DNA of 64,000 bases. Source: Alphaproteobacteria bacterium. Its GTDB lineage: Bacteria > Pseudomonadota > Alphaproteobacteria > SHVV01. The DNA lies in NCBI GenBank assembly GCA_965261735.1, contig OZ253470.1, positions 3,936,001 to 4,000,000 on the forward strand, given 5' to 3'. The number at the start of each line of letters is the position of its first letter. Position 1 is the first letter of the stretch. A program made the position numbers and the translations under genes. Shown here piece by piece: positions 1 to 64,000 of the stretch. Under the pieces are notes generated by a model. That model was not told the DNA's origin. It was given only the letters and a program-made list of their open reading frames with translations, and did no database searches.

Positions 1-619
1 TGGCGATAGCGTCGCCACCGAGGGGCCGCTCGCGCTCTCCGTTACCGCCTTCGGCGAAGTGGCGCAGGGTCGCGCGCTGCGCCGCTCGGGCGCGCGCGAG
101 GGCGATATCGTCTACCTCTCGGGCACGCTGGGCGATGCGGCCCTGGGTCTGCGCGCTATGGGCGGCGGTTTGGCGGCGCTTTCGGCAGACCAGCGTGCAG
201 AGCTCATCGACCGCTACCTTCTGCCACGGCCACGGCTGTTGCTCGGCGCTCGGCTCATCGGCCTCGCGAGCGCGGTGATCGACGTCTCTGACGGGCTCGT
301 CGCCGACCTCGGCCATGTCTGTGAGAGCTCCGGCGCGGGCGCCACGGTCGAGGCGGCCGCCTTGCCCTTGTCAGGCGCGGCGCAGGCGGCCCTCGCTACC
401 GATTCGGAGGTGCTGCGCACCGTGCTCACGGGCGGCGATGACTACGAGTTGTTGTTCTGCGCCGCGCCCGAGTCGGTCGATGCGATCGCCTCCCTGGCGG
501 TCGATCTGGCGCTGCCGCTCACGGCCATCGGGTGGATCAGCGCCGGCGCCGGGGTCGCGGTCGTCGATGAACGCGGTGCCGCCATGGACTTGCCGAGCGG
601 GGGGTACGCGCATTTCTAG
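1..619 (+). CDS. thiL: Thiamine-monophosphate kinase, 5' end outside window
   Basis: RSGA..GD..Y.SGTLGDA, IDVSDGLVADLGH and GGDDYELLF motifs, C-terminal GYAHF. Confidence 0.93.
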   Translation, partial: GDSVATEGPLALSVTAFGEVAQGRALRRSGAREGDIVYLSGTLGDAALGLRAMGGGLAALSADQRAELIDRYLLPRPRLLLGARLIGLASAVIDVSDGLVADLGHVCESSGAGATVEAAALPLSGAAQAALATDSEVLRTVLTGGDDYELLFCAAPESVDAIASLAVDLALPLTAIGWISAGAGVAVVDERGAAMDLPSGGYAHF

Positions 620-763
620 GTTGGCCCGGCGCGGCGGGGTAGTGGCCGAGGCCAGTACCCGCGGCGGCGGTGGGCTGACAAAGCCGCGCCCGCGGCCTAG
701 AGTAGGGGAGGGACGAGCTGCCTCGCGAGGGGCGGCCGTCCGGTCTCCCGTGGGCGCGGTCCA

Positions 764-1300
764 GTGAACAAGAAACTGATCTTCCTTGGCGGCGGCCTCC
801 TACTGCTCGCCGGCCTTGCGGGCGCGGCCTTCGTGACCCTGTTCGCGGCGCCCGAGGAGGCGGCGGTCGCCGAAGAAGCGCCGGTCGCCGAAGAGACGCC
901 GCCGCCGCCGCAAAGCCGCAAGCCTACGTTCGTAGACCTTGAACCATTCACCGTCCCCGTCACGCGGGGCGGCAAACTGGCCTATGAGCAGCTGCTATCG
1001 GTCAAGATAGAGGTCAAGAACGACCGTGCGTTCAAGACGGTCACCGAGCAGATGCCGCGCCTGCGTGATGCGTTCCTGAGCGACCTCTACAACTCGCCGG
1101 CGTTCATCGATGTCGGCCGCGGCCCGATCGATCTCGCCCCCGTCTCGGAGGTGTTGCTGAGGTCGGCGCGCCACGTGGTCGACCACGGTGACGAGTTGGT
1201 CCTCGCGGTCGAGGTTGCCAAATGGAAGCTGCCGCCGGTGCCGTCCATGCAGGCCTCGCCCGAGGTCAAAAAGCAAGTCAAGAGCTCCGGCGGCCACTAG
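764..1300 (+). CDS. FliL-like single-pass membrane protein
   Basis: N-terminal TM helix, FVDLEPFTVPV and MPRLRDAFL motifs. Confidence 0.65.
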   Translation: MNKKLIFLGGGLLLLAGLAGAAFVTLFAAPEEAAVAEEAPVAEETPPPPQSRKPTFVDLEPFTVPVTRGGKLAYEQLLSVKIEVKNDRAFKTVTEQMPRLRDAFLSDLYNSPAFIDVGRGPIDLAPVSEVLLRSARHVVDHGDELVLAVEVAKWKLPPVPSMQASPEVKKQVKSSGGH

Positions 1301-1330
1301 GTCTTCCACGGCTTCCCGACGGGACGGCGC

Positions 1331-2521
1331 ATGGCGTTCGATCGAACGAAGAAGAACGTTGCGGTGCTGGCGACGTGCCAGGCCCTGGTGATGATCGGCA
1401 ACACGCTGATGATCACGATGAGCGCGCTCGTCGGCGATGCGCTGCTCTCCGTCGACAAGGGTTTCGCGACGCTGCCGGTGTCGACCATGGTGGCAGGGAC
1501 GATGGTGGCGACGGTGCCGGCGTCGCTGTGGATGCGCCGCGTCGGGCGGCGCCTCGGCTTCATGTCCGGCACCCTGCTCGGCATCGTCGGCGGCGCCTTG
1601 AGCGCGCTCGCCATTCTCATCGCCGACTTCCCGCTGTTCTGCTTCGCCACCTTCCTGATGGGCTGCTACAACGCCTTCGGCCAGTACTACCGCTTCGCCG
1701 CGGCCGACGAGGCGAGCGAGGACTTCAAGAGCCGGGCGATATCGTTCGTCATGGCGGGGGGCGTGGTCGCCGCCATCTTCGGGCCCGAGCTCGCCAAAGC
1801 GACGCGCGACCTCATCCCGTCGGTGACCTACCTCGCCTCGTTCCTGTCGCTCATCGGCCTCAGCCTCGCGGCCACGCTCCTCCTGACGCTGATCGACATT
1901 CCGCCGCTGAGCCGCGAGGAGCGCCGGCAATCGGGGCGCCCGCTGTTCGAGATCGCGCGCCAGCCCGTGTTCGTGGTCGCCGTGCTCAGCGGCATGGTGG
2001 GATACGCCACCATGAGCCTGGTGATGACGGCAACCCCATTGGCGATGGTCCTGTCGCACCATCCGTTCGACGACGCGGCGTTCGTCATCCAATGGCACGC
2101 GCTCGGCATGTTCGCGCCCGCGTTCTTCACCGGCTCGCTGATCCGGCGCTTCGGCGTACTCCCCATCATCATGGTTGGTGCGGCCATGATGTTCACCTGC
2201 GTCCTGATCAACGTCCTCGGCGTGACGCTCGCTCATTTCTGGACGGCGCTGTTGCTGCTTGGGGTGGGCTGGAACTTCATGTTCGTCGGCGGCACCACGC
2301 TGCTGACCGAGGCCTACGTGCCGGCCGAGCGTGCCAAGACGCAGGCCATCAACGATTTTCTGGTGTTCGGCTCGGTGGCCACGGCATCGCTGTCCTCGGG
2401 CGGGCTCCTGCACCTGATCGGCTGGGAGGCGGTGAACTACGGCGCGCTCCCCTTCCTTGCCGTCACCGTGCTCGTGGTGGCCTGGTTCGCCACCCGCCGC
2501 GCCCACGCGCGCCCGGCCTAG
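1331..2521 (+). CDS. MFS transporter
   Basis: Many hydrophobic helices, YRFAAAD, IQWHALGMFAP and GWNFMFVGGT motifs. Confidence 0.88.
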   Translation: MAFDRTKKNVAVLATCQALVMIGNTLMITMSALVGDALLSVDKGFATLPVSTMVAGTMVATVPASLWMRRVGRRLGFMSGTLLGIVGGALSALAILIADFPLFCFATFLMGCYNAFGQYYRFAAADEASEDFKSRAISFVMAGGVVAAIFGPELAKATRDLIPSVTYLASFLSLIGLSLAATLLLTLIDIPPLSREERRQSGRPLFEIARQPVFVVAVLSGMVGYATMSLVMTATPLAMVLSHHPFDDAAFVIQWHALGMFAPAFFTGSLIRRFGVLPIIMVGAAMMFTCVLINVLGVTLAHFWTALLLLGVGWNFMFVGGTTLLTEAYVPAERAKTQAINDFLVFGSVATASLSSGGLLHLIGWEAVNYGALPFLAVTVLVVAWFATRRAHARPA

Positions 2522-2684
2522 CGCTCTCGCGCTTCGCGGTTCGGCGGTGGTCGTCTGGCCGGCGCGCGGTTGCCTTGGCGGCGCAACTCTGGCATGGTCC
2601 GCGCGCTTTCGCCGCCGGCCGCCGGCGCGGCCGGGTTCGGCGCCACCGATCCTATTTTGAGAGCAATTCCGGGGGGCATCGTTC

Positions 2685-4763
<2,079 letters not shown>

Positions 4764-4785
4764 GCGCCGATCGGTCTCGCGGACC

Positions 4786-5250
4786 CTATTGGGACCCTTC
4801 CGCGCCGGTGAAGCGGCCGACGTTGCCGAGGAGCTGCTGGAGGAAATTGAGCTTGCGCCCGCCGGTGGGCGTCGCGCGGTCGAGTGGGGTGATGGTCTGT
4901 GCGTCGGCGAGGGAGTAGCGGCGGACGCTGGCGACGCGGCCGGCCGCGTCGAAGTGGACCTCGACGACCTGTTGGTCGAGGACATCGGGCTCGAGGAAGG
5001 CGAAGTGCTCCGTTCGCCGCGTCACGTAGTACCAGGTCTCGTCCTTGAAGGTCGCCGTGTTGGTCGGTGAGCCGAGCGTTTCCGCGACTCTCTGGCGGTC
5101 GTGAACGCCGGGCTGGAGGCTCTCGACGGCGGCCTCGTCGAGGACGTGGCCGTGGACCTCGACGGTCGGCGTGCAGGCCGACGCGAGCAGGGCGGCGCCC
5201 GCCGCCACAACCGCGGCCACGGCTCCCCGCCTGAGAATCGCGCTTGACAT
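4786..5250 (-). CDS. bamE: Outer membrane assembly lipoprotein BamE
   Basis: Lipobox ASAC, LGSPT..TF..TWYY, C-terminal LLGNVGRF; conserved position next to the cytochrome chaperone gene. Confidence 0.88.
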   Translation of the reverse strand: MSSAILRRGAVAAVVAAGAALLASACTPTVEVHGHVLDEAAVESLQPGVHDRQRVAETLGSPTNTATFKDETWYYVTRRTEHFAFLEPDVLDQQVVEVHFDAAGRVASVRRYSLADAQTITPLDRATPTGGRKLNFLQQLLGNVGRFTGAEGSQ

Positions 5251-5359
5251 GGTGGGTCCGGCCAAACCCCTGTTGACGCGCTCCGCGCCGCCTTCTTTAG
5301 TGCCGGCCAAGACTCGCACTGCCGATTCGTACTGTCAATTGCGTCGGTGAGAGGGAGCC

Positions 5360-5899
5360 ATGGCGTTTGCGCGCATGCTGCGCTCGCGCGCGGCCGGCAA
5401 GGCGGCGCGGCGGCTCTACGGCGCCATCGTCGCGCGGTCGCGCCGGCCCGAGTTCTTTCTCGAGGCCGGCGTGCCCGACACCCTCGATGGGCGCTTCGAC
5501 CTGCTCGCACTGAATGCGTCCTTGGTGCTCGACCGCCTCGGCTCGGGCGCAGGCGCGGCGCCCGAATTGGCCCAGGCGCTGTTCGATGAGATGGTCGTGC
5601 AATTGGACCGCAGCGTGCGCGAGATGGGCACCGGCGACCTCGGCGTCGGGCGCCGGGTGAAGGCCATGGCGGCGGGCTATTACGGCCGCGCGAGGGCCTA
5701 TGAGGACGCTCTCGCAAAGGGCGATGAGGCGCTCGACGCCGCGCTCCGGCGCAACCTCTACGGCACGGTCGAGGCAGATGGCGAGGAGCTCGCCCTGATG
5801 GCGGGCTACGTCCGGCGCCAAGCCGCGAGCCTGCGGGCGCAGGCGAGCGAGGCCTTGCTCGCCGGCGAGGTCGACTTCGTACCGCTGCGCGAACAATAG
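5360..5899 (+). CDS. Ubiquinol-cytochrome c chaperone family (Cbp3/UQCC1-like)
   Basis: VPDTLDGRF, DRSVREMG.GDLGV, YGRA.AY motifs. Confidence 0.9.
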   Translation: MAFARMLRSRAAGKAARRLYGAIVARSRRPEFFLEAGVPDTLDGRFDLLALNASLVLDRLGSGAGAAPELAQALFDEMVVQLDRSVREMGTGDLGVGRRVKAMAAGYYGRARAYEDALAKGDEALDAALRRNLYGTVEADGEELALMAGYVRRQAASLRAQASEALLAGEVDFVPLREQ

Positions 5900-5978
5900 G
5901 GACGTGCAGGCGGGTGCCGTCGCCTTATCAACCAGCCGTGCGCTTTATGGTTGTTGCGTTCGGCGTTATCCTCCGGGC

Positions 5979-6203
5979 ATGGCGTACGTTCGACTCATCG
6001 CTACGCTCGTCGGCGTACTCTCTATGTGTGCTGGCTTCATCTTGCCCGCCCCGGCAGCCGCCGCGGAGCGCTATCCGGTGTGGTGGACGCCGGAGATTGG
6101 GAACGAAAGCCTCAACGAGATCGATGCGCTGCTGGCTGAGCCGTTTCCACCCGAGTTCCGGCACAGGCTCTACAAGTACCGTTTGGAGACGCGAGAAAAG
6201 ACC
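5979..6203 (+). pseudogene. Truncated signal-peptide-bearing hypothetical protein cut by IS1595
   Basis: Signal peptide ending in AAAA; the frame runs into the IS terminal repeat and stops at 6224. Confidence 0.5.
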
Positions 6204-7316
6204 GATCCTTGCCTATCCGGTTAACGCCCATGACCGCTACATGTAGGGTGCCGCCACTCTCCCGAGTAAAGCTCGGCATAGGTTGGAGCAGAGGTGTCGC
6301 CCGCGATGCCGAGCAATGAGCGGAAGGCGTTGAACGGGTAGAACCGCCTGTTGAAGCGGAAGGTGAACTCGTTGAGGTAGGCTTGTAGGTGCTGGTGGCT
6401 AACGCCGTGGTGGATACCGATCAGCCACGTCTTCAGGTTGGCGAAAACCAGATGGATGATCGGCAGGTATTGCTCGGCAACCTCTGGATCACCACACTCG
6501 GCAACAGCGAAGTGCTCATAGCCGCGCTTCCCGAGGCCAGCATAGCCGCTCCAATCGTCAGTAACGATCAGCGATCGCGGCGCGACGGTGCTCTCGACGA
6601 ACCCACAGAGCGACTCGGCGCTACGGTCGAGCACGACGGCGAGCCGAACGCGTCCGGCATAGCGTCCGTCTTTCCGGTTGTCGAGCTTGGTGCCCGGCTT
6701 TCGATGACGCACCTCGATGGCACAGGAGACGGGAACCTTGTGGTGAACACCACGGCCTTCCCCACGCGTTCGCCCGCCAACCCAGGTTTCGTCCACCTCA
6801 ACATGGTTCTTGGGCTGTCCACCGATCCTGTCTTGGTTGGGCCGCACCATGCCCGAGCGGAGCTTGTGGAGAATTTGAAAGGCCGTCTCGTAGCGCGAAA
6901 GACCAAGTTGCCGCTGAAACTGCACGGCGGACATGCCGGGCGTCTGACTGGCGACCAGATAAGCGGCCCAGAACCAGACGTTCAGCGGAGTGTGGCTACG
7001 CTCCATCACTGTTCCCACCGTCAGCCCGGTGTTCTGGCGGCACTTGCGGCAGCGCAGGACGCCAGGGCGGTTTTCAAAGTGGAACGGCTCTCCCGCCGTG
7101 CCGCAGTGCGGGCAGGCAAAGCCGTCTCCCCAGCGGGCTTTCTCCAGGTAGGCGGCGCAGGCCGCATCATCGGGGAAAAGTCGCTGGAACTCGGGTAGCG
7201 AATGCGGGAATGGGAGATCGGCGCGGTCGAGAACATCCATGGCGCGCTCCCCTATATCCGGGTTGCGCCCATTCTAGCCCTAGTGGGTGTGGGTGTCAAC
7301 CGGATAGGCAAGGGTC
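6204..7316 (-). mobile_element. IS1595-family insertion sequence
   Basis: Terminal inverted repeats GAYCCTTGCCTATCCGGTT at both ends enclosing a transposase; no flanking direct repeat seen. Confidence 0.88.
6221..7240 (-). CDS. IS1595-family transposase (Zn ribbon plus ISXO2-like DDE domain)
   Basis: CPHCG...CRKC Zn ribbon, VEVDET, VTDDWSGY, YLNEFTFRFNRR. Confidence 0.93.
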   Translation of the reverse strand: MDVLDRADLPFPHSLPEFQRLFPDDAACAAYLEKARWGDGFACPHCGTAGEPFHFENRPGVLRCRKCRQNTGLTVGTVMERSHTPLNVWFWAAYLVASQTPGMSAVQFQRQLGLSRYETAFQILHKLRSGMVRPNQDRIGGQPKNHVEVDETWVGGRTRGEGRGVHHKVPVSCAIEVRHRKPGTKLDNRKDGRYAGRVRLAVVLDRSAESLCGFVESTVAPRSLIVTDDWSGYAGLGKRGYEHFAVAECGDPEVAEQYLPIIHLVFANLKTWLIGIHHGVSHQHLQAYLNEFTFRFNRRFYPFNAFRSLLGIAGDTSAPTYAELYSGEWRHPTCSGHGR

Positions 7317-7337
7317 ATTCATGCCCCCGTCCGGAAT

Positions 7338-7432
7338 CACCCCCTCCCCATCCCTCCCCCATCGAGGGGGAGGGGCCGTGGCGTCCGCCATCGAGGGGAG
7401 GGGCAGCGGCAGCACCCATCGAGGGGAGAGGC
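7338..7432. repeat. REP-like palindrome with partial tandem copies
   Basis: CCCTCCCCC-ATCGA-GGGGGAGGG hairpin followed by two more CATCGAGGGGAG units. Confidence 0.55.
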
Positions 7433-7491
7433 CATGTGCGCGCCGTGCGGGAGGGGGGCGACCTGTTGGCGTCAAAAAGCATGCGCAACCC

Positions 7492-8496
7492 TCAGCGGAT
7501 GGCGCGGCCGATGGGGCCGTTGCGCAGGATGTCGTCGAGGATCGCGGCCTTGGTGCGGGCGATGATGCGATCGCCCTCGGTGCGCAGCACCGCGACCGCC
7601 GCCGGGTTCGCGCCGCGGAAGTCGAAGTTGAAGGTCTGGTGGAAGTTGACAACGGTGCGGGCGGTTGCCGCAGCGGCGCGCCCTGCGCCCGCGAGCCGGT
7701 TGTGGGGCACGATGGCGCCGGCGGCGGCGGGCACGAACAGCTCGGGCCCCGCCTCGCCCACGAGATAGGGGATGCGGGGCAGCACCGGCCCGCCGTGCTG
7801 CTTCGGTAAGAGGCTGGTGAGGCCGCCCCTGAGCAGATCCGAGAGCGGCGCGACGACGCCGACGCGCAGCATGTCGCTCGCGATGTCGTCGAGGATGCTG
7901 GAGGCGATGTCGCGCAGGCGCTTGAACTCGAACTCGTTCGTCCGCACCATGTCGCCGACCGCGCGGGCCACGCGGCCCATGCCGCGCTCCATGATGGTCG
8001 TGACGGCACCCACGGCCTCGGCAACGGGCCCCACCATCGCCGCATCGAGCTGGCCGAACGTCCCGTTGATGGCGCCGAGCATCGCGGGCATGGATTTGTC
8101 GATATCCTCTTGGAGCTTGCGAAAGCCCACGCTCGCCGCCGTGGTGTCCAGCTGCACGCCCTTCAGGGCCTCGCGCAGGGGCTCGTACACCGCCTCGGTG
8201 TCGCGCCGCAGGCCCCTCGAGGATTTGCGTAGCTTCTCGCGCGCTTCCTCTAATCCCTCGGTCGGAATCCGAGGAACGTGCGCCTCCGCCGGCGCACCAC
8301 GAGGCGCGTCCTTGCCGCCCGCCGGCTTGAGGCCGGCGAGGCCCTGGCGCAACCCCGCGAGGCTCTGGCCCAGCGGCGCCAACGTCGCCTTCATTTTCTC
8401 GACCGCCTCGGCGACCATCTTGTGCGCCTGGTCCAAGTCGGACTTGAGACGCGGCGTGTTCAACGTTATTTCAACGGTTGTTTGGTCGTTTGCCAT
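7492..8496 (-). CDS. Short phage/GTA tail tape-measure-like protein (orphan)
   Basis: Helical Ala-rich body and C-terminal HGGPV...YLVGEAGPELFVP...G.IVP motif typical of tape-measure C-termini. Confidence 0.7.
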   Translation of the reverse strand: MANDQTTVEITLNTPRLKSDLDQAHKMVAEAVEKMKATLAPLGQSLAGLRQGLAGLKPAGGKDAPRGAPAEAHVPRIPTEGLEEAREKLRKSSRGLRRDTEAVYEPLREALKGVQLDTTAASVGFRKLQEDIDKSMPAMLGAINGTFGQLDAAMVGPVAEAVGAVTTIMERGMGRVARAVGDMVRTNEFEFKRLRDIASSILDDIASDMLRVGVVAPLSDLLRGGLTSLLPKQHGGPVLPRIPYLVGEAGPELFVPAAAGAIVPHNRLAGAGRAAAATARTVVNFHQTFNFDFRGANPAAVAVLRTEGDRIIARTKAAILDDILRNGPIGRAIR

Positions 8497-8766
8497 CGGT
8501 GCTCCTGCTCACGGCCCATCCATGGGTGCCCCGGCCAACCGGTGCCCCTCGATACCCCGATCCCCTGCGCCGGCGATCGTGGCGGGCCGAACGATGCGTT
8601 ACGTGTGTTCTAGTGCTGCACATGGTACGTTACGCATCGCTCTATGTCAATATCTTGTGCCGCACGCGGTGCCGCGGGCGCCGTCGGCGTTGACCGGATC
8701 GGCGCGCGGCCTTAGGTTGGCGCCGCGTTAGGCGGGCGCATCGAGTCGTGGGGCAGCGCCCGTTCC

Positions 8767-9324
8767 TTGATGACGAGACATGAGACCATGGAACCGCCGC
8801 AGGGGTTTCATCGCGCCGTGCGCGTCGATCGCATGGGCGCGGCCGGCGCCGATCCCGAGTTACGCCGCATCACCGCGTCGGCCGCCGAGCGCCGTGCGCT
8901 GGCCGAACGCTTCGGGCTCCTTGCCCTGGATGAGCTCGCCGCCCAAGCGCGGCTGTGGCGCCAGGGCTCGCGCGTGCACCTGCGTGTCAATTTCACGGCC
9001 GCCGTGGTACAGTCCTGTGTCGTCACGCTGGAGCCGGTATCCGAGCACATTGCGCACACGTTCGAGCGCGCCTACCTTCCACCCGCAGCCTCGCCGGGGG
9101 CGAGTGCCAAGGAGGTGCGGGTCGCGATCGACGGCGACGAGGCCGAGCCCCTGGGCGGCAACGAGATCGACCTCGGCGAAGCGGTGGCCGAGGAGCTGGC
9201 GCTGGCACTCAACCCTTATCCGCGCACGCCGGGCCTCGCGTTCGCCGGATACGAGGAGGGCGAAGCGCCGCGAAAGAGCGCGTTTCGCGCGCTCGAGGGT
9301 TTGAAGGAAAGGTCGGGGCGCTAG
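8767..9324 (+). CDS. DUF177/YceD family protein
   Basis: QSCVVTLEPV and IDLGEAVAEELALALNPYPR motifs; directly upstream of rpmF. Confidence 0.9.
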   Translation: MMTRHETMEPPQGFHRAVRVDRMGAAGADPELRRITASAAERRALAERFGLLALDELAAQARLWRQGSRVHLRVNFTAAVVQSCVVTLEPVSEHIAHTFERAYLPPAASPGASAKEVRVAIDGDEAEPLGGNEIDLGEAVAEELALALNPYPRTPGLAFAGYEEGEAPRKSAFRALEGLKERSGR

Positions 9325-9402
9325 CACATCCACGCGAGCACAGCGCCGTCGTTCATCATCAGGGTGCCGCGTGGCACCGCGGCCCAGCATCCGGAAGGCA
9401 TC

Positions 9403-9588
9403 ATGGCAGTACCGAAAAAGAAGGTCTCGAAATCGCGCCGCGACAAACGGCGCTCGCATCACGCGTTGGCGGGCGCGGGCTATGTCGAGTGTTCGAACTG
9501 CGGCGAACTCAAGCGGCCTCATCACGTGTGCGCCGCCTGTGGTCAGTATGACGGTCGCGAAACCATCGAGGCGCAAGGCGCCGCTTAG
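9403..9588 (+). CDS. rpmF: 50S ribosomal protein L32
   Basis: [19 protein letters not shown], CxxC...HHVCxxCG. Confidence 0.97.
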
Positions 9589-9621
9589 TCGCCGACCACG
9601 ATTGCCCTCGGGACGCAAGGT

Positions 9622-10674
9622 TTGACAGCTCCGCTGACCATCGCTCTCGACACCATGGGGGGTGATCGCGCTCCCGAACTGGTCATCAAGGGCATCTACA
9701 TCGCCCACCTGCGGCGACCGGACGTGCGTTTTCTCCTGGTCGGCGATCGCGCCCGCATCGAACCCATGCTCGAGCGCTATCCACGCGTTGCCGAGTGCAG
9801 CGAGGTCCGCCACACGGACGAGGTCGTCGGTGATGCCGACAAGCCCTCGCAGGCGCTGCGCCGCGGCACCCAATCGAGCATGCGGCTCGCTATCGACGCC
9901 GTTGGCGCGGGCGAGGCCGCCGGCGTGGTGTCCGCGGGCAATACCGGGGCCCTGATGGGGATGGCGCGTTTCGTGCTCAAAACGCTGCCCGGCATCGACC
10001 GTCCCGCCATCGTCGGCTTCTTCCCGACCCAGCGCGGCGAGAGCGCCATCCTCGATCTCGGCGCCAACGTCGAGTGCGACGCCGAGACGCTGGTGCAGTT
10101 CGCGGTCATGGGGGCGGCCTTCGCGCGTATCGTGCTCGGGCTCGAGAAGCCCAGCGTCGGGCTGCTCAACGTCGGCTCCGAGGAGCTCAAGGGCCACGAC
10201 GCGGTCAAGACGGCGGCGCAACTCCTGCGCGGTGCCGATTTTCCCATGGACTTCTACGGCTTCGTCGAGGGCGACGATCTCGGCACCGGAACCGTGGACG
10301 TTTTCGTGACCGATGGCTTTACCGGCAACGTCGCCCTGAAGACGGCCGAGGGGACGGCGAGGCTCTACACGAGCTTCCTCGCTGCCGCGTTCCGCCGATC
10401 GCTGTTCTCGCGCCTCGGCTACTACCTCGCCAAGCCGTCGATCGATGCGCTGCAAAAGCGCGTCGATCCGCGGGTTTACAATGGCGCCATGTTGGTCGGT
10501 CTCAACGGCATTGTCGTCAAGAGCCACGGCGGCACGGACGCGATGGGCTTTGCCAGCGCCGTCAGCGTCGCCGTCGACATGGTGCTCGGGCAGATCAGCG
10601 AGCGTATCGTCGCCGACTTCAGTCGCTACGGGGCATCGGCGGCGGCGCCCGCCGACCGGCTCGCCGCGTCCTAG
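9622..10674 (+). CDS. plsX: Phosphate acyltransferase PlsX
   Basis: DTMGGD, SAGNTGAL, DGFTGNVALK, VKSHG motifs. Confidence 0.96.
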   Translation: MTAPLTIALDTMGGDRAPELVIKGIYIAHLRRPDVRFLLVGDRARIEPMLERYPRVAECSEVRHTDEVVGDADKPSQALRRGTQSSMRLAIDAVGAGEAAGVVSAGNTGALMGMARFVLKTLPGIDRPAIVGFFPTQRGESAILDLGANVECDAETLVQFAVMGAAFARIVLGLEKPSVGLLNVGSEELKGHDAVKTAAQLLRGADFPMDFYGFVEGDDLGTGTVDVFVTDGFTGNVALKTAEGTARLYTSFLAAAFRRSLFSRLGYYLAKPSIDALQKRVDPRVYNGAMLVGLNGIVVKSHGGTDAMGFASAVSVAVDMVLGQISERIVADFSRYGASAAAPADRLAAS

Positions 10675-10677
10675 CCG

Positions 10678-11649
10678 ATGCTGCGCTCGCTCATTGTCGG
10701 ATGCGGTTCGTACCTCCCCGAGCGCGTCGTCACCAACGCCGAGCTCGCCCAGACCATCGATACCAGCGACGAGTGGATCGTCTCGCGCACCGGCATCCGC
10801 CAGCGTCACGTCGCGGCCGACGGTGAACTGACCTCCGACCTTGCCGCCGCCGCCGCGCGCCGCGCGCTCGCGGCGGCCGAGATCGAGTCCGCAGAGATCG
10901 ATCTTATTATCGTCGCGACGTCCACGCCCGACCAGACCTTCCCGGCCACGGCAACGGTCGTGCAGTACCAGCTCGGCGTCACCCGCGGCGCCGCGTTCGA
11001 CGTCCAGGCGGTGTGCTCGGGGTTCATCTACGGGCTCGCTGTGGCCGATAACTTCATCCGCGTCGGCCAAGCGGACACCGTGCTGTTGATCGGTGCCGAG
11101 ACGTTTTCACGCATTCTCGACTGGCAGGACCGGACGACCTGCGTGTTGTTTGGCGACGGGGCCGGTGCAGTTGTGCTGCGGGCCGGCAAGGGCGAGGGTA
11201 CGCGCGAGGATCGCGGCATCCTGAGCACGCATCTGCATGCGGATGGGCGCAAGCACGACTCGCTTTATGTCGATGGCGGCCCCTCGTCGACGCAGACCTC
11301 GGGCCACCTGCGCATGCACGGTCAGGACGTTTTCCGGCACGCGCTGTCGAACTTGTCGAGCGTGGTGGGCGAAGCGCTCGAGGCCTCGGGCTTCCGGGCC
11401 GACGAGGTCGACTGGCTGGTCCCGCACCAGGCCAACAAGCGCATTATCGAAGGTACGATGCGGCGCCTCGGCCTGGCTGAGGAACGGGTCGTGTGCACCA
11501 TCGAGCGACACGCCAATACGTCGGCCGCCTCGGTGCCGCTGGCGCTCACCGAGGCGGCCAACGATGGTCGCATTCAGCCGGGCCACATCGTGTTGATGGA
11601 AGCCATGGGCGGCGGGTTCACCTGGGGATCGTGTCTGGCGCGCTGGTGA
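10678..11649 (+). CDS. fabH: Beta-ketoacyl-ACP synthase III
   Basis: AVCSGF, PHQAN, ANTSAAS, GGGFTWG catalytic motifs. Confidence 0.96.
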
Positions 11650-11764
11650 TGCGGATTCACCGTCGAAACGTCACAAAACTTAAACGTCGCGCTGCATCCC
11701 TTTGATATTGACGGATTTCTATCCTCGCGCTACGGTCTAGCCGAGAAGAAGGGGAGGGACTTCT

Positions 11765-12082
11765 TTGGTCGGGGACAGGACCCTAACGCGGGCCCAACTG
11801 AGCGAAGCCGTGTATCAGGAGGTTGGGCTGTCGCGCAACGAGTCGGCGGCGCTCGTCGAATCCGTGCTGAATGAGATCGCGGGCAGCCTCGCCCGAGGCG
11901 ACACGGTCAAAGTGTCCTCCTTCGGCAGCTTCTACGTCCGCGAGAAGGGGCAGCGTATCGGCCGCAATCCCAAGACCGGCGAGGAAGTGCCGATCCTGCC
12001 GCGCCGCGTGCTTGTATTCCGACCCTCGCATGTGCTCAAGGACCGCATCAACCGCTCGCTGACGGGGAAGCCGGACCTTTAA
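11765..12082 (+). CDS. ihfA: Integration host factor alpha
   Basis: [12 protein letters not shown] motif, VKVSSFGSF, synteny after fabH. Confidence 0.95.
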
Positions 12083-12085
12083 GCC

Positions 12086-12502
12086 ATGGCGGAGCCGGAC
12101 CAGCAGGCTGCGGGCGGTCGAAGGCTCGCCAAGTCGCCGGGCGCGTTTCGAACCATCAGCGAGGTCGCCGGCGAGCTCGACGTGCCGCAGCACGTGCTGC
12201 GCTTCTGGGAGAGCAAGTTCAGTCAGGTAAAGCCCCTCAAGCGCGGCGGCGGCCGGCGCTACTACCGGCCCGAGGACGTCGACCTGCTGCGCCGCATCCG
12301 CTCACTGCTCTACGAGGATGGCTACACCATCAAAGGCGTGCAGAAGGTACTGCGCGACAACCACCGCAACAACGCGCGTCCGGTCAAGGAACCGGCCGCC
12401 ACGCCGCCGCCCGGCCCTCTCGCCAGCGTAGAGCGGGCGCGCATCCACGCCGCGATCAAGGAGCTGACGCACCTACGCGACCTCTTGAGCCGCAAGCGAT
12501 GA
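12086..12502 (+). CDS. MerR-family transcriptional regulator
   Basis: [13 protein letters not shown]...HVLRFWE...[14 protein letters not shown]. Confidence 0.93.
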
Positions 12503-12574
12503 CGTTGTCGGTCCTCGCGACACGTCCTAGTATGACGCCGGGGCGTCCGGGGCCTAGCCCGGCGTCTCCTCTTT

Positions 12575-12652
12575 CGGAGCGTGGCGCAGCCTGGTTAGCG
12601 CACCACACTGGGGGTGTGGGGGTCGGTGGTTCAAATCCACTCGCTCCGACCA
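12575..12652 (+). tRNA. tRNA-Pro(GGG)
   Basis: CGGAGCG acceptor strand pairing with CGCTCCG, anticodon stem CCACA/TGTGG around CTGGGGG, GGTTCAAATCC T-arm, CCA end. Confidence 0.96.
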
Positions 12653-12666
12653 ATTCGATCTTGGCT

Positions 12667-12700
12667 CGAGGGGGGTTGCCCGAAAACGGCGCCCCCCTCG
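12667..12700 (+). terminator. GC hairpin after tRNA-Pro
   Basis: CGAGGGGGG...CCCCCCTCG inverted repeat; weak T tail. Confidence 0.4.
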
Positions 12701-12759
12701 GTGTTCGCGTCGGCGCGGCGCGGCGCGGCGCATCGGCAGCTATAAAGTGGGGTAGGCAG

Positions 12760-12987
12760 ATGGATAAGGTGATCGCCGTCATCGACTTGAACTCGCTCGA
12801 GGAGCTACAGGTCGGGCTCTCGGACACCCGCGGTCGAAGTCAGTGCCATGTTCGTGTTTTTGCCAAGACGGCAGGCGGGCGCGCTGAGGCGACCAAGACC
12901 GCCCTGAGCTTCAGCCCCCGCGTGCTCCCCGAGGTCGTGAGCGCGCTCCAGAAATGCGTGCGCAGCCTGAACCGTCGCTCGTCGTAA
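12760..12987 (+). CDS. PC4/YdbC-like small ssDNA-binding protein
   Basis: I..NSLEELQV.LS..RG....HVRVF.......TK..LSF pattern resembles the PC4 fold. Confidence 0.6.
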   Translation: MDKVIAVIDLNSLEELQVGLSDTRGRSQCHVRVFAKTAGGRAEATKTALSFSPRVLPEVVSALQKCVRSLNRRSS

Positions 12988-13019
12988 ACGCTGCGCCGGC
13001 GCGGCGACCGAGCCGCGCG

Positions 13020-13787
13020 TCAGTCGTGAATGTAGCTGTGGGCTTCGCGGGTGCCGTGGTTCTCGTGCCAGTTCGCGGCGTCCAGCACCTGTCCGGTCTT
13101 GTCCGACTCGGCAAGCAGGTGGAGGAGCGGTGCAACGTTCAGGTCGGGCTTCCAGGCGCGCATGCCCTTGAGGATCGAGCGGTCGATGCCCTCGAAGAAA
13201 TGCGTGTCGGCGATATTGGGTCGGATCGTGTTTACGCGAACGTTGTGGGGCGCGAGGTGGACAGAGAGGCCGTACGAGAGGCCCTCGGCCGCATATTTCG
13301 TCGGCACGTAGATGAGCGCCGAGTATCGCCTGATACCGGGACGGCAGACGCCCGAAGAGATGTGAACGATGTGGCCCGAGCGGCGCTCGATCATCCCGGG
13401 GAGCACGGCGCGATTGCACAGGAAGCAGCTCCTGACATTGACCGCGAACAGATCCTCCCAGGCCTCGAGCGATATGTCGGGCAGTTGCGCGATGGGCCAC
13501 GCGTAGCCCGCATTATTGACCAGCACGTCGACCTTGCCGAAGCGCTCGATCGCCGCGTTCACCATGGCCTCGACCTCGGCCTCCACCGAGACGTCGGTGC
13601 CAAGCGCGAGCGCGTTGCCTCCGGCGGCGGAAATATCGGTGCTCACGCGTTCCGCTTCGTCCACGTCGCGGTCGGCGACGATCACGTCGGCGCCCTCGGC
13701 GGCAACCGCGAGGGCCATGTTCTCGCCGAAGCCGCGGCCACCGCCGGTCATGATGACGGTCTGCCCCGCCAGGCGCTGTGCCATCAC
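13020..13787 (-). CDS. SDR-family oxidoreductase
   Basis: TGGGRGFG, VNNAG, YxxxK (YVPTK). Confidence 0.92.
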   Translation of the reverse strand: MMAQRLAGQTVIMTGGGRGFGENMALAVAAEGADVIVADRDVDEAERVSTDISAAGGNALALGTDVSVEAEVEAMVNAAIERFGKVDVLVNNAGYAWPIAQLPDISLEAWEDLFAVNVRSCFLCNRAVLPGMIERRSGHIVHISSGVCRPGIRRYSALIYVPTKYAAEGLSYGLSVHLAPHNVRVNTIRPNIADTHFFEGIDRSILKGMRAWKPDLNVAPLLHLLAESDKTGQVLDAANWHENHGTREAHSYIHD

Positions 13788-13885
13788 TCACCCCCTGCTA
13801 CGTCGGTGCGCCAATTGCGCCTCGAGTGGCGACGCTATGCGCCCGGGCCGCGATTTTCAAGCCGGCCCCGCGAGGCGCATCCGAG

Positions 13886-16243
<2,358 letters not shown>

Positions 16244-16369
16244 CCCTGCCTCCCCGGTGCCACCCTCACGCCGACCTCGATGATAGCACAGCGTCCCCCG
16301 TTGCCCGCGCCGCCGCCCGCGTGCTAATCGGGCGTCTCACGCCACTCTACGAACCGCGAGGAGGAACCC

Positions 16370-16780
16370 ATGCGAGGCATCCGCCAGGAGATTCGCGTCC
16401 CCGGGCTCTACGAGCCCTTGAGCCACTACACCGACGCCGTGCGCTGCGGCGATTTTCTGTTCCTGTCCGGCAAGCCGCCCTTCGACGGCGAGGGCAATGT
16501 GGTCGGCGGGGACGACGTCGCCGCCCAGTGCCGCCAGGTGCTCGAGAACATGAAGAGGGTACTCGAGGCCGCCGGCATGTCCTTCGCCGACGTCGCCACG
16601 GTCACCGTCTTTCTGCTCGACGTCAATGACCGCCCCAAGATCAACCCGGTACGCCAGGAGTTCTTCGGACCGCACAAGCCCGCGAGCACACTCTTCGGGG
16701 TCAACCAGCTGGCCGTCCCGGGCATGCTGATCGAGATCCAGTCCGTGGCCTACAAGCCGGGCAGCGCCGACAACGTGTAG
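16370..16780 (+). CDS. RidA/YjgF family protein
   Basis: FLFLSG, PASTL.GV..L...LIEI motifs. Confidence 0.88.
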   Translation: MRGIRQEIRVPGLYEPLSHYTDAVRCGDFLFLSGKPPFDGEGNVVGGDDVAAQCRQVLENMKRVLEAAGMSFADVATVTVFLLDVNDRPKINPVRQEFFGPHKPASTLFGVNQLAVPGMLIEIQSVAYKPGSADNV

Positions 16781-16871
16781 CGGCCGGGTCGCGGTTTCCT
16801 ACCATGGCCGAATGCTGTAAGAACGGCCCCGAAACGCCCGCGCCAATGCCTGCCGAAAAAAGGGGAGAACC

Positions 16872-17699
16872 ATGAAGATCAGTTTCGCCGACATCGACGG
16901 CGTCAAGACCCGCTTCTACCATGAAGGGAGTGGACCGGCGCTCCTGCTGATCCATGGGCTCGGCGGCACCGGCGACATGTGGATCCGCAATATCGACGTC
17001 CTGGCCGAGAGCCACACTGTCTACGCCCCCGATCTGTTGGGCCATGGCTACACCGACGCGGTCGACTTCAAGGGCGAGCCGCCTCAGGCCTGCAAGGTCC
17101 GCCACCTCGGCAAGCTGCTCGACCATGTCGGCGCCGAAAGATTCAGCGTCGGCGGTTCCTCCTACGGTGCTCTGCTCTCGGCGCTCGTCTATTTCGACCG
17201 GCCCGACCAAGTCGACAAGCTCATCCTGATCGGCAGCGGCTCGACCTTCCACACGGCCGAGGAGACCAAGAAGACGATCCAGGCGGCGGCCGCCAATGCG
17301 GCGACGGCGATGGTCGACCCGACACTCGAGTCCGTACGCAACCGCCTATGCAACATCCTCCACGATCCGGCGAGCGTACCCGAGGAGCTGGTGCACGCGC
17401 AGCTCACCTCCTACGCCTATCCCGACCGCATCGACGCCTACAAGCGCACCGCCGACGGCCTCCTGGCAACCGCCGATTCGGAGGAGTTCCGGGTCTACTC
17501 GCGCCTCGAGGAGATCGCGGTGCCGACGCTGGTCATCACCGGGCGCGAGGACATCCGCGCCTCGTGGGAGCGCGCGCAGGAAGGCTCCAAGCGGATCCCG
17601 AACTGCGATTTCCACATCTTCGAGAAGTGCGGCCACCTGCCGATGTCGGAGCACCCGGACAAGTTCAACGACCTCACACTCAAGTTCCTCGCCGGGTAA
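16872..17699 (+). CDS. Alpha/beta hydrolase
   Basis: LIHG, DLLGHG, GSSYG nucleophile elbow, CGHLP. Confidence 0.9.
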   Translation: MKISFADIDGVKTRFYHEGSGPALLLIHGLGGTGDMWIRNIDVLAESHTVYAPDLLGHGYTDAVDFKGEPPQACKVRHLGKLLDHVGAERFSVGGSSYGALLSALVYFDRPDQVDKLILIGSGSTFHTAEETKKTIQAAAANAATAMVDPTLESVRNRLCNILHDPASVPEELVHAQLTSYAYPDRIDAYKRTADGLLATADSEEFRVYSRLEEIAVPTLVITGREDIRASWERAQEGSKRIPNCDFHIFEKCGHLPMSEHPDKFNDLTLKFLAG

Positions 17700-17743
17700 G
17701 GGCGGGCCGGCCCGCGCCGGCCCGCCCCGGGGCCGGCCGGAGA

Positions 17744-18238
17744 CTAAACCTCGACGCCAGCCGACGGGGTCGGATCGTGCGCGGTGGTTCCCATCAGCGC
17801 GAGCTGGCTGCGAAGGATGGCGAACGCGCGTTCGGCGGCCAGCACCTGGGCTTCGATGCGCGCCCGCGCCGCGCGGTCGATGCGGCCATCGTTCATATCC
17901 CTCTCGACCTCGCGCAACACCCCCACACTCTGCGCCACCGCGTCGATGGCGTCACGCATGAGTCCTGCATTGCGCCTGGCGTTGAGCACCTTGGGGCGTG
18001 GCACGGCCATGAAGGATGTGTTGGCGAGCAGACAATCCGCGAGACGCAGATCGTCGAGCTCCCGAATGAGCGCATTCACCTCGGCTGGCCTGAAGGGGAT
18101 GCGCCCGATGATGCGCGCATGAAGGGTGGCGTATTTCATGCCGAGCGCCCGCGCCACATCGGCGACCGGTTTCATCTTCTCGACGACGAGAAGGCGGTGA
18201 GTGACGCCGGCGAATCCCTCTCTGCGCTTGGCCACCAT
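17744..18238 (-). CDS. Phage CII-like regulatory protein
   Basis: N-terminal HTH (VADVARALGMKYATL) and C-terminal helical DGRID motif. Confidence 0.6.
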   Translation of the reverse strand: MVAKRREGFAGVTHRLLVVEKMKPVADVARALGMKYATLHARIIGRIPFRPAEVNALIRELDDLRLADCLLANTSFMAVPRPKVLNARRNAGLMRDAIDAVAQSVGVLREVERDMNDGRIDRAARARIEAQVLAAERAFAILRSQLALMGTTAHDPTPSAGVEV

Positions 18239-18300
18239 CCGCGTGCTCCCGGTGCCGTGCCCGTAGTCACTCAAAGTATAGGGGCACACCCGGGGCGAAA

Positions 18301-18510
18301 TTGATTTGGATCAGGCCACCAGATCGCCGCGTTTCGGCTAGTCGCGTTCCGTTCGCAAGATCACCCACGTTTGGCGGCGGCGGTCTCAACTACGCGTTGA
18401 CGACCGAGGAAGGACAACTCGTTTCTGGGCCCGAGCCCGCCACCCTCGCGCTGTTCGGTTTCGGCCTCGCCGGGCTGAGCATTGCCCTGCGGCAGCGCCG
18501 GCGGACCTAG
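18301..18510 (+). pseudogene. PEP-CTERM sorting-signal remnant
   Basis: PEPATLALFGFGLAGLSIALRQRRR (PEP, TM helix, Arg cluster) with no signal peptide or body. Confidence 0.6.
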
Positions 18511-18523
18511 TCGGCCGGCCGGT

Positions 18524-19840
18524 CTAACGCTCGCGGAGCGCGTTCTCGCGGGCGCGCAGGACGGGCTTCAGGAGGTAGTCGAGCACGCTCTTCTTGCCGG
18601 TCAGAATATCGACCTGCGCGACCATGCTGGGGATGATCGGCAAGGGCTTTTCCGCGCTGCCGAGATGGTTCTCGGCCGTGCGCACGCGGATCTGGTAGAA
18701 GCTCTCGCCCTGCTCGTCGACGATGGTGTCGGCGCTGATGTGTTCGAGCTTGGCCGGCAGCGCGCCGTAGGATGCGAAATCGTAGGCGGTGATCTTGACC
18801 TTGGCGTCCTGGCCCGGCCTGAGAAAGGCGATGTCGGCCGGACGGATGTGTGCCTCGACCAGCAGGTTGTCCTCGAGCGGTACGATCTCGATGAGATCCA
18901 TGCCGGGCTTGATCACGCCTCCTATGGTGTTGATCTTGAGCTGCTTGACCGTGCCGTAGACCGGCGAACGCACGTCGGTGCGGGTGACGCGGTCCTCGAC
19001 CGCGGTAATCGCCTCGGCCAGCACCTTCAGCCGCAGCTCGGATTCGCCGAGCTCGGCCTGGGCCGCGCTCCGAAAGGTCGCGCGCTCCTCCTCGATACGC
19101 CGGGCGACCTCGGCCAGCGCCGAGCGCGAGCGCGGCATCGCCAGCCGCGACGCCTCCGCTTCGCCCACGAGGCCGCTAATTTGCCGCTGCAGCCGTAGCA
19201 GCTCGATCTTGGCGGTCACCCCCTTCTCGACCATCGGGGTCAGGATGGCGAGTTCCTCGCGAGCGAGCCCGATGCTGTCCTCGAGCTGATTAACGCGGCT
19301 CTCGAGCTCGACGAACTCCTGGCGCCGCTGATCCGCCTGGCGCGCGAACACCGCCACGGCCGAGTCGAGCTCGGCCAGGCGGGCCCGATAGAGCGCCGAT
19401 TCACGGGCAATGAGATCGTCGTGACCGTCGAGCTCCGGCGGGTATTTGGGCTTGCGGCCACGGGCCTCGGCGTAGAGGCGGGCGATCTTGGCGACCTGCG
19501 CGAGATAACGCGCCCGGTTCTCGCGGTAGGCCGACGCGGCGCCGGTGTCGTCGATGCGGAGCAGGAGCTGGCCTTCCTCGACGACCTCGCCCTCACGGAC
19601 GAGGATGCCCGAAAGGATGCCGCCCTCGAGGTTCTGGACTACCTGCACCTGGCTCGACGGAATGACCCGACCCTGGCCCGAGGTTACCTCGTCGAGGGTG
19701 GCCCACGCCGCCCACCCCACGGCGGCGGCGAAGAACAGCGCGATGGCGTAGAGCAGCAGATTGGCCGACAGGCGCGGGCCCCGCATCGCCTGCGCCTTGA
19801 GATCGGCGGCGTATTCGGTGTCCTTGCGGCGCGTGAACAC
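18524..19840 (-). CDS. HlyD-family type I secretion periplasmic adaptor (LapC-like)
   Basis: GRVIPSSQVQVVQNLEGG, DIAFLRPGQ, KSVLDYLLKP. Confidence 0.93.
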   Translation of the reverse strand: MFTRRKDTEYAADLKAQAMRGPRLSANLLLYAIALFFAAAVGWAAWATLDEVTSGQGRVIPSSQVQVVQNLEGGILSGILVREGEVVEEGQLLLRIDDTGAASAYRENRARYLAQVAKIARLYAEARGRKPKYPPELDGHDDLIARESALYRARLAELDSAVAVFARQADQRRQEFVELESRVNQLEDSIGLAREELAILTPMVEKGVTAKIELLRLQRQISGLVGEAEASRLAMPRSRSALAEVARRIEEERATFRSAAQAELGESELRLKVLAEAITAVEDRVTRTDVRSPVYGTVKQLKINTIGGVIKPGMDLIEIVPLEDNLLVEAHIRPADIAFLRPGQDAKVKITAYDFASYGALPAKLEHISADTIVDEQGESFYQIRVRTAENHLGSAEKPLPIIPSMVAQVDILTGKKSVLDYLLKPVLRARENALRER

Positions 19841-19850
19841 GAACGCCGCC

Positions 19851-21423
19851 TCAGTGCCGTAGCATGGCGACGCGGCCCTCGGAGATCGCCTCGAGCACGG
19901 CCTGCTTGGGCCCGTCGGCGACGACGGCGCCGCGGTCGAGCACGATCAGGCGGTCGACGATCGACAGGAGCGATGTCCGGTGTGTGACCAGGAGGAGCGT
20001 CTTGCCGGGCAGGATCTGAGCGAGGCTTTCCTTGAGCAGCACCTCCGAGGCGTTGTCCATCGACCCCGTCGGTTCGTCGAGGACGATGATGGGTGGGTCG
20101 TGGATGAGGGCTCGCGCGACCGCGATGGCTTGGCGCTGGCCGCCCGAGAGCCCCTCGCCGCGCTCGCCCACGGGCAGATCGTAGCCGAGAGGATGGCGGC
20201 CGACGAACTCCTCGACGCCGGCCAGGCGCGCCGCCGCGAGAACCGCTTCGTCGCCGGCGTGGGGCGCCCCGATGGTGATGTTCTCGCGCACGCTGCCGCC
20301 GAAGAGGAAAACGTCCTGCGGAACGCAGCCGATGTTGCGGCGCAGGTCCACCGGATCGATCTGGCGCAGTTCGGTGCCATCGACCAGGATCGAGCCGCTC
20401 TCGGGTTCGTAGAGCCCGAGCAACAGCTTGTTGAGCGTGCTCTTGCCCGAGCCCACACGGCCGATGAGGCCGACGCGCTCGCCCGCGGCGACGCTGAACG
20501 AGACGCCGCGTAGCGCGGCCTCGGGTTGTCCCGCGTAAGTGAACGAGACGTTGCGGAACTCGATCGCGCCGGCAATGCGCGGCCGATGCAGGAACTGCTT
20601 GGCCGCGGGCCTTTCGACTGGACGCTTCATGAGGTCGTGCAACGCCTTGAGCGAGGTCCGCGCCTGGTTGACGCGGATCAGTAGTTGGGCGACCTGCGCC
20701 AACATGCCGACCGCGCGTCCGTTGAGAATGACGCAGGCAATGAGCGCCCCGACGGACAGGGCGCCATCGCCGATGAGCAGCACGCCGAAGAAGACGATGG
20801 CGATGAGCGAGAGTTGTTGCGCGGCGGCGGCGAAGTTGAGCGCGGTGACGGACAGCAGGCGTGCCCGCAGGCTCGACTTCGCGGCCAGGCCGACGTTGGT
20901 CTCCCATTTGTAGCGCATGCGCCCCTCGGCGCCGACGCTCTTGATGGTTTCGAGGCCGCCGAGCGTCTCGAACAGCACTCCGTGTTTGGCCTCGTTCTCG
21001 CGAAAGGCGCTGCGGATCACCGAGTTGAGCGGAATCTGGGTCATCACGCCGACCATCAGGACGGCCGGCACGGTGGCTGCCGGCACGAGCGCGAGCGGTC
21101 CGCCGATCAGCCAGATCACGCCGATGAAGAAGAACAGGAACGGCAGGTCGACGAGGGTGGCCAGCGTCGCCGAGGTGAACACGTCGCGCACGGTCTCGAA
21201 CTCGCGCAGCGTGTTGGCGAAAGCGCCGGCCGAGGCGGGGCGCGCGGCCATTTGGATATCGAGCACCTGGTCGAAGATGCGGCTCGCCAGCACGACGTCG
21301 GCGCGCTTGCCTGCGACGTCGATGTAGTAGCCGCGCAGCGAGCGGACCGCGAAGTCGAAGCTCACGACGATGGCCGCGCCGATCGCCAGCACCCACAGGG
21401 TATCGAGCGCGTTGTTGGGGACC
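19851..21423 (-). pseudogene. Type I secretion permease/ATPase (LapB-like), N-terminally truncated
   Basis: VPNNA..TLWVL, GRVGSGKS, LSGGQRQ, LDEPT; the sequence upstream of VPNN is replaced by an inverted tolC fragment. Confidence 0.85.
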
Positions 21424-21605
21424 AGCGTACGCTGCTCGATGTCCTCAACGTCGAGAACGAGCTGTTCGGGGCACGGGCCGCCGAGTGGGACGGCCGCGTC
21501 GCGTTGCTGGATGCGCATTTCCAGGTCCTGACCGCCATCGGCCGGCTGCTGAAAACGCTCGACACCTCGCTCGGCGGCGAGGCGCCGGCGCAAGCCTCAC
21601 CCTAG
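21424..21605 (+). pseudogene. 3' fragment of a TolC/LapE-type outer membrane protein gene
   Basis: QRTLLDVLNVENELF...VLTAIGRLL matches the TolC C-terminal pattern; its TAG stop coincides with the IS630 end. Confidence 0.7.
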
Positions 21606-22765
21606 TGGATTGATTCCAACGTTTGGAACCCTCTGTTTCGTGCGACGATGATATGATCGGGGTCGGCTTTCCAGATGAAGGGTTTTGGGTTTGCGTCATT
21701 GTATTCGCGGACAAATCGGTTGATGGCGGCCTGAAGGTCGACGACGGATTGGAAGACGCCGTATTTGAGCCTGCGCCGCGTTAGTTTGGCGAAGAAGCCC
21801 TCGACGGCATTGAGCCACGAGCACGAGGTTGGCGTGAAGTGGAAGGTCCAGCGTGGATGGCGGGCGAGCCAGGCGCGGACCTTGTCCTTCTTGTGCGCGG
21901 CGTAGTTGTCGAGGATGACGTGGACGGCCTTGTCCGTCGGCACCTCGCGCTCGATGCGGTTGAGGAAGCGGATGAACTCCTGATGGCGGTGGCGCTGCAT
22001 GTTCTGTGCGATGACCGTACCGTCCAGCACGTTGAGCGCGGCGAACAGCGTCGTCGTGCCATGCCGTTTGTAATCATAGGTCATCGTACCGGCGCGGCCC
22101 TTCTTCATCGGCAAGCCGGGTTGGGTGCGGTCGAGCGCCTGGATCTGTGATTTCTCATCAACCGACAGCACCACGGCATGGGCCGGCGGATCGACATACA
22201 AGCCGACGATATCTGTGAGCTTCTCGGCGAAGGCGGGATCATTGGAGAGCTTGAAGTGCCGCCAGCGGTGCGGGCTGAGGCCATGGGCCTTCCAGATCGC
22301 TTGGACCGTCGACGCCGCGACGCCAGCAACCTTCGCCATCGCGCGCAGCGTCCAGTGGGTCGCCTCGTGCGGCGGCGCTTGCTGGGTCAGGCGGACGATC
22401 TCGGCGACGCGCTCCGGCGGGATCGGCGCTTTGCCAGGCGGACGGGACCTGTCGCGAAGCAAGCCGTTGACACCCTCGTGCATGAACCGCTCCTGCCAGC
22501 GCCAGACACAGGTCTTGGACTTGCCGGTCTCGGCCATGATCGACGAGTTCCCGAGCCCCTCGTCGCTCTTCAGGATGATCCGCGCCCGCCAGACATGTTT
22601 CTGCGAGCTCTTCGGGTCCGCGACGATAGCTTGCAATCGCTGACGGTCGCCAGACGTGACAGTAAAATGGATGCCGGTGCGGGTTGTGTCTCGAAAGTGG
22701 TGGAAATTGGTTTTGGCGCCTCTCCGAGCGGGTTGAGTTTTGCGGCGGTCAGGCTGCGCGGTCAA
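21602..22765 (-). CDS. IS630 transposase separated from its native ATG (24085-24087) by IS256
   Basis: Matches the intact copy at 63247 from RTGIHF onward; the N-terminal extension is read from the IS256 end. Confidence 0.8.
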   Translation of the reverse strand: MTAQPDRRKTQPARRGAKTNFHHFRDTTRTGIHFTVTSGDRQRLQAIVADPKSSQKHVWRARIILKSDEGLGNSSIMAETGKSKTCVWRWQERFMHEGVNGLLRDRSRPPGKAPIPPERVAEIVRLTQQAPPHEATHWTLRAMAKVAGVAASTVQAIWKAHGLSPHRWRHFKLSNDPAFAEKLTDIVGLYVDPPAHAVVLSVDEKSQIQALDRTQPGLPMKKGRAGTMTYDYKRHGTTTLFAALNVLDGTVIAQNMQRHRHQEFIRFLNRIEREVPTDKAVHVILDNYAAHKKDKVRAWLARHPRWTFHFTPTSCSWLNAVEGFFAKLTRRRLKYGVFQSVVDLQAAINRFVREYNDANPKPFIWKADPDHIIVARNRGFQTLESIH

Positions 22766-24075
22766 GGGTTTCGTCGGCGATTAGCTGATCGAGGGTTTCC
22801 CATCCATCGACTTTGCGCATCTGGATTTGGCCGGAAGCGAGGAGTGCCCAGAGGAGCATCGGCACTGTTTCGGGACACGGCAGCACGGTCTGTGTTTTGA
22901 TCCGGCGCTTGAACTCCTCGTTGAGACGCTCAATGGCGTTGGTCGTTCGGGCTGATTTCCATTGGCTCTTGGACAGGCGCGTGAAGGTAAAGAGCTTGTC
23001 GCCCGCTTCTGCGAGGCTGTCCGCGACGGCCCTGCATTTCAGCCGCCACTTGCGGACAAACGCCTTGCGGCGGGTTTCCACCTCGGAGGCAGTGTCGGCA
23101 TAGATCATATCGCGGTAATCTTCGCTCAGCTCGTCATGCATGTGTTTGGGAGCATGACCCAGAAGGTTGCGGTGCTTGTGCACGGTGCAGCGTTGAACGG
23201 GAAGGTCATCGCCCCAAAGCGCCGACAGAGCCGCCTCCAGTCCCGGCGCGCCATCGACGATGACAAACCCGGGCCGTTTCAGTCCACGCGCATCAAGGTC
23301 GTCGAGGAACTGGCGCCACGCCGCCTGGCTTTCTCCGCCCATATTCCCGATCGAAAGCAAGACCTTCTGGCCATCCCGGCGCACCCCTATAGCCGCGAGA
23401 ACCGAGATGTTGGTGGCCTTGCGGTCCAGTCGGGTCTTGATCACAGTGCCGTCAAGGATCAGCCGAACGATATCCTCATCCGCGAGGCCACGGCTGCACC
23501 AGGCGTCCCAATCGACCTTCACCTTGCGCCACGCCCGGCTCACAACGTCCTTGCTCACAGCACCCCGGAAGAGCCCGAACAGCGCGCGTTTCACCCGCCG
23601 CGTGTTGGTTCCGGACAGATACACCGAAGCGATCAGCGCCTCGGCCTTTCTGGTCAGCCGCTGGTAGCGCGGCAGCGCCCGCGAACGCCATTCCGACGCC
23701 CGACCGTCTTCCTCAACGATCCGCGCACGCGGCACGCTCACCCTCTCGGTCCCGAATGTCCCCGTCAGTTGCCGCTCCCGGTGCCCGTTCCGATACCCTT
23801 GCCGAAGCGCGTCCTCTCGACCGTATCGGCAGCGCCCGAGAAACTGCGCAAGTTCCTCCTCAAAAACGGCCTCGATCGTGGATCTGATGTTCTCCCGCAG
23901 CCGGTCCTCGAGCGGATCATAGCCGGCGTCATTGGCCAGTAGCGAAAGCGCGGAAGTCTCGGTAGTGTTCTTCATGGCGTGATCTCCTTGGCGGTGCTAG
24001 CCGCCGATTGGGTGGTTGTCTTGTCACCCGGAGATTACGCCATCCTCAAATTTCCACCACTTTCGAGACACAGCC
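22682..24075 (-). mobile_element. IS256-family insertion sequence
   Basis: TIR GGYTGTGTCTCGAAAGTGGTGGAAATT at both ends; 9-bp target duplication GCCGGTGCG at 22673-22681 and 24076-24084. Confidence 0.93.
22749..23975 (-). CDS. IS256-family (mutator-type) transposase
   Basis: YRNG, LDG, VDGAPGL, QRCTVH, RTTNAIERLNEE.KRR. Confidence 0.95.
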   Translation of the reverse strand: MKNTTETSALSLLANDAGYDPLEDRLRENIRSTIEAVFEEELAQFLGRCRYGREDALRQGYRNGHRERQLTGTFGTERVSVPRARIVEEDGRASEWRSRALPRYQRLTRKAEALIASVYLSGTNTRRVKRALFGLFRGAVSKDVVSRAWRKVKVDWDAWCSRGLADEDIVRLILDGTVIKTRLDRKATNISVLAAIGVRRDGQKVLLSIGNMGGESQAAWRQFLDDLDARGLKRPGFVIVDGAPGLEAALSALWGDDLPVQRCTVHKHRNLLGHAPKHMHDELSEDYRDMIYADTASEVETRRKAFVRKWRLKCRAVADSLAEAGDKLFTFTRLSKSQWKSARTTNAIERLNEEFKRRIKTQTVLPCPETVPMLLWALLASGQIQMRKVDGWETLDQLIADETLDRAA

Positions 24076-24283
24076 GCCGGTGCGCATAGCACAGACTCGC
24101 ATGACACCGCACAATACGGAATCTCAAATCGGACTCTTTCGTTCCGATCAATCCACTAGCGACCTACTCCAGCCATCGTTGAACGCCGCGCGGGGCGCGG
24201 GGCACTCGCGCGCCGTGGGGTGGCGGCGTTATGCTAAAATAGTGGGCGGCGCGAGGCGGCGCGGCGCCATGCCGGGTAGACCG

Positions 24284-24910
24284 ATGTCAACCCTCAAGGA
24301 CAAGAAGCTCATCCACCTCTTCTCCACTCCCATCATGGAGTATCGGTGGGAGGACTCGGACGACCTCAACCGGCGCCTCACAGACGTCATCCTCGAAAAG
24401 GAGCGCGCCTCCGGCGGCAAGGTCATGAGCAACGTCGGGGGGTGGCACTCCGAGGCGAATTTCGAGCAATGGGCGGGGGACGCGGGCCAGGAGCTCATCC
24501 ACCGGGTCGGCACCCTGGTCAATCACGCGACCCGGGAGTACTACAAGCTCTACGGCGGCAAGGAGGCCATTCGCTGGCGCCTCACGTTGTGGGCCAACGT
24601 CAACCGCGACGGCGACTTCAATCAGGGTCATATCCACCCCGGCGCGACGTGGTCGGGCGTCTACTACGTCGACGCGGGCGCGCCGAGCGCGGATCGAAAC
24701 GACAACGGCGTTCTGGCGCTGGCCCACACCGGCGCCGCGGCCGCGATGGTGTTCTTTCCGGAGATCACGCCTCACCGCCACGTCATCGTGCCGCAGTCCG
24801 GGCTCATGGTTCTGTTTCCGAGCTACTTGTCCCACCAGGTTTACCCCTACTGGGGGGACCGGCCGCGTATCTCCATCGCCTACAACATCAAGCGCGAAAA
24901 GATCACCTGA
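24284..24910 (+). CDS. Putative 2OG-Fe(II) oxygenase (TIGR02466-like)
   Basis: SNVGGWHS, WANVN, HIHP..WSGVYY, FPSYLSH.V, RISIAYN. Confidence 0.8.
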   Translation: MSTLKDKKLIHLFSTPIMEYRWEDSDDLNRRLTDVILEKERASGGKVMSNVGGWHSEANFEQWAGDAGQELIHRVGTLVNHATREYYKLYGGKEAIRWRLTLWANVNRDGDFNQGHIHPGATWSGVYYVDAGAPSADRNDNGVLALAHTGAAAAMVFFPEITPHRHVIVPQSGLMVLFPSYLSHQVYPYWGDRPRISIAYNIKREKIT

Positions 24911-26074
24911 TTGTCCCCATCATCGCTCATGCCGGGCGCTCCGACAAACACCGGCCGGGATGGCGCTTCTGCCGCGGCAGTGGCATCCGCCCGCCGGGCG
25001 CGGGCGCCGGCCGCGACCCGGGCGGACTACAGGATCGGGTTGTGGCTCCTGCTGTGCGCGCTCCTGGTCCTGGCCATGGTCGTCCTCGGCGGCATAACCC
25101 GGCTCACCCAGTCCGGCTTGGCGATCGTCGAGTGGCAGCCGATCAGCGGCGTCGTGCCACCGTTGAGCGAGCGGGGCTGGGACGAGGCCTTCGCCAAATA
25201 CCGGGACTCGCCCGAGTACCGCCTGCGTAACCCCGACATGACGCTGGCGCAGTACCGGGCCATCTACTGGATCGAATATGGGCACAGGCTGCTCGGTCGA
25301 GTGACGGGCCTCGTGTTTGCCTTGCCGTTTCTCTATTTGCTGCTTGCGCGCCGGATCGGGCCCGGGCTCGCGCGCGCCCTGGCGGTGTTACTGGTCCTCG
25401 GTGCGGCCCAGGGAGTGCTCGGCTGGTTCATGGTGCAAAGCGGGCTCGTCGACCGACCCGAGGTGAGCCACTACCGGTTGGCCGCCCACCTCGGGCTCGC
25501 CGTGCTGCTCTACAGTGCCCTCCTGTGGCTGGCGCTGGGCCTGCTGCGACCGGGGTGGCGGTACTTGACGGAGGCCGCACCCCGCGTCCTGCGATACGCG
25601 GCCGCGGCCGCGAGCGCGAGCGCATTTCTGTTCCTTGTCATCCTCTCAGGGGGCCTCGTCGCAGGCCTCGATGCCGGCTTCGGCTACAACACCTTCCCGC
25701 TTATGGCGGATCGGCTGGTGCCGGAGGGTCTCTTGGGCGGTACCGGGTCGTGGCGCGACCCCTTCGAGGACGCCATGACCGTGCAGTTCGTGCACCGGGT
25801 CCTGGGGCTAGCGGCGCTTGTCGGCGTAGTGGGGCTGTGGCTGCGGCTCGGCGCGGCGGACGTTCCGCCGCACGCCTTCATCTGGCGCCATCTGCTCCTG
25901 GCCGCGGTCGTCGCCCAGGTCGCCCTGGGAATCCTCACCCTGCTGCTCGTCGTGCCGATTCCCCTCGCCGCAATCCACCAGACTGGGGCCCTGGTTGCCC
26001 TGTCGATGGGCCTGATCCTGACCCGCTCGCTTTGGCCCGGGCAGGCCGGCATCAGGCGGGCGACTCGCCCATGA
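24911..26074 (+). CDS. ctaA: Heme A synthase, COX15/CtaA family
   Basis: GGITRLTQSGL, EYGHRLLGR, VSHYRLAAHL, VQFVHR. Confidence 0.92.
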   Translation: MSPSSLMPGAPTNTGRDGASAAAVASARRARAPAATRADYRIGLWLLLCALLVLAMVVLGGITRLTQSGLAIVEWQPISGVVPPLSERGWDEAFAKYRDSPEYRLRNPDMTLAQYRAIYWIEYGHRLLGRVTGLVFALPFLYLLLARRIGPGLARALAVLLVLGAAQGVLGWFMVQSGLVDRPEVSHYRLAAHLGLAVLLYSALLWLALGLLRPGWRYLTEAAPRVLRYAAAAASASAFLFLVILSGGLVAGLDAGFGYNTFPLMADRLVPEGLLGGTGSWRDPFEDAMTVQFVHRVLGLAALVGVVGLWLRLGAADVPPHAFIWRHLLLAAVVAQVALGILTLLLVVPIPLAAIHQTGALVALSMGLILTRSLWPGQAGIRRATRP

Positions 26075-26391
26075 GCCATTGTTCCGTCTACATCACGGCC
26101 CCTAACCGGGACGAGGCGCTGGTGATCGGCCGCGCGCTCGTCGCCGCGCGGCTCGCCGCCTGCGCCAATCTGTTCGACGGAGTCCACTCTGTCTATTGGT
26201 GGGAGGGCACGCTCGAGGAAGCCGACGAAGTCGTGCTTATCGCCAAGACGCGCAGCGCCCTGCTCGATGAGATCATCACCAAGGTCAAGTCGCTGCATAG
26301 CGACAGCTGCCCGTGCATCGTCGCCTGGCCCATAGCGGCGGGCAACCCCGACTACCTCGATTGGATCGATGCCGAGACGGCGGCGCCGTGA
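26071..26391 (+). CDS. cutA: Divalent-cation tolerance protein CutA
   Basis: LAACAN, SVYWWEG, KT...LHS..CP.I, YLDWI. Confidence 0.92.
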   Translation: MSHCSVYITAPNRDEALVIGRALVAARLAACANLFDGVHSVYWWEGTLEEADEVVLIAKTRSALLDEIITKVKSLHSDSCPCIVAWPIAAGNPDYLDWIDAETAAP

Positions 26392-26421
26392 CGTCAGTCC
26401 CTTACGCCCGAGCCCGCCATC

Positions 26422-27666
26422 ATGCCACGGCGGCGGGCACCAGCTTGGACGGCTGAGGTGCCGTCACTCTCCTCGCGCCTGACGCTCGTCTTCGCGAGCG
26501 CGGCACACGTCTTCGCGCACATGTTCATGCTGTTCTACGCGACCGTGGTGCTCACCATGGGGCCCGCGTTCGATTTGTCCTACGCCGACCTGCAGTGGCT
26601 GTCGGTGCCGGGCTTCGTCCTGTTCGGTGCGGCCGCGCTGCCGGCCGGCTGGCTCGGCGATCGCTGGAGCACCGTGGGCATGATGGCGGTCTTCTTCTTC
26701 GGTCTCGCCGCATCCTCGATCGTCACGGGTTTGGCGACGTCGCCGCTCGGCATCCTCATCGGCCTGTCCTTGATAGGCACCTTCGCGTCGATCTACCACC
26801 CGGTGGGCATCGCGTGGCTCGTGAGGAACACGACCACGGCCGGGCGGGCGCTCGGCGTCAACGCCATCTTCGGCTCGCTCGGTACCGCGGCGGCGGCGCT
26901 CACCGCCGGGGCGCTCGCCGATCTCATCAGCTGGCGCGCCGCGTTCATCCTGCCGGGCGTGCTCTGTGCGGCGGTCGGCGCGAGCTTTGTCGTCGCCGTT
27001 CGTCGCGGTTGGCTCGTCGAGGGCGCGGCGGGTACGCCGCTCACGCCAAGCGTCGGGCGGTTCGATGCGCGGCGCGGCATCATCGTCGTGCTGTTTACGA
27101 CGTTGATGGTGGGGCTCATCTTTCAGAGCACCAGCGTGGCCCTCCCCAAGCTGTTCAGCGAGCGCCTACCCGACCTCGTCGGGGGCGGGGCGTTGGGCGC
27201 CGGCCTGCTCGTCTCGCTCGTGTACGTCGTCGCCGCATTGGCCCCGGTCGTCGTCGGCGAGCTCGCGGACCGCTATCCCTTGAAGCTGGTCTACTTTCTG
27301 TGCCTGATCGCGCAGGCGCCTGTGCTGTTCGCCGCTTACTTCATGCACTCGATCGCTCTCGTGGGCATGGTCGTGGTGGCGGTGAGCCTCAATATGGGGG
27401 GCTCGCTCGCCGAGAACGCTCTTGTCGCGCGCTTCACGCCGCTGGCGTGGCGGAGCCGCATATATGGGCTCAAGTTCGTACTCAGCCTTGGCGTGAGTAC
27501 CGCCGGGGTCGCGATGGTGCCGGTTATGTTCGCGGCGACGGGCGTACTTGGTCCGATGTTCACGCTGTGGGCCGGCTTCGCGCTCGCGGCTGCGGCCGGC
27601 GCGTGGTTGCTGCCAGCGGAGCCCGCGACGGCGCGCGCGCCGTCGGTGCCCGGCGCCGCGGAGTAG
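26422..27666 (+). CDS. MFS transporter
   Basis: AGWLGDRWS, ASIYHPVG, multiple TM helices. Confidence 0.85.
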   Translation: MPRRRAPAWTAEVPSLSSRLTLVFASAAHVFAHMFMLFYATVVLTMGPAFDLSYADLQWLSVPGFVLFGAAALPAGWLGDRWSTVGMMAVFFFGLAASSIVTGLATSPLGILIGLSLIGTFASIYHPVGIAWLVRNTTTAGRALGVNAIFGSLGTAAAALTAGALADLISWRAAFILPGVLCAAVGASFVVAVRRGWLVEGAAGTPLTPSVGRFDARRGIIVVLFTTLMVGLIFQSTSVALPKLFSERLPDLVGGGALGAGLLVSLVYVVAALAPVVVGELADRYPLKLVYFLCLIAQAPVLFAAYFMHSIALVGMVVVAVSLNMGGSLAENALVARFTPLAWRSRIYGLKFVLSLGVSTAGVAMVPVMFAATGVLGPMFTLWAGFALAAAAGAWLLPAEPATARAPSVPGAAE

Positions 27667-27681
27667 GGGTGGCGTGAGGCA

Positions 27682-28971
27682 TCAGGCCGCCGCCAAGGCC
27701 TGGTCGAGGTCGTCGATCAGATCTTCAGCGGTCTCGAGTCCAACCGATAGCCTGACCACCTCGGGGCCCGCTCCGGCTGCGATGCGCTGCTCGTCGTCGA
27801 GCTGGCGGTGCGTGGTCGAGGCGGGGTGTAGGATGAGGCTACGGGTGTCGCCGATGTTGGCCAGGTGCGAGAACAGCTCACTGGCCTCGACAACACGCAC
27901 GCCGGACTCATAACCGCCGCGCACACCGAAGGTGAGGATCGATCCGGCGCCGCGCGGCAGATACTTGGCCGCGAGCTCGTGATAGGGGCTCGAGGGAAGG
28001 CCGGCGTAGGAGACCCAATCGACCTTCGGGTGTGCCTCGAGATGCTCGGCGATCGCTTGGGCATTGGCGACGTGGCGGTCCATCCGCAGCGACAAGGTCT
28101 CGGTGCCCGTGAGAATGAGGAAGGCGTTGAGCGGCGCCAGGCTGGGGCCGAAGTCGCGCAGCGCCACGGCGCGCGTCTTCATCGTGAAGCCGAAGTCGCC
28201 GAAGGTCTCGTAGAAGGTGAGGCCGTGATAGGCCTCGGTCGGCTGCGTGAGCGAGGGGAACTTGTCGTTCTGCCCCCAGTCGAAGCGTCCCGATTCGACC
28301 ACCACCCCGCCCATCGAGTTGCCGTTGCCGCCGAGGAATTTGGTCATCGAGTGGATGACGATGTCCGCGCCCCACTCGATGGGCCGGCACAGCCACGGCG
28401 TGGCCAGGGTGTTGTCGACGATAAGCGGTATACCGGCATCATGGGCGATGTCGGCAATGGCCGCGACGTCGAGGACGCCGCCGCCGGGATTGGCCAGGTT
28501 CTCGATGAAGATGGCCTTGGTCCGCGGCGTCAGGGCGGCACGGAAGTTCTGCGGATCGTCGGGGTCGACGAAATGGCAGGTCCAGCCAAGGCGGGAGAAA
28601 CTGTGGCTGAATTGGGTGACGGAGCCACCATACAGGTTGCGCGCGGCGATGAACTCGTCGCCCGGCTCGAGCAGCGTGAAGAAGGCGAGGAACTGCGCCG
28701 CGTGGCCCGAGGCGGCGGCGACCGCGCCGCGTCCGCCCTCGAGGCTGGCGATACGCTCCTCGAGCACCGCAACCGTGGGGTTGGTGATGCGCGAGTAGAT
28801 GTAGCCGAAGGTCTGCAGATTGAACAACGACGCCGCATGGTCGACGTCGTCGAACACGTAGGACGTGGTCTGGAAGATGGGAGTCGCCCGTGCCCCGGTG
28901 GTCGGATCGGGATAGGCGCCGGCGTGAATGGCGCGGGTCTCGAAGCCGCGGGCTTTCTCGTTCTCGCTCAT
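27682..28971 (-). CDS. metY: O-acetylhomoserine sulfhydrylase
   Basis: PIFQTTSYVF, YSRITNPT, HSMTKF PLP lysine, HPASTTHRQL. Confidence 0.92.
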   Translation of the reverse strand: MSENEKARGFETRAIHAGAYPDPTTGARATPIFQTTSYVFDDVDHAASLFNLQTFGYIYSRITNPTVAVLEERIASLEGGRGAVAAASGHAAQFLAFFTLLEPGDEFIAARNLYGGSVTQFSHSFSRLGWTCHFVDPDDPQNFRAALTPRTKAIFIENLANPGGGVLDVAAIADIAHDAGIPLIVDNTLATPWLCRPIEWGADIVIHSMTKFLGGNGNSMGGVVVESGRFDWGQNDKFPSLTQPTEAYHGLTFYETFGDFGFTMKTRAVALRDFGPSLAPLNAFLILTGTETLSLRMDRHVANAQAIAEHLEAHPKVDWVSYAGLPSSPYHELAAKYLPRGAGSILTFGVRGGYESGVRVVEASELFSHLANIGDTRSLILHPASTTHRQLDDEQRIAAGAGPEVVRLSVGLETAEDLIDDLDQALAAA

Positions 28972-29456
28972 CGCCGGCCGATCGCCCGGCGTTTGGCCGA
29001 GATGACGCCCGTGTTGATACCGCTCCACCCGAGCTCGCCATACAGGCGGCCGTATTCGATCTTGGCGCAACGGTTCATGACCACGCTCAGCCCGGCGGCT
29101 TCCGCGCGCTGTGCCGCCTCGTCATTTCTGACCCCAAGCTGCATCCATACCACCTTGGCCCCGCAAGCGATGGCCTCGTCGACGAACGGCGCGACCGCCT
29201 CGGAAGGGCGGAACAGCTGCACCATGTCCATCGGCTCTGGAATATTGCCGAGCCGCGCATAAACGGTGGCGCTCAGGATCTCGCCGCCCGCCTCCTTCGG
29301 GTTCACGGGAACGATGCGGTAGCCCTTCGCCTGGAGGTACTTCATCGCGAAGTAGCTCGGCCGGTTCCAGTGCGCGCTCGCCCCGACCGTGGCGATGATG
29401 TTGACGCGCTCGAGGATGCCGCGGATATAGGAGTCGGGGTAGCTGTCGTGGTTCAT
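28968..29456 (-). CDS. CoA-binding protein
   Basis: VGAS...RPSY, PVNP, VWMQLGV, VMNRC.KIEY. Confidence 0.9.
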   Translation of the reverse strand: MNHDSYPDSYIRGILERVNIIATVGASAHWNRPSYFAMKYLQAKGYRIVPVNPKEAGGEILSATVYARLGNIPEPMDMVQLFRPSEAVAPFVDEAIACGAKVVWMQLGVRNDEAAQRAEAAGLSVVMNRCAKIEYGRLYGELGWSGINTGVISAKRRAIGRR

Positions 29457-29481
29457 GAAGGGGTGGGGCGCCCGTACACCG

Positions 29482-30303
29482 TCACCGCCCCTCCCACCGC
29501 GGCGCCCGCTTCTCGAGAAAGGCGTCGATACCCTCCTCGGCGTCGCGCGCCAGCATGTTCGTGGTCATGACCTCGCTCGCATAGGCGTAGGCCTTGTCGA
29601 GGTCGAGGTCGAGCTGGTGGTAAAAGGCCTCCTTGCCGATCGCGAGGGTGAGCGGGGACTTGGCGGCAATCGCCTCGGCCAGCTCCGCGACCGCCCCATC
29701 GAGCTCGGCCTCGGGCACCGCGCGATTGACCAGCCCATATTGCGCGGCCTCGGCAGCGCCGATCATCTCGCCCGTGAGCAGCATCTCCATGGCCCGCTTG
29801 CGCCCGACATTGCGCGACAGCGCGACCATCGGCGTCGAGCAGAACAGGCCAATATTGACGCCGGGCGTGGCGAAGCGAGCGGTCTCGGAGGCGACGGCCA
29901 GGTCGCAGCTGGCGACGAGCTGGCAGCCGGCGGCGGTTGCCACGCCGTGGACCCGGGCGATGACCGGCTTGGGCAGGTGGACGATCGCCTGCATCACGCG
30001 GCTACACTGCGCGAACACCGCCTCGTAAGCCTGACGGCCGGGGTTGGCCCTGAGTTCCTTGAGGTCGTGGCCGGCGCAGAACGCCGGACCGCTCCCGGCG
30101 ATGATCACGGCGCGCACGGCGCGATCCCCGGCGAGGCCGTCGAGCTCTCGCTCAAGCGCGGCGAGCAGGGCGGTGGACAGGCTGTTGCGTGCGCGCGGGC
30201 GGTTGAGCGTCAGCGTGGCGATGCCGCCGGTATCGTCGCGCAGGAGCACGGCCTCGCCGGCGTCGGCAGAGGTGCCGAGAGTGGCGCTGGACATGGTGGT
30301 CAT
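29482..30303 (-). CDS. Enoyl-CoA hydratase/isomerase
   Basis: FCAGHDLKE, AAGCQLVASCDL, PGVNIGLFCSTP. Confidence 0.9.
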   Translation of the reverse strand: MTTMSSATLGTSADAGEAVLLRDDTGGIATLTLNRPRARNSLSTALLAALERELDGLAGDRAVRAVIIAGSGPAFCAGHDLKELRANPGRQAYEAVFAQCSRVMQAIVHLPKPVIARVHGVATAAGCQLVASCDLAVASETARFATPGVNIGLFCSTPMVALSRNVGRKRAMEMLLTGEMIGAAEAAQYGLVNRAVPEAELDGAVAELAEAIAAKSPLTLAIGKEAFYHQLDLDLDKAYAYASEVMTTNMLARDAEEGIDAFLEKRAPRWEGR

Positions 30304-30440
30304 GAACACCTTCCCCGCAATCCAACGCCATGATAGCGCGCCCATTGGGGAGGTGCCAGCGCACCGAATTCGACGCCGCATCGGCGGACGGGTGTCATGG
30401 ACACCTCTACCGCCCCACCGGGACAGCTCCCCCGGGGGCA

Positions 30441-30469
30441 AAAGAAAGGCGGCAGCCCGGAGGCTGCCG
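30441..30469 (-). terminator. Intrinsic terminator-like hairpin
   Basis: CGGCAGCC/GGCTGCCG stem with a T-rich tail on the minus strand. Confidence 0.5.
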
Positions 30470-30519
30470 GTGCAAATAATTAATTTTTATTAGACTTTGA
30501 AAATAATGACGAAAATAAT

Positions 30520-30534
30520 TTAATTCTTTATTAT
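30520..30534. promoter_or_regulatory. Possible CtrA-like site in the AT-rich region upstream of the MCP gene
   Basis: TTAA-N7-TTAT, one mismatch to TTAA-N7-TTAA. Confidence 0.3.
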
Positions 30535-30810
30535 ACTTTGTAAGCGATAGTGCACCGACACAATTTCGGACAATTCAAAGTCAAAGTTAGGTCATACCCT
30601 GAAATCGACCATGACGCACCTGACGTTTGACGCGGTTTCCACGCGCGGGGCTTGGCCCTGGCCGGGCCGCGGTAAGCGCCTGAAAGAAAGCGCGGCCAGG
30701 TCGCGGCCAATTCCGGCCAGGGCCGATGACAACGGGGTCACCGCCCAGGCGGGCCTCGAAATCACCTCGCTCGGAGCTTTATCCGGCGACGTTCTCTCAT
30801 GGAGTACGGA

Positions 30811-32930
30811 ATGAAAATGTCGAGCTTTGCGGGCTTGAAGACCAAGCCCAAGATCCTGATCGGGATCTGTTCCCCGCTAGTCCTTTTGGTGGGCCTTGGC
30901 GTCGCCAGCGTCTACAGCATCAGCACCATCGTCGAGACCAATGAGTGGGTCGATCACACCCGTGAAGTGCTGGAAGATGCAGCGTCGATCACCGGCTCGG
31001 CCGTGGACATGGAGACTGGCATGCGCGGCTATCTGCTGGCGGGTCAGGAAGGTTTCCTCGATCCCTATCGGGCCGGCGGGAATGCGACCTACACCGGAGT
31101 CGCGGCCTGCAGGAGACGGTCAACGACAACCCGGCGCAGGTCGAGCGCCTGGCCGAGATGGAGCGAGTCCTGCGCGAGTGGCAGGAGAAAGTGACCGAGC
31201 CGACGATCGCCCTGCGCCGCGAGATCGGCGACGCCGAGACCATGAACGACATGGCTGCGCTGGTCGGCGAGGCCCGCGGCAAGGTCTTTTTTCGACAAGT
31301 TCCGCGAGCAGATCGCCACCTTCGCCGGACGCGAGACGACCTTGCTGGAGCAGCGCCGGAAGGATTTCCAGGTCGCCCAGACCAAGGTCGGCGAGGATTT
31401 CAAGCTACTTCATGAGACGGTGGGTTGGGTCGATCACACTCACGAGGTCCTGGCCGCTGCGGCGCGGCTCGTGGCCGCCGCAGTGGACATGGAGACCGGC
31501 ATGCGCGGCTATCTGCCTCCTTCAGCAACTGCACCTGGGCCGGGTTGTCGTTCACGGTCTGGCTCAGGCTCGCGACGAGCTGACCATCGGCGAATGGCAG
31601 GAGAACGTCACCGAGCCGACCATCGCCTTGCGCCGCAAGATCGGCGACGCCAAGACCATGGACGACATGGCGGACCTGATCGGCGAGGCCCGGGGCAAGC
31701 AGTTCTTCGACGCCTTCCGGGCGACCATGGCCGACTTCCGGGCCGAGGAAACCGGCTTGATGGAACAGCGCCAGGCGAACAATGAGTCCACGGTCAGCAC
31801 GACCTACCTCATCATCGGGATCTCCATCGCAGCGGCCCTCCTGATCGGTCTCCTGCTGGCGTGGGCGATCGGAAACGCCATCGCCAACCCGATCAAGCAG
31901 ATGACCATCGTCATGCAGCGCTTGGCCGGTGGCGACACCTCGGCGGAGGTCCCGGGGACCGAACGGACCGACGAGATCGGCGAGATGGCCGCCGCGGTCC
32001 AGGTCTTCAAGGACAACGCCATCGAGAAGATACGCCTGGCCGAGGAGCAGGCGCAGGCCGAGAAGCGCACCGAAGAGGAGAAGCGCCAGGCCCAGTTGAA
32101 GATGGCCGACGACTTGGAGTCGAGCGTCAAGACGATCATCGATTCGGTCTCGTCCTCGGCGAGCGAGATGGAGGCGGCGGCGCAGTCCATGTCGGCGACC
32201 GCCGAGGAGACCAGCGCGCAGTCGACCACGGTCGCGGCGGCGGCACAACAGGCCAACGTCAGCGTGGAGACCGTCTCGGCAGCAGCCGAGGAGTTGTCGA
32301 AGTCCATCGAGGAGGTCGGCCGCCAAGTCACCCAGTCGACCAAGATCGCGGGCGACGCAGTCTCCGAGGCCGAGAAAACCAACTTCAGCATCAAGGGCCT
32401 GGCGGAGGCGGCCCAGAAGATAGGCGACGTGGTAGAGTTGATCACCAGCATCGCCGAGCAGACCAACCTGCTCGCGCTCAATGCCACCATCGAGGCGGCC
32501 CGCGCCGGCGATGCCGGCAAGGGCTTCGCGGTGGTCGCCTCCGAGGTCAAGTCCCTCGCCAACCAAACGGCCAAGGCGACCGACGAGATCAGTCAACAGA
32601 TCACCGGCATCCAAACCGCGACCGAGGACTCGGTCCAGGCCATCCAGGGGGTCGGCAAGATCATCCACGAGCTGGACCAGATCGCCACGGCTGATCGCCG
32701 CCGCGGTCGAGGAGCAGTCCGCTGCGACCGGGGAGATCGCCGCCAACACCCAGCAGGCGGCCAAGGGCACCGGCGATGTTTCGAGCAACATCGAGGGCAT
32801 CACCAGGGCGGCCGGGGAAACCGGCGCCGCCTCGGGTCAGGTGCTGTCCTCCGCGCAGGGGCTGGCCGAGCAGTCGAGCAACCTAAGCACTGAGATCGAT
32901 AAGTTCTTGGGGCAGATCCGGGCCGCCTGA
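30811..32930 (+). pseudogene. Methyl-accepting chemotaxis protein with tandem CHASE3 domains, disrupted
   Basis: Two WVDHT...DMETGMRGYL repeats, HAMP, QTNLLALNATIEAARAG; frameshifts near 31108, 31290 and 32690, internal inversion at about 31516-31585. Confidence 0.85.
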
Positions 32931-32952
32931 GGCCACGACCTGCAAACACCTT

Positions 32953-32988
32953 TCGGGGCGCCCCTGGCCGGGCGCCCCGTTTTCTTTT
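32953..32988 (+). terminator. Rho-independent terminator
   Basis: CGGGGCGCCC/GGGCGCCCCG stem followed by TTTTCTTTT. Confidence 0.8.
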
Positions 32989-33134
32989 GACAACCGCGAT
33001 TGGCCGCGGATCCGCTCGGCCTGCACTACCTCAATACCGCACATCAAGTGATTGTTCTTACGGCCTTCTTGGCCGTTGACAGCAAAAAATGATCTGCCAT
33101 ACTCGGCCGCTACAGACACGCTAGGAAGGCGCAG

Positions 33135-33602
33135 GTGGTGAAGACTTTTTCGGCCAAGGCTGGGGACATCAGCCGTGCATGGACGCTGATCGATGCCGAC
33201 GGCATTACCCTCGGCCGCCTCGCCGCGGCCGTGGCGGTGCGCCTGCGCGGCAAGCACAAACCCATCTTCACGCCGCATATGGACTGCGGCGACCACATCG
33301 TCGTCGTCAACGCCGAGAAGGTACGCCTGACGGGGCGCAAGCTCGACGATAAGGTTTACTACCGCCATACCGGCTACCCCGGCGGTATCAAGAAGCGGAC
33401 CGCGGGTCAGATACTAAGCGGCCGGCATCCGGAGCGGTTGGTGTTGAAGGCGGTAGAGCGGATGTTGCCGCGCGGGCCGCTCGGCCGCGCGCAGTTCGGC
33501 AAGCTCCGCGTCTACAGTGGACCCGACCACCCGCACACAGCGCAGCAGCCGGAGGCGCTCGATCTCGCCGCGAGCAACCCGAAAAACGCGAGGAGAGCTT
33601 GA
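33135..33602 (+). CDS. rplM: 50S ribosomal protein L13
   Basis: [23 protein letters not shown]. Confidence 0.97.
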
Positions 33603-33604
33603 GC

Positions 33605-34099
33605 ATGGCCGAGGAAACCCGCATCCTCACCGACCTCAAGGACCTGGTCCAGGCACCGCCGCCGGAAGCCGTCGCGACCGAGGTTCAGGAGCCGGAGCGC
33701 AGGATCGACCCGTTGGGGCGGGCCTATGCCACGGGGAAGCGTAAGAATGCGGTGGCCCGCGTATGGCTCAAGCCGGGGAGCGGCCGCATCACCGTTAACG
33801 GCCGCGAAAGCGAGGTGTATTTTGCGCGGCCGGCGTTGCGCATGATCATCAACCAGCCCTTTGCGGCTGCGGGCCGGGTCGATCAGTACGACATCTGGTG
33901 CACGGTCCGCGGTGGCGGTTTGTCGGGGCAGGCGGGCGCGCTGCGCCACGGCATCAGCCGTGCGCTCACTTACCACGAGCCCGACCTGCGCGGCGTGCTC
34001 AAGGGCGGCGGCTTTCTTACCCGCGATGCGCGCGTGGTCGAGCGCAAGAAGTACGGCAAGCGCAAGGCGCGCCGCAGCTTCCAGTTCTCCAAGCGATAG
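33605..34099 (+). CDS. rpsI: 30S ribosomal protein S9
   Basis: [22 protein letters not shown]-terminal FQFSKR. Confidence 0.97.
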
Positions 34100-34225
34100 G
34101 CGCGCGCCCGGGCCGATGCGCCACCGCCTCGCGCCGGCGGAAATATTACCCCTGGCGCGGCCGATGTTCGGCTAGGTTACGAGCCGATCGTCCGCCGGGC
34201 GCCCCATCAATCTTCGGCAACGCGT

Positions 34226-35356
34226 ATGGCCACCTCGGAAAACAGGGTCCGCGTCGGCATTCTCGGCGCTAGCGGCTACACCGGCGGCGAACTGCTGCGC
34301 CTGCTCGCCCGCCATCCCCAGGCCGACGTCCGGTTGCTGACGGCCGAGCGCCGGGCGGGCGAGCCGCTCGGGGCTGTTTTCCCCCACCTCGCCGGCTACG
34401 GCTACCCGGCCTTGATGCACCTCGACGATGTCGAGTGGGGCGGCGTCGAGCTCGATGTCGTGTTCTGCGCGCTGCCGCACGGCGCCACCCATGCCGTCGC
34501 CCGCGGGCTGCTCAAGTCGACCGGCCACGATTTCGTGGACGAAGTACTGCATGAGAGCACGAGCGATCTCATCGCCGCTCACATGGGTGAGGTGAAAGTC
34601 ATTGATCTGTCGCCCGACTTTCGACTCAACGACACCGCCGGCTATGGCGAATGGTACCGGCACACCCACGGAGCACCGGAGTTGCAGCGCGAGGCGGTGT
34701 ACGGGTTGACCGAGTTCGCCCGGCCGGCGCTACGCTCGGCGCGCCTCGTCGCTTGTCCGGGCTGCTATCCGACCAGTACGCTACTGGCGCTGGTGCCGCT
34801 GCTCGAGGCAGGCGTCATCACCGCCGAGGACATCATCATCGACGCCAAGTCCGGCGTTACCGGCGCTGGCCGCGCCGCCAAGGAGGCCAATCTGTTCGCC
34901 GAGGTCGCCGAGGGCATTCACGCCTACGGGATCGCCGGCCACCGCCACCTGCCCGAGATCGAGCAGGAGTTGGCGCGCGTCGCGGGCCACGACATACAGG
35001 TGAGCTTTACGCCCCATTTGATGCCGATGAGCCGCGGTATCCTTGCCACGATGTATGTGCGGCTCGAAGGTGGCATGGATGCCGACGATGCGCGGGCTTG
35101 CCTCGTTGAGCGCTTCAATGACGAGCCCTTTGTCAGCGTCCTCCCCGCCGGCATTGCCCCGGCGACGCGCCACGTGCGCGGATCGAACCACTGCTTGATC
35201 GGCGTCTTCGCGGATCGTGTAGCGGGCCGCGCGATCATCGTTTCGGTGCTCGATAACCTCGTCAAGGGCGCCTCGGGCCAAGCGGTGCAGAACATGAACC
35301 TCGCGTGCGGCATGCCGGAGACGAGCGGGCTCGAGCAGCCAGCGCTGTTTCCATGA
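34226..35356 (+). CDS. argC: N-acetyl-gamma-glutamyl-phosphate reductase
   Basis: GASGYTG, PGCYPT, DNLVKGASGQAVQN. Confidence 0.96.
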   Translation: MATSENRVRVGILGASGYTGGELLRLLARHPQADVRLLTAERRAGEPLGAVFPHLAGYGYPALMHLDDVEWGGVELDVVFCALPHGATHAVARGLLKSTGHDFVDEVLHESTSDLIAAHMGEVKVIDLSPDFRLNDTAGYGEWYRHTHGAPELQREAVYGLTEFARPALRSARLVACPGCYPTSTLLALVPLLEAGVITAEDIIIDAKSGVTGAGRAAKEANLFAEVAEGIHAYGIAGHRHLPEIEQELARVAGHDIQVSFTPHLMPMSRGILATMYVRLEGGMDADDARACLVERFNDEPFVSVLPAGIAPATRHVRGSNHCLIGVFADRVAGRAIIVSVLDNLVKGASGQAVQNMNLACGMPETSGLEQPALFP

Positions 35357-35919
35357 CGGCGGGCACCGTCGGCAGGACGGCGGGCCTCGTTCTGCCGTTT
35401 CGCGATATCTTTCCTCGTATTGCCGCAAGCGCCTTTATTGCGCCGGGCGCCGCCGTGATCGGCGACGTCGAGATCGGCCCGGGAACCGGCGTCTGGTTCA
35501 ACTGCGTGATCCGAGGCGACGTCAACAGCATCCGCATTGGCGCGGGAACCAACCTTCAGGATGGCACCGTGGTCCATGTCACGCCGGCTACCCATGCGTC
35601 CCATATCGGCGACAACGTGACGATCGGGCACCGCGCGATTATTCACGGCTGCACGCTCGAGGACGCGAGCTTCGTCGGCATGGCTGCGACGGTCATGGAC
35701 GGCGTTGTCGTCGAAACCGGAGCCATGGTGGCGGCCGGCGCGCTGGTGCCGCCCGGCCGACGCGTGCCATCGGGGGAACTGTGGGCTGGTATGCCGGCCA
35801 AGTGCGTCAGAGAGGTGTCGACGGAAGAGCGCACCTACAACGAGGAGGCGGCGCACCGCTACGCTGCTCTGGCGCGGCTCTACATCGACTCACTCGAACG
35901 TATTCGCTCCGAGCCGTGA
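35353..35919 (+). CDS. Gamma carbonic anhydrase family protein
   Basis: Hexapeptide repeats, RGDVN, NLQDG..VH, GH.A.IHGC. Confidence 0.92.
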   Translation: MTAGTVGRTAGLVLPFRDIFPRIAASAFIAPGAAVIGDVEIGPGTGVWFNCVIRGDVNSIRIGAGTNLQDGTVVHVTPATHASHIGDNVTIGHRAIIHGCTLEDASFVGMAATVMDGVVVETGAMVAAGALVPPGRRVPSGELWAGMPAKCVREVSTEERTYNEEAAHRYAALARLYIDSLERIRSEP

Positions 35920-37166
35920 TCCTTGTCGAACGTCGCGCCGTCGAGCGTGGCGTCCGCGAAGTTGGTGTTGCTGATATCCGCCCTCGACAGGTCGGCCCGG
36001 ACGAGCACCGCGCCCTCGAAGTTGGCCGCCCTCAGGTTGGCGCCCGTGAGGCTGGCGTCGCTAAGGTTGGCGGGAACGACGCCGCCCGTGGCCCGGCCAT
36101 CGCGGTCCATGATCTGGGCGACGCTGAGGTCGGCCCCCGAGAGGTTGGCGTCGCTGAGCACGGCGCCCATGAGCCTCACGCCCGAGAGGCGCGATTGGGA
36201 TAGGTCGGTGGCATGCAGATTGGCTCCGCTCAAGTCGGCCATCTTGAGCGAACAGGTGGAGAAATTGGCGCCCGTGAAGTTGCCGTTGCGCAAGCTCGCG
36301 CCGCTCAGGTCGAGCCCCGCGAAATCGACGTTGCTGAAGTCCTCGTCATCGAGGACGGCCCGGGCCCCGCTCTCGCCTAACGAGTCGATCCAGCGCCGGT
36401 GCTCCGTGAGCGTGGTACGGACGTCCTCGCGGAGGTGGCGAACGAGGTTGACGACTCGCGCCCCCTTCATGTCGGCCGACGAGGTGTCGGTCCCCTCGAA
36501 CTGGGCGCCGACGACCTCGGCGCCGTTCAGCACCGCGCCGTCTATCGCAGCGTCGCTGAGATTGGCCCCGCTCAGATTGGAATCGCTGAGGTTGGCACCC
36601 GCGAGGTTGGCGCCGGAGAGGTCGGCCGCCATCAGGTTCGAGCGGGTCAGGTTGGCACCCCGCAGATCAGCGCAACGCAGGACGGCGCCGGCCAGATCGG
36701 CCTGCGACATGGTGGCGCTGACGAGCGCCGCCTGAGACAGGTTGGCGGCAATCATGCCCGATTGCCGCGCCGCCACCCGTTCGATTCTGTGCTGGGAATA
36801 ACCGAGATCGCCGGCGTCGGCGTGGAACAGTGAGCCATGGCGGAGGTCGGCGCAATGCAGGTTCGCGTTGGTCAAGTTTGTTCCGCAGAGCTGGGCGCCC
36901 CGGAGATCGGTCCCCGACAAGTCCGCGTCGGTCAAGTCGGCGCCGCTGAGATCTGCGGCAAAAAGGTCGGCCTCGGCGAAGTCCGCGTTCATCAACGCGC
37001 AGTGGCTGAGGTCGATGCCGGTGAGGATCGCGCTGCGAAGGTTGACTCCCGGCATCTGCCTGCCGGTTAGGACCCGGTCGGCGAGGTTCGCCCGCGCGCC
37101 ACCCTTAAGTCGACGCAACCACAGGGCGTGGGACTTGAGGATATCGCGTAGCTCGGCGGTCTTCAT
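35880..37166 (-). CDS. Pentapeptide repeat protein
   Basis: Extensive A(D/N)LxX repeats in two blocks, each preceded by an H..W...G.RA motif. Confidence 0.92.
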   Translation of the reverse strand: MKTAELRDILKSHALWLRRLKGGARANLADRVLTGRQMPGVNLRSAILTGIDLSHCALMNADFAEADLFAADLSGADLTDADLSGTDLRGAQLCGTNLTNANLHCADLRHGSLFHADAGDLGYSQHRIERVAARQSGMIAANLSQAALVSATMSQADLAGAVLRCADLRGANLTRSNLMAADLSGANLAGANLSDSNLSGANLSDAAIDGAVLNGAEVVGAQFEGTDTSSADMKGARVVNLVRHLREDVRTTLTEHRRWIDSLGESGARAVLDDEDFSNVDFAGLDLSGASLRNGNFTGANFSTCSLKMADLSGANLHATDLSQSRLSGVRLMGAVLSDANLSGADLSVAQIMDRDGRATGGVVPANLSDASLTGANLRAANFEGAVLVRADLSRADISNTNFADATLDGATFDKDHGSERIRSSESM

Positions 37167-37245
37167 TCACGCCTCCGCTGCGGGCGGGCCCCAATCGTCA
37201 ATGGATGGCCCGGCGCGGGCGTACGGCAACACCGTGATTTAAGCC

Positions 37246-37260
37246 TTAAGCGGTCAATAA
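37246..37260. promoter_or_regulatory. Possible CtrA-like site between divergent genes
   Basis: TTAA-N7-ATAA within a cluster of TTAA half-sites. Confidence 0.35.
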
Positions 37261-37411
37261 ATGTTTAAGGCTCGTGCGCTAAGGCCGACAGGTGGGGCGC
37301 GGGCGGATAACCACGCTAAACGGAGGCTGTTTGTGGTACGTTATATTCCGCCGGGGCTTGAGTCGTAGCGCCCCGGCCGCGGGGGGCAACAGATTGCAGA
37401 GGGCGAACCCG

Positions 37412-38680
37412 ATGAACGTGCAAACGCGTACGTGCCGTCAATGGAACGGCCGCCAACCGACGATCCGATTTGGCGTGCTCGTGGCCGTCGGCTTATTGTT
37501 GGGAGCATGTTCGTATGTGCCCGATTGGGCTAACCCGCTCGCGTGGTACGACCGGACGTTCGATAGCTCCGGCGACTCCCAACCCGCCGCGGCTGCCGCG
37601 GCGCCCCCTTCAGCCGGCGCCGATCAACCGTTTCCCAAATTGAGCTCCGTTCCCGACCAGCCGCCGACGGCAACGAGTAAGGCCGAGCGCAAGCAAATCG
37701 CGCAGGGGTTGGTCGCGGACGCCGCGCGGGCGCGCTACACGGACGAGGAGACGGACACCCAGGTGGCGGCGACCACGCCCCAACCGACACCGTCACCACC
37801 ACCGGTCGTTGTTCAAGCGCCGGCAACGGTCGTTGCGCAGGCCCCCCCGGCCCCGCCGCCGGCTGCCGTTCCCAGCCGCACGACCCCGGTATCGCCGAGC
37901 GTCTCGGTTCAGCCGGCAACGCCGATGCCGGTGCCGTCGATCGTGCAGCGCCGTCCGGCTGCGCGCGTCGCGGCGGCGCCGCAGCCGGTGACCCCGATGC
38001 CGGTGCCGTCGATCGTGCAGCGCCGTCCGGCTTCACCCGCCGTTGCCGCGCCGCAAACCGTGCCCGCGCCCGTCGCTTCGGCGCCGGCGCAGGGGCAGCG
38101 CCAGCTGGCGAGTGTCGCCGATGTGTTAGCCGAGAAGATGGCGGCTTCGGCCAGCACCGTCACGACCGCGCCGGCGCACACCGGCTTCGGACCCAGTACC
38201 GCCCAGCCGCTCAGTAATCTGCCGAAGTCGGTGCCGGCTATCGTCCGCGACACGTACAATGAATCGGTTGGCGGCGCGGTAGCGGGATCGACCGCAGTCG
38301 TGATCGCCCCGGCGGTCGGGCAGGTTGCACGCGAGCCAGTCGTCATTCGCTTCAGGCATGGATCGGCGAACCTTTCGGCGGCGGATCGGCGGCGTCTGCG
38401 GAGCATCAGCGAGGCCTTCAAGGCGCAAGGAGGCGTGGTTCGCGTCGTCGGCCATGCCTCGAGCCGCACGCGCGACATGCCGGTGCTCCGGCACAAGCTC
38501 GCCAACTTCAACGTCTCGCACGATCGCGCCGTGCGGGTTGCTTCCGAGCTCGTGCGCCAGGGCGTAACCCGCAATGCCATCCTCGTCGAAGCGCGCAGCG
38601 ATGCGGACCCGGCGTTCATCGAGTCGATGCCAGCCGGCGAGGCGGGGAACCGACGGACCGAGGTTTATCTCGAATCCTGA
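37412..38680 (+). CDS. OmpA-family lipoprotein with Pro/Ala-rich linker
   Basis: Lipobox LGAC; C-terminal F..GSA.L, VGHAS, S.DRA..V, NRR.E OmpA domain. Confidence 0.85.
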   Translation: MNVQTRTCRQWNGRQPTIRFGVLVAVGLLLGACSYVPDWANPLAWYDRTFDSSGDSQPAAAAAAPPSAGADQPFPKLSSVPDQPPTATSKAERKQIAQGLVADAARARYTDEETDTQVAATTPQPTPSPPPVVVQAPATVVAQAPPAPPPAAVPSRTTPVSPSVSVQPATPMPVPSIVQRRPAARVAAAPQPVTPMPVPSIVQRRPASPAVAAPQTVPAPVASAPAQGQRQLASVADVLAEKMAASASTVTTAPAHTGFGPSTAQPLSNLPKSVPAIVRDTYNESVGGAVAGSTAVVIAPAVGQVAREPVVIRFRHGSANLSAADRRRLRSISEAFKAQGGVVRVVGHASSRTRDMPVLRHKLANFNVSHDRAVRVASELVRQGVTRNAILVEARSDADPAFIESMPAGEAGNRRTEVYLES

Positions 38681-38816
38681 CGTTGGCGCGGAAGTGAGGC
38701 CCGTAGGTCCGTAGGGCCACCGACCGAGGCACGCGGCGGCGGGCCGCGATCTGCTATGATTGCGCCGAATGAACGGGCCAGCCGGCACGGTCCGGCACCA
38801 CGGAGTCCCATGGCCG

Positions 38817-40037
38817 ATGGAAAGCGAGTTCTACCGCGTAAAGCGCCTGCCGCCCTACGTCTTCGACGAGGTCAACGCGGTTAAGGCTGCCCATCGCGCG
38901 GCGGGCGAGGATATTATCGACCTCGGCATGGGTAACCCCGACATGCCGACGCCCGAGCACATTGTCGACAAGTTGACCGAGGCGGTGCGCGACCCGCGCA
39001 CGCACCGCTACTCGACTTCGCGCGGCATCCCCGGCTTGCGCCGGGCCGTGGCCGCGTACTACGGGCGGCGGTTCGGCGTCGACGTCGACCCGGAGCGCGA
39101 AACCGTCGTCACCCTCGGCTCCAAGGAGGGGCTCGCCAACCTGGCGCAGGCGATCACGGCGCCGGGCGATACCATCCTCGTCCCCAACCCGAGCTACCCG
39201 ATTCACCCCTACGGCTTCATCATCGCCGGCGCCAACATTCGCCATCTCCCGATCGGCGCCGGGCACGACTTCATGGCCGGCCTGGTTCGTGCCGTGCGCC
39301 ATTGCGTGCCCCCGCCGCTCGCCCTGGTCCTCAATTTTCCATCGAATCCCACGGCACAGGTCGTGGACCTCGACTTCTATCGTGAGGTCGTCGATTTCTG
39401 CCGTGCCGAGGGCATCTTCATCATCTCCGACCTCGCCTACGCGGAGATCTACTTCGACGATCGACCACCGCCGTCTCTGCTCCAGGTGCCGGGCGCGAAG
39501 GACGTGGCCGTCGAATTCACCAGCCTGAGCAAGACCTACGCCATGCCGGGCTGGCGCGTCGGCTTTGCCACCGGCAATGCGCGCCTCATCGCCGCACTCG
39601 CTCGCATCAAATCGTACCTCGACTACGGCGCCTTCACGCCCGTGCAGGTGGCGGCGACCGCCGCGCTCAACGGCCCGCAGGATTGCGTCGAACAGATCCG
39701 CGCGACCTACCGGTCACGCCGCGACGTGCTCGTCGACGGGCTCGCGGCGGCGGGCTGGGAAGTGCCGCGCCCGAGCGCCACCATGTTCGCGTGGGCGCCG
39801 CTACCGCCGGCCTTCGCCGATATGGGCTCCCTCGAGTTCGCCAAGCTGTTGTTGGCCGAGGCCAAGGTCGCGGTCTCGCCCGGCATCGCGTTCGGCGAGT
39901 ACGGCGAGGGCTTCCTCCGCATCGCCCTGGTCGAAAACGAGCAGCGCATCCGCCAGGCGATACGGAGCATCAAGAAGTTCCTTGGCGCCTCCGAAGCTGG
40001 GGTCGAAAAGACCGGCGCGCGGGCCGTCGCATCTTGA
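38817..40037 (+). CDS. Class I PLP aminotransferase (AlaC/LL-DAP aminotransferase-like)
   Basis: RLPPYVF, DLGMGNPD, SLSKTY.MPGWRVG, IKSYLDYG. Confidence 0.9.
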   Translation: MESEFYRVKRLPPYVFDEVNAVKAAHRAAGEDIIDLGMGNPDMPTPEHIVDKLTEAVRDPRTHRYSTSRGIPGLRRAVAAYYGRRFGVDVDPERETVVTLGSKEGLANLAQAITAPGDTILVPNPSYPIHPYGFIIAGANIRHLPIGAGHDFMAGLVRAVRHCVPPPLALVLNFPSNPTAQVVDLDFYREVVDFCRAEGIFIISDLAYAEIYFDDRPPPSLLQVPGAKDVAVEFTSLSKTYAMPGWRVGFATGNARLIAALARIKSYLDYGAFTPVQVAATAALNGPQDCVEQIRATYRSRRDVLVDGLAAAGWEVPRPSATMFAWAPLPPAFADMGSLEFAKLLLAEAKVAVSPGIAFGEYGEGFLRIALVENEQRIRQAIRSIKKFLGASEAGVEKTGARAVAS

Positions 40038-41326
40038 GCGAGCCGCTTCGTCTTGGTGTCGCCGGGCTCGGCACGGTGGGCGCCTGTGTCGTCAAACTGC
40101 TGCACGAACACCACGACCTTGTCGCGCGCCGATGCGGCCGCAGCCTGCGGGTGGTCGCGGTGTCGGCGCGCGAGCGTGAGCGCGAGCGCGGCATCGACCT
40201 GGGGCTGGCGCGCTGGGAGGGAGATGCCGCGGCCCTCGCCGTTGCCGATGACGTCGAGGTCGTGGTCGAGCTCATCGGCGGTGCCGAGGGCATCGCACGT
40301 GAGGTGGTCGAGCGCGGGCTAGCGGCCGGTAAACCCGTAGTGACTGCCAACAAGGCGCTCATCGCCCACCATGGCGCGGCGCTCGCACTTTCGGCGGAAG
40401 GAGCGGGCGTCGGCCTCGGCTTCGAAGCCGCCGTGGCCGGCGGCATCCCCGTCCTCAAGGCGCTGCGCGAGAGCCTCGCAGCAAACCGCCTGACCCGCGT
40501 CTACGGTATCCTCAACGGCACCTGCAACCACATCCTGACGGCGATGACGGACAGCGGGCGCGATTTCGACGACGTACTCGCCGAGGCCCAGGCGCTGGGT
40601 TACGCCGAGGGCGATCCAAGCTTCGATATCGACGGGGTCGATGCCGCCCACAAGCTGGCGATCCTGACCAGCCTCGCGTTCGGGTGCCCGCCCGACCTGG
40701 CGGGCGTCCACGTCGAAGGCATTCGCGACGTGACGACGAACGACATCGCCTCGGCCGCGGAGCTCGGTTATCGCATCAAGCTGCTCGGGATCGCTCGGCT
40801 GACGGAGTTCGGGGTCGAGCAACGGGTGCACCCTTGCATGGTCCCCGCTGCGGCGCCGATCGCCCACGTCGGCGGTGTCTACAACGCCGTGGTCGCCGAA
40901 GGTGACTATGTCGGCCGCGCCCTGTTCGAGGGCCTCGGTGCCGGCGCGGGACCCACCGCGTCGGCGGTGGTCGCCGACCTCGTCGATGTTGCGCGCGGGC
41001 GTGCGGGGCCAGCCTTTGCGGTCCCCGCCGGCGCGCTTGCGCCACTTCCGGCGTCGCCGATGGAGCGGCACCGAGGGCCCTACTACGTCCGCTTTATGGT
41101 GGTTGACCGGCCTGGGGTAATGGCCGACATTGCCGCGGTACTGCGGGATGAGGACGTGTCCATGGAATCGGTTCTACAGCGCGGCCGCGCGCCGGACGAG
41201 GCGGTTCCGGTCGTGATGACCACCCATGAGACGGACGAGGCCCATATGGTGCGGGCACTGCAACGAATCACTGACCTCGGCAGCGTGATCGAGCCGCCGC
41301 ACATGATCCGTATCGAGCATCTTTAG
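40034..41326 (+). CDS. hom: Homoserine dehydrogenase with C-terminal ACT domain
   Basis: GLGTVG, VTANKA, FEAAVAGGIP, GILNGT, DRPGVMA. Confidence 0.95.
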   Translation: MSEPLRLGVAGLGTVGACVVKLLHEHHDLVARRCGRSLRVVAVSARERERERGIDLGLARWEGDAAALAVADDVEVVVELIGGAEGIAREVVERGLAAGKPVVTANKALIAHHGAALALSAEGAGVGLGFEAAVAGGIPVLKALRESLAANRLTRVYGILNGTCNHILTAMTDSGRDFDDVLAEAQALGYAEGDPSFDIDGVDAAHKLAILTSLAFGCPPDLAGVHVEGIRDVTTNDIASAAELGYRIKLLGIARLTEFGVEQRVHPCMVPAAAPIAHVGGVYNAVVAEGDYVGRALFEGLGAGAGPTASAVVADLVDVARGRAGPAFAVPAGALAPLPASPMERHRGPYYVRFMVVDRPGVMADIAAVLRDEDVSMESVLQRGRAPDEAVPVVMTTHETDEAHMVRALQRITDLGSVIEPPHMIRIEHL

Positions 41327-41364
41327 GGGCGGACGCGGCGCTGGCAGCCCTCGACAGGAGCCTC

Positions 41365-42318
41365 GTGCTGGATGCCGTCCGCGTGACCGAGGCGGCCGCG
41401 ATAGCCGCTTCTAAGCTCATGGGCTACGGCGACGAGATGGCGGCGGATCAGGCCGCCGTCGATGCCATGCGCGGCGCCCTCAACAAGGTGAAAATCGACG
41501 GCACCGTCGTTATCGGCGAAGGCGAGCGCGACCATGCGCCGATGCTCTACGTCGGGGAGAAGGTGGGCGCGGGCGGACCTCGTGTCGACATCGCCCTCGA
41601 TCCGCTCGAGGGGACCACGCTGACCGCCAAGGGAGGGCCCAACGCGCTAGCGGTGATGGCATGGACCGAGGTCGGCGGACTCCTCAACGCCCCCGACGTC
41701 TACATGGACAAGATCGCCGTCGGCGGCGGCTTTCCCGATGGGGTGGTCGATCTCGACGCGAGCCCAGCGGAGAACCTCAAGGCTCTTGGCAAGGCGAAGA
41801 AATGCGCGATGCGCGATCTCGTCGCCTGCATTCTCGACCGCCCGCGCCACGCCGAGCTGATCGCGGCCGTGCGCGAAACCGGCGCCCGTATCCGCCTGAT
41901 CCCCGATGGCGACGTCGCCGGCGTGATGGCGACGTCCAGCGCGGACACGGGCATCCACATCTATATGGGGATAGGCGGCGCACCCGAGGGCGTGCTGGCG
42001 GCCGCCGCCCTGTGCAGCATCGGCGGGCAGATGCAAGGCCGCCTGGTGTTTAGCACCGACGACGAGCGCGGACGGGCGGCGGGCCTCGGGATCACCGATC
42101 TCGACCACAAATACACGCTCGCCGAGCTCGCCTCGGGCGACGTGATCTTCACCGCCACAGGCGTCACCGATGGAACGATGCTCGACGGCGTGCGCCCGGA
42201 AGCCGACTGCGTGATGACGCATTCGCTCGTCATGCGCTCGCGGACCCGCACCATGCGCTGGATCAAGACGCGCCACGACACGGGCGCAACGTCCGAGAAG
42301 AAACCGCGCGGCGCCTAA
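41365..42318 (+). CDS. glpX: Class II fructose-1,6-bisphosphatase
   Basis: VTEAAA, VIGEGE, DPLEGT, PDVYMDK, GGAPEGV. Confidence 0.95.
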   Translation: MLDAVRVTEAAAIAASKLMGYGDEMAADQAAVDAMRGALNKVKIDGTVVIGEGERDHAPMLYVGEKVGAGGPRVDIALDPLEGTTLTAKGGPNALAVMAWTEVGGLLNAPDVYMDKIAVGGGFPDGVVDLDASPAENLKALGKAKKCAMRDLVACILDRPRHAELIAAVRETGARIRLIPDGDVAGVMATSSADTGIHIYMGIGGAPEGVLAAAALCSIGGQMQGRLVFSTDDERGRAAGLGITDLDHKYTLAELASGDVIFTATGVTDGTMLDGVRPEADCVMTHSLVMRSRTRTMRWIKTRHDTGATSEKKPRGA

Positions 42319-42323
42319 GCGCG

Positions 42324-44138
42324 ATGGCGTCGGAGGCGCAACCGTTCCTGGGCGTCACCCATTCGCTCGGCGGGCGCGCCTGGCGGGCCCGCCTCGCCGA
42401 CGAGCGCGCCGCCCTGGCGCTCGCCCAACGGCTCGATGTCCCCGAGATTGTGGCGCGGGTTCTGGCGGCGCGCGGCGTGACCCTTGAAGAGGCGCCCGCC
42501 TACCTCAGTCCGAGTCTCAGGCGGGACCTGCCAGACCCCTCGCGCCTCAAGGATATGGACGCGGCGGCGGCACGCCTGGCGACCGCGATCTCAAATGGCG
42601 AGCAGGTCGCGGTATTCGGTGACTACGACGTTGACGGTGCGACCTCGTCGGCGTTGTTGTGGCGCTTCTTCGACGCCGTCGGCGGTAAGCTCACCATCTA
42701 CATCCCCGATCGCCTGCGCGAGGGCTACGGCCCGAACGCGCCGGCGCTCCTGGGACTGCGCGAGGCGGGCGTGAGCGTGGTCGTGACCGTCGACTGCGGG
42801 ACGCTCGCCCATGAGCCGCTGGCCGCCGCGGCCGACGCCGGCCTCGATGTCATCGTCGTCGACCACCACATGGCCGAGCCGGTATTGCCCAGGGCCTTCG
42901 CCGTCATCAACCCCAACCGCCTCGACGAGGAAGGTCTCGCCGGCGAGCTCGCAGCGGTCGGCGTCGCCTTCCTGCTCGTCGTGGCCGTCAACCGGGCGCT
43001 GCGAACCATGGGTTGGTATGAGGATCGCCCCGAGCCCGAGCTGATGGGATGGCTCGACCTGGTGGCGCTCGGGACCTTGTGCGACATGGTCCCGCTCACC
43101 GGGGTCAACCGGCCTCTGGTGGTGACCGGGCTCAAGGTCATGGCGCGGCGCTCCAACCTGGGCTTGACGGCGCTCGCCGACGTTGCGGGGATGAACGAGG
43201 CGCCTCGGGGCTACCATGCGGGCTTCGTACTCGGCCCCAGAGTCAACGCCGGCGGGCGCATCGGCAAGGCCGACCTCGGGGCCCGCCTGCTGTCGACCGC
43301 GGACGAGGAGGAGGCGCGGCGCATCGCCGCCGAGCTCGACGTGCTCAACCGCGAACGCCGCGCGATCGAGGCCATGGTGCTGGAACAGGCGAGCGCGGCC
43401 GCGGCGCGCGAGGACGATGGCGGGACGCTCGTCTGCGTCGCCGGGGCGGGTTGGCATCCGGGGGTGGTCGGCATCGTCGCCAGTCGGCTCAAGGATCGGT
43501 TCCGCCGGCCCGCCGCCGTGATCGCGCTCGCCGACGGGATCGGCAGGGGATCGGCGCGCTCGGTACCCGGCGTCGACCTCGGCGCCGCCGTCATCGCGGC
43601 GCGCCAGGCCGGGCTCCTCATCAACGGCGGCGGCCACCCAATGGCCGCGGGCCTGACGGTGGCGGAGGAAAACATACCCCGGCTCGCCGACTTCCTGCGT
43701 GCCCGGCTGGTGGCGGCCGTGCCCGCCCGGGCAGCCCAAAGCCTCGGCATAGACGGCGCGCTGTCGGTCGCCGGCGCCAGCCTCGAGCTGGCCGATCTGC
43801 TTGAGCGCGCGGGCCCCTTCGGTACCGCCAATCCCGAGCCGAGATTCGCCGTCACCAACGCTCGCCTGGTGCGTGCCGAGGTGGTCGGCGGCGAGCACGT
43901 GCGCTGCATCCTCGCCGGCGACGGTAGCGCCCGGCTCCAAAGCATCGCCTTTCGCTCACGCGGCGAGGCCCTCGGGGAGGCGTTGCTCGCGGCGGGGACC
44001 AGCGCCTACCACGTGGCCGGCCATCTGCGCATCGACAGCTGGCGCGGCCGGCACAGCGTCCGCCTGCACATAGAGGATGCCGCCCCGGCGACCTCGACGG
44101 CACCGGCGGCGCCGGATACGGGCCCGGGCGAGCCTTGA
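42324..44138 (+). CDS. recJ: Single-stranded DNA exonuclease RecJ
   Basis: GDYDVDG, VDCG, DHH, GSARS, GGH.MAAG. Confidence 0.96.
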   Translation: MASEAQPFLGVTHSLGGRAWRARLADERAALALAQRLDVPEIVARVLAARGVTLEEAPAYLSPSLRRDLPDPSRLKDMDAAAARLATAISNGEQVAVFGDYDVDGATSSALLWRFFDAVGGKLTIYIPDRLREGYGPNAPALLGLREAGVSVVVTVDCGTLAHEPLAAAADAGLDVIVVDHHMAEPVLPRAFAVINPNRLDEEGLAGELAAVGVAFLLVVAVNRALRTMGWYEDRPEPELMGWLDLVALGTLCDMVPLTGVNRPLVVTGLKVMARRSNLGLTALADVAGMNEAPRGYHAGFVLGPRVNAGGRIGKADLGARLLSTADEEEARRIAAELDVLNRERRAIEAMVLEQASAAAAREDDGGTLVCVAGAGWHPGVVGIVASRLKDRFRRPAAVIALADGIGRGSARSVPGVDLGAAVIAARQAGLLINGGGHPMAAGLTVAEENIPRLADFLRARLVAAVPARAAQSLGIDGALSVAGASLELADLLERAGPFGTANPEPRFAVTNARLVRAEVVGGEHVRCILAGDGSARLQSIAFRSRGEALGEALLAAGTSAYHVAGHLRIDSWRGRHSVRLHIEDAAPATSTAPAAPDTGPGEP

Positions 44139-44202
44139 TTTCGCGTGCGACAGCGATTAGACCACGCTGGCGCGGCCCTTGGCCGGCACCGGATTGGCGC
44201 CC

Positions 44203-44280
44203 GTCCCCATCGTCTAGCCAGGCCTAGGACACCACCCTTTCAAGGTGGCGACACGGGTTCAAATCCCGTTGGGGACACCA
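44203..44280 (+). tRNA. tRNA-Glu(TTC)
   Basis: GTCCCCA/TGGGGAC acceptor stem, CCACC-CTTTCAA-GGTGG anticodon arm, CCA end. Confidence 0.95.
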
Positions 44281-44406
44281 ATCCTGGCTTGGGGTGCCAA
44301 CGTGGGCGGGCGATAAGAGGCGGCGTCCAACATCTACTCACGGCTCGTCGGGACACTTGATGCAGTAGCTAAGCGGGAACGCCCCGACGGCCACGGGAAA
44401 TGACCG

Positions 44407-44832
44407 ATGAGCGATCAGTGGAAGTACCAGTTGCGAATTTTCTTGGGTGATGAGCTCGCGGAAGTGGCGCGGCGCGATCCTGGCGATGGTGCGATCAAGC
44501 CGTTGACGGGCATTCTGGGCAAGCATCGCGCGACTATGAAATGCCAGCTCGATGCCTTTGCGGACTATGTCGCCGAAGCCGAGGCGCAGGGCACCGAAAA
44601 ATATCCGCTCTACGAGTGGACCAGAGCGACGATCGAGGATCCCGCCAAGAAGGCGAAATACACCAAGTCCTTTACGCTTTATGTCGACGGCGACGAGGTC
44701 TACGCCAAGGAAAAAGCGGACGCGCTCGAGTCGGACCTACAGCCCCTGGTGGGCGCGTTGATCCTTCGCCTGTCCAAACACGATACCAATCCCGCCAACA
44801 ACCCACAGCCGCCGCCGCGCTACCGCAAGTGA
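44407..44832 (+). CDS. Hypothetical protein
   Basis: Clean ORF with protein-like composition, C-terminal DTNPANNPQPP; no family recognised. Confidence 0.75.
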   Translation: MSDQWKYQLRIFLGDELAEVARRDPGDGAIKPLTGILGKHRATMKCQLDAFADYVAEAEAQGTEKYPLYEWTRATIEDPAKKAKYTKSFTLYVDGDEVYAKEKADALESDLQPLVGALILRLSKHDTNPANNPQPPPRYRK

Positions 44833-44882
44833 GCGATCGGCGCGGCCGGTCACCCCGCGGCGTCCGGTAGTGGGACTCCTCC

Positions 44883-45386
44883 CTACTGGCGGCTCAACGA
44901 CTCCATCAACTCCCTCATGATCTCGGGGATCTCCCGCTCTCTGAACTGCGCCTGCTGGAACGAGTCGTAGGCGAAGCCGGTGATGTTGGCGAGCTCCTCA
45001 CCAGTGAGCTCGATCCGATAGCCGAGATTCTGGCGCTGCAGCGCGATCATCGCCTCGGCCCCGCGCAGCATGTCGGCCGCAAAGACGAACGGGTTCACGA
45101 GCGGTGCGCGGTCGGCGGCATCGAGGCTCGGCGCGACCCGGCCGCCGACGCCGTTGATCGAGTGGCAGATCACGCATCCCTTGCTCACGAACAGCCGCCG
45201 GCCCTGCGCCGAATCGAGCAGCGGGATGAGAAGGTTTAGCGGTTTGGGAACGAAGATGTCGTCCTTGGACGAGGACGCGGTCCCCTCCGCGCCCCAGGTC
45301 CGCGGTGCCACCGCCAGAAATATCGCCACGATGGCCGCGAGAAGGGCGGCATGCTTGAGGCCGCGACGCCGTCGCCGTCGCTCCAT
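44883..45386 (-). CDS. Exported monoheme cytochrome c
   Basis: Signal peptide, GRRLFVSKGCVICH, GG.VAP.L. Confidence 0.85.
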   Translation of the reverse strand: MERRRRRRGLKHAALLAAIVAIFLAVAPRTWGAEGTASSSKDDIFVPKPLNLLIPLLDSAQGRRLFVSKGCVICHSINGVGGRVAPSLDAADRAPLVNPFVFAADMLRGAEAMIALQRQNLGYRIELTGEELANITGFAYDSFQQAQFREREIPEIMRELMESLSRQ

Positions 45387-45459
45387 GACGCGCGTCTCCC
45401 TTGTCAGGTGCGTGAGGTGTCATGGAACGGCGGAAGGGCACGCGTCGCCTTGACCTCGA

Positions 45460-45843
45460 TCAAGGAGGTGCCGGCGAGCCGTCGTGGATTTCGAGAACGT
45501 TGCCGTCGGGGTCGTGGAAGTAGGCCGAGCGGCCGGCGAACACGCCGCTTTCCCGGCGCTCGATGAGGAAGGGTGCGGCGCCGTGCGCCCCGAGCGTTTC
45601 AACGGCGCCGTCGAAGGCCTCGGCCGCCACGCGGAACGCATGATGGACCGTGGTGTCCGCCTCCTCCGACGGGCCGGGCTCGCCCCTGGCCAGAACGACA
45701 TGATCGGCCCCGCACTTGAGGAAGACCAGACTCGACCCGCGGTGGACGACCTCCATGCCGAGCACGTCCGTATAGAAGGTCGTGCTGCGCTCGATGTCGC
45801 TCACCCCGATGCTGAAATGAACCACGCCTAGGGTCTGGATCAT
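45460..45843 (-). CDS. VOC/glyoxalase family protein
   Basis: HFSIGVSD...FYTDVLG, HHAF, YFHDPDGNVLEI. Confidence 0.9.
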   Translation of the reverse strand: MIQTLGVVHFSIGVSDIERSTTFYTDVLGMEVVHRGSSLVFLKCGADHVVLARGEPGPSEEADTTVHHAFRVAAEAFDGAVETLGAHGAAPFLIERRESGVFAGRSAYFHDPDGNVLEIHDGSPAPP

Positions 45844-46049
45844 GACGTCCTCCCGGTGGGCGGCGCTCGGCGCCCGCCGCGGCGGTGACGAGCGTCCCCC
45901 TCCGCAATACTAGCTCATGCGGCCGCGAGATCGAGCGGAAGCGGGTCGATCTCAGTAACGGCGATTCGGCCCTGTACCCTATTTCGGTGTTGTTCTACGG
46001 CCTCGCCGAGGCCATCTTTCGCCATCTTCCTCCGGAGGGACGGGTCGCC

Positions 46050-46511
46050 ATGCGCGCATTCTCGCTCTTGTTTCTTTTGTTGGTGCTCGCGCTGCCGGCG
46101 CGGGCCGAGAACCCGACGCCCTATTCGGGCACGCGATCCGTCGACACCGGCCAAGCGTTCGCCGCGTTCGTCGACAAGCTGGTGGCCGCGGTCAAGAGCC
46201 AGCGCATGGGCATCGTCGCGCAGGCCTGTGCCGACTGCGGCGCCAAGTCGATCGGCAAGTCGATTCCCGGCAACCGCGTCATCATGATCTTCCGTCCCGA
46301 CTTTGCGGTGCGCATGTTGGCGGCGAGCGCCGCCGCCGGCATCGAGGCGCCGCTCCGTCTTTATGTCACCGAAGAGGCGAACGGGAGCGCCAAATTGACC
46401 TATCGGCTGCCGAGCCACGTCTTCGCGGCGTACGAGGTTCCGGCGCTCGAGGCGTTGGCGGGGGAACTCGACGTCATCCTCGAACGTATCGTTGCCGCGG
46501 CCCTCGAATAG
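46050..46511 (+). CDS. DUF302 family exported protein
   Basis: Signal peptide, AGIEAPLRLYV.E, Y..PS..F motif; contains CADC. Confidence 0.75.
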   Translation: MRAFSLLFLLLVLALPARAENPTPYSGTRSVDTGQAFAAFVDKLVAAVKSQRMGIVAQACADCGAKSIGKSIPGNRVIMIFRPDFAVRMLAASAAAGIEAPLRLYVTEEANGSAKLTYRLPSHVFAAYEVPALEALAGELDVILERIVAAALE

Positions 46512-46522
46512 GGGAGACCCGC

Positions 46523-47428
46523 TTGCCCAAGCAAACGCCCGGGCGCCGCCTGAGGCGCCTTCTCAAGCGTGGCCGTTTTGTTTACATGCCGTCGGTCTAC
46601 GACCCGCTCATGGCTAGGCTCACACAGGCCGCGGGCTTCAAGGCGGTCTACACGGGCGGCTACGCGACCGGCGCCGCGTCGACCATCACCGAGCCGCTAC
46701 TCACTATGACCGAGCAGATCGAGCAGGCCCGGCATATCGCGCACGCCGCGGACCTGCCGCTCGTTATGGACGCCGGCGCCGGCTGGGGCGAGCCGCTGCA
46801 CGCGATGCGCACGGTGGCCGAATGTATCGCCGCGGGCGTCGCCGGCGCGCACATCGAAGACCAGCTCTACCCGAAGCGGGCGCATTACCACAAATATGTC
46901 GCCCACGCGGTCCCGCTCGCACAGTTCGTCGACAAGATCCGGCTCGCCTGTCGCGCACGCGACGCGATCGACAGGGACTTCGTTGTCATCGCGCGCTCGG
47001 ACACCTGCCGCGCCTTTGGCCTCGGCGAGGCCATCAAGCGCATCAACAAGGCAGCCGATGTCGGTGCCAACTTCGGCCTCCTCTTCCCGCGCGACCACCG
47101 CGAGAGCGTCGCCGCGCCCAAGCGCGCGAGCGTGCCGCTCATCTGGGTGCAGAGCCGCGGCAACCGCGATGGGCGTCCGACCTACTCCAACGACCAACTC
47201 GCCGATATGGGCTATGCCGCCTGTATCGATGCCCAGATCGCGGTCGGGGTCGCGTTCCATTTCCTGCGCCAGGCGCTCGCGGAGGTGCGGCGCACCGGGG
47301 ACTACCGGGGCATGACCGAGGCCGAGTGGGTGCGCACGCGCCAGGACATCGAGGACCTGATCGGCCTCTCCGGCTACTACGCGGTCGAGGAAGAAACGGT
47401 GGAAAAGAAACGCGCCCGCAAGAGCTGA
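46523..47428 (+). CDS. Isocitrate lyase/PEP mutase family protein
   Basis: YD.L.A, DAGAGWG, HIEDQ, IARSD. Confidence 0.88.
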   Translation: MPKQTPGRRLRRLLKRGRFVYMPSVYDPLMARLTQAAGFKAVYTGGYATGAASTITEPLLTMTEQIEQARHIAHAADLPLVMDAGAGWGEPLHAMRTVAECIAAGVAGAHIEDQLYPKRAHYHKYVAHAVPLAQFVDKIRLACRARDAIDRDFVVIARSDTCRAFGLGEAIKRINKAADVGANFGLLFPRDHRESVAAPKRASVPLIWVQSRGNRDGRPTYSNDQLADMGYAACIDAQIAVGVAFHFLRQALAEVRRTGDYRGMTEAEWVRTRQDIEDLIGLSGYYAVEEETVEKKRARKS

Positions 47429-47442
47429 CGACCGAGCGCCAC

Positions 47443-47787
47443 TCAGTGCTCGTGCCGGTGCAGGATCCTATCCTGGAGGCCGGTATCGTAGGCCAGCCCC
47501 TCGGGCGTTATCGCGATGGCGATGGGGAAGCTCGACTTCGCCAGTCCCTTGCGCTCCAGAGCCTTCCACACCGATTCGTTGTGCAGGCCCGTCGCGTCGC
47601 GCGCCATCGACACCGCATCGCCGATGTGAAAGTGATCGCCGTGGGGCTGTGGCAGGTAAGTGATCATCACGTCGCCGCTGTCCTCGACCGGCGTCGATGA
47701 TTCGGGGTGGCGCGCGAGTTCCTGCAGCAGCGTCAGCGTCTTGAGCTGCAGGTTATTGAGCTTGAGGGGGTTGGTGCGTGGCGCCAT
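47443..47787 (-). CDS. Hypothetical protein
   Basis: NPLKLN.LQLKTL, PHGDHFH, VW.ALERKGL; no family assigned. Confidence 0.7.
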   Translation of the reverse strand: MAPRTNPLKLNNLQLKTLTLLQELARHPESSTPVEDSGDVMITYLPQPHGDHFHIGDAVSMARDATGLHNESVWKALERKGLAKSSFPIAIAITPEGLAYDTGLQDRILHRHEH

Positions 47788-47840
47788 GGCCCGCCACGTC
47801 TAACAGACGCGCGCTTCGCCAACAAGCGGACAGCGCCGTC

Positions 47841-48209
47841 CTAGGAGCGCCAAAAGGGCTTGCGCGACTCCTTGCGGGCATCGAGGGCGCGTACCCCCAT
47901 GTCGCGAAACAAGCGATCGTCGAGCATCGACAACTGGCGGCGCTGGCGCGCTCGCCGGTGCCACAGAACCACCGTGTCGATCCCTCGGCGGAAAGCTGCG
48001 GTGAGGCCGCGCGCACCCAGCCGCGCGGCCGCGACCGGATCGTTCGTCGGCTTCGAGCGTGGTCCACGCACTTCGAAGGTCACCCTTCTTCTCCCGCGTA
48101 CGACGCGCGGGGTTGATGGCGTAGGGCGGTTCGATGGGCGCGCCCACCCCGTACTTGCGGTCGCCGCGATACCCGCCCTTGATATCTGTGCCAGCTTCAT
48201 TCTCCTCAT
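47841..48209 (-). CDS. DUF1127 domain protein
   Basis: W.RRARQRRQLSMLDDRLFRDMG...KPFWR; divergent from a GcvA-like regulator. Confidence 0.8.
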   Translation of the reverse strand: MRRMKLAQISRAGIAATASTGWARPSNRPTPSTPRVVRGRRRVTFEVRGPRSKPTNDPVAAARLGARGLTAAFRRGIDTVVLWHRRARQRRQLSMLDDRLFRDMGVRALDARKESRKPFWRS

Positions 48210-48316
48210 GTGGTGCGAGCTTGCAGTGTTGGCACCTAGGCCGCAGGATGGCTCACTCTTGGGAGTTGGAGCAAACGATCGTTTCTCATCGTACGGATTA
48301 GGAAAGCTCACTCGAA

Positions 48317-49210
48317 ATGTTGCGACGGATGCCCCCGCTGGGCGCACTTCGGGCCTACGAGGCCGCCGCCCGACACCTGAGCTTTACGCTCGCCGCTGAG
48401 GAGCTCAACGTCACCCCGTCGGCGATCAGCCATCAGGTAAAGGCGCTGGAGCGGTGGCTCGGCGTGCCGCTGTTCCGGCGCTTCAACCGGGCGCTGGCGC
48501 TGACCGAGGAGGGTCGCGCCTACCTGCCGGCCGTCGGTGCCGCGCTGGACGGCATCAGCGACGCCACCATGCGCTTGCTCCACGGCGAGGTCTCGCGCGC
48601 GCTGACTGTGTCTACGCTCACCTCCTTCGCCGCCGGCTGGCTGGTGCCGCGCCTGAAGGGCTTTCGCGCGGCCTGGCCCGATATCGACGTTCGCCTGATG
48701 CTGTCGGAGGAGTTGGTCGACTTCCGCCGCGACGGCGTTGACCTGGCAATCCGCTATGGCGGAGGCGCCTGGCCGGGCGTTCGCGCGGTGCGGTTCCTTA
48801 CCGAGGACATCTTTCCCGTGTGCAGCTCGGGGCTGTTGGCCAGGGCGCCGCTCGATACACCTGCCGACCTGGCTCGGCATACGCTGCTGCACGACGATAT
48901 GCCGGCCGACTGGGGCACCTGGCTCGGCGCCGCCGGTGTGGCCGGAGTCGACGTTGCGCGCGGGCCGCGCTTTGACCAGTCGAACCTGGTCATTCAGTCG
49001 GCGATCGATGGCGAGGGCGTCGCGCTCGGCCGCAGCGCCCTGGTCGCTGACGCGCTCGCCGATGGCCGCCTCGTGCGGCCCTTCGCGATCAGCCTGCCGG
49101 CCCAGTACGCCCACTACATCGTGTGCCCCGAGGCGGCGATCGATCGGCCCGCCATACGCGCCTTCAGCGACTGGCTCCTGCAGGAGGCGGCGGTCTTCGA
49201 GGCGGCGTAG
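48317..49210 (+). CDS. GcvA-like LysR transcriptional regulator
   Basis: RMPPLGALRAYEAAARHLSFT.AAEEL, WLVPRL, VDLAIRYG. Confidence 0.92.
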   Translation: MLRRMPPLGALRAYEAAARHLSFTLAAEELNVTPSAISHQVKALERWLGVPLFRRFNRALALTEEGRAYLPAVGAALDGISDATMRLLHGEVSRALTVSTLTSFAAGWLVPRLKGFRAAWPDIDVRLMLSEELVDFRRDGVDLAIRYGGGAWPGVRAVRFLTEDIFPVCSSGLLARAPLDTPADLARHTLLHDDMPADWGTWLGAAGVAGVDVARGPRFDQSNLVIQSAIDGEGVALGRSALVADALADGRLVRPFAISLPAQYAHYIVCPEAAIDRPAIRAFSDWLLQEAAVFEAA

Positions 49211-49220
49211 CGCCGCACCT

Positions 49221-50117
49221 TCAGCCCGCGAAGCGGGGCTCGGGCAGACCGCGGACGCCGGGCTCAAGCGCGAGCACGCCGCCGGTCCAGGGCTGGCGCG
49301 CGCGCTGCTCGGCCGAGAGGCGGAAGCTCGCGCTGGTCACATAGAGGATGTCGAGGTTGGGGCCCCCGAAGGCGAGGCTCGTCGGCCGGCTCACGGGCAC
49401 CTCGATCGTGCGCTCGATGCCGCCCGCGGGATCGTAGCGCACGATGTGGCTGCGCTCGGCCGAGGTGTCGAAATTGAACACCGCGCTCCATAGGAAGCCT
49501 TGCGAATCGACCGTGGCGCCGTCAGGGACGCCGTCGCTCTCGCTGACCCTCGCGAACACGCGCTTGGTGCCGATCGCGCCCGTTTCGAGGTCGAAGTCGT
49601 AGGCGTAGATCTCGTGGCGATGGCTGTCGGCGAAATACATCGTTCGGTCGTCGAGACTCCAGGCGAGGCCGTTCGCCACATAGATGCCGTCATCCAGCGT
49701 ATGGCACGAAAGGTCGGGGTCGAAGCGGTGCAGGCGGCCCGAGGGCTTGTCGATCATGCGGCTCATGCTGCCGACCCAGAAGCGCCCCTTGCGGTCGCAG
49801 CGGCCGTCGTTGAGCAGATTGTCGGGGCCGTTGGGCTCGGGTTCGCACTTGGTCTCGAACGCGCCCGAGTCGGGGTCGAAGAACGCGAGCCCCGAGCGCG
49901 CGGCGAGCAGCAATCCGCCGCCGGCTCGGAGCGCAAAGGAGCCGAGCTTCTCGGGCGGCCGCCAACTGGTTACGACGCCGGTTTCGGGCATGAGGCGGTG
50001 GAGCGCGGGCTTGAGCGCGTCCATCCAGTAGAGCGCTTGTTCCTCGACGCTCCAGATCGGCACCTCGCCGAGCACGTCCTCGGTGTCGGCGACGCGCGCC
50101 ACATCGACCGTGCTCAT
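49221..50117 (-). CDS. SMP-30/gluconolactonase family protein
   Basis: LGE.P.W, NDGRCD..GRFW, NGLAWS, PDG..VD, TS.AFGG. Confidence 0.92.
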   Translation of the reverse strand: MSTVDVARVADTEDVLGEVPIWSVEEQALYWMDALKPALHRLMPETGVVTSWRPPEKLGSFALRAGGGLLLAARSGLAFFDPDSGAFETKCEPEPNGPDNLLNDGRCDRKGRFWVGSMSRMIDKPSGRLHRFDPDLSCHTLDDGIYVANGLAWSLDDRTMYFADSHRHEIYAYDFDLETGAIGTKRVFARVSESDGVPDGATVDSQGFLWSAVFNFDTSAERSHIVRYDPAGGIERTIEVPVSRPTSLAFGGPNLDILYVTSASFRLSAEQRARQPWTGGVLALEPGVRGLPEPRFAG

Positions 50118-51721
50118 CCGCCCTCGCCAGCCGCGGCCGCCTCGGCCGGCTCGAAAAATGCGACGAGCCGGTTCTTCTGTAGTTTGCCGGTCGAGGTCAA
50201 CGGCAGCGCCCCGGCGCCAACGAAGCGGAACGCGCGCGGCACCTTGTAAGCGGCGAGTGACTCGCGACAGAAGCGGCGCAGCTCGTCGGGCCCGACGCCG
50301 TCCTTCTCGGCCAGCACGATGACGGCGCCGAGAATCTCGTCACGCTCGGCATCGGGCACGCCGACGACATAGGCCTGATCGACCGCCGGGTGCGATGCCA
50401 GGATCTCCTCGACCTCGACGGGCGCCACGTTGATGCCGCCCGTTTTCACCATCTCCTTGAGGCGGCCGCGGAAGAAGAGCCGGCCCTCGGCATCGAGCAG
50501 CCCGAGGTCACCGGTGAGGAAATAGCCGTCGGCATCGAACGCGGCTGCGTTCTTGTCGGCATCCTTGTAGTAGCCGACGGTGACGTAGCCCTTGACCTTG
50601 ATCTCGCCGACCGCCCCTTCGGGCAGACGCGCGTGCGTCGCCGGATCGGCGATGACGATCTCGGTCCCCGGCAGGGCTTTGCCGATGGATTCGGTGCGCA
50701 GCTCGATGGGGTCGCGGCCGTCGGTGACGTTGCTGTTGGCGTAGGTTTCGGTGAGGCCATAGACGTTGCAGATCTCGGGCACGAGATCGATGGCACGGCG
50801 AAGCTGCGCCGGCGTACCCAGCGTCGCCCCTGTACGCAGGCTCGACAGGTCGCGGGCGGGGCGGTCCGGGTGCTCGGCGATGGCCAGCACCATGTTGGGC
50901 GTTGCGTAGAGCACAGTGCAGCGCTCGCTCTCGATCAGCTCCATCGCGACGCCCGCGTCGAAGCGCTCCTGAAGGACGAACGAGCCGCCGTGCGTGAGGA
51001 CCGCGAACAGCGCGTTCTCGCAGCCAAAGCCCCAAAACAGGGGCACCGCGAGCCATACCCGGTCGGCTTCGCTGAGGTGCTGGCGCTCACCGATGCTCCA
51101 CATGTTCTCGATCAGCGCGAAGTGCTGCAGCTGCACGCCCTTGGGCGTCGAGGTCGAGCCCGAGGTATAGAGGAGGTAGGCGACGTCTTCGGCGACTACG
51201 GCCGCCTGGGCGGCATCGATGTCGGCATCGGCGATCGCGGCGCCGCGCACGCGCAGCCCGGTGAAGGCGATGGTGCCCGCGTGGTCGCTCTCGCTCAAGC
51301 AGATGATGTGCTCGAGCAGCGGCAGGCGCGCGCTGCCGGGGCCGATATCGCGCACCATGGCGAGATAGTCGTTGCCGAGGAAGCGGTCGATCAGGATCAG
51401 GGTGCGCGCATCCGAATGGTGCAGCTGGTATTCGAGCTCGCGCGCCGTGGCCCAGGTGTTGACCGAGACCATGGTCGCTCCGAGCAGGGTGATGGCGAAG
51501 GCGGAGAGCAGCCATTCGGGCCGGTTGCCCATGAGCAGCGCGACCTTGTCGCCGCGGCGGATCCCGATGTCGTGCAGGCCCTTGGCGATGTCCCGCGTTT
51601 CGGCGCGGAGCTCGGCGTAGGTGGTGCGCGTGCCGCCGCCGATCACCGCCTCGCGCTCGGGATAGCGCGCGGCCATCTCGTCGATGAGATCGGCAATCGT
51701 ACGGCTTACCGGCATGCGCAT
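50114..51721 (-). CDS. Acyl-CoA synthetase / AMP-binding protein
   Basis: YTSGST.TPKG, YGLTE, TGDLG, GKLQK. Confidence 0.92.
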   Translation of the reverse strand: MRMPVSRTIADLIDEMAARYPEREAVIGGGTRTTYAELRAETRDIAKGLHDIGIRRGDKVALLMGNRPEWLLSAFAITLLGATMVSVNTWATARELEYQLHHSDARTLILIDRFLGNDYLAMVRDIGPGSARLPLLEHIICLSESDHAGTIAFTGLRVRGAAIADADIDAAQAAVVAEDVAYLLYTSGSTSTPKGVQLQHFALIENMWSIGERQHLSEADRVWLAVPLFWGFGCENALFAVLTHGGSFVLQERFDAGVAMELIESERCTVLYATPNMVLAIAEHPDRPARDLSSLRTGATLGTPAQLRRAIDLVPEICNVYGLTETYANSNVTDGRDPIELRTESIGKALPGTEIVIADPATHARLPEGAVGEIKVKGYVTVGYYKDADKNAAAFDADGYFLTGDLGLLDAEGRLFFRGRLKEMVKTGGINVAPVEVEEILASHPAVDQAYVVGVPDAERDEILGAVIVLAEKDGVGPDELRRFCRESLAAYKVPRAFRFVGAGALPLTSTGKLQKNRLVAFFEPAEAAAAGEGG

Positions 51722-51950
51722 GGCGCGCGGCCTCCCTCAAACCGCGTTTCCAAAGCGGTCCTCATTGTGCCGCGAAAGACGGCGCTCGAACAACACGTGG
51801 CGCGCGCCTGCGTCACATGGCTAAGGCGATCGGTATCAACTTCGTGTCGGCCTCACCGCGGCGAGCATGGCGGCAAGGCATCGAGTCGAGCCTGTGATTG
51901 ACGGAGTCATGAGTTGAGGGCCATATCCGCCTTATAGACGGAACGTACGC

Positions 51951-53161
51951 ATGACCCAGGCTCCTACCGTGATGGCGGACGCGGCGCGGCCCGCGCAACG
52001 CAGCGTTGCTGCGCTCGGGATCGCCATCCTGCTCGGTGGCGTCGCGTGGCTTGGTGCCGAGAGCTGGCAGCGCGCGGCCCTGCTCGTCGTCGGCGGCCTT
52101 CTCGGCATCACTCTTTATCATACGGCCTTCGGCTTCACCGCCGCCTACCGCCGCGCGGTCCTCGAGCGCGACGTCTCGGGGGTGAGCGCGCCTCGAGCGC
52201 GACGTCTCGGGGGTGAGCGCGCAGCTGCTGATGCTCGCGGGCGCGATGCTGCTGTTCGCGCCCATCCTGGCGCAGGGGGCGGCGTTCGGGCACGGCGTCG
52301 TCGGGGCGGTGGCGCCCGTCGGCGTCCAAGTGGCGGTGGGGAGCTTCCTGTTCGGGCTCGGCATGCAGCTCGGCGGCGGCTGCGGCTGCGGCTCGGGGAC
52401 CCTCTATACGGTGGGTGGCGGCAGCCCACGCATGGTGGTGACGCTTCTTGCTTTCTGCGCCGGCGCGTTCTGGGGCAGCCTCGACATGGATTTCTGGGGC
52501 CAGACCCCGAGCCTGCCCAGCATTTCGCTGGCCGCGTCCTGGGGTTGGGAGGTAGCGCTGCCCGTTCAGCTCGGCGCGCTTGTCCTGATCTGGATCGCGC
52601 TGCGCGCCTACGCCCGCGGCGTGCCTGTGGGATGGCGGGCTCGGCTGGCGGCGGCTCGTGGCCGGGCCGTGGCCGCTGCTGTTCGGCGCGGCGATGCTGG
52701 CCGTCCTCAACTGGGTGACGCTACTCATCGCCGGGCACCCCTGGACCATTACCTGGGCGTTCAGCCTCTGGGGCGCGAAGGCGGCGGTGCTCGCGGGCTG
52801 GGACCCGGCTGGAAGCGCGTTCTGGACCGGCGGCTTCCAGCAGGCGGCGCTCGAGCGCGGCGTGCTCGAAGACATCACCTCCGTCATGGATATCGGCATC
52901 GTTCTCGGGGCCCTGACGGCCGTCGGCCTGGCCGGCCGCTTCGCGCCGGTCTTCAAGCTCCCGGGCCGCTCGCTCGCCGCCGCGGTCCTCGGCGGACTGT
53001 TCATGGGCTACGGCGCGCGGCTCGCGTTCGGCTGCAACATCGGTGCCTTCTTCAGCGGCGTCGCCTCGACCAGCCTGCACGGCTGGCTGTGGATCCTGTG
53101 CGCGGTGCCCGGCAATATTCTCGGCGCCCGGCTACGGCCGCTCTTCGGCCTCGCGCCCTAG
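51951..53161 (+). pseudogene. YeeE/YedE sulfur-compound transporter, frameshifted
   Basis: FGFTAAYR, GMQLGGGCG.G, GARLAFGCNIGA motifs in three frames; 31-bp tandem duplication at 52160-52221. Confidence 0.85.
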
Positions 53162-54004
53162 GGGAGTTCGCGCACGAGCCGGAAGCCGATGAGAATGTGC
53201 TTGAGCGCCAGCGGGCGCCCATGCCGAGCCGCCGGCCGGTACACGCCGCAGCCCTTGTCGTCCCAGGAGCCACCCTTGACGATGCGGCGGCCCTGGCCCG
53301 CGGCTGTCGCTGTCCATTCGAAGACCTGGCCAGCCGCGTCGAGCATGCCAAACGGACTCGCGCCGCCGGGATAGCGGCCCACCGGGACCGTGTCGAAGGG
53401 TCCCAGGTCGTGGCTGTTCAGCAACCCGGGCTCGAAGCGCTCGCCCCAGGGAAAACGCCAACCCTCGCGTCCCCGCGCCGCCTTTTCCCACTCGTCCTCG
53501 CTGGGCAGGCGCCAGCGCGCGCCGGTCTCCGCGCTCAGCCACGCGGCGTAGGCCGTGGCGTCCTCGTAGGAGACGAGAACCACCGGATGATCGGCCCGCC
53601 CGGGTGGGGACCTGCCGTCGACCCAAGCGTGGCGGCGGGTCCGGACGTAGGGGTGGATGAGGCCATAGCCGGCCCAGGTCGCGGCGTCGACGCCGGGCGC
53701 CGGGTGCCCGGTCGCGGCCACGAACGCGGCGTAGGCGGCGTTGGTGATAAGCGTTGCCGTGATCGCGTAGGCGCTCGTTTCGCGCTCGCCGCGCGCGCGT
53801 TCACTCTCGTACCAGCGCCCCTCGCGGGTGCGGCGGTGGCCGTAGGCCGCCTCGTCGAGGCGGTAGGCGGCTTCGCGCTCGGCGCGATCCGACCGCGACG
53901 GTGGCAGGAATCCCGATATCTTGGCCGTTCGCTGCCGCCGCGGCGTTCCCGACCAGGATCGCGCCCAGCACCGCCGCGCGAGGCAAGACGAGCCGAATTT
54001 GCAT
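53158..54004 (-). pseudogene. Exported FGE-sulfatase (SUMF1) domain protein, frameshifted near 53895
   Basis: Signal peptide in one frame; HPVV.VSY.DA..Y..W, RLPSE.EWEKAARG, KGGSW, IGFRLV in another. Confidence 0.8.
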
Positions 54005-54189
54005 CAGCGCCTCTGCGACTTGCCCTCACGCCACCCCCGGAATAACCACGATACGTGCGAAGCCTCGTTCACTGCGCTACCTCACGACAAGTTGAAGGCA
54101 AGTGACTTCACCGGCGCCCAAATCTTTGCCACGTTGACCGCCAAAACCCGCGCTGAGCAGCGGTTCACCTGTGCAAAGGAATCACCCCC

Positions 54190-54546
54190 GTGAAAAGCAA
54201 GCTTCTGTCATCCACTTTCATCTCCTTGCTGTTTGGTGCCGGAATCGCGGCGGCAGGAGTCGCGATCACCGCCAGCCCCGGGTATGCGGCAGCCTCCCCG
54301 AGCCAGCACATGAGCGTGCTGCCTGCGGCGAAGGCGAGGTCGGGGAGCGTGCAAGTCGCCGCTTGTAATCCGTGCGCGAGCGCGAGCAAGTGTGCGGATG
54401 CGGCCATGAAGACGGCCTCGGCGTGCAATCCGTGTGCGGCCAAGAACCCGTGTTCGGCCAAGAAGGTGGCGGCTGCGTGCAACCCATGCGCGGCGAAGAA
54501 GGTGGCCGCAAATCCGTGCGCGGCCAAGAATGTCGCGTGCAACTAA
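54190..54546 (+). CDS. Small exported Cys-rich protein with NPC repeats
   Basis: Signal peptide (PGYA), five NPC motifs, ten Cys; RBS AAAGGA upstream. Confidence 0.8.
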   Translation: MKSKLLSSTFISLLFGAGIAAAGVAITASPGYAAASPSQHMSVLPAAKARSGSVQVAACNPCASASKCADAAMKTASACNPCAAKNPCSAKKVAAACNPCAAKKVAANPCAAKNVACN

Positions 54547-54572
54547 CATACTGATGTAAGGGAGGCGACGCC

Positions 54573-55634
54573 GTGAGGCTCCAGAAGTCCAAGCTCCTTT
54601 CCACCACCGTCATTCCGGCCCTCGTCGGTGCCGGCATCGCGGCCGGCGGCGCCATCGCTTTCGTGGCGCCTGGCTACGCTTCCGGGTCGAGCCAACAGAC
54701 CTCCGGCGCGTTGCCCGCGGCCAAGCCCAATCCCGGCATCATCCGGCTAGCGGCGTGCAACCCGTGCGCGACCGCCGCCGCGTGCAATCCGTGTGCGGCC
54801 AAGAAGAATCCTTGTGCGGCCGCTGCCGCGTGCAATCCGTGTGCGGCCGGCGCCACAGCATCCAAGTGTATGATCCCGCGCCTGCAAACGGCGGCACTGA
54901 GTGCGTGCAACCCGTGCGCGGCTAAGAAGAACCCGTGTGCGACCGCTGCCGCGTGCAACCCGTGCGCGGCCAAGAAGAACCCGTGTGCGACCGCTGCCGC
55001 GTGCAACCCGTGTGCGGCCAAGAAAAACCCCTGTGCGACCGCCGCCGCGTGCAACCCGTGCGCAGCCAAAAACCCCTGCGCCGCGGCGAAGGCGTGTAAT
55101 CCGTGCAATCCGTGTGCGGCCTCGGCCGGTGCCGAGATCACCGTGGCGGAAGCTGGGGCAGCCTATGACTGCCTGATCGATGAGATGGCCGGCGGCTATG
55201 ACAGGGCCTCGCTCAAGCTGGTCGCCAACTATCGGAGTTGGACCAACGTCGCTGCGGCGCCTTACCAGTCGGCCACACACGGCAGCCGCTACGTCAACAA
55301 CTATGCCAACGCGACCGGAGCGGCGAGCTACAAGAAGTTCGAGGATGTGGGCACGATGCCGGCCGGCTCGGTCCTCGCCAAGGACAGCTTCGTCGTCAAC
55401 GCCAATGGCACCACGGCGGCCGGCCCGCTTTTCGTCATGGAGAAGCGCAACGCCGGGTTCAACGCCGACTCTTTCGACTGGGCCTATACCATGATCAACC
55501 CGGACGGCACGGTCTTCGGTGTCACCAAGGGACAGGGCTCGGCCAACGTCGAGTTCTGTATCGAATGCCATGTGAGCATGGCCGACGACCAGGATTCGCT
55601 GTTCTTCCTGCCCGAGGAGTCCCGCGTTAACTAA
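54573..55634 (+). CDS. Exported CNPC-repeat protein fused to a cytochrome P460-family domain
   Basis: 14 NPC motifs, then GSVLAKDS, LFVMEK, W.Y and C-terminal CIECH; RBS GGGAGG. Confidence 0.82.
   Translation: MRLQKSKLLSTTVIPALVGAGIAAGGAIAFVAPGYASGSSQQTSGALPAAKPNPGIIRLAACNPCATAAACNPCAAKKNPCAAAAACNPCAAGATASKCMIPRLQTAALSACNPCAAKKNPCATAAACNPCAAKKNPCATAAACNPCAAKKNPCATAAACNPCAAKNPCAAAKACNPCNPCAASAGAEITVAEAGAAYDCLIDEMAGGYDRASLKLVANYRSWTNVAAAPYQSATHGSRYVNNYANATGAASYKKFEDVGTMPAGSVLAKDSFVVNANGTTAAGPLFVMEKRNAGFNADSFDWAYTMINPDGTVFGVTKGQGSANVEFCIECHVSMADDQDSLFFLPEESRVN
54903..55080 (+). repeat. 48-bp coding tandem repeat (ACNPCAAKKNPCATAA)
   Basis: Units start at 54903, 54951, 54999 and 55047 (last one partial). 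Confidence 0.9.
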
Positions 55635-55823
55635 GTCGGTTCTCCGACCGGCCCCACAGGGCTGGCTACCGACACACAGCGCCGCGGGCCGAGTGATTGG
55701 CCCGCGGCGTTTGTTTTCGCCGGGCGACAAGAATGAGTTTCGCAGGCGCGGTCGCGGCCCTGGACGCCGGGCTACCAATCCCCTTGAATGGCGTCGCGGG
55801 ATGCCTGCGAGGACGGACGCACG

Positions 55824-56543
55824 ATGAACGATCTCAGTCGGCAGCCGCGCGATGCCCTGATGCGGATGGTCGCCGCCGGTGAGCGCATCCTCGAATGCTA
55901 CCGTGTCCTCAAGAAAACGCAGGACAACGTCGTCGGCGAACTGCTACGCGGCCAGGGCGAGTTCTTCGAGTGGGACCACTATCCCAAGGGGGATATCTAC
56001 GACCACGTAACCCACTCGCAGTACTACTACCACGCCCATCCCACCGAGCTGCGGGGCGGCGAGCACGGCCACTTCCACACCTTCCTCCGCCCCAAGGGTA
56101 TGCCGCCGGGGATCGCGCCCGCGCCATTGCCCGACCTGGAATTGCCTGAAGACGAAGACGACGCGCTGTCACATCTGATCGCGATTTCGATGAATCCGGC
56201 CGGCTACCCTATCCGCCTCTTCACCACCAATCGATGGGTAACGGGCGAGGTCTGGTACGTGGCCGACGATGTTATTCGCATGCTCGACGATTTTGCGATC
56301 GATCTCGCGCGGCCGTCGTGGCCGGCCAACCTTTGGGTGAGCGACATGCTGCGCCTGTTCCGCCCGCAGACAGAAGTGTTGATCAGGCGCCGCGACGACG
56401 CGGTCGCCGCCTGGCGGGAGGGGCACGCCGGCAGCGACGTCTACGAGGACCGCGACTTCGAGATCGCCTCGTCGACGTCGATCTCGGTTGAGGCGCAGAT
56501 GCGTCGGCTCAGAGAGGCGCTGAAGGCGAAGGACACGAGCTAG
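55824..56543 (+). CDS. His-rich hypothetical protein (DUF6969-like)
   Basis: HYP.GD, YYYHAH, EHGHFHTF, HLIAIS, LFTTNRWVT motifs; family label from memory. Confidence 0.65.
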   Translation: MNDLSRQPRDALMRMVAAGERILECYRVLKKTQDNVVGELLRGQGEFFEWDHYPKGDIYDHVTHSQYYYHAHPTELRGGEHGHFHTFLRPKGMPPGIAPAPLPDLELPEDEDDALSHLIAISMNPAGYPIRLFTTNRWVTGEVWYVADDVIRMLDDFAIDLARPSWPANLWVSDMLRLFRPQTEVLIRRRDDAVAAWREGHAGSDVYEDRDFEIASSTSISVEAQMRRLREALKAKDTS

Positions 56544-56557
56544 CCGCCGGTCGCGGA

Positions 56558-57430
56558 CTATTGTGCACCGCCGATCCCGTATTTGGGGATGATCGGGTCC
56601 TTGGTGCGGGCGACAATTCCCTGCGGGCGGAAGATCATCATCGCGACGACCAGAAGCCCCTCGACCATGAGGCGGTACTCGGGCGGCACCCCCGCGAATT
56701 GAAGTATCCACTGCAGCGAGTAGAGGATGCCGGCGCCGGCCACCGGGCCCCAGAAGGACTGGACGCCGCCGAGAATGGGGGCGAGGACGATGTCGATCGA
56801 GTTGTAGAACCCGAACTCGACGGGCGAGATGGTGCCGGCGCGGTGCGCGTAGAGAGCGCCCCCGATGCCGGTCAGGCCGCACCCCAGCACCCACGCCAGC
56901 ACCTTCATGCGGCGCACGTCGACGCCGCGGGTCGCCGCCGCCACCTCGTTGTCGCGCACCGTACGGAAGGCCAGGCCAAAGCGTGACCGATCGAGGCGGT
57001 AGACAAAGAAGATCGCGAGCGCCGCCACGACCAGAACCTGAGGCCACTCGGTCTCCATCGGAATGGTGCCGAAGCCACCGGCACCGCCGATGTAGTCGAT
57101 ATTGAGCCAGAGCGTGACGAGGGCCTCGCTCAGCGCGAAGGTGGCGATCCCGAGATAGATGCCGCGCAGCTTTAGGCCCAGCAGGGTGCCGACCAGTAAG
57201 CCGGTCACCGCGCCGACCAACCCACACAGCGGGATCGCGAGGTAGTAGGACAGCCCCCACTTGACCACCAGGATGGCCGAGCTGTAAGCGGCGATGCCTA
57301 GGAATGCGGCGTGCCCGAATGAGACCTGCCCGGACGTGAGGATGATGTAGACGCCGAGCGCCGGCAGCAGGTAGACGCCGTAGTCCGTGAGGATATCGAC
57401 GATCAGGTTGACCCACACGAACAGGGGCAC
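56558..57430 (-). CDS. Branched-chain amino acid-type ABC permease (LivM-like)
   Basis: GQVSFGHAAF, LRGIYL.IAT, RDNE.AA. Confidence 0.88.
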   Translation of the reverse strand: MPLFVWVNLIVDILTDYGVYLLPALGVYIILTSGQVSFGHAAFLGIAAYSSAILVVKWGLSYYLAIPLCGLVGAVTGLLVGTLLGLKLRGIYLGIATFALSEALVTLWLNIDYIGGAGGFGTIPMETEWPQVLVVAALAIFFVYRLDRSRFGLAFRTVRDNEVAAATRGVDVRRMKVLAWVLGCGLTGIGGALYAHRAGTISPVEFGFYNSIDIVLAPILGGVQSFWGPVAGAGILYSLQWILQFAGVPPEYRLMVEGLLVVAMMIFRPQGIVARTKDPIIPKYGIGGAQ

Positions 57431-57433
57431 GGC

Positions 57434-58318
57434 TCAGGCCTCCTCGCGCACCCGACCCTGCTCGCCGAACAGCCCCGAGGGGCGAACGAGCAGGATCAGC
57501 GTGAGACCGCCATAGGCGACGAAGTCGCGGTAGCTCGACTGGCCGAAACCGACGGCGAGCGCCTCGAGCACGCCGAGCACGATTCCCACAACCAGGCAGC
57601 CCATCATGTTGCCGAGCCCAGCGACGATGAGCACGACGATCGCCTTGAGGCCGAGCTGATTGCCGATAAAGGGCCAGGTCGATCCGTAGGTCGTCGCGTC
57701 GACGAGGCCGGCGAAGCCGCCGAGGGCCGAGGCGAACATGAAGGTGAGCACGGTCACGCGGGCAACGTCGATGCCCACGCACTTGGCCAGACTCGGGCTC
57801 TGGGCGACCACACGGATGGCCTTACCCATTTTCGTGTAGCGGACGAAATAGGCCATGGCCGCGACCACGCCGAGAGAGATGAAGAGCAGGAACACCTGCA
57901 GGTTGGAGACCTCGGCCGTACCGATGAGCGGGAAGAAGGAGACATCGAACGGGCGCGGAAAGAGGCGCGCGGTGGGATAAGCCAAGTTGGCGACGAAGTT
58001 GTCGAGAAACAGTGCCGCACCGAACGTGGCGACGGCAATGGTCCAGGGATTGCCCTTCATAGGCCGCACGGCGACTCGTTCGACAACAAGGCCGATGAGG
58101 GCCGAGCAGGCGATGCCGAAGAAGCATGCGAGCCAGAAGCTCCCGGTCCACCGGGCCAACAGCAGGAGGGCGCCATAGGAGGCGATCATGGCCACCGAGC
58201 CGTGCGCAAACGTGAAGATGTTGAGCACGCCGAAAATGAGGTTGTAGCCGAGCGCCAGGATGGCGTAGACGGCGCCGGCGCTGATGCCGGTGGCTATCTG
58301 CTCGATCAAGACGGGCAT
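57434..58318 (-). CDS. Branched-chain amino acid-type ABC permease (LivH-like)
   Basis: YAILALGY.LIFG, FAHG, TKMGKAIR, RPSGLFG. Confidence 0.88.
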   Translation of the reverse strand: MPVLIEQIATGISAGAVYAILALGYNLIFGVLNIFTFAHGSVAMIASYGALLLLARWTGSFWLACFFGIACSALIGLVVERVAVRPMKGNPWTIAVATFGAALFLDNFVANLAYPTARLFPRPFDVSFFPLIGTAEVSNLQVFLLFISLGVVAAMAYFVRYTKMGKAIRVVAQSPSLAKCVGIDVARVTVLTFMFASALGGFAGLVDATTYGSTWPFIGNQLGLKAIVVLIVAGLGNMMGCLVVGIVLGVLEALAVGFGQSSYRDFVAYGGLTLILLVRPSGLFGEQGRVREEA

Positions 58319-58366
58319 GTCTGCGCCGACCCTCGCTGCCCAGTTGCGGTCGGGGCCGCGGCTCCG

Positions 58367-59188
58367 CTAAGCCCCGAGGTAGACCCTGATCACATCGGGG
58401 TTGTCGCGGATATCCTGCGACGTCCCCTCGGCGATCTTTTCGCCGTGGTTCAACACCGCCACCCAATCCGAGATCCTCATGACCACCGACATCTTGTGCT
58501 CGATGAAGAGGATAGTCTTGTGGCGCGCCTTCAAGTCCTCGATCAACGCCAACATCTCACCGATCCAAACCGGATTCAGCCCCTGCGTCGGCTCATCCAT
58601 GAGGATCAGCGAGGGCTCGGTCACGAGGGCGTTGGCGATCTCGACCATGCGCTGTTCCCCGAGGGAGCATGTGTGCGGGTAGTCGAACCGGCGCGGATAG
58701 AGCCGCCCGCCGCCGACCTCGGCGAGGACCGCCTCGGCGCGCGCGCGCGCGCGCTGGCGCTCGCGGCGCTCGCGCGGCAGGCACAGGGCGGCCTCGAAGA
58801 CGCTCGTCGAGCTTCCGGCAAATTGCGACAACTCGACGTTCTCGAGAAGCGTCAACGTGGGAAACAGGCGGGTGCTCTGGAAGGTGCGCGCGATGCCGAG
58901 CCCGGCGATTTTGTGCGGAGGGAGATCGGTTATCGATCGACCCTTGAATCGCTTGTCGCCGCTGTCGGCCCGCAGCGTGCCCGAGATCACGTTGAACAGC
59001 GTGGTCTTGCCCGATCCGTTAGGACCGATCACACACATGACCTTGCCCTCGTGGAGCGCGAGGTCGACGCCGTTCAGCGCGACCAATCCGCCGAAGCGCT
59101 TGGTCAGGCCGCGGACCTCGAAGAAGGCGTCGCCCGTGGCGGCCGCTGACATCGGGCCCGCGCTCGGCGCCGGGCTCGCCGCGCTCAT
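58367..59188 (-). CDS. ABC ATP-binding protein (LivG-like)
   Basis: GPNGSGKTT, ARTFQ, MDEP, IEH.M, V..VYLG. Confidence 0.9.
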   Translation of the reverse strand: MSAASPAPSAGPMSAAATGDAFFEVRGLTKRFGGLVALNGVDLALHEGKVMCVIGPNGSGKTTLFNVISGTLRADSGDKRFKGRSITDLPPHKIAGLGIARTFQSTRLFPTLTLLENVELSQFAGSSTSVFEAALCLPRERRERQRARARAEAVLAEVGGGRLYPRRFDYPHTCSLGEQRMVEIANALVTEPSLILMDEPTQGLNPVWIGEMLALIEDLKARHKTILFIEHKMSVVMRISDWVAVLNHGEKIAEGTSQDIRDNPDVIRVYLGA

Positions 59189-59841
59189 TTTTTCTTCGCC
59201 TCCGGGTCCGGCCCCAAATCCGGAAACGGCAGCGGGAAGACGTGGTCGATCACCGCGTAGTCCATATAGCCCATGCGCGCGAGCGGGCGAAACTTGGACG
59301 CATCGACCATGCCGTCGGTCATGATGTCATCGTTGATGTGAACGCCGATGATCTTGCCGAGGACGAGGAAATAGGGATTGCTGACGTGGGTCGCCGGCTT
59401 ATTGGCGAGTAATTCCACCGTCTTGACATAGACGCCTTCGAGATGAATGGGCGAGGCCTTGACGCGTGGCGGCTTGACCAGGTGCGAGGGCGTCATCTCG
59501 AGCCCCGCGAGCCCGACCTCGCTGACGTCGCGTCCGACGTGAGTGGCCGTCACGCTCTGCTGCTCGCGCAACTCCCAGGTGACGAAGTTGGCGACGAATT
59601 CGCCCGTCTCCTCGAGGTTCTTTTGCGTATCGGTGACCCCGCCCTCGAGGTGCTGGCTGCCGGCGCCGAGCATGACCTGCGGCGGATCGAGGGCGACCCC
59701 GTTGAAGAAGCTGAAAGGCGCTAGGTTGATGACGCCGGCGCGGCTGATGGTCGTGATCCAGCCGATGGGCCGAGGCACGACGCAGCTCAGGAAGGGATCG
59801 TGAGGCAAGCCATGTTGGTTGCCTTCCGTTTCGTAGAACAT
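59185..59841 (-). CDS. Flavin reductase family protein
   Basis: VPRPIGWITT, NLAPFSFF, PLARMG. Confidence 0.88.
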   Translation of the reverse strand: MFYETEGNQHGLPHDPFLSCVVPRPIGWITTISRAGVINLAPFSFFNGVALDPPQVMLGAGSQHLEGGVTDTQKNLEETGEFVANFVTWELREQQSVTATHVGRDVSEVGLAGLEMTPSHLVKPPRVKASPIHLEGVYVKTVELLANKPATHVSNPYFLVLGKIIGVHINDDIMTDGMVDASKFRPLARMGYMDYAVIDHVFPLPFPDLGPDPEAKKK

Positions 59842-59971
59842 GGCGGCAATCTCACTGTTCAAAGGGCGGAGCTGGCCGGCGCGGGTGCAGATCGCGCCGG
59901 CCAGTCCCGCGGCGGCTGCCGCGGGACCCTATGCCGTCAAGCGCCCGAGCGGTGCCTCGGGCGGTCGACCC

Positions 59972-61123
59972 CTACTTCCAGGGGAGGACCTTACCGTCGG
60001 TCCATATCATGAGCTGCGGCACCGCCCGCTTCACGTCACCGGGGCCGTTCCACTGCACCGTGCCGCTAATCGTATCCAACTTGACCTTGGAAAACGCGTC
60101 GCGGATCGACTCGCGCGTTAGCTCCTCCGCGGCGTTCATGACCTGAGCCAAGACCAGCACCGAGTCGTAAGCGCCCGTCATGTAGTTGTCGGGGAAATTG
60201 TCGGCCTCGCCAGAATACTCCCGCCACGTCTTGATCCATTCCTGGACCATCAGCCGCTCGTCCTCGGGCGACCACAGCCCAAACGTTAGGGTGCCCTCGG
60301 CCCTTCCCTCCGACAGCTTCCAGTAGTCCACGGCGTTGATGAAGTTGTCAGAGATAATACGGGCGTTGACGCCGCGCTCGCGGAGCTGCTTGACGAACGT
60401 CCCCGCATCGGTCGGTAGCGACGCGCTGATCGAGACGATGTCGGGATTGGCCGCCCGCAGCGCCACCACAATCGACGAGAAGTTGGTCTCCTTGCTCTTG
60501 TACGAATGCTCGGCGACGATCTTGACGCCCAAATCTTCCAGGCTCTTGCGGAAGATCCTGCCGTTCTGAACCGTCGAATCGTCGTCGTTGGAGTAGACGA
60601 TGGCCGCGGTCTTGAAGCCGAATCGTTCCTTCGCCTTCTTGTAGAGGACTGGCATCACGTCGGCCGCCATGGGCAGGTAACGGAAGCTCCAGCTGCCGAA
60701 GCTCGGTAGCGTCCAGTGGCCGCCCGAACCCGAGTTGAACACCGGGATCTTGTGCTCCTCGATGAGGTCGAAGGTGGCGAAGTGGGCCTTGGTCAGGTCG
60801 GGCCCGTGGAACACGATGACGTTGGGGTCCGAGGCGAGACGGCGAAACTCGGTGGCCCACCCGAGCACCTCGGGGTAAGGCACCGCGACCTTGTAGTACT
60901 CGACGGGCCGGCCGTGGATGCCCCCCATTTCGTTCACCTTCTTCACCGCGGGCACGATCGAGGTGTCCCATATCTTGGCGGCGTAATCGGCGAACGCACC
61001 CTCGAACGCGGTCCCGAAGGGGATCCGAATGGGCTCCCCGCTCTGCGCGTTAGCGGCACCCCCGGCGATTAGTAAGGGGAGTGCGAGTACTGCGGTAAGC
61101 ATGGCTAACCATTTACGACTCAT
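59972..61123 (-). CDS. ABC substrate-binding protein (LivK-like fold)
   Basis: Signal peptide, VNEMGGIHGR, NPD.V, YDSV. Confidence 0.85.
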   Translation of the reverse strand: MSRKWLAMLTAVLALPLLIAGGAANAQSGEPIRIPFGTAFEGAFADYAAKIWDTSIVPAVKKVNEMGGIHGRPVEYYKVAVPYPEVLGWATEFRRLASDPNVIVFHGPDLTKAHFATFDLIEEHKIPVFNSGSGGHWTLPSFGSWSFRYLPMAADVMPVLYKKAKERFGFKTAAIVYSNDDDSTVQNGRIFRKSLEDLGVKIVAEHSYKSKETNFSSIVVALRAANPDIVSISASLPTDAGTFVKQLRERGVNARIISDNFINAVDYWKLSEGRAEGTLTFGLWSPEDERLMVQEWIKTWREYSGEADNFPDNYMTGAYDSVLVLAQVMNAAEELTRESIRDAFSKVKLDTISGTVQWNGPGDVKRAVPQLMIWTDGKVLPWK

Positions 61124-61188
61124 GACGTCCTCCCTTGCTGGGTCTTTTTCCGATATCCGCGCTAGGCTACGGCGCGCAAGGTTGGCGC

Positions 61189-62025
61189 TTAACGCTCGAT
61201 GAATTCGACCACCTCGCGGTTGAATCGCTCCGGGTGCTCGATATAGGGCAGGTGGCCGCACTCCTCGTAGATGATGAGTTCGGCGTTGGGCATCCGCTTC
61301 ACCCCCGCCACGGTTTTCTCGACCGACACGCGGACGTCGTTGCGCCCGGTGAAGACGACAGTCGGCGCCTCGATCTTCTCGAGGCGCTCCTCGATCCGAT
61401 AGGCCACCATGGATTTCGTGGCGTTGACGCGGTTGCGGTTGGCGCGGGTGTAGAAGTCGAGCATGCCGGGCCGCGCATAGTGCGTGAGCTGCGCCAGGAT
61501 GATGCCTTCGGGCACCACCGTGGGGTCGTAGCAGATGTTGCCGAGCCGCTTGCGGCAGGTCTCGAGGGTCGCGTCGCCGATCGCCTTCGAGGCGTTCTGA
61601 AACGACCCCTCCATGGCCTTTTTCCAATCCTCCTCGGTGTCGAAGGAGGAGCTGCTGCCGGTCATGATGATCTTTTCCACTTGCTCGGGTCGCTCGAAGT
61701 AGAGCAGCCCAGAGATCAACGCCCCGTAGGAGCTGCCGCCGACGACGTATTTCTTGAGGCCGATCGCGTCGATGAAGGCGTACAGGTGGTTCATCGTGTG
61801 GGGCTGCGGGATGTCGTCGCCGAGATCGATGAAATCGGTCATGCCGTGACCGAGGAGGTCCGGCGCATAAACCGCGTACTTGGCGCTGAGCTCGTCGATG
61901 TTGCAGCACCAAGTGTCCGCCGATACGCCGCCGCCGTGAATCAGGAGTAGCTTCTTCTCGTTCGCCTCGCCCTCACAGATGTAGCGCGTGTTGATTCCGT
62001 TGACGTCGATGTAGCGCATGCGCAT
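61189..62025 (-). CDS. Alpha/beta hydrolase, paralog of 16872-17699
   Basis: LIHG, PDLLGHG, GGSSYGAL, CGHLP. Confidence 0.9.
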   Translation of the reverse strand: MRMRYIDVNGINTRYICEGEANEKKLLLIHGGGVSADTWCCNIDELSAKYAVYAPDLLGHGMTDFIDLGDDIPQPHTMNHLYAFIDAIGLKKYVVGGSSYGALISGLLYFERPEQVEKIIMTGSSSSFDTEEDWKKAMEGSFQNASKAIGDATLETCRKRLGNICYDPTVVPEGIILAQLTHYARPGMLDFYTRANRNRVNATKSMVAYRIEERLEKIEAPTVVFTGRNDVRVSVEKTVAGVKRMPNAELIIYEECGHLPYIEHPERFNREVVEFIER

Positions 62026-62165
62026 GGCGGTTATTCCTCCCGGTGGCTCTGGCCGCGGCCGGCGGCTCCATGGGCCAACACACATTATACGAAAGCGACA
62101 ATCCGGATACGAAGCGACAATCCGGCCGCCAAGGGTAGTGAGCCGGCGACGCCCGTGCCGTCGCG

Positions 62166-63086
62166 CTACCCTAGCTTGGCCTCCATGACCTTGACCAGCG
62201 CGGTGACGACCTCATTGTAGGGTGCGCTCAGGCCCACTTCATGCGCCGCGCCCGGGATGGCACCGTTGATCACGTCGACCTCGGAGCGCCGGCCCGCCAT
62301 CAGGTCGTGGGCCATCGACGAGCGCGCGCCTGGGATCGTTTCGCCAAAGGCGCGTACGTAGCGCTCCAGGTCATCGAAGCCGAGCGCGATCCCCTTGGCG
62401 CGCGCCGCGTCATAGGCCTCGCGCGCGCAACCGGACGCAACGCGCCACCCATCTGCATCCGCCATCACCTCGGCCACCGTGAGCCCGGTGACGGTGGTGC
62501 TGCCGCTGAAGCACACGTTACAGATCAGCTTCTCCCACACCATCTGCTGGATATCGTCGAAGGTCTTGACGCGAAAACCGGCTTCGCGCCAGACGGTGGC
62601 AGCGCGCTCGAGCCGCTCCGTCACCGGGCCGTCGCTCTCGCCCAGCCGGACCAGCTCCCAGCCGTTGTGGTGCGTGTGGCCGGGCGCGACCATCGCGGCG
62701 CCGAAGCCGCCGACCACACCGATCGCGACGCGCTCGGCGCCGAGCGCGGCCGCCACCTTGGCGCTGCTGCCGAGACCGTTCTGGATCGCCAGCACCAGGG
62801 TGTCGGCACCCACCATCGGCTGCGCCGCCGCGCTCGCCTCGGCCACGTCCATCGCCTTGGTCGCGACGATCACGAGTTCGCAGACACCGGCATCCCCCGG
62901 GTCCGTCGTCGCGTTGAGGCGCACCGTGCGGTCGCCGCTCGCGCCCTCGACGCGCAGGCCGCCGGCGCGGATGGCCTCGATGTGCTCGCGCCAGCGGTCG
63001 ACGGCCCACACCTCATTGCCGGCGTCGGCCATCAACCCGGCATAGATCGAGCCCATGGCGCCCGTGCCGACGATACCGATCTTCAT
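62166..63086 (-). CDS. Ketopantoate reductase family protein
   Basis: G.GAMG, ATKA, QNGLG, WEKL, SSM..D, SEVD.ING. Confidence 0.9.
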   Translation of the reverse strand: MKIGIVGTGAMGSIYAGLMADAGNEVWAVDRWREHIEAIRAGGLRVEGASGDRTVRLNATTDPGDAGVCELVIVATKAMDVAEASAAAQPMVGADTLVLAIQNGLGSSAKVAAALGAERVAIGVVGGFGAAMVAPGHTHHNGWELVRLGESDGPVTERLERAATVWREAGFRVKTFDDIQQMVWEKLICNVCFSGSTTVTGLTVAEVMADADGWRVASGCAREAYDAARAKGIALGFDDLERYVRAFGETIPGARSSMAHDLMAGRRSEVDVINGAIPGAAHEVGLSAPYNEVVTALVKVMEAKLG

Positions 63087-63175
63087 GGTGTTGCCCTCGC
63101 ACCGCTCGCGGGCTGGCCGTCCGCGCTCAGCATACGCTACCGTTCGGGTCCGACAAACCGCCTCCGTGTAAGGGC

Positions 63176-64000
63176 TAGTGGATTGATCGGAACGAAAGAG
63201 TCCGATTTGAGATTCCGTATTGTGCGGTGTCATGCGAGTCTGTGCTATGCGCACCGGCATCCATTTTACTGTCACGTCTGGCGACCGTCAGCGATTGCAA
63301 GCTATCGTCGCGGACCCGAAGAGCTCGCAGAAACATGTCTGGCGGGCGCGGATCATCCTGAAGAGCGACGAGGGGCTCGGGAACTCGTCGATCATGGCCG
63401 AGACCGGCAAGTCCAAGACCTGTGTCTGGCGCTGGCAGGAGCGGTTCATGCACGAGGGTGTCAACGGCTTGCTTCGCGACAGGTCCCGTCCGCCTGGCAA
63501 AGCGCCGATCCCGCCGGAGCGCGTCGCCGAGATCGTCCGCCTGACCCAGCAAGCGCCGCCGCACGAGGCGACCCACTGGACGCTGCGCGCGATGGCGAAG
63601 GTTGCTGGCGTCGCGGCGTCGACGGTCCAAGCGATCTGGAAGGCCCATGGCCTCAGCCCGCACCGCTGGCGGCACTTCAAGCTCTCCAATGATCCCGCCT
63701 TCGCCGAGAAGCTCACAGATATCGTCGGCTTGTATGTCGATCCGCCGGCCCATGCCGTGGTGCTGTCGGTTGATGAGAAATCACAGATCCAGGCGCTCGA
63801 CCGCACCCAACCCGGCTTGCCGATGAAGAAGGGCCGCGCCGGTACGATGACCTATGATTACAAACGGCATGGCACGACGACGCTGTTCGCCGCGCTCAAC
63901 GTGCTGGACGGTACGGTCATCGCACAGAACATGCAGCGCCACCGCCATCAGGAGTTCATCCGCTTCCTCAACCGCATCGAGCGCGAGGTGCCGACGGACA
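63176..64000 (+). mobile_element. IS630-family element, second copy, truncated by window edge; transposase starts at 63247
   Basis: CTAGTGGATTGATCGG end; matches the reverse complement of 24158-24076 joined to 22672 and below wherever compared. Confidence 0.93.

Follow-up and report, generated by a model that had tools for sequence, protein, structure and literature searches.

The locus reported here includes genes related to the cytochromes P460 and to the proteins that share the fold of the formylglycine-generating enzyme (FGE). FGE is a copper enzyme, and proteins of its fold fulfil many unrelated roles, as in PorK/GldK, PvdO and ToxD; many of them are not cysteine oxidases. In cytochromes P460, the chemistry involves nucleophilic attack on an electrophilic {FeNO}6 species (PMC11928373, section 4).

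We analysed a window of 64,000 nucleotides, the whole stretch presented above, and collected the features of the region of interest in Table 1. Here a cell-envelope module that is conserved in Alphaproteobacteria, yet undescribed, survives in partly decayed form; the module is very probably real and functionally linked. A sequence-only reading had proposed a candidate undescribed system here; all the parts that it described are present at their positions, and a literature search found no paper describing a module of NPC-repeat, FGE-fold and DUF6969 proteins. The proposal had been staked on co-occurrence in other genomes, and it survives because the families do co-occur.

Table 1. Coordinates of the features of the locus within the window
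Feature	Position	Strand	Details
YeeE/YedE-type (Sulf_transp) transporter pseudogene	51951..53161	+	PF04143 in two pieces, E 1.6e-17 and 1.2e-30
31-bp tandem duplication, first YeeE frameshift	52155..52216	+	Two copies, spacing 31, 94% alike
11-nt deletion site, second YeeE frameshift	52620..52630	+	Strain comparison
FGE-fold (FGE-sulfatase domain) pseudogene	53158..54004	-	PF03781, E 1.4e-32
Tyr codon (TAC) at second Cys of invariant C-G-[VI]-C, FGE-like gene	53239..53241	-	Alignment
26-nt deletion site, frameshifts FGE-like gene	53890..53900	-	Strain comparison
Divergent intergenic region, FGE-like gene / repeat genes	54005..54189		ORF coordinates
Small exported NPC(AAK)-repeat protein, no haem domain	54190..54546	+	118 aa; ORF
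NPC-repeat / cytochrome P460-type fusion protein, exported	54573..55634	+	353 aa; ORF and PF16694
48-nt (16-residue) tandem repeat	54903..55069	+	3.5 copies; TRF period 48, 94% matches, score 292
Lys270 codon, position of P460 haem-lysine cross-link	55380..55382	+	Profile alignment
CIECH haem c attachment motif (Cys329, Cys332, His333)	55557..55571	+	C329, C332, H333 invariant columns
Terminator-like hairpin between fusion gene and DUF6969	55678..55711	+	15 pairs, 11 G-C, T-rich tail
DUF6969 protein	55788..56543 (alternative start 55824)	+	251 aa; PF22308, E 1.6e-84, 282.9 bits

Exported repeat proteins and their haem domain

Two tandem genes encode exported proteins with (C)NPCAAK repeats, their signal peptides or hydrophobic N-termini having been judged by eye. 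As the sequence-only reading had recognised, they are paralogous (53% identity over residues 5-77 at the N-terminus) and the second ends in a CxxCH haem domain, which matches Cytochrome_P460 (PF16694, E 1.8e-10, 41.7 bits, cut-off 27). The small protein has no Pfam or NCBIfam match and contains 10 Cys, 5 NPC and 3 CNPC, with repeats encoded by about 54364-54543. The fusion protein contains 26 Cys, 14 NPC and 8 CNPC, and is composed of a signal or anchor (about 54573-54683), the repeats (54756-55115) and the haem domain (55122-55631). Strains differ in the copy number of its 48-nt repeat (48 nt are skipped in run X5, from 54923 to 54972), and P0001, a protein 95% identical to the fusion protein, has 17 additional residues.

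Chance low complexity does not account for these repeats: at E <= 0.001, the repeat/P460 architecture recurs in at least 950 of 8000 scored candidates from the database, as well as in 482 confirmed matches from one-per-species genomes, and all of the 12 proteins of this architecture that we read share one layout. Across 88 family ORFs, which have a median of 35 and a maximum of 92 Cys per protein, the repeat motif C-x-P-x carries N at its second place 1277 times and C at its fourth 1432 times, followed at the fifth place by A (815), N (406), G (185) or R (4); many repeat units are K-N-P-C, with no Cys upstream.

The haem domain shares with cytochromes P460 the fold, the CxxCH motif and an invariant Lys at the cross-link position. 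Its AF2 model (pLDDT 93.3) finds cytochrome c'-beta (7ead, E 8.9e-07) and McP460 (6hiu, E 3.5e-06) as best Foldseek matches. Lys270, invariant in 13/13 and 46/46 sequences of two alignments, pairs with a Met of NeCP-beta (7s5o) when the profiles are aligned, and Table 2 of PMC11928373 equates this Met with Lys70/Lys78/Lys106. Such similarities bring nitrogen oxides into play: the haem would bind NO or NH2OH, the tethered thiols would be a reductant or S-nitrosation sink, and the FGE-like and DUF6969 proteins would be accessory. The {FeNO}6 chemistry mentioned above, with its attacking nucleophile, also fits this explanation. However, the distal carboxylate on which NH2OH oxidation by cytochromes P460 depends has a near-invariant Gly at its aligned position in the fusion family (a weak alignment, E 0.0016), just two out of 39 FGE/repeat intergenic regions carry a TTG-N8-CAA (FNR/NnrR-type) box, the genes recurring around the 80 loci described below include no nir or nor, and the module also exists without the P460 domain; we consider a dedicated role in nitrogen-oxide handling very unlikely. 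The P460 domain is indeed a frequent but dispensable fusion, and two genomes that possess the FGE-like gene and DUF6969 but no P460 match (G227 and G312) have NPCAAK-repeat stretches, seen as DNA stretches rather than called ORFs, beside DUF6969 or the FGE-like gene.

The FGE-fold protein, DUF6969 and the core of the module

The FGE-sulfatase gene is divergent from the repeat genes and its stop codon overlaps that of the convergent YeeE gene, as had been described, the two sharing a palindrome at 53158-53161. No other copy of its subfamily exists in the genome (451 bits, against 118 for the next best match). An intact homologue scores 137 bits against PF03781, and the loop GGSWDD.GCG[VI]CRPAARH is invariant in 36/36 aligned homologues. 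Among solved structures, ToxD, CalU17, SUMF2 and PvdO are its closest relatives; the corresponding loop of SUMF2 is Cys-less, whereas that of the FGE-like family has the C-G-[VI]-C pair. This pair is a CxxC, which we take to be unlike the Cys spacing of true FGE, and the family lies far below all NCBIfam FGE-fold equivalog cut-offs (e.g., 52 bits against 500 for PvdO); it is no canonical FGE. The divergent arrangement of FGE-like and repeat genes recurs in other loci of the family, and a consensus scan of 54005-54189 found no promoter-like site.

The co-oriented His-motif protein of the sequence-only reading proved to be a member of PF22308 (DUF6969). Its invariant residues across 41 sequences include seven clustered His (H64, H82, H84, H93, H95, H97 and H129) as well as E61 and E92. 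It has no signal peptide, and a structure search with its AF2 model (pLDDT 88.7, pTM 0.89) found no structural relative. No MNIO or radical SAM gene lies near the module, as had also been noted: in a profile search of the genome, the sole PF05114 match sits 1.66 Mb away and 0 of 13 PF04055 matches fall inside the window.

Neighbourhoods were compared around the best 80 of the 482 fusion-gene relatives, a best-scoring and mutually related sample, and the Fisher P values of co-occurrence therefore overstate the association. By tblastn, FGE-like genes were present in 46/80 of these loci, DUF6969 in 47/80 and YeeE in 18/80, against 4/80 and 5/80 for the control families LivH and AMP-ligase, and unbiased ORF clustering of the same best 80 gave 45/80, 46/80 and 16/80, respectively, together with the small NPC protein in 17/80. 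The module genes occur in three different orders among these loci. Flanks of 3 kb or more on either side are available for 59 loci, of which 34 have both the FGE-like gene and DUF6969, 2 only the former, 3 only the latter, and 20 neither. Among 401 genomes of the class Alphaproteobacteria, DUF6969 is found in 89, the FGE-like subfamily in 32 and the P460 domain in 54; 31 of the 32 FGE-like genomes also have DUF6969 and 27 a P460 domain, 44 of the 54 P460 genomes have DUF6969, and 58 genomes have DUF6969 without an FGE-like gene. Gene positions show that at least 7 of the 31 FGE-like and DUF6969 pairs are unlinked. Because of these locus and genome counts, we define the core as three families: NPC-repeat proteins, of which a locus has one or two and the larger usually carries the P460 domain at its end; the exported, divergently transcribed FGE-fold protein, characterised by an invariant CxxC; and DUF6969. 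YeeE is an accessory that joins about a fifth of loci. The five families expected to co-occur do so, but not on an equal footing, P460 being dispensable and YeeE present in only 16-18/80 loci.

These genes could also be neighbours by shared ancestry only, the FGE-fold protein doing something unrelated, such as serving as an immunity or structural protein of the periplasm. The variety of roles of this fold, the relatedness of the compared genomes, the FGE-like type VI immunity proteins reported in a preprint (10.1101/2021.05.21.445229) and the terminator-like hairpin in this window (the single match of a terminator scan whose count was not above that of shuffles) would agree with it. Nevertheless, the recurrence of the three families in three gene orders and orientations, their co-occurrence even when unlinked (31/32 against a base rate of 89/401), the low counts of the control families and the absence of type VI genes among recurring neighbours of the 80 loci make it highly improbable.

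Possible cysteine processing or metal buffering

Our working model, to which as a whole we give a probability of roughly 0.4, has the FGE-fold protein process the cysteines of the repeats by oxidation. The Cys repeats would be the working part and the substrate, and the FGE-fold protein a periplasmic copper- or thiol-dependent oxidase acting on them. DUF6969 may be a metalloprotein for which the repeat proteins, on the cytoplasmic side before export, are either the target or the signal. The product would be a thiol-derived polymer loaded with metal or sulfur and, in most species, attached to a haem predicted to bind small nitrogen oxides. We propose only tentatively that the FGE-fold protein acts on the repeats, and formylglycine as the modification is unlikely. 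The repeat C-N-P-C agrees with the FGE target C-x-P-x-R in places one to four, but lacks the Arg.

The repeats might instead form an unmodified, metallothionein-like buffer of the periplasm, whose CxxC/NPC motifs would be direct ligands of Cu(I) or another soft metal, with the FGE-fold CxxC protein as copper-handling partner, DUF6969 as cytoplasmic metal sensor or chaperone, and no covalent modification. CxxC is a classical Cu(I) motif, and the very high Cys density, the copper of FGE and the seven invariant His of DUF6969 would all suit such a buffer. The periplasm, however, normally oxidises CxxC pairs, no recognised copper or metal resistance gene is found among the neighbour families present in at least 9 of the 80 loci, and the P460 haem would be left unexplained, which makes this explanation rather unlikely.

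YeeE and the decay of the module in this strain

The YeeE gene, earlier considered whole, reads in three different frames (about 51951-52190, 52192-52605 and 52646-53161); an intact homologue (L032, 389 aa) matches it by tblastn in three segments, in frames +3, +1 and +2, and the pieces score far under the NCBIfam TsuA/YedE cut-offs. The FGE-like gene lies in two frames, a signal-peptide ORF (53801-54004) in one and the remainder (53158-53892) in another, and 53892-53167, in one frame, is 73-74% identical to intact homologues of 292-328 aa (tblastn). Its second Cys of C-G-[VI]-C, present in 36/36 homologues, is replaced by Tyr. The breakage of this gene noticed in the sequence-only reading is therefore confirmed as one frameshift plus the loss of an invariant Cys.

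Near-identical strains with intact YeeE and FGE-like genes were found in other sequencing runs. The 31-bp duplication is missing in runs X5, X6 and X7, whose contigs (one each) skip 31 nt with a joint from 52159 to 52191, and a 59-nt contig of X1 matches 52162-52220 without difference, with just 24 nt on one side of the duplication junction. At the second YeeE site, where the tblastn frames switch (52605 to 52646), X6 and X7 have 11 additional letters behind 52624 that are missing in the window, X1 (a 2761-nt gapless contig) and X5. Likewise, 26 additional letters behind 53894 in X6 and X7 are missing in the window, X1 and X5, at the frame break seen in the FGE-like ORFs and by tblastn. X5, X6 and X7 have T>C at 53240, which turns TAC (Tyr) into TGC (Cys). 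The two genes are very probably truly broken, by lineage-specific, inactivating lesions. Both repeat genes and DUF6969 remain intact, and nearly all their differences from sister strains are synonymous (5 synonymous and 1 non-synonymous differences in the fusion gene; 3 synonymous in DUF6969, plus 1 non-synonymous in a 2.3x contig), counts which indicate purifying selection on the fusion gene and DUF6969. Since the repeat genes are intact here while the FGE-like gene is broken, their products may not depend on the FGE-like protein.

YeeE also invites a sulfur relay, in which the repeat cysteines would carry sulfane sulfur or thiosulfonate like the SoxY carrier, YeeE would move thiosulfate or related species and the P460-type haem would oxidise bound sulfur. 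Besides its presence in the 16-18 loci, YeeE adjoins DUF6969 in 3/30 DUF6969-centred loci and, in one genome (G002), on a contig apart from the FGE-like gene and P460; MsrB (12/80) and a DSBA-like protein (11/80) are also recurring neighbours. Yet these last two are confined to one architecture and may represent a single clade, no Sox, rhodanese or TusA family recurs around the 80 loci, YeeE is absent from most loci, and here it is dead while the repeat genes remain under purifying selection; we find such a relay improbable.

Whichever chemistry the repeat cysteines undergo, the module is widespread yet unstudied and two of its genes are, very probably, freshly broken in this strain, so that natural mutants for probing the function of the module would already exist.

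Organization of the locus and the NPC-repeat/haem fusion family

The complete 5.03-Mb genome (G000) carries five genes that make up the finding (see table): a YeeE-family gene, a gene for an FGE-fold protein (hereafter FGE-like), two genes for exported proteins, both composed of NPC(AAK) units, the larger of which is fused to a cytochrome P460-type haem domain (hereafter the fusion), and a gene for a His-rich protein of the DUF6969 family. The proposal that the two repeat proteins are tandem paralogues, made in a sequence-only reading, is borne out by their similar hydrophobic N-termini and by 53% identity over residues 5-77 (their signal peptides were judged by eye). The overlap of the stops of the convergent YeeE and FGE-like genes, also proposed there, is confirmed, a palindrome being common to both. 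A spacer of 185 bp separates the divergent FGE-like and small repeat genes. An NCBIfam profile search returned no name for either repeat protein or for DUF6969. The left flank (LysR regulator, SMP-30 lactonase and AMP-ligase, identified with Pfam) and the right flank (branched-chain ABC transporter genes, read from ORFs) are seemingly unrelated.

Features of the locus, in window coordinates
Feature	Coordinates	Strand	Characteristics
YeeE/Sulf_transp gene	51951-53161	+	PF04143 in two pieces, E 1.6e-17 (64.5 bits) and 1.2e-30 (107.5 bits)
First YeeE frameshift	52155-52216		31-bp tandem duplication
Second YeeE frameshift	between 52605 and 52646		11-nt deletion
Palindrome common to the YeeE and FGE-like stops	53158-53161
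FGE-like (FGE-sulfatase-domain) gene	53158 to about 54004	-	PF03781, E 1.4e-32, 113.8 bits (window fragment)
FGE-like, remainder	53158-53892	-	73-74% identical to intact homologues
FGE-like, signal-peptide part	53801-54004	-	out of frame with remainder
Small NPC-repeat protein, 118 aa	54190-54546	+	10 Cys, 5 NPC
Fusion protein, 353 aa	54573-55634	+	26 Cys, 14 NPC, 8 CNPC
Tandem repeat within the fusion gene	54903-55069		48-nt unit, 3.5 copies, 94% identity
Terminator-like hairpin	55678-55711	+	15 pairs, 11 G-C, T-rich tail
DUF6969 protein	55788-56543	+	PF22308, E 1.6e-84

Since a terminator-like hairpin lies in the gap between them, the fusion and DUF6969 genes may form separate transcripts here, though adjacent and co-oriented. 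A scan for the sigma-70 consensus found no promoter between 51700 and 56800, and an FNR/NnrR-type box (TTG-N8-CAA) occurs in 2 of 39 FGE/repeat intergenic regions, three loci with overlapping ORF calls having been left out. Among 33 such regions of 60-700 nt, the best 7-mer is shared by 10 loci and the best 10-mers by 5, which exceeds shuffles yet is compatible with the close kinship of some loci.

The fusion belongs to a large family, with at least 950 related proteins at E <= 0.001 among 8000 scored candidates. A separate search of one-genome-per-species contigs gave 482 stretches that encode a relative; nearly all titles of the best 80 of these stretches name Alphaproteobacteria, including Rhodospirillales, Kiloniellales and Sneathiellales. 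The one relative seen with a source name, from Magnetospira sp. QH-2, is annotated as 'cytochrome P460 family protein'. All 12 relatives read share one layout, with a conserved N-terminus (K.KLLSTT.IP.LVGAG), a repeat block, a conserved motif (S.KC.VPRL..AA), a second repeat block and the haem domain. Within the C-x-P-x units, place 2 is Asn 1277 times and place 4 Cys 1432 times; the fifth place is Ala, Asn or Gly, and Arg just 4 times. The number of 48-nt units varies, the public sequencing run X5 having one unit fewer and a 95%-identical homologue (P0001) being 17 residues longer, and this difference in copy number between near-identical strains indicates that the repeat block evolves by gain and loss of units. 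The small NPC-repeat proteins (88-141 aa) look like precursors. Searches of the PDB with phmmer, using the whole fusion and the stand-alone paralogue as queries, gave chance matches only.

The C-terminus of the fusion matches Cytochrome_P460 (PF16694; residues 218-344, E 1.8e-10, with 41.7 bits where the cut-off is 27) and carries CIECH, whose C329, C332 and H333 are conserved without exception in 13 of 13 sequences, as are the same columns in 46 of 46. In an AF2 model of the domain (pLDDT 93.3), the fold resembles that of cytochromes P460 and c'-beta: the best Foldseek matches are 7ead (E 8.9e-07) and 6hiu (E 3.5e-06), followed by 7s5o, 2je2 and 6amg, and everything at E <= 0.002 belongs to this superfamily (18 chains among the matches listed, E 8.9e-07 to 1.7e-03), the next unrelated match lying at E 0.1. 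The fusion shares the C-terminal CxxCH with these cytochromes but carries an extra N-terminal cysteine-repeat extension of 120-300 residues, and its sequence has diverged too far from theirs for phmmer to match them in the PDB. A 46-domain profile weakly matches NeCP-beta (7s5o, E 0.0016), and in this weak alignment the family's invariant Lys270 (domain K87, LAKDSF) pairs with Met79 of NeCP-beta, the position assigned in Table 2 of a 2025 P460 review (PMC11928373) to the haem cross-linking lysines of NeP460 (Lys70), McP460 (Lys78) and NsP460 (Lys106); the 7s5o numbering offset of 20 was verified through Ala109. From this one weak profile alignment and the published table, the haem domain appears P460-like rather than c'-beta-like. 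The position of the distal carboxylate (Glu96/Asp102) aligns, equally weakly, with a near-invariant Gly adjoining an insertion, a pairing that may bring the domain closer to NsP460, which does not oxidise NH2OH, than to NeP460; a near-invariant Glu (domain E107) lies five residues before this Gly. Neither a fusion nor an N-terminal extension is mentioned in the review, where the terms 'fusion', 'cysteine-rich' and 'N-terminal' do not occur.

The genome has another NPC-repeat/P460 fusion gene (82-85% identity) at a distance of 0.55 Mb (G000:C1:4540995-4541927, minus strand; locus L008, 7993-9084), with no FGE-like, DUF6969 or YeeE gene beside it. It is flanked by two copies of one transposase-like ORF (L008 5414-6319 and 13457-14146) and adjoins both a further transposase-like ORF (6570-7589) and an ORF for a 392-aa membrane protein (9184-10362) resembling a fatty-acid desaturase, the transposase and desaturase names being our own sequence reading and not the result of a family search; it may ride on a composite transposon. 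Further P460-like paralogues (G000:C1:2303236-2303775, minus strand, and 888055-888627, plus strand) match the haem domain at 46% and 42%. The former (218 aa; PF16694 24.7 bits, below the cut-off) has no repeat block and adjoins genes for a luciferase-like monooxygenase and for F420 biosynthesis. Radical SAM matches 1.3-3 kb from it were set aside as unrelated, corresponding to a CofH-type double radical-SAM protein, CofC and CofD.

Association of repeat proteins, FGE-like and DUF6969 across Alphaproteobacteria

The grouping of these families into one module, proposed from a single locus, extends to other genomes. When the proteins of the window serve as tblastn queries, DUF6969 is found at 47 of 80 loci encoding fusion relatives, FGE-like at 46 (including one partial match and one at 34% identity) and YeeE at 18, above the control neighbours LivH (4/80) and AMP-ligase (5/80); these loci are the best of the 482 and biased towards closer relatives. 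When every ORF of 70 aa or more from -8 to +7 kb was clustered without bias, and the fusion and its antisense shadows were set aside, the recurring families were DUF6969 (46/80 loci), FGE-like (45/80), small NPC-repeat proteins (17/80), YeeE (16/80), MsrB/SelR (12/80), cytochrome c (12/80), a DSBA-like protein (11/80) and an exported 182-aa protein without Pfam match, c21 (10/80). The latter is encoded between YeeE and FGE-like (L012, L013, L015, L022, L025, L026, L029, L046, L075 and L081; for example L026 4194-4742) and is absent from the window, where the stops of these two genes overlap. Of the 59 loci flanked by 3 kb or more at either end, 34 have both FGE-like and DUF6969, 2 have FGE-like alone, 3 have DUF6969 alone and 20 have neither. 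The genes recur in three orders, YeeE> [c21>] FGE< fusion> small> DUF6969>, MsrB< DUF6969< FGE< fusion> DSBA-like>, and DUF6969< FGE< fusion> cyt c>; the window follows the first, but with the small gene before the fusion and without c21.

The reverse test, starting from the 30 best-scoring DUF6969 loci (the window itself among them) with 1.5 kb of flank, found FGE-like at 14, an NPC-repeat or P460 sequence at 11, cytochrome c at 6, YeeE at 3 and none of these at 6. A further 20 DUF6969 loci, hand-picked from long contigs and mostly without an adjacent FGE-like gene, have as sole recurrent partners P460-family ORFs (7/20) and cytochrome c (4/20); dense exported Cys-repeat ORFs lie within 2 kb of DUF6969 at 7 of the 20, or 9 with P460-family ORFs included, peptides shorter than 40 aa being missed in this count.

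Within 401 sampled genomes of the class, DUF6969 (PF22308) is present in 89 (among them the unpublished G245, which enters no other result), the subfamily P460 domain (E <= 1e-30) in 54 and the FGE-like subfamily (E <= 1e-60) in 32. DUF6969 accompanies FGE-like in 31 of its 32 genomes and the P460 domain in 44 of its 54; the P460 domain occurs in 27 of the 32 FGE-like genomes, and all three families in 27. The counted loci and genomes are related to each other and hence not independent, so that Fisher values overstate the association. Physical linkage alone does not account for it, since FGE-like and DUF6969 also co-occur when unlinked, on different contigs or far apart, in at least seven genomes (G002, G054, G070, G149, G312, G375 and G392). 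Of the five FGE-like genomes lacking a P460 match, two have exact NPCAAK-coding units immediately adjoining DUF6969 or FGE-like (3 in G227 and 7 in G312); in G048, G054 and G056 an exact NPCAAK-coding match was not found. The three families are therefore bound together in two ways: they are neighbours in several arrangements, and they co-occur in genomes where they are unlinked.

Two of these genomes show divided or split copies. In G002, the nearest family-level relative, the module is divided between contigs, with YeeE and DUF6969 adjacent on one and FGE-like and a P460 fusion on another (C2:887285-889067 and C4:1725854-1728494). In the complete genome G392, the P460 match is interrupted (C1:1993698-1994357), a gap of about 150 nt separating the pieces that match profile positions 2-97 and 98-171; this may be another broken copy of the module.

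Lesions in YeeE and FGE-like, compared among near-identical strains

Two genes of the window are broken. Compared with the intact homologues of relatives' loci (45-72% identity), the YeeE coding sequence is not a single ORF of about 390 aa but is spread over three frames by a duplication and a deletion (see table). The signal-peptide part of FGE-like is out of frame with the remainder; the break, at about 53893, is a 26-nt deletion relative to the public runs X6 and X7. This copy also has Tyr at the second Cys of GGSWDD.GCG[VI]CRPAARH, a motif invariant in 36 of 36 homologues. We found no second copy of the FGE-like subfamily in the genome (451 bits, next best 118).

Three genotypes were told apart by mapping Logan contigs from four public runs. 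X1, which is probably the source sample and hence not independent of the window, has a 2761-nt contig that equals the window over 52193-54953 with zero differences and zero gaps, and a 59-nt contig spanning the duplication junction with 24 nt on one side, below the 31-nt rule. X5, X6 and X7 belong to three other studies; their sequences are almost identical. All three lack the 31-bp duplication (52159 is joined to 52191) and carry T>C at 53240, which changes TAC (Tyr) to TGC (Cys). X6 and X7 have, in addition, 11 letters behind 52624 and 26 letters behind 53894, the sites of the remaining two frame breaks, and X5 lacks both insertions. X6 and X7 are thus intact, X5 has two lesions, and the window and X1 have all four. 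On our own reading, the 26 letters would encode a conserved strand that the FGE domain of the window copy lacks. The dead YeeE gene shows a third change, an insert of 6 in-frame letters at 52376 that X5-X7 do not have, inside a Gly/Cys-rich loop (QLGGGCGCGSGTLY in the window, QLAGGCASGTLY in a homologue).

By comparison with X5-X7, the fusion gene has 5 synonymous and 1 non-synonymous changes, and DUF6969 has 3 synonymous changes, with 1 non-synonymous change only in a 2.3x contig. The lesions in YeeE and FGE-like are very probably real, and the repeat genes and DUF6969 are under purifying selection. The loss of the former with retention of the latter speaks for the repeat/DUF6969 pair as the more basic part of the module, in agreement with DUF6969 being the most widespread family (89 of 401 genomes, against 54 for P460 and 32 for FGE-like). 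These near-identical strains with none, two or all four of the lesions are natural mutants that can be compared directly.

Candidate maturation chemistry of the repeat cysteines

Two of the three core families are exported, and one of them is built of cysteines, which would be the business end of the module. Of its two conserved partners, both enzyme-like, one has an invariant Cys pair and the other an invariant His cluster, so that an enzyme-substrate relation is the simplest reading. The intact FGE-like protein (PF03781, 137.4 bits in an intact homologue; 53-74% identity to the reference homologue L090 across the alignment) is probably exported, judging by eye from an N-terminal hydrophobic segment. 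Its nearest solved relatives by sequence are ToxD (E 1.5e-24), CalU17, SUMF2, PvdO and OvsA, true FGEs ranking lower (E 9.5e-09 to 3.9e-05). Aerobic FGE has two copper-binding catalytic cysteines, in a C-x4-C spacing before RYR..AAR. The FGE-like family shares with SUMF1-type FGE the PF03781 fold, loop cysteines after GGS(W/Y), activity outside the cytoplasm and a partner bearing C-x-P-x units. Its cysteines are spaced differently, as C-x-x-C (GCG[VI]CRPAAR), in a loop after GGSW that aligns with a Cys-less loop of SUMF2 and that we take to be the place of the more widely spaced FGE copper ligands. In addition, the partner is no sulfatase and offers dozens of motifs per protein where FGE substrates have one, C-x-P-x-R is all but absent from it though C-x-P-x abounds, and the window copy has no intact reading frame.

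To our knowledge, the sole protein-directed reaction of the FGE fold is the oxidation of Cys in C-x-P-x-R. The odds we give to the FGE-fold protein acting on the repeat cysteines are accordingly modest, short of even, because C-N-P-C is offered hundreds of times but the Arg is missing; that the product would be formylglycine is unlikely. A complex prediction for FGE-like of locus L026 (residues 26-292) with its cognate small NPC-repeat protein (30-95) scored 0.01 against a mark of 0.32, without controls, and speaks neither for nor against an interaction. PvdO (PDB 5hha, E 1.8e-13) is likewise a periplasmic FGE-fold protein without the canonical FGE site, and acts in the oxidative maturation of a peptide-derived product (NCBIfam 'dihydropyoverdine dehydrogenase'), but pyoverdine genes are absent here, the NCBIfam PvdO score is 52 bits against a cut-off of 500, and FGE-like has its own invariant CxxC. 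With a 187-aa fragment as query, the NCBIfam equivalogs for PvdO, EgtB, OvoA, SenA and GldK score 17-52 bits against cut-offs of 350-500. A role in type VI immunity, which a preprint reports for FGE-like proteins, was also considered for the gene and rejected, since no type VI gene is among the recurring neighbours.

DUF6969 matches PF22308 almost end to end (positions 2-201 of 201; 282.9 bits, cut-off 27) and has no signal peptide as judged by eye. Its invariant residues are H64, H82, H84, H93, H95, H97, H129 and several acidic ones. Searches for relatives in the PDB by sequence (best E 0.17) and, with a model of pLDDT 88.7 and pTM 0.89, by Foldseek (best E 0.62) and VIA-align (best Z 5.6, over 66 residues of a helical hairpin, under the tool's meaningful level) detected no structural relative; we do not claim a new fold from this model. 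Looking for DUF6969 fusions among longer proteins yielded two proteins, neither informative. The protein would act on, or sense, the repeat proteins on the cytoplasmic side.

This logic would be akin to that of the Sec-exported RiPP metallophores, without MNIO. Bufferins and oxazolins are MNIO-modified, Sec-exported cysteine peptides that bind copper. In both systems a Sec-type signal peptide (by eye here) precedes repeated Cys units, and the gene adjoins genes for proteins of undefined chemistry; the candidate enzymes here, in contrast, are DUF6969 and the FGE-fold protein, not MNIO, and one 'precursor' is a 353-aa haem protein. The absence of MNIO nearby, remarked on from the window sequence, holds: the single PF05114 match of the genome (G000:C1:2324661-2325170) is 1.66 Mb from the window, and neither DUF6969 nor any of the five recurring neighbour families (at least 9 of 80 loci) scanned with Pfam is an MNIO, the scan having given SelR, Cytochrom_C, DSBA, Sulf_transp and FGE-sulfatase (none for c21), other clusters being read by eye. 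The repeat proteins might instead be an unmodified metal buffer, which we find rather doubtful, or their thiols might serve the haem in handling NO, which is quite improbable.

A sulfur relay with YeeE would resemble SoxYZ or YeeE-YeeD (TsuA-TsuB), a cysteine-bearing exported protein being encoded beside a YeeE-family channel in a fifth of loci. However, the cysteines here are many and set in NPC units, against one carrier Cys in SoxYZ; SoxZ, YeeD/TusA and rhodanese are absent among the recurring neighbours; and YeeE is absent from most loci and broken in the window. We consider this relay unlikely. Metal buffer, NO handling and sulfur relay each account for some accessory genes and leave others unexplained.

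The module does not pass as canonical FGE, as an MNIO RiPP or as one of the named FGE-fold equivalogs, and none of the described systems accounts for it. Full-text searches (subscription journals lying outside) found no paper on DUF6969, on cysteine-rich or formylglycine-linked P460, or on periplasmic CNPC repeats. The boldest reading, to which we give a probability of roughly 0.25, sees in DUF6969 and the FGE-fold protein with CxxC a pair of new maturation enzymes, one cytoplasmic and the other periplasmic. From poly-cysteine proteins made on ribosomes and exported by Sec, they would produce a modified polymer of a new kind, such as poly-formylglycine, a cross-linked derivative of the thiols or a chain loaded with metal or sulfur; in most species a P460 haem would be covalently attached to it. 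If true, this would be a protein-scale analogue of the RiPP metallophores, with entirely different chemistry, in a fifth of Alphaproteobacteria. More generally, if the families cooperate, they would represent an unrecognised common envelope biochemistry of Alphaproteobacteria (482 species-level genomes encode the fusion, and 89 of the 401 sampled have DUF6969). DUF6969 would then have its first function, the FGE fold would gain a new class of substrate and perhaps new chemistry, and the many P460-type haem proteins found in non-nitrifiers, which bear on NO and N2O turnover, would be set in a physiological context.
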